Shown: positions 1-20,000 of the stretch, piece by piece
How positions within the stretch are numbered: position 1 is the first letter of the stretch
Layout: every line of letters starts with the position of its first letter
Assembly: GCF_001186125.1 (NCBI RefSeq)
Contig: NW_014040418.1
Coordinates: 76,029-96,028, forward strand
Direction of reading: 5' to 3'
Source of the DNA: Sphaeroforma arctica JP610
Lineage: Eukaryota
Length of the DNA: 20,000 nt
Position numbers and translations under genes: made by a program
The notes under the pieces: generated by a model
Seen by the model: only the letters and a program-made list of their open reading frames with translations
Told to the model about the DNA's origin: nothing
Database searches by the model: none

Positions 1-1170
1 CGCTATTTGTTCTTTGTGGCCATACTTGTTTCTAACCATGGTGTAGTCCCTCGTGTTACCTGTAATCAGCTTGTGTGAACTACTTGTCTCTCTCCTTTGC
101 CTGTGGTTGGATTTCGGTTGTATTTCCTATAATTCTTATAACTTCTTGCCTTGTGTTTTTCACAGGAGCCCCCTTCTTATGTCTAACCAACTGCTACTAT
201 GTACACTCCCCTTTTACTTGTACTCGTTGTGTGTACTGGTACCATTTCTATAACGCAATGCTTATTTAGCAATTTCTAACTAAAATGTATCTATTACAGG
301 GTTCTAACCTGATTTCTAGCCTACAATGTCACACCTACCGTCTATTTTTACACCATAAAATCACAAAATTATTCTTCACTATTATTTCCACTTATCTGAC
401 CGTCTGGCTGGACCCTCGTTTTGGTCATTTGGTCCTGCTGATCTTGCCCATTTCTTTCTTGAACTTCTGATGCCTACTGTTGAATCGGTTGCTCCTTCGT
501 TTTGTCCGCGGTCTCCTTGGGTTCTGTCGTAATGCCAAAGTCTGCCTCTGACCTTGAAGTCACCGCAAAGATTGGCCGAAGCCTAAATCGTTCGAGCTGT
601 CTGGCCATACTGATTCGATTGAGCCTGAATCGTCCATTGTTCGTCTCAATTTCCTTTGCTGAGCCCATCGGACGTGCTGATCGTTCAGACTCGGTGTCTC
701 TTCCCCTTCACTGTCACTATTTGACATCAAGGATGGCATTGTGGCACTAGCGTCACTACTGGTGTACCCACTATCGTCTTCTACCGCAATAGATTCTGAA
801 AGATTCCTTCAATTTGCCGGGCCATCTTACTACTACTATTGTATTTCGATGGTTTCTCTTTTGTTCGTCTTATTCCTATAGAAAAAGAACCAATAAACTT
901 CATTCAATTATTATAAAGTAGCTTATCCCTTAATTACTAATGAACTCACAACTTCCTTGGCAAGTTAAAAATGTAGTAAATGAACGCTTCAATAACTGTA
1001 TCGCAACGTTCTCCCTCCGTAGAGAGGGAGATATTGTTCATTTATTAGTAATTGTATAATTAATGACTCTAAAAGTGAGTCATAAGTCATGTGCTGTAAT
1101 AGTCAGCAAAAACCAAATTTATCAGATTATTCTGATAAACTGTAAAAACTACAATAACTAAAATAAACAA

Positions 1171-1851
1171 CTAAAACCTAAGTACTTGTATTCTGACCAC
1201 AAAGCGCTCCCCTGTAATGCATACGTCCTTGCATAGCCTACGAAAACCTCTGTCGTCTCTTACATACTGCGACTCCGAATTTGGCACAGATGGCCGTGTG
1301 CGTAGTTTGCCGTGTGCCTCAGCTGCACGCACACCGATCTCTGGTCGAGGATCGTTTGAGCGATTTTGCAGTGCATTCTCAATCAGGGCAAGACAACGCT
1401 GTCGCATACAGTTGCGCTCAGAGATAACGTCAGACACCGTTTCCTTCTCACTGCAGATTTGTGATTGCAAAGTGTCAAAAGTCGCTAGCGCTGCCTCGGC
1501 CCTTTTGAGATAATCTCGCTCACCCCCAGCCTCTGCACCTATCTGTACATCGCCCAAAACGGCGCAGCATTCCATCACCAATTCGATGACTGGTTCCCGT
1601 ATTTGTCTTACTTTCAAGATGTTTTTGTAGCACGCATGTGCGTCAGCCAAGACGTAGGCAAGAGATTGCTCCACACCGGCCGGTATGGCTAGTTTAAACT
1701 CTGGCGTTGCCAGTGCGATACTGTCCATCCGCGCTACTCGAATGCAGTCTGCGAACCTCGATACAGTCAGCAGGTACTGCTTAGAAATAGACGAAGGTAC
1801 GTTCGAGTATCCTGAGTCCATAGTCTGTAGAAAAGTAGGCGAGACGGACAC
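1171..1851 (-). CDS. Orphan ORF (226 aa, GTG start), probably a fragment of a multicopy gene or TE accessory ORF of unknown function
   Basis: Long stop-free frame. 1200-1470 aligns without gaps to 14139-14409 on the opposite strand (22 mismatches in about 270 nt by manual count), and both copies are open. No motif recognised. Confidence 0.45.
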   Translation of the reverse strand: MSVSPTFLQTMDSGYSNVPSSISKQYLLTVSRFADCIRVARMDSIALATPEFKLAIPAGVEQSLAYVLADAHACYKNILKVRQIREPVIELVMECCAVLGDVQIGAEAGGERDYLKRAEAALATFDTLQSQICSEKETVSDVISERNCMRQRCLALIENALQNRSNDPRPEIGVRAAEAHGKLRTRPSVPNSESQYVRDDRGFRRLCKDVCITGERFVVRIQVLRF

Positions 1852-1963
1852 GCATGCTTTCTACTTTTTACTCGAGCTGCTTGACGACAACAAGGGCCAC
1901 AAGGCTTACTATTTTCAGGTCAAACGATGCTGAACAACATTAAAACACTTGAATATACCATAC

Positions 1964-2041
1964 CCTTCTTTCTTCTATTGCTCTCCGTAGTCGCGCCTTG
2001 ACTTTATCGCTGGCACACAGTTCCATTGGAGTCTTTCCGTC
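1964..2041 (-). CDS. Ankyrin C-terminal capping exon (78 nt)
   Basis: tag|DGKTPMELCASDKVKARLRRAIEERR|gtatgg; GKTP.(D/E)L is typical of the final half-repeat. Confidence 0.65.
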
Positions 2042-5000
2042 CTACATTAACATCGAAAATGAATGCCACACAAAAATGTCAAGCCTTGTCCTAAACGTTT
2101 AGCTGAAAGCCTATAGCTTAGATCGGTTAAGGTGGAAACACGAAAAGTTTTAAAACTATATTTCAGTCTTATACGAAAACAGTCAAGCTACAAGGAAGCC
2201 ATAACGACTCATTGTTCAGTATGGTAAACTTTCAGGTCACGCGAGGGAACTGGATTTTGTCTGCTTCTGCACTAGCTCGGTGTTTCCTAGGTTTAATCAT
2301 ACCATACTACAATATTGCAGACAATTCAGAGTAACATCCAGTCTCATCAGGCTATACGTATTGTAAGAGCGAAGCCGTGTATGTTGTACATTGTAAAGTA
2401 CCCAAGCATCACATAAATATATATAGAATAGGCGACAAACGGTTTGTCAAGATTAAAGACTGTCCTCCAACACTGGACAGAAGCGAAGAAACAATAAAAG
2501 AAAAGAAAAATCTTCAAGTTTAGAGTGAAGAAAATCGCATAAGAAGGAGTAAAATAGACCACTCACCACTGTTTTAGCCTCTGTTTCAGTCCTATTTTCA
2601 ACCAGCGTTTGCACAGCGTATCCTACTCCTTCTTTGCAGGCAATGTGAAGTGTGGTCTCATTGTCCTACAGAGTAGATGCAAAACTATATCACAAATATT
2701 CAAAATTTACTGGGACAAAGAACAACACCGTAACCTCGTTAAAACGGTTTTGCCAGACAGACCTATGGTAGATATCCTACAGAGAATCTTTGAAATTTTA
2801 TGATACTATCCGCCTCTCATCTTGCTCTTCAGTGCAAATACACCATCGTACCTTACTGACGTGTCGTTTTCGAGACGATTTGACTCCAGATAGCAGCAGT
2901 ATTACTGAAATGACATATTGTCGATAGTACGAACCACAGCCAAGACTGTGAATATTATATTTCTCTTTTGCCGGAATAAAACACCACAAAGGGGAGAATA
3001 TAAAGTACTACAACATATACTAATAGTCCATCAATAAGACACATGCTAAATATTTCCACCTGCTTAGTTTCAGGTCATTGATTACACTTTTTGTTCAATA
3101 CCAATCATTTCAGCAATATACACAACTTTCATCGCTAGTATCACGAGAACTCAATTTTTGAGTCAAATACATCCCAAAGCACAGCATGAGCATTGTGAGC
3201 TGCACCAAAAATCGGCAGATCTATGTGACCGTAGCGATGACTTTATCAGTACAAAATTTGCGAATGATTTGGAACCATATAGTTGAAACAAGTATGAGTC
3301 TTTTTCAGTTGCAAATAAACGATCAAGACTGCTGCCAGTACTCAGGATAATTGCACGCGTAGGAGTGTTGTGTTTCTTCTCGTTATGTACATATATATAT
3401 ATATCGACATCATTCTGTGAGTGTTAGAGGTTTGCGGTCAATTAGAACCGGTGCAAATTCGCCACACCCACGTGATCTGAGACTATCACCCGCGTACAGT
3501 GACTCGTAAATATTGAGACAGCGATCGATCACCTTGTACTACTAACGCGTCATCGACTACAGTGTCAGTTAATGAATGCATAGCCCACAGAGGGACTGAA
3601 ATTGCTGCCGTATATCTAGCTTTGGCATCAACAACCCCTTTATCGGCAACGTACTATCTATACTGACGCGTAGATATAAAAATCTAATACCAGCCGAACA
3701 TCAGCAGATTCACGACAAAGAAGATGCGTATAAAGTATGACTTCTCACACAAATTACAAATATATGGTCCTGTCAAGCACATGTAAGGAACACAGGCGTG
3801 TTTGTCGGCCGCGCCTTTAGCATACTCTACGTCTAATCACCACATAACATGATAGATAAAGTTCGATAACAACCACTCTCGCTGCGGGTTTTGCGGCTTA
3901 CCAAGTTTTGTGCCTCAATATTGGCACCGTTACCAAGCAGTGGTTTCAAGATCCCAGCGTTTGCGTAGTTTTTGTAACAGTTAACGTGAAGTGGAGCGTC
4001 TCCATTCTGGAAGCCGAAGATACAAACCCAAATAAACGTATCGGCGTCACTCATCTCGGATGAAACTATTTTGGACATATATATATATATATACCTGTCC
4101 CATAGCACACTTTGGCATAGTCATGCAAGTTAACCTCAACGTAAATGTACCTGTGATGCTGCAAGGATTTGCATACATAGTACATATAATACAAACGATT
4201 CATTCCAATGAAGAAGGCTACGACTGCACGGACTGCATTACTAACGGGCAAGTGCCAAGCTCACTTTTCATCGAATATCAATCAGCAATCACACAGAGTC
4301 GAAAGGTGCACCAGACCCAGTACCTGACGATAATTTTGTGAAGGTATTGGGATTATAAAATAACAACAGATCGCCTTTCTCGTCTAGTTCCCGACTAATG
4401 GGCTTCTAGTAGCCACATGTCGTTCAAGAATCAGTAGGAAACACAAATGTACGGACGAGTGCCAAAAGGAACTGAATATAGTATGAAGCTTGCAAGTGTT
4501 CGACATTCCCAGAGGCGATCAGCACAGCCCCAACAAAACACACAATCCATCACACAGACGATGAGTGCTCCTATTGGTATTTCTTGTCGAGTCCAGCCAT
4601 TTATGAAACTCAATGATTGTCATTCAGAAAATAACCATGATCTTCTCTGCGCACGTATACTTCTAACAGAATAACCAATAAGTGTAGAACACACAAAAAA
4701 AACAAACCAAAAACAACATGTGCTTGCCACAATATACGATGATGTAGTTTACTTACCTCGTCTCTCGCCTCTATACTAGCGCCATTGTCGAGCAGTAGTT
4801 TGACAATGGTTTCATACCCGTAGAAGCAAGCGTTGTGGATAGGAGTACGGCCAAGCTGAATATACGGAATTACAACCATCTCAGCCAGAATATTCTTGTC
4901 AACAACACTTCGACCGGTATAAATATCGAACAATTGGGTACCAATGTACATCCAGTCAGATGCGGATAACCGACAGAGACATGCTCGATATCATCTGTAG

Positions 5001-5590
5001 TAGTCTAGCACATAAAGATAGAAACTCGTTGTGCATGGCCAATATTCAGTCGGAGAACGACACAGACTTGTGATGTTTTAAAAATGGAAGAACAGCGGTT
5101 ACACAGAGGGAGCGTATGCGTGTGAGTGCTCCCAGTTAATATTCTTTCATGTATGTCGTCGATGGTTATAACTTTAAAAAAATTGACGATAAAGGTTTAA
5201 TTGGAAAAATACACAATCGACAGGGAAAGAAATCACACGCCAAAGCATCTAATTCCGTCATTCTATGATGATAATCACAGTAAAGTAAAATTCAGCACCC
5301 GAAGTATATATAGTTCTACATACTAAACATATTGAGCTTATATACTACTAAATACTAAACAAATTCCTAGATTACCTATATCCCAGAATAACATACAATG
5401 CCATTTTACATACTAAACATACTTATAGAGTGCATTGCCATCTTACAACCTAAATATACCAATAGAGTACGTACTTCCCAAATTGACACACATTGTTACG
5501 GGCCTCGATGTTTGCTTTCCAGTAGAGCAGCAATTGCACGACCATCACCGATCCCCCTTGGCATGCACTGTGAAGCGGACGATTCTTGTC
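1964..5590 (-). CDS. Spliced ankyrin-repeat protein gene (5' end not identified; may be partly decayed)
   Basis: Five AG/GT-bounded phase-0 exons: 5492-5590, 4757-4855, 3902-4006, 2567-2665 and 1964-2041. Each translates to an ankyrin repeat (TPLH..AC..G...V.LLL..GA.IEA) or a terminal GKTP cap. Confidence 0.8.
2567..2665 (-). CDS. Ankyrin-repeat exon (99 nt, 33 aa, divergent)
   Basis: tag|DNETTLHIACKEGVGYAVQTLVENRTETEAKTV|gtgagt. Confidence 0.8.
3902..4006 (-). CDS. Ankyrin-repeat exon (105 nt, 35 aa, divergent)
   Basis: cag|NGDAPLHVNCYKNYANAGILKPLLGNGANIEAQNL|gtaagc. Confidence 0.8.
4757..4855 (-). CDS. Ankyrin-repeat exon (99 nt, 33 aa)
   Basis: cag|LGRTPIHNACFYGYETIVKLLLDNGASIEARDE|gtaagt; close to consensus. 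Confidence 0.92.
5492..5590 (-). CDS. Ankyrin-repeat exon (99 nt, 33 aa)
   Basis: cag|DKNRPLHSACQGGSVMVVQLLLYWKANIEARNN|gtgtgt. Confidence 0.85.
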
Positions 5591-8034
5591 CTGCCAGATG
5601 TGCAAGTTTCCCAAAAAAATAAAAATTTAACACTTTTTGATGATTGACTCCATGAATTGAGGCTAAAGTCACCACAACGGGTTTTTTGTGTGCCGGTTGA
5701 TATTAATATTTTCGAGAAAATATTCATCAACTTGTGATAGAATATGAATAAGAAACTCTCACAAACACGGAACATCTGTCCACAGTGGCTGCTTAATCTA
5801 ACTTGCAACCTGTAGGACTGACAGCAACTAAATTGAAGGGCAAGGAACCGAAATGGTAAAACGAAAGTCGGCATCGGTTAAGTTGGTTATCAGAGAACCA
5901 ATCAGGTTCTAAGCGGACGATGACGATGTTTAAACCGGTACACGATAGTATCTCTTATACCAGTTCGATAGGTGGTTTTAACGAATAGGAGGGATATAAA
6001 ATGCCGCCACGCAGCCAGTAGAAAAGGGGCTCTCGTTTGGCATAATACGTTCGCCAAAATCATTTTGGACATGTACCGACAAGGTTCTGTACTTGTGCCG
6101 ACTATTCCTAATCTTAGCTCGATATGTGCTCTACTTTCAAAGTATAGTTTGCACGCCGCACTTCAACTTGATAAATGTAAAGTCAGTCTGAAACTATAGG
6201 TTTGAGATTGAATGCTACTATACATAAGTAGATAGTATGTACACTACTATACAGAAGGTAGCACGTATACTACCATATAGAAGGAGATACTATGTATACT
6301 ACTATACAGAAGATACTATGCATAATACAACACAGAGATGGTATGTTTGCGTATCGAACAGTAAATGGCAGCGCGATAGTTTCTTTGTCGATTTGTACTC
6401 CCTTGTAAATACTGTGATATAAGTAAACATTGTGACATAAGACAATATTTCGACGTGCTGGTAGCTTTTGTATGCACGTGTGAACACACCTCAGGAGATA
6501 TGGTAGATTGCCATATATTTGCAATTGAATATAATTATTTTGCGATCACATGCACGCTGCAATAGGTGCTTTCTGTTCCTCTTGAAATTAAAGAAATTAA
6601 AGTAGCTGTGCGCGATATACATACTCAATAGTGGGTACTGTGCACTATACATTTTGGTTCTACAAGTCTTCATGGGGTTGAATCTGAAACCCAGACATGA
6701 AAAAGACGAAATGCTTCGGGGGTTTCAGGCTGTTGCATTACGCTAAAATTTAATGTCATTACGTGGGATGATATTGCGAATAAATACACTCAGCAGACGT
6801 ATTGAATATTTGAAAAGCACACGATATGGACTTGGAAAGTCGTAGTGTCGCCAACCTCGCAAATGATACACGTGTATACAAAGTCACGAAATACTGTTTA
6901 ACAGTGGTGTACGGTATACTCTGACTACCAAACATCGTTCATCGAGACTGTATGGTTGCTATGGATGTAGAGTTTAGGCATAATAAATATCATCTGTAGA
7001 CGAAAAATAAATGCCATGTATAAATACCATATAATTGATTGTGAGTAGACCTGATGAAGGCGAGCGCGTCGTGGAACGTGTCACACAGAGCCTTGAAACC
7101 TGCATTCTTAGTTTTCGAGTATATGGAATATATGGAATAAATGGAAGAAGAATATTTCGCAGACACACGCTTAACCTGACATTGTAGCCATTAGTGATTT
7201 TTATGATAGAAACAATCGCTAAGAGGGAGACGCATGCTGAATTGTCAGTAGAAGTTCGCCCTGAATCCTATGCTGATATGTAATTGCAATGATATTACCT
7301 CCAGATAATTTCCAATAAATACATAGCTCTTGCATTCATACTGTAATAGAGATTGTGCGAATTGCACGAGCTGAAACATAGTCGCATGTTTATATACACT
7401 GCATTGTAGATTGTTCCTTCCATTTTCAAAGCCGCAAGATAAAAATTGGGATTGTATTTATTATATATCTCTACTAGCCAGCTATAGCCAACTAGACGCT
7501 TGTACGTTACATCTTTAGTTTCACGCACTGTACATAGCTTTTCGGTGAGTTTGTCACGCAAGTGATGCTTTGAAATGAAGTATATATGGAATATCTACCC
7601 GAGAAGAAACCATATGCGATATCCACTAGTGTATATTGCAGCTCAAAGTTGGATTGTTAGCAATTGACCACACGGGGTGTCATCTCCGTTTCAATTTTTG
7701 GACTCACATTGTTCGGAGAGAAGCTAAAGCTATTGACGGAAATTAGCAGGGTGGGATGGATACTTGGTGCGTTGCATCAGTTGCTTCTATTCAGTGCTCT
7801 CAGAAACAAGATAAATTAAATCAAATGGACATTCATGTGATCTTGTTTCTGAGTCGTTTCTCATGCCCTGCAACAAGGCTGAATACGATAAGCAGAGTAT
7901 GTGTGTTGAACCATGAATGATTACATACGCCCCACGAGAGCTGCTGCGTAGGACTCGTACGAGGGTCACACGAAAATCACACGCGACACGCGACGCACTC
8001 ATGCACACGAGAACACGCTAACACACTTAGTGCA

Positions 8035-8061
8035 ACGATAACACGATAACACGATAACACG
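8035..8061. repeat. Short ACGATAAC tandem (about 3 units) within an ACACG-rich low-complexity stretch (about 7967-8061)
   Basis: acgataac acgataac acgataac acg. Confidence 0.7.
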
Positions 8062-8367
8062 CTTAGATGCATATAAATAATCACCCGAAATGTATGAAGC
8101 ACACGAAATGCGAGAGTGGAATGATATATTTACACGAGAGCCATTGCGAGACGGATCGGGTCACCTAGTCCCACGAGTGTGTTGAATTTAATATTTCTAG
8201 CAGACCCTCCCAGAGACTCATCAGACCCTGAGACGGTGAGACCTGATCGGAGTCCTAAGTTCCAACTCCCAACTCCCAAAGTCCCACAGCACTGGCCACT
8301 GCTAAAAGTACTTGTTGTTATACAAAAATTTACCCGCCAAAAGAAATATTCGACCAAAAGAGGAATA

Positions 8368-8460
8368 TATTTATTACGACTCTTGACCATACCGATTGCT
8401 GGGATAAAAATGTCTTTATTTTTAATTCAAATACTCTGGTTACGTGTGGTGTGTAAAGTT
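8368..8460 (+). repeat. Direct repeat of about 93 bp, copy 1
   Basis: tatttattacgactctt(g/a)accataccgattgctgggataaaaatg...atactctggttacgtgtg; near-identical to 8807-8900. Confidence 0.95.
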
Positions 8461-8806
8461 GTCTGGTGAATACAGCTGAATTGACGTAGTGAAACGTTAG
8501 TAAACAATCTACCGCTCTCTAGAGAGTGAACAGAGAGGCAGTTCACATCATATATATGAACAATTAAACCTTTTACAACCATAATTGTTAGTATGGCCCT
8601 GTGTCACGTTATGTTGGGAAAGACGAGGTCTGACTGTTCCAGACTATTCAGTAGCAATAGCATATAACAAGGGGTGTACAGCGGATATAAAAGTTATGTT
8701 GGATTCCTGTGTAGCTCCGTCTGATAAATATCAGATCGCACAATATTTGCTTATGGTATCATGTTATGACTTTTCTTGGCAACAGGGAGTTGTAAACACC
8801 TTGTGC

Positions 8807-8900
8807 TATTTATTACGACTCTTAACCATACCGATTGCTGGGATAAAAATGTTTTTATATTTTTATTCAAATACTCTGGTTACGTGTGATGTGTACAGTT
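8807..8900 (+). repeat. Direct repeat of about 94 bp, copy 2
   Basis: Near-identical to 8368-8460. Confidence 0.95.
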
Positions 8901-9785
8901 TTCTCTTGTGCAATTACACATACTGGTGTGCGTCGAACGCTGGCCTGTATGTATGACCACATTCTTTTGTATTGCATGAATGATTTTTTTCTGCGAGGAG
9001 GCGTCGATGTGAGCTTGGTCAATGAGCGTGATCAAGTGTGTGGTTAACTAGTCATCTGCTTTAAAACGTGAGCTATTTAAACATATTGCATTGACCATAT
9101 ACTACAGACACATAACGTGAACATATTACATAAGCACATGACATAGAAATATGTCATACACCTGTTCTGTTGTCTTTCAAGATTTGTGCATATCCGCAGC
9201 TCTATCTGATGTTGATCTTTATTCTTTCCGATATCGTATCATGCCTCTTGTCCGACTTGTTTCTAGTAGATTGCGTGTACATGTTTCGCCCTCCATAAGC
9301 TTACTTGATTTACAGAGCTTGTGTGTTGATACGGATGATTCGATCTGCGGTGATTGCTCCCCAACTACACAAGATATCAGAACTCGTACTCTACACAAAT
9401 GGAATATGATATTTGAGTCTGAACGAAAACGCCCTTGGTGTTGGCATGCGGTAGTGGTGTTGCTTTACAGCAATTACTGCTCTCAAATGTGCTTTTGTCT
9501 TTCAATATGATTGCCATATTCTAGTGTGTATTATTTTAAGTTTACTATAGGTTGTCACCTAAAACAGTGTTTACAATCGATACTACTTGGAAAATGCTCA
9601 GAATCCTGATTAAGTACCATCTGCTGGTCGATCTCTGCCCTGCATCCTTTTTCTATATACATTTATATGTATATTATAGCACACTGGAGAGCGCTGAAAT
9701 TACTCTTTGCGTTCTTTATACTTGTACTAGTTCAAGTATCCACTGCACGCTGCCTGCTCATCGCAATACTCTGTGGAAGTTGTGC

Positions 9786-10176
9786 TGTTAGAGTGTAAGA
9801 TGGTAGTCAACCTCACCTTTGGTTTTATACTCAAGGTGTTTGTGCTAGTGTTCAACCGCTTGGATTGGCCAGGGTGAAAACTCATATGGTCAGTATGAGA
9901 AACCTTTTGCAGAACACTTTAACACTTAGATATTGTTCTGTAGCATAATCTCTGCCACTCGCTCTTACGCCGATCAATTAATGTTGCTTGGCTTTCAGAG
10001 CAATTCTCACCTAGGTATCGGCTTTCGGAGCGATGCTCTCATAGGAGCAAATGTATTATTAACATGATGTGGTTAATAATTTGATCCGCTTTTCGGAGTG
10101 ACGCAACTCTTGTGATTTCATTCAAGAAAAAGAGTGTTCTTGCTATTGAAACTTGCTTGAGATCTGTAGTCTCTCA
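9786..10176 (-). mobile_element. LTR copy (solo-like) abutting the 5'-truncated RT
   Basis: On the minus strand it reads TGAGAGACTACAG...CTCTAACA, matching both termini of 15156-15620. Shares a ~120-bp block (ggtgtttgtgctagtgttca...cagtatgagaaacctt..gcagaacacttta) with the other two copies. No TSD visible. Confidence 0.7.
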
Positions 10177-10890
10177 CTCATGGTTCCCAAAAGTCCTCGG
10201 ATCACCCCCCAAACCAAAGATGATAGGCGATATTGTACTAACGTTGCTAAGTGGAAGACAAAGTTGAAACAAGAGCCGTTCAACATCCCTACCGAAGGGA
10301 GCACATTGAGGATCTGTCGATTAATTCCAATGGCCACCCTATAGAGATGGTTGGACACGTCGCGGGCAAGCCGTGGGTATCTGTTGTTGATTGTGGAAAT
10401 AGTTTCAACCAGCTTCCGCTGGAGAAAAAGAGCCACGACATATTGACATTTTGGACTCCATGGGGCCGTTACAAGTACTTGGCCCTGCCTTTTGGTATTA
10501 CCGAGGCATCATGGCGATTCCAAGAGACCCTGGATCGTCTATTCGATGGTTTGCAGGGTACCAAGTGGTATATAGACGATATCGTGATATTCTCGGGCGG
10601 GTGCATCTGAGCATAGGGATCCCCTCATTGCGTTCTTTGAGCGCCGTGACAAGTATGATATCCAGTTTGGCCTTCCCAAGGCGCGGATCGGGTATTATAA
10701 ACGCCCAGCATCAGGGCGTCACAATCTCAGCTGATCGGTTAGCGGCTCTGCTTGAGGTTGACCGTCCTGACAACCAGGACCGCGTCCGGTCGTGGTACCA
10801 CACGGTGGCGTTTTGGCAGCGGTTTATCGACGGTTTCTCCAAGATTTTGAAACCCATCCCGGCCTTTTGTGAAATTCAAGTGGGGTGCTG
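10177..10890 (+). pseudogene. pol: Reverse transcriptase, Ty3/Gypsy type (frameshifted, 5'-truncated)
   Basis: LMVPK..., WVSVVDCGNSFNQLPL...TFWTPWGRYKYLALPFGITEASWRFQETLDRLF...WYIDDIVIFS (YIDD at 10569-10580); thumb region VRSWYHTVAFWQRFIDGFSKILKP. Confidence 0.95.
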
Positions 10891-10929
10891 ACCAGCAGGC
10901 CGCGTTTGATTTAATCAACGAGCTCTGAA

Positions 10930-11353
10930 GACATGTGCAGTCCTCGCCACGCCGGAGCCGGGTGTACGACTTTACCAGTTCGCTGATGCTTGGGAGCATT
11001 TTGGCCTTGGCGGGGTAATTTATGTGCTGAGGAATGGGAAACTGCAGCCAGTGGCATATTTTTCCTCCAAGTTCTCGCCAGCCTAACTTAACTATCACGT
11101 CACCGACAAGGAATGGCTTGCGCAGGTTTACGGTCTTCGGAAGCATTGAGCGGTGTTTAATAATACTCATCACCCTATCACGATCTTCACGGACCATCAG
11201 GCACTTTTGACCCTGTGGCGCCGTGAGTTCTTTGCAGGTGACCCTCGTGGCCGACGACAGGCACGTTTGCAGGAGGTTTCTAAGGACCGTGACGTTTAGC
11301 TCTTGCATGTCCGAGGTAAGGACAATAACACAGCAGATATGCTGAGCCGCCTT
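10930..11353 (+). pseudogene. RNase H, Ty3/Gypsy type (in-frame stops)
   Basis: VLATP...FADAWEHFGLGGVI...QPVAYFSSKFSPA*LNYHVTDKEWLAQVYGLRKH*...ITIFTDHQAL...RQARLQE...HVRGKDNNTADMLSRL matches TDAS..G.G.VL/PVAYFS.KL...E.NY...EKE/TDH..L/GK.N..AD.LSR. Confidence 0.93.
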
Positions 11354-11454
11354 ACCACAAGGTAGATCCGTCGATGGATCCGGTTGGGACGCAAACTGTT
11401 ACCCCCAGGAGACGAGTCACGTGGCGATATCCGGTCGCTCGTCAGGGTCCTCCC

Positions 11455-11880
11455 CACAGCAATGAATACATGGCTAATAAAAGGTATTTCAAGGTAGCTG
11501 ATAAGGCTGGGGTCCGCATATCCATGACGGTTTTGCTCTGCCGGGCAATAACCATTTGCCGAATTATTTCCCCCCTTCTTTGGAAGGTGGCGCGTCTTCC
11601 CAATTGTAGACGTTCCTCAATTTGTGGGACAACTGTCCGTGGGCCGCAATCCCGCGTGTGTTAGCTAAGGTTATTGCGGATGAAGCGGACATCACGTTAA
11701 TGTGCCCTTATCTCACTGATGCGCCGTGGTTCCAGCCCATGTTGTCGTTGTTATCACGGGAACCCATTATTATCCCGCCGGAGAAAGGCGTCTTGTCTTT
11801 TTCCGGTATGGGCATGAAGAGATGCCACCGCTGCGCTGGGGTCCTACGCTGTTGTGCCGGTTGTCGGCCAGGGGCGCCCA
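11455..11880 (+). pseudogene. DIRS-type Dam-like (N6-adenine) DNA methyltransferase domain, decayed
   Basis: NEYMANKRYF...HDGFALPGNNHLPNYF...SQL*TFLNLWDNCPWAAIPRVLAKVIADEADITLMCPYLTDAPWFQPMLSLLSREPIIIPP...VF...PPLRWGPTLLCRLS resembles the DIRS MT pattern D.FA...N..LP.YF...W....W.NPP(F/W)..IPRVL.K......ILI.P.W..APWF..L. Confidence 0.8.
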
Positions 11881-11999
11881 AGTATCAGGTTCCTCAGGAA
11901 TTTTGGCGTCAGTGTGACGTGTTCGTTCCTGGTGGTGTAGCTGGCGGAGCCGCTTGCTCTGTTCTCCGTACTAGTCCGCGGAGTTGATAGCGTGCGATG

Positions 12000-12441
12000 T
12001 GGGGGACTAATAGTAAATTGCTAGTGTATCTAAAGTATGGTGCGTTCGAGATGAATTTATTTATGATCTCACTCTCAGTTATATACTGATGGTGTTTGTA
12101 CTAGTGTTCAACCACTTGGGTTGGCCAGAGTAAAATCTCATATGACCAGTATGAGAAACCTTATGCAGAACACTTTAGCACTCGGATATATTTTCTAGAA
12201 ATAAATATAACATATTCTCTGTTAATACACTCAGTCTCGGACCTCGGCTCTCGGCTAGCCGGTGGCCCGTATCCCATAAATAGAATAATCTGAGAAGAAG
12301 TCTCAAATTACTCTTAGGTTCTCTCGGGCTGACCCGTCTATACTTATATTAATTTGAGAACAAGTCCCAAATTACTCTCGGACTGACGACGTATAACGTT
12401 ATTAACGTATATGGAAATACATCTACTACTGTAGTCTCTCA
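12000..12441 (-). mobile_element. Solo LTR inserted between the methyltransferase and integrase regions
   Basis: Imperfect terminal inverted repeats TGGGGGACTA / TAGTCTCTCA. Flanks GATG (11996-11999) and GACG (12442-12445) form a 4-bp TSD with one transition. Shares the ~120-bp block and the TGAGAGACTACAG end with the other two copies. Confidence 0.75.
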
Positions 12442-12679
12442 GACGGCTGCCCCCCAACCCACTCTGGTGGAGTTGGCTGCACTTGAACGTCAGGCGGCAC
12501 AGGCCACAGAGCCTAAGCGCAAGATGCCTAATCGACGTGTGCGTCGGGCTAGTACTCGCCATGAGCAGGTACAGGCTGCCGTGCAGCGGTACTTGCCTCA
12601 ATTTAAGGAGGAGGTTGAGTCTGCTGTCAAGCTGGCTATGGAGGGCCCTTCTCCGTACCGTGTTCGTGGTTTTGTTCTC

Positions 12680-13632
12680 TCGTGGCCAGAGGTCCATACT
12701 GCGATTGCTGCCACGCACAAGGTATACATACACACATGCACTGTACGGTTGGAGCGGCCTGCGTTCGTTGATTCGAGTTGTCAAGCGTTCGTGTCATCGG
12801 TGTCAGCTTTGTGCTTCGCATGGTACACAGGAGTTAGGTTTACTCCAACAACCCAAGCGTGGGCGTGGGCTGTTTGACCATATCTTAGCTGGGTATACAC
12901 ATCTTTTGCAGAGCCACTTCGATGGTTCTGGTGAAGCCTACCCGTTCTAAGAGTGCTCGGAAGGCCATTAAGTTCCTTAATGAGGTTGTTCACCCGTGGG
13001 GCCAGCCCAAATTGTACAGGTGTGACAAAGACTCCGTGTTTATGGCCAATTAGTTCGCTGAGTTTGCACAACAGTCCGGCGGCGAGGTTCATGATGTCAC
13101 CACTAATCATCATCAAGCCAAGGCGCCGCTGAAGCGATGGTGAAGGTTGCTCAGGATTGGATCCTCAATTATATGACCGCCAAGGATGAGGGCGATGGGT
13201 CCCTTGGCGCTACAGGTTTCGCAACTGTTATAATGCTGCGACCACGGCCACTCAAGGCTTTGCCCCATACACTATGGCTACGAACCGTGTGTGTGATGGT
13301 GAGCGTGAGTTCAAGCTGGAGGCGGACGTACGCCGCCTGCTGGCCACTGAAAACTCGGTCCGTGCTCTGGTCCGTGATGATGCCGCCTTCCAGCGTACCC
13401 AGCGTGCCAAGGAAGCACAAAGGGTGATGGCGAATAAGGTTCGCAAACGTGCCCCAGACCTCGCTCCAGGTTCCCTAGTCAAGTTCAAGACTTCCCCTGA
13501 CCGCCCGAAGGCGGATGATAAATGGAAGGGCCCTGCTACTGTTCGATCGCAGGATGGCCCGGTTACATATACCATCTCTTTCCGAAGCAAGGAGGTGCGT
13601 CGGCACAGATCGCAGCTTCGCGCATACATCTC
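12680..13632 (+). pseudogene. DDE integrase, Gypsy type (HHCC region, core, GPY/F-like tail), frameshifted
   Basis: YGWSGLRSLIRVVKRSCHRCQ...GLLQ...LFDHI; WGQPKLYRCDKDSVF (D at 13024) to NHHQA(N)GAAE (E at 13131) gives D-35-E after restoring a 1-nt deletion; tail PGSLVKFK...KWKGPATV...YTI...RRHRSQLRAY. Confidence 0.92.
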
Positions 13633-13699
13633 CCCTATCTCCCCAATTATTGGGCAAGATGTGGATCTAGTGTTTTCTGGAGATTATGAGCAGTGGCTT

Positions 13700-14140
13700 T
13701 TCATGCGATCTCCTTTTCGCACGGCTCCGATCGAAGAACGACGGGCAGTGTTGCATCACCTTCGACACACGGAGAAGGGCTAGACGTGGAAGAGGCTGAT
13801 TAACTCAGCTTTTGATCTTCTACAGAAGGCATACACCTGGAAGGATAGACGGGTCAAATATCATTGTCTTCTGCTGCTCGAAAATTTCTTGCCAAGGAAT
13901 GTAAGCAGCTCTCCCCAGGAACTCTTCAGTCGCACATATCCCTTGTCGGGTCTGCGTTGGCGTTTGCCAAGGTCCCCTCATTCCGTGCTGAGAAGGTCAA
14001 GGAATGAACGGATGCGGCAAACAATAGGGCGCATACACCAATCTTGGGTGCGGCCTCCGTCGGTCAGCGAATTAAGTTGCCTGCCGGTTTGCCGAAAGCT
14101 TGGACGTTATCGCCGCCGGGATAATGGTGTTAGCGTGGCT
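13700..14140 (+). pseudogene. Possible N-terminal half of a DIRS-like tyrosine recombinase, truncated before the catalytic residues
   Basis: VLHHLRHTEKG*TWKRLINSAF...(fs)KFLAKECKQLSPGTLQSHISLVGSALAF...(fs)LDVIAAGIMVLAW resembles the YR core-binding region (FL......LSP.T...Y.S.V...L) and the D...A...L.W helix preceding the first catalytic Arg. No RHRY residues seen. Confidence 0.45.
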
Positions 14141-14741
14141 GCAAACACAGATTCGCAGTGAGAAGGAAACGGTGTCTGACGTTATCTCTGAGCGCAACTG
14201 TATGCGACAGCGATGTCTTGCCCAAATTGAGACTGCACTGCAAAATCTCTGGAACGATTCTCGACCAAAGATCGGTGTGCGTGCAGTTGAGGCACTCGGC
14301 AAACTGTGCACACGGCCACCTGTGCCAAATTCGGAGTCGCAGTATGTAAGAGACGACAGAGGTTTATGTAGGCTATGCAAGGACGTATGCATTACAGGGG
14401 AGCGTTTTGCCATTCTTCTTGGCTATAACTCATCTCTGAGAAGGACGTGTGATATGGTCGCAGACAATGCTCGCAAACGATTTACGGACATATTTTTCCG
14501 AGAGTATGAGTGTGAGCTTGCCGACATGACAAGTGAACGGAGGTACCTTGAGCGGTGCTTTGCTGGTCTCGCGGAGGAATTGGCATTTCAAAGGGATAGC
14601 GCGAAATATGTGACCAAGGCTTCCATACTATTTGGTATTTGTGTCAAAATAGAGACGGCTTTGGACGCTCTGGTGAGGTATTGCTACCAAAGCATTGAAA
14701 TGGATGCCGCATACCGACGGTTAAGCGACACGCCTTGTTGA
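14139..14741 (+). CDS. Second copy of the orphan ORF family, extending about 110 codons further 3'; joined to the truncated retroelement
   Basis: 14139-14409 is an inverted near-copy of 1200-1470; the frame stays open to TGA at 14739-14741. Confidence 0.5.
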   Translation: MQTQIRSEKETVSDVISERNCMRQRCLAQIETALQNLWNDSRPKIGVRAVEALGKLCTRPPVPNSESQYVRDDRGLCRLCKDVCITGERFAILLGYNSSLRRTCDMVADNARKRFTDIFFREYECELADMTSERRYLERCFAGLAEELAFQRDSAKYVTKASILFGICVKIETALDALVRYCYQSIEMDAAYRRLSDTPC

Positions 14742-14803
14742 GTTCTGGGTTGACGGTTTCAGATGTAATGGAGATGGAAAACCTACGAGTAGAAGGTACC
14801 TTA

Positions 14804-14823
14804 NNNNNNNNNNNNNNNNNNNN
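14804..14823. other. Assembly gap
   Basis: Run of N. Confidence 1.
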
Positions 14824-15144
14824 AGAGCTAGTCGAGTATTTTTAAATTGTGATGCCTGTCCCCGTACAGAAGATTATCCACGCCAGTCGTTAAGCCTGTC
14901 ACTGTACAGGAAATCGTCTACTCTTCAGAAAAATCACCGTTTTCAACAATTTCCATCGAGACAATACTCAACAGCACCAATTTGTAAACGTCTTCGACAA
15001 ATATACATTGGTTCAACGCTTATCGCCCAATCCATCTTCTACAGAGTCAACAATTTCACAATCCAGGTCATAAGTCTTCAGCCTTCATTAGTCTTTAGTT
15101 TCCAATTTTCTGCCTTCAGACTCCAGCCCATGTTGATTGTAAAA

Positions 15145-15155
15145 TTGAGGGGGAG
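15145..15155 (+). other. Polypurine tract of an LTR retrotransposon (Copia-like)
   Basis: TTGAGGGGGAG immediately followed by the TG that starts the LTR. Confidence 0.7.
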
Positions 15156-15620
15156 TGAGAGACTACAGGTTTCAAGCCAGATTTTACAGTAAGAACCCAT
15201 CTTTGATTTATGGAAGTCATCAGAATTAGCTCACTCATGAGAGCTAATAAAGTTGCTCAAATTACTCTCAAGAGTTGAATTATTACTTAACCGACTTCAT
15301 AGAGCAGATTTAGTTTCTCAACCGATTTCCGAGAGTGGATTAAGCCTGTCAACCACAACATATAAATAATAGCTGCGGCTCTATGTGAGTCACAACCTAT
15401 GCGGAAAGGCATCATGTGATCAGCGTGAGATTTAGTTGCAGAGAAGTTGAAATAGAAAAGCATCGAAGTTTTAAAGTGTTCCGCATAAGGTTTCTCATAC
15501 TGACCATATGAGTTTTTACCCTGGCCAACCCAAGCGGCTGAACACTAGCACAAACACCTTAGGTATAATACCAAAGGTGAGGTCAGAAATAAATACATCC
15601 ATTTGCACGGTACTCTAACA
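15156..15620 (+). mobile_element. 3' LTR (465 bp) with residual internal sequence upstream (14824-15155)
   Basis: TGAGAGACTACAG...TACTCTAACA (TG...CA), preceded by a PPT, homologous to the two inverted copies. Confidence 0.75.
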
Positions 15621-15631
15621 GTACCAACAAC

Positions 15632-17588
15632 ACACGTAAGCGAAAACGATGGGATGCGCAAATAGTATTCGCTGATAATGAGATCGAGGAAACAAGGCTG
15701 CGCGAAAAGTTTGGTGTGGGGCAACGAAACACTCGGAGGCGATAGAGAATTGCTGGTCAAGAAGTGGCTGCCTGGTTGCAGTTTGCAGGTACACACTATC
15801 CTGAACTTCTGAAAAACGCCAACGTGCGAAGCACCTTCACTGGGAAATACGAGCTGGAGTGTGCGGCACAGGGGATGTTGCGTAAAGACGACAATGTCGA
15901 TAACTATCAACTCGCGAGGTTGCTTTCAGACAAGAAAGGCCGGCCCGTAAGACTCGTCACAGACTTTGAGGGCAAGCAGAAGTCCTAAAGCCTCACCACC
16001 AGCTCACACTTCTCGCACTTCATGAGGACGTGTAGCAAGCTGGATGCACTGCGAGGAGTGATCAATATCGTACCCATCAGTGGGGTGTTTACTGAGGAAC
16101 ACTTTGGTCACGTGCTCATGCACTACTACAGTGGCGGTGATCTTGCTGCATGGATAAATGGCCACCCAAAGAGAGATCCAAAGTTGTGTCTACGGATAGC
16201 GCACCAAGTCGTGGCTGCAGTCGACAGCTTGCACACTCGGGACATTGTGCACTGTGACTTGAAGCCCGAGAACATATTTTGACGATGAAATTAGAGGTGA
16301 GCAATCCAGAATTTCGAGCCATTTAGCAGCTAGTTCGTGTCCATTTTTTGGGGCCATGTCTCGTTTGCACGGTAGAGAAATCTGAATATACTTAATGTAG
16401 GCTGATGGGGTCTCCCTGGTACATTATTATATATTTAGAAGCTTTCTATGATTCAGGCTTTCATTCGTATAATAAAAATCCGATCTGTACACAACAAACG
16501 TGTTATCGTCATTCATATACACTCGGGTGATCAGAACAGTAGCCGTGTTTTCTATAATTTGCTTTTCTATGTACAGGCTGTGCTGGGTGACTTTGACAAT
16601 GTGCGTGACGCAGACTGCACTATAACGACTGCGGTAGGAGTGACTCGCAAATACGAAGCACCCGAGATATGTAGCGGATTGGTGAGCAGATTTGCCAAGA
16701 GTGCAGATGTATATTCACTCGGCCTGGTGCTGGAAGAACTATTCAGTGGTGTGAGTGTTTCTGATACTTTAACGGCAGCGACGGACACGGCAGTCACCAC
16801 ACTCGTTGTTCAAATGACTCGAAAGCGACCAACTGAGCGTCTAACACTGTGTGAAGTGACAGCTATGTCAATTTTTATTGATCTGCAAAGTACTCGACTG
16901 TGTGGAATTTTCTGTGAGGCATATGTTGCAGCGGAGAGTCTAGTGTGTCGCAATGGGCACGTGACATGCAACGGCTGTGTGAACGACTGGTTGCGGTTTG
17001 ACCTGACTAACTCGAGCTTCATCACGCGGAATGCTGGACTACTACCATGATCAATGCAGATGAATGGGTGCGAGAAAGTGTGGGAACCGAAAGTATACGC
17101 CGCCCATGTCGAACAGAGTGTATTTGAAGAAGCCATGTGTCTGGTAAATAAGCCTAAGGTGGGCGAGGAGCTTTTGATCGAACAAGAGCACGAAGCTGCG
17201 CAGGATCGGGAGTTTCATTACATAGCTGACCAGATGCTGCCACTGAGATGTCCAGAAATGGGCCATGTACTTGACGAGTCGTTTGATGTTTGCTTCTCAC
17301 TGACCTGCGCGGTGTGTCCAAATGGCATCAACGAGTTCTGTGCTTTCTGTTGGGCATGCGCATGTGCTGAAATGTGCTCAGAATCCGAACCCGGGAGAGG
17401 TTTACAACGCTTTAGATGTATTTTACAAAATCAAGCGTAAGGAGCGGTCGCAGCAGCTGAAGAAGTACTGGGGTACGATCAAACTGGATGAAATGGCCAA
17501 GAAAAAGCTTACAGAACGGATACAGCCACTTCGGAACCAACTGAAGCCAGAGGGTACATACAAGTCTGTGGCAGACATCATTGCCTGA
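15632..17588 (+). pseudogene. Ser/Thr kinase - RING - Rcat/RING2-like fusion, disabled and 5'-truncated by the LTR
   Basis: Kinase motifs VLMHYYSGGDL, IVHCDLKPENIF, AVLGDFD, TRKYEAPE, SADVYSLGLVL, RPTERLT. RING-like CGIFCE...CRNGHVTCNGC...LP*(C)...GC, then LRCP...FDVCFSLTCAVC...FCAFC...HAHVLKC..NP. Stops at 15743, 15986 and 17048; frameshifts near 16280 and 17350. Confidence 0.88.
16297..16576 (+). other. Spliceosomal intron (280 nt) in the kinase domain
   Basis: GAG|GTGAGC donor and ttttctatgtacAG|GCT acceptor; splicing joins ...NIF(LTMKLE) to AVLGDFD at the expected spacing. Confidence 0.85.
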
Positions 17589-18298
17589 GTGGCAAGCCCG
17601 GCGCACAACATCCAACATATACCTTGTGCAATATGAGCAATACTTTGTGTGTCAGAAATTGTTTTGTCTGATTTACCAGTGGTCAACTCACCTATTTTTT
17701 AATTCTAAAAGCAGTGCATTATGGATTGACTATAGGGCATCGTCCCCGCTTTAGTAGTCTCCCTTTTCCAACCGCAAATAAATATTAGTAACGAAAGGAT
17801 ATACTGAGACAAGTCTATTAACGCTCCTCTACGCGACCCCATGCATTTTGTTTTCTCAGTACAGTCGTCACATAATAGCATATAGTCCTTTTACTACATC
17901 GATTTCTTACAGTCGAAGAGCCGTGCACAGGCATTTATATATATTTGCGTATGGTTGGTTTCTTGGCGACGAAAGTTATTATGCGGCTTCTCATGTAGAA
18001 TCATGTTGAAAGTGTTTGATATGAATGACTAGACATGTAATTTATTGCAGCGGCATGGAAGTGTGGACGTACATATTAAAGCATCAAAAGTTTTCAATCA
18101 AGTTCATACTTGTAAGCAAGTAAATCGTTTGATTGTAGCTCTCCTTGCCCTCTATGAGGCGCCTTACGGATCTTCTCCTTGTATCACGGGCATTTGAAGC
18201 AGCCGCCTGAAAATTTTATCTTTGCCTTTCACACATACTCTGTGGGCTCGCTTAAACTGTCTTACTATATCCCATTCGATTATAAATTATTGAGAGCG

Positions 18299-18945
18299 AT
18301 GAGATCGATTCAATAGGCGTATGCTATAATTTGAGAATCTATGTACTTGCTTCTGCAAGGAAAAAAAATTCAAGGCGAATCAATAGTTGTAGGTAAAAAT
18401 CTCTGTACCGTACTACCGTAGTACCTGGTTTAGTTCTTTTCAGGATCCTAGTTTAGCTGAAGAATCCTTATATAAATTCTTCGCAATCTACCCATAAAAT
18501 TTACAAAACGAGCGGAGCTCAGAGATATCCCTATTTTTAATGGATTTATATAAAAAATCTACTACACATAGTCTACACGAACTCATTTGATGCGATTGCA
18601 TTGAATGATTAAAATGAATCCATGAGATCGATTCAATAGGCGTATGTTATAGTTTGAAAATCTATGTACTTGCTTCTGGGAGCAAAAAAAATCAAGAAGG
18701 CGAATCAATAGATGTAGGTAAAAATTCTGTACAGTACTACCGTAGTACCTGGGTTAGTTCTTTTTAGGATCCTAGTTTAGCTGAAGAATCCTTATATAAA
18801 TTCTTTGCAATCTACCCATAATAATTACAAAAAGAACGGAGCTCAGAGATCTCCCTATTTTTAATGGATTTATATAAAATATCTACTACACATAGTCTAC
18901 ACGAACTCATTTGATGAGAATGCATTGAATGATTAAAATGAATCC
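18299..18945. repeat. Head-to-tail tandem duplication, 2 x about 323 bp (18299-18621, 18622-18945)
   Basis: Both units begin atgagatcgattcaataggcgtatg and end gaatgattaaaatgaatcc, with scattered substitutions. Confidence 0.97.
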
Positions 18946-18972
18946 ATCTTAACTTGTACGTGGTCCTATTGA

Positions 18973-19411
18973 TTTAGGGGGTTTTAGGGTTTATGCATAT
19001 TCACTTCTTTATGGTAAACAGTGGAAACCAATGGGTGGAGGGTGGGAAGTATGATATGGACAGGTGACTAAACAGGAAGTCTGTTCTCGTCCTATTTATT
19101 GCGGAGACTTTTATATTACGGAACATGCGTGTCGACTCTTATTGCGATGCAATTGATACATTTCAGATGTTTATGTATCTGATATATTTTAGATGTTTGT
19201 TTCGACATTTTGTCGTGGACGAGTCGTGTTCTTTTTCGAGATATCATACAGTATTGACATATTGTGTTATCCGCGTAAGCAGTTCTATAGAAGTTTGTGC
19301 ACCACATAAGGCAGTAACAAGATCGATGTCGTAGCTACGTCTGTGGTCAGATATACGATTTAGGGTTATTAAGGTTTATTTGTGGATCGGTCATAAACCC
19401 AGTTTAGGGTT
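18973..19411 (+). repeat. Scattered degenerate TTTAGGG telomere-like motifs
   Basis: tttagggggttttagggtttatg (18973-18995), tttagggttattaaggttta (about 19359-19378), taaaccc and tttagggtt (19394-19411). Confidence 0.35.
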
Positions 19412-19842
19412 CTGATCCGAATACGCACATGCGCTAATTGACCAGATGTTAATCGAGTAATATTGAATAAATAACCAACGACTCACCTCTGATGAGGGGA
19501 GTGCGTTGAGATATAGTGATTGACGCGTATTTACCACATTTTTAACTAGCTGATAGAGTTTGGTTGTGAATCGAATATTGCTTGAAAAATCTACTATTAA
19601 GTGGATTCGAACAAAAGAGATGCACGAGGGTACTAGATGCATTGGCCGCTAGAGATGCAGAAAGGTGGCCCAATTGGTGCGCACGCTAAGGTGATAAGAC
19701 CTTGTTGATTACGCGTGATTTGATACACAGAGGTGTTGTGTACTATCGTCGTGGTGATCATAGTATGTTGTGCACTGGCCCCAAAACACCGTTTTAGAAA
19801 TTGTGAATAGCATAGTCTGGCTTGACCTTACATTTCTCGTGA

Positions 19843-20000
19843 TAAAATATACATATATAATAGTATAAACACAAACGTATGTACCAAATTATATATATGT
19901 AATATAATTAATTACATGTATATGTGTATTCACGTAGGTGTATAAGTATATATATATATATAATATACTATATAGTATATATATATATATATAGATATAT
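19843..20000. repeat. Degenerate (TA)n low-complexity tract
   Basis: Multiple TA runs to the end of the window. Confidence 0.85.

What the first reader, a model, noticed from the sequence alone, without database searches (positions are those of the whole stretch)
10177..14140. Hybrid retroelement: Gypsy RT/RNase H/DDE integrase plus DIRS-type methyltransferase and probable tyrosine recombinase
Seen: RT, RNase H, MT-like domain, HHCC/D-35-E integrase with GPY/F-like tail and a YR-like segment, all on one strand and in that order. Established: Ty3/Gypsy pol is PR-RT-RH-IN with no MT or YR, while DIRS elements are RT-RH-(Dam-like MT)-YR with no DDE integrase. The RT and RH motifs here are Gypsy type, yet the MT sits where DIRS carries it. 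Inference: this is a decayed copy of a lineage combining both modules, possibly with two integration enzymes. I do not recall a described group with this architecture, but cannot confirm novelty without a search.
Basis: partly seen in the sequence, partly recalled or inferred. Interest (0 to 1): 0.9.

Follow-up and report, generated by a model that had tools for sequence, protein, structure and literature searches.

The report
Dead Gypsy element carrying adenine methyltransferase
This is a broken copy of a Gypsy-type jumping gene that carries an adenine-methyltransferase-like domain related to those of DIRS elements, a design already described in a 2026 preprint for what is likely the same protist; the proposed second integration enzyme was not found.

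Summary
Window 10178-14139 is a decayed, end-truncated Ty3/Gypsy pol. RT and RNase H are Gypsy-type (Pfam; tree 100/100 with Gypsy against DIRS). A DIRS-type Dam-like domain follows at 11484-11858 (profile of 19 DIRS domains, E 8e-13), then a weakly scoring H2C2/D-35-E integrase. The tyrosine recombinase is not supported. A profile of 12 DIRS recombinases finds nothing in 209 targets, and a sister copy reads the 'YR-like' segment as the integrase's own C-terminal tail, stopping at the same place. 12000-12441 is a separate high-copy insertion. Sister contigs join RH to MT and MT to integrase, so this is a family layout, not a nested DIRS or a misassembly. All named relatives are Sphaeroforma arctica proteins. 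A May 2026 preprint describes Gypsy elements with DIRS-derived DAM (DAM-LTRs) and names S. arctica. This scan noted the same kind six times in other genomes. What remains undescribed is an unclassified ~150-residue integrase tail. Low interest.

The parts
9808..10177 (+). Partial copy of the high-copy repeat; abuts and cuts the element's 5' side (no gag, protease or 5' LTR found upstream)
   Evidence: Similar to 12050-12197 and 15417-15599; summed contig depth 3,795 against 120-240 upstream in run X1; the Gypsy pol profile has no hit between 5121 and 10362
10178..10610 (+). Reverse transcriptase, N-terminally truncated and frameshifted; YIDD motif
   Evidence: RVT_1 E 2.7e-9; best solved relative Ty3 RT 4ol8, E 5.2e-9; Gypsy profile 38.5 bits against DIRS profile 14.7. 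The part before 10347 was read by eye only
10709..11356 (+). RT thumb/connection and Ty3-type RNase H, with in-frame stops
   Evidence: PF17917 53.6 bits, PF17919 43.5 bits; Gypsy profile E 1.1e-20; tree
11484..11858 (+). DIRS-type Dam-like N6-adenine methyltransferase domain, broken; about 6 residues missing at the catalytic loop, no intact NPP/FPP; a short RLS motif like that ending a DIRS pol ORF follows in another frame near 11860
   Evidence: MT profile E 8.4e-13; DIRS pol profile 11493-11858, E 3.7e-12; tblastn hits 8 of 19 loci searched, all 8 DIRS, none of the 5 non-DIRS loci; RLS motif seen by eye
12000..12441 (+). 442-nt high-copy insertion, TG...CA ends, flanks GATG/GACG (likely 4-bp target duplication); likely a solo LTR or MITE of another family
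   Evidence: Depth 18,593 against about 450 beside it in X1; 19-23 contigs with unlike flanks end at 12441 in 4 of 4 runs; one sister contig per run joins 11878 to 12448; ends
12700..13660 (+). DDE integrase: H2C2 finger, core with D-35-E (frameshifted; 31 nt shorter than a sister at the start of the core), GPY/F-SH3-like C-terminal region
   Evidence: a sister contig has 53 letters where the window has 22 at 12886-12909
13661..14124 (+).
   Evidence: P0002 covers 13274-14121 in one ORF and ends at the same residue; P0004 and P0005 share its first half at 42-46%; no YR hit
14139..14140 (.). 3' truncation point of this copy; an unrelated repeated gene fragment follows
   Evidence: Two sister contigs continue with other sequence behind 14139 in 2 of 2 runs; 14140-14409 is 92% alike to 1200-1469 inverted

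Best explanation
This is a dead, truncated copy of a low-copy Ty3/Gypsy retrotransposon family, likely of the ichthyosporean Sphaeroforma arctica, whose pol carries a DIRS-type Dam-like methyltransferase domain between RNase H and a DDE integrase (a DAM-LTR). Shown: domain order, Gypsy affinity of RT/RH, DIRS affinity of the MT, sister copies with the same joins, and no detectable recombinase. Inferred from Ty3/Gypsy biology: intact members would reverse-transcribe to double-stranded DNA and insert with the DDE integrase alone. Inferred from the position and the end motif: the MT was captured as the end of a DIRS pol ORF, without the recombinase that follows it in DIRS. Untested, and the preprint's model: the MT would put or seed 6mA on the cDNA or RNA-DNA intermediate, so that host AMT1 keeps new insertions transcribed (my odds about 50%). 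The 'YR-like' segment is the integrase's tail, most likely a targeting or partner-binding module where chromoviruses have a chromodomain (inferred, about 35%). This copy later took a 442-nt insertion, many stops and frameshifts, and lost both ends.
For: RT/RH. The tree of RT+RH with 3 Gypsy and 13 DIRS rows puts the window on the Gypsy side of a 100/100 branch. MT: E 8.4e-13 with a DIRS profile; one DIRS MT alone finds its best frameshift-aware match at 11637-11872, reached by 0 of 150 shuffles (3 of 200 without frameshifts). Genuine DIRS MTs score only E 9e-5 to 0.02 or nothing on Pfam Dam (3 of 4 pols hit), so the missing Pfam hit is expected. Family layout: joins 11235-11359, 11235-11411, 11133-11794 and 11878-12448, one contig each in 4 of 4 runs from 4 studies; exact contigs 11177-11681 and 12948-14113. 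Host: the 4 named relatives are all S. arctica JP610 proteins, 45-84% identical. Literature.
Against: No LTR, primer site, gag or protease is in the window, so 'LTR element' rests on domains alone. Integrase hits are below Pfam cut-offs. The window row is a long branch outside the three Gypsy references, the tree has no BEL, Copia or Ngaro rows, and an RT-only tree with one mis-cut row was unresolved. The letters between the two sides of the sister joins are 'not known', and no listed piece spans the whole stretch. The catalytic loop is damaged here and sisters' MT could not be read. The preprint's E. coli assay found no methylation by any eukaryotic DAM. P0001 leaves the window's frame at 13747 and has a different tail.
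Confidence: 0.86

Rival explanations
1. One reading: a hybrid lineage with both a DDE integrase and a tyrosine recombinase (or a relic recombinase core-binding domain fused to the integrase).
For: A helical tail of similar size to a YR N-terminal domain sits at the 3' end and loosely resembles one by eye. Only 12 DIRS YRs were in the profile, so a very distant relic could be missed.
Against: No hit with the whole YR profile or either half, while all 12 held-out DIRS YR N-domains score 97-200 bits. hhalign probability 0.08%. Pfam finds SAM-like and Phage_integrase domains in 2 of 2 DIRS YRs but in none of P0001-P0005 or the window frames. P0002 ends with the tail, leaving no room for a catalytic domain.
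Confidence: 0.03
2. The MT is a one-off nested DIRS fragment inside an ordinary Gypsy copy.
For: The MT matches DIRS only and is followed by a motif like the end of DIRS pol.
Against: No DIRS RT, RH or YR flanks it. Diverged sister contigs span RH to MT and MT to integrase in 4 of 4 runs, and depth is even across RH, MT and integrase.
Confidence: 0.06
3. A chimeric assembly that joins unrelated repeats.
For: The region is repeat-rich, an N gap lies at 14804-14823, and no listed contig spans the whole stretch or this copy's own 12000-12441 borders.
Against: Contigs with 0 differences bridge 11177-11681 (X8) and 12948-14113 (X1, X3, X13); sisters show the same joins. One of these runs may be the window's own source.
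Confidence: 0.03

Closest known systems
DAM-LTR retrotransposons, ichthyosporean lineage (Pirum gemmata, Abeoforma whisleri, Sphaeroforma arctica); Fernandez-Moreno et al., bioRxiv 10.64898/2026.05.21.726589 (whole main text read; figures not seen; supplements closed)
   Same: Ty3/Gypsy RT, DIRS-derived DAM domain, DDE integrase, no chromodomain, no YR; likely the same host species
   Different: The text does not give the DAM's position for this lineage (it says 'between RT and integrase' only for the Chloro-Ochrophyta clade) and does not mention an integrase tail; Fig. 2B or the supplements may. This copy is dead and lacks the NPP motif.
DIRS elements (RT-RH-MT plus YR; Muszewska et al. 2013, PMC3783388, six passages read)
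   Same: MT domain directly after RNase H
   Different: RT/RH are Gypsy-type; a DDE integrase is present; no YR; no DIRS inverted termini seen
Canonical Ty3/Gypsy (Ty3 RT, PDB 4ol8; L167-L169)
   Same: RT-RH-H2C2-rve-GPY/F order
   Different: MT inserted between RH and integrase; ~150-residue unclassified tail; none of L001, L167-L170 has an MT

Membership tests
DAM-LTR (Ty3/Gypsy with DAM) | RT groups with Ty3/Gypsy, not DIRS | tested here: met
   small reference set, long branch
DAM-LTR (Ty3/Gypsy with DAM) | DAM domain homologous to DIRS MT | tested here: met
   DIRS MT profile E 8.4e-13; no direct Pfam Dam hit
DAM-LTR (Ty3/Gypsy with DAM) | DDE integrase in the same pol | tested here: met
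   weak scores, right order and spacing
DAM-LTR (Ty3/Gypsy with DAM) | Conserved NPP catalytic triplet | tested here: not met
   About 6 residues missing at the loop in this decayed copy; sisters not readable, so the family's state is open
DAM-LTR (Ty3/Gypsy with DAM) | LTRs with target-site duplication | tested here: inconclusive
   Both ends are lost in this copy; no genome held
Ichthyosporean DAM-LTR lineage | DAM falls in the published ichthyosporean clade; no chromodomain | tested here: inconclusive
DIRS/Ngaro YR retrotransposons | Tyrosine recombinase | tested here: not met
DIRS/Ngaro YR retrotransposons | DIRS-type RT/RH and absence of DDE integrase | tested here: not met
DIRS/Ngaro YR retrotransposons | ITR/ICR or split direct repeats | tested here: inconclusive
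   None seen bounding the element, but the ends are lost

The most novel reading that the evidence does not exclude
The ~150-residue tail of the integrase, shared by at least two divergent Sphaeroforma element groups, is an undescribed targeting domain that stands in for the chromodomain and steers DAM-LTRs to 6mA-marked, active chromatin, working together with the element's own methyltransferase.
Probability: 0.12. Interest if true: 0.6.

Novelty: already known. Interest (0 to 1): 0.2.

Why it matters
As it stands it is one more decayed example of a recently described design. It adds the domain order (RH-MT-IN) for a likely S. arctica family and removes the two-integrase idea. It would matter more if the tail proved to be a chromatin reader, because that would link the element's methyltransferase to where it inserts. 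Whether retrotransposon DAMs methylate anything is still open, and this dead copy cannot test it.

Tried and rejected
No genome is held, so no copy census or termini. Homolog searches with the MT core and RNase H among longer proteins found nothing; weak evidence. No intact RT-RH-MT-IN polyprotein was retrieved. Related-locus scans: the tail alignment in metagenomes found none; RT found 1 weak locus in metagenomes and none in viral contigs; a DIRS MT in genome contigs found none. The AlphaFold model of P0002 had pLDDT 36.6, so no fold search was run. Atlas: the P0002 tail gave no usable hit; P0004 hit unnamed clusters at 0.93-0.94, nearest named ones gag-like at 0.86-0.87, a lead only. There is no atlas result for the MT. 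P0002 against PDB sequences: 0 hits. Three motif scans of viral contigs gave 71 loci holding a single DIRS element (L020 = L046). The RT-only tree had one mis-cut row (L168) and was unresolved; it was redone with RT+RH. No RNA holder was listed, which says nothing on expression. No tRNA genes. Rejected: YR, nested DIRS, misassembly (see rivals). Also rejected: the 442-nt repeat as this element's own LTR, because it lies inside pol, is about 40-fold deeper, and a sister contig skips it.

Full report
Verdict. The methyltransferase-in-Gypsy observation is real and belongs to a family, but the design is published. The tyrosine recombinase is not supported.

Domains. The three + frames of 10000-14300 are full of stops and frameshifts. 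Pfam finds RT (E 2.7e-9) and Ty3-type RNase H (E 2.7e-14 and 3.3e-11). H2C2 (E 0.01) and rve (E 0.033) are weak and under cut-off. The best solved relative of the RT is Ty3 RT (E 5.2e-9). Pfam, PHROGs and NCBIfam found neither a Dam nor a recombinase domain.

Reference sets. Because the libraries were silent, I fetched real elements with short recalled motifs. One DIRS pol came from viral contigs (L020). A scan of genome contigs gave 93 loci, 18 of which held a DIRS MT by tblastn. Pfam confirmed RT in 4 of 4 DIRS pols tested, Dam weakly in 3 of 4, and Phage_integrase plus SAM-like domains in 2 of 2 YRs. A scan for a Gypsy motif gave 4 loci, 3 with complete pols.

MT. A profile of 19 DIRS MT domains hits 11484-11810 at E 8.4e-13; nothing else among 209 targets (overlapping six-frame pieces plus 5 proteins) is below E 1. 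The alignment has a gap of about 6 residues at the catalytic loop, so this copy has no intact NPP/FPP. By eye, an RLS motif like the end of the L020 pol follows in another frame. The window's MT hits 8 DIRS loci and none of 5 non-DIRS loci, whereas its RNase H hits only a Gypsy locus.

RT/RH. The Gypsy profile outscores the DIRS profile on RT (38.5 against 14.7 bits) and on thumb/RH (66.6 against 5.2). In a tree of 17 rows the window lies with the 3 Gypsy rows, 100/100, as a long branch outside them. No BEL, Copia or Ngaro rows were available. An earlier RT-only tree with one mis-cut row was unresolved.

Integrase. The Gypsy profile aligns 12901-13125 and 13361-13597. The second Asp (13024) and the Glu (13131) have 104 nt between them, one short of 35 codons. 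A sister contig has 53 letters where the window has 22 at 12886-12909; the first catalytic Asp probably lay there (inferred).

YR. A profile of 12 DIRS recombinases finds nothing; its best hit is E 0.35, at the kinase. The N- and C-halves against 7 tail sequences give E 0.3 or worse, while each held-out DIRS N-domain scores 97-200 bits; hhalign gives 0.08%. A search of 1.84 billion representatives with 13661-14158 returned 4 proteins. P0002 runs in one ORF from the GPY/F region through the whole segment and ends at the residue before the window's TAA at 14122-14124. So the segment is the integrase's tail, with no catalytic recombinase domain behind it. P0004 and P0005 share its first half at 42-46%. 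Its fold is unknown (pLDDT 36.6; atlas inconclusive). P0001 departs at 13747 into another tail; this may be a gene-model or copy-specific effect and was not resolved.

Family or accident. Contigs from 4 runs of 4 studies were laid at 80% likeness. Depth over the element is about 250-580 in X1 against 120-240 upstream, even across RH, MT and integrase; this suggests a few copies, though depth is no copy number. One contig per run, in 4 of 4 runs, gives each of the joins 11235-11359, 11235-11411, 11133-11794 and 11878-12448; the letters between are not shown. Contigs with no differences cover 11177-11681 and 12948-14113. A diverged 372-nt contig covers the tail, and two contigs per run go on with other sequence behind 14139 in 2 of 2 runs. 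The tables were cut and no listed piece spans everything. 12000-12441 is a TG...CA repeat about 40-fold deeper, flanked by GATG and GACG. A related piece cuts the element at 10177. Gag, protease and LTRs are absent from this copy.

Host. The 4 named relatives are S. arctica JP610 proteins; the fifth, P0003, is the window's own. The host is therefore likely S. arctica (inferred).

Literature. Fernandez-Moreno et al., bioRxiv 10.64898/2026.05.21.726589 (whole main text; figures not seen, supplements closed), report at least four transfers of DIRS DAM into LTR elements. One is an ichthyosporean lineage in Pirum, Abeoforma and S. arctica, without chromodomain and with conventional Ty3/Gypsy organisation. 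They report more 6mA and expression on DAM-LTR insertions in S. arctica, and no activity of eukaryotic DAMs in E. coli. Their text does not state the domain order for this lineage or mention a tail; Fig. 2B or the supplements may. PMC3783388 (six passages) gives the DIRS definition. Searches listed no other paper on Gypsy with Dam, or on elements with both integrase types (listings only). Six earlier notes of this scan describe the same kind in other genomes; none exists for this genome or sequence.

Mechanism. Shown: anatomy, affinities, family layout, decay. From Ty3/Gypsy biology: intact members would transpose by RT/RH and the DDE integrase alone. Inferred: capture of the end of a DIRS pol without its recombinase. 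Untested: the MT seeds 6mA that host AMT1 maintains (about 50%), and the tail targets integration (about 35%).

Scores. Novelty: already known. Interest 0.2. Most novel open reading: the tail is a new 6mA-chromatin targeting domain (probability 0.12, interest 0.6).

Noticed in passing
window 9808-10177 (+), 12000-12441 (+), about 15160-15608 (-): Three related pieces of a very high-copy repeat (summed depth up to 39,000 in X1) sharing a 120-170-nt core and the same 3' end; TG...CA ends with 8 of 10 inverted-terminal matches in the middle copy; solo LTR or MITE.
   Followed up: partly
window 14140-14741 (+) and 1171-1860 (-): Two copies (92% over 270 nt) of an unknown coding fragment with no Pfam hit; it begins exactly where the retroelement is cut.
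   Followed up: partly
window about 16000-17440 (+): Broken protein-kinase gene followed by a RING-like and Cys-rich segment (Pkinase E 5.3e-7, Sina_RING E 0.0015).
   Followed up: no
window 4610-4990 (-): Ankyrin-repeat exon (E 5.4e-8).
   Followed up: no
window 4915-5121 (+): Weak hit of the Gypsy pol profile in its pre-RT part (E 0.003); may be chance.
   Followed up: no
window 18299-18947: Tandem duplication of a 324-nt unit, 92% alike.
   Followed up: no
window 10296-10343 and 11789: Sister contigs lack 48 nt (4 other letters instead) and 5 nt respectively; copy-specific insertions in this dead element.
   Followed up: partly
L096, L103, L104, L122, L135, L142, L146, L151, L152, L113, L143, L082, L114: Eukaryote-type DIRS retrotransposons, several with long open frames, lie in contigs filed as bacterial MAGs (Sedimenticola sp. 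TCF1, Brevinema sp., SUP05); likely host contamination. 18 of 93 loci held a DIRS MT.
   Followed up: partly
L020:3854-6627 (-): A DIRS gag-like and pol region (RT-RH-MT) with no YR ORF behind it, inside a 30.7-kb viral contig.
   Followed up: partly
P0001: Sister protein shares the integrase C-terminal region to window 13747, then has a different 325-residue tail; unexplained.
   Followed up: partly
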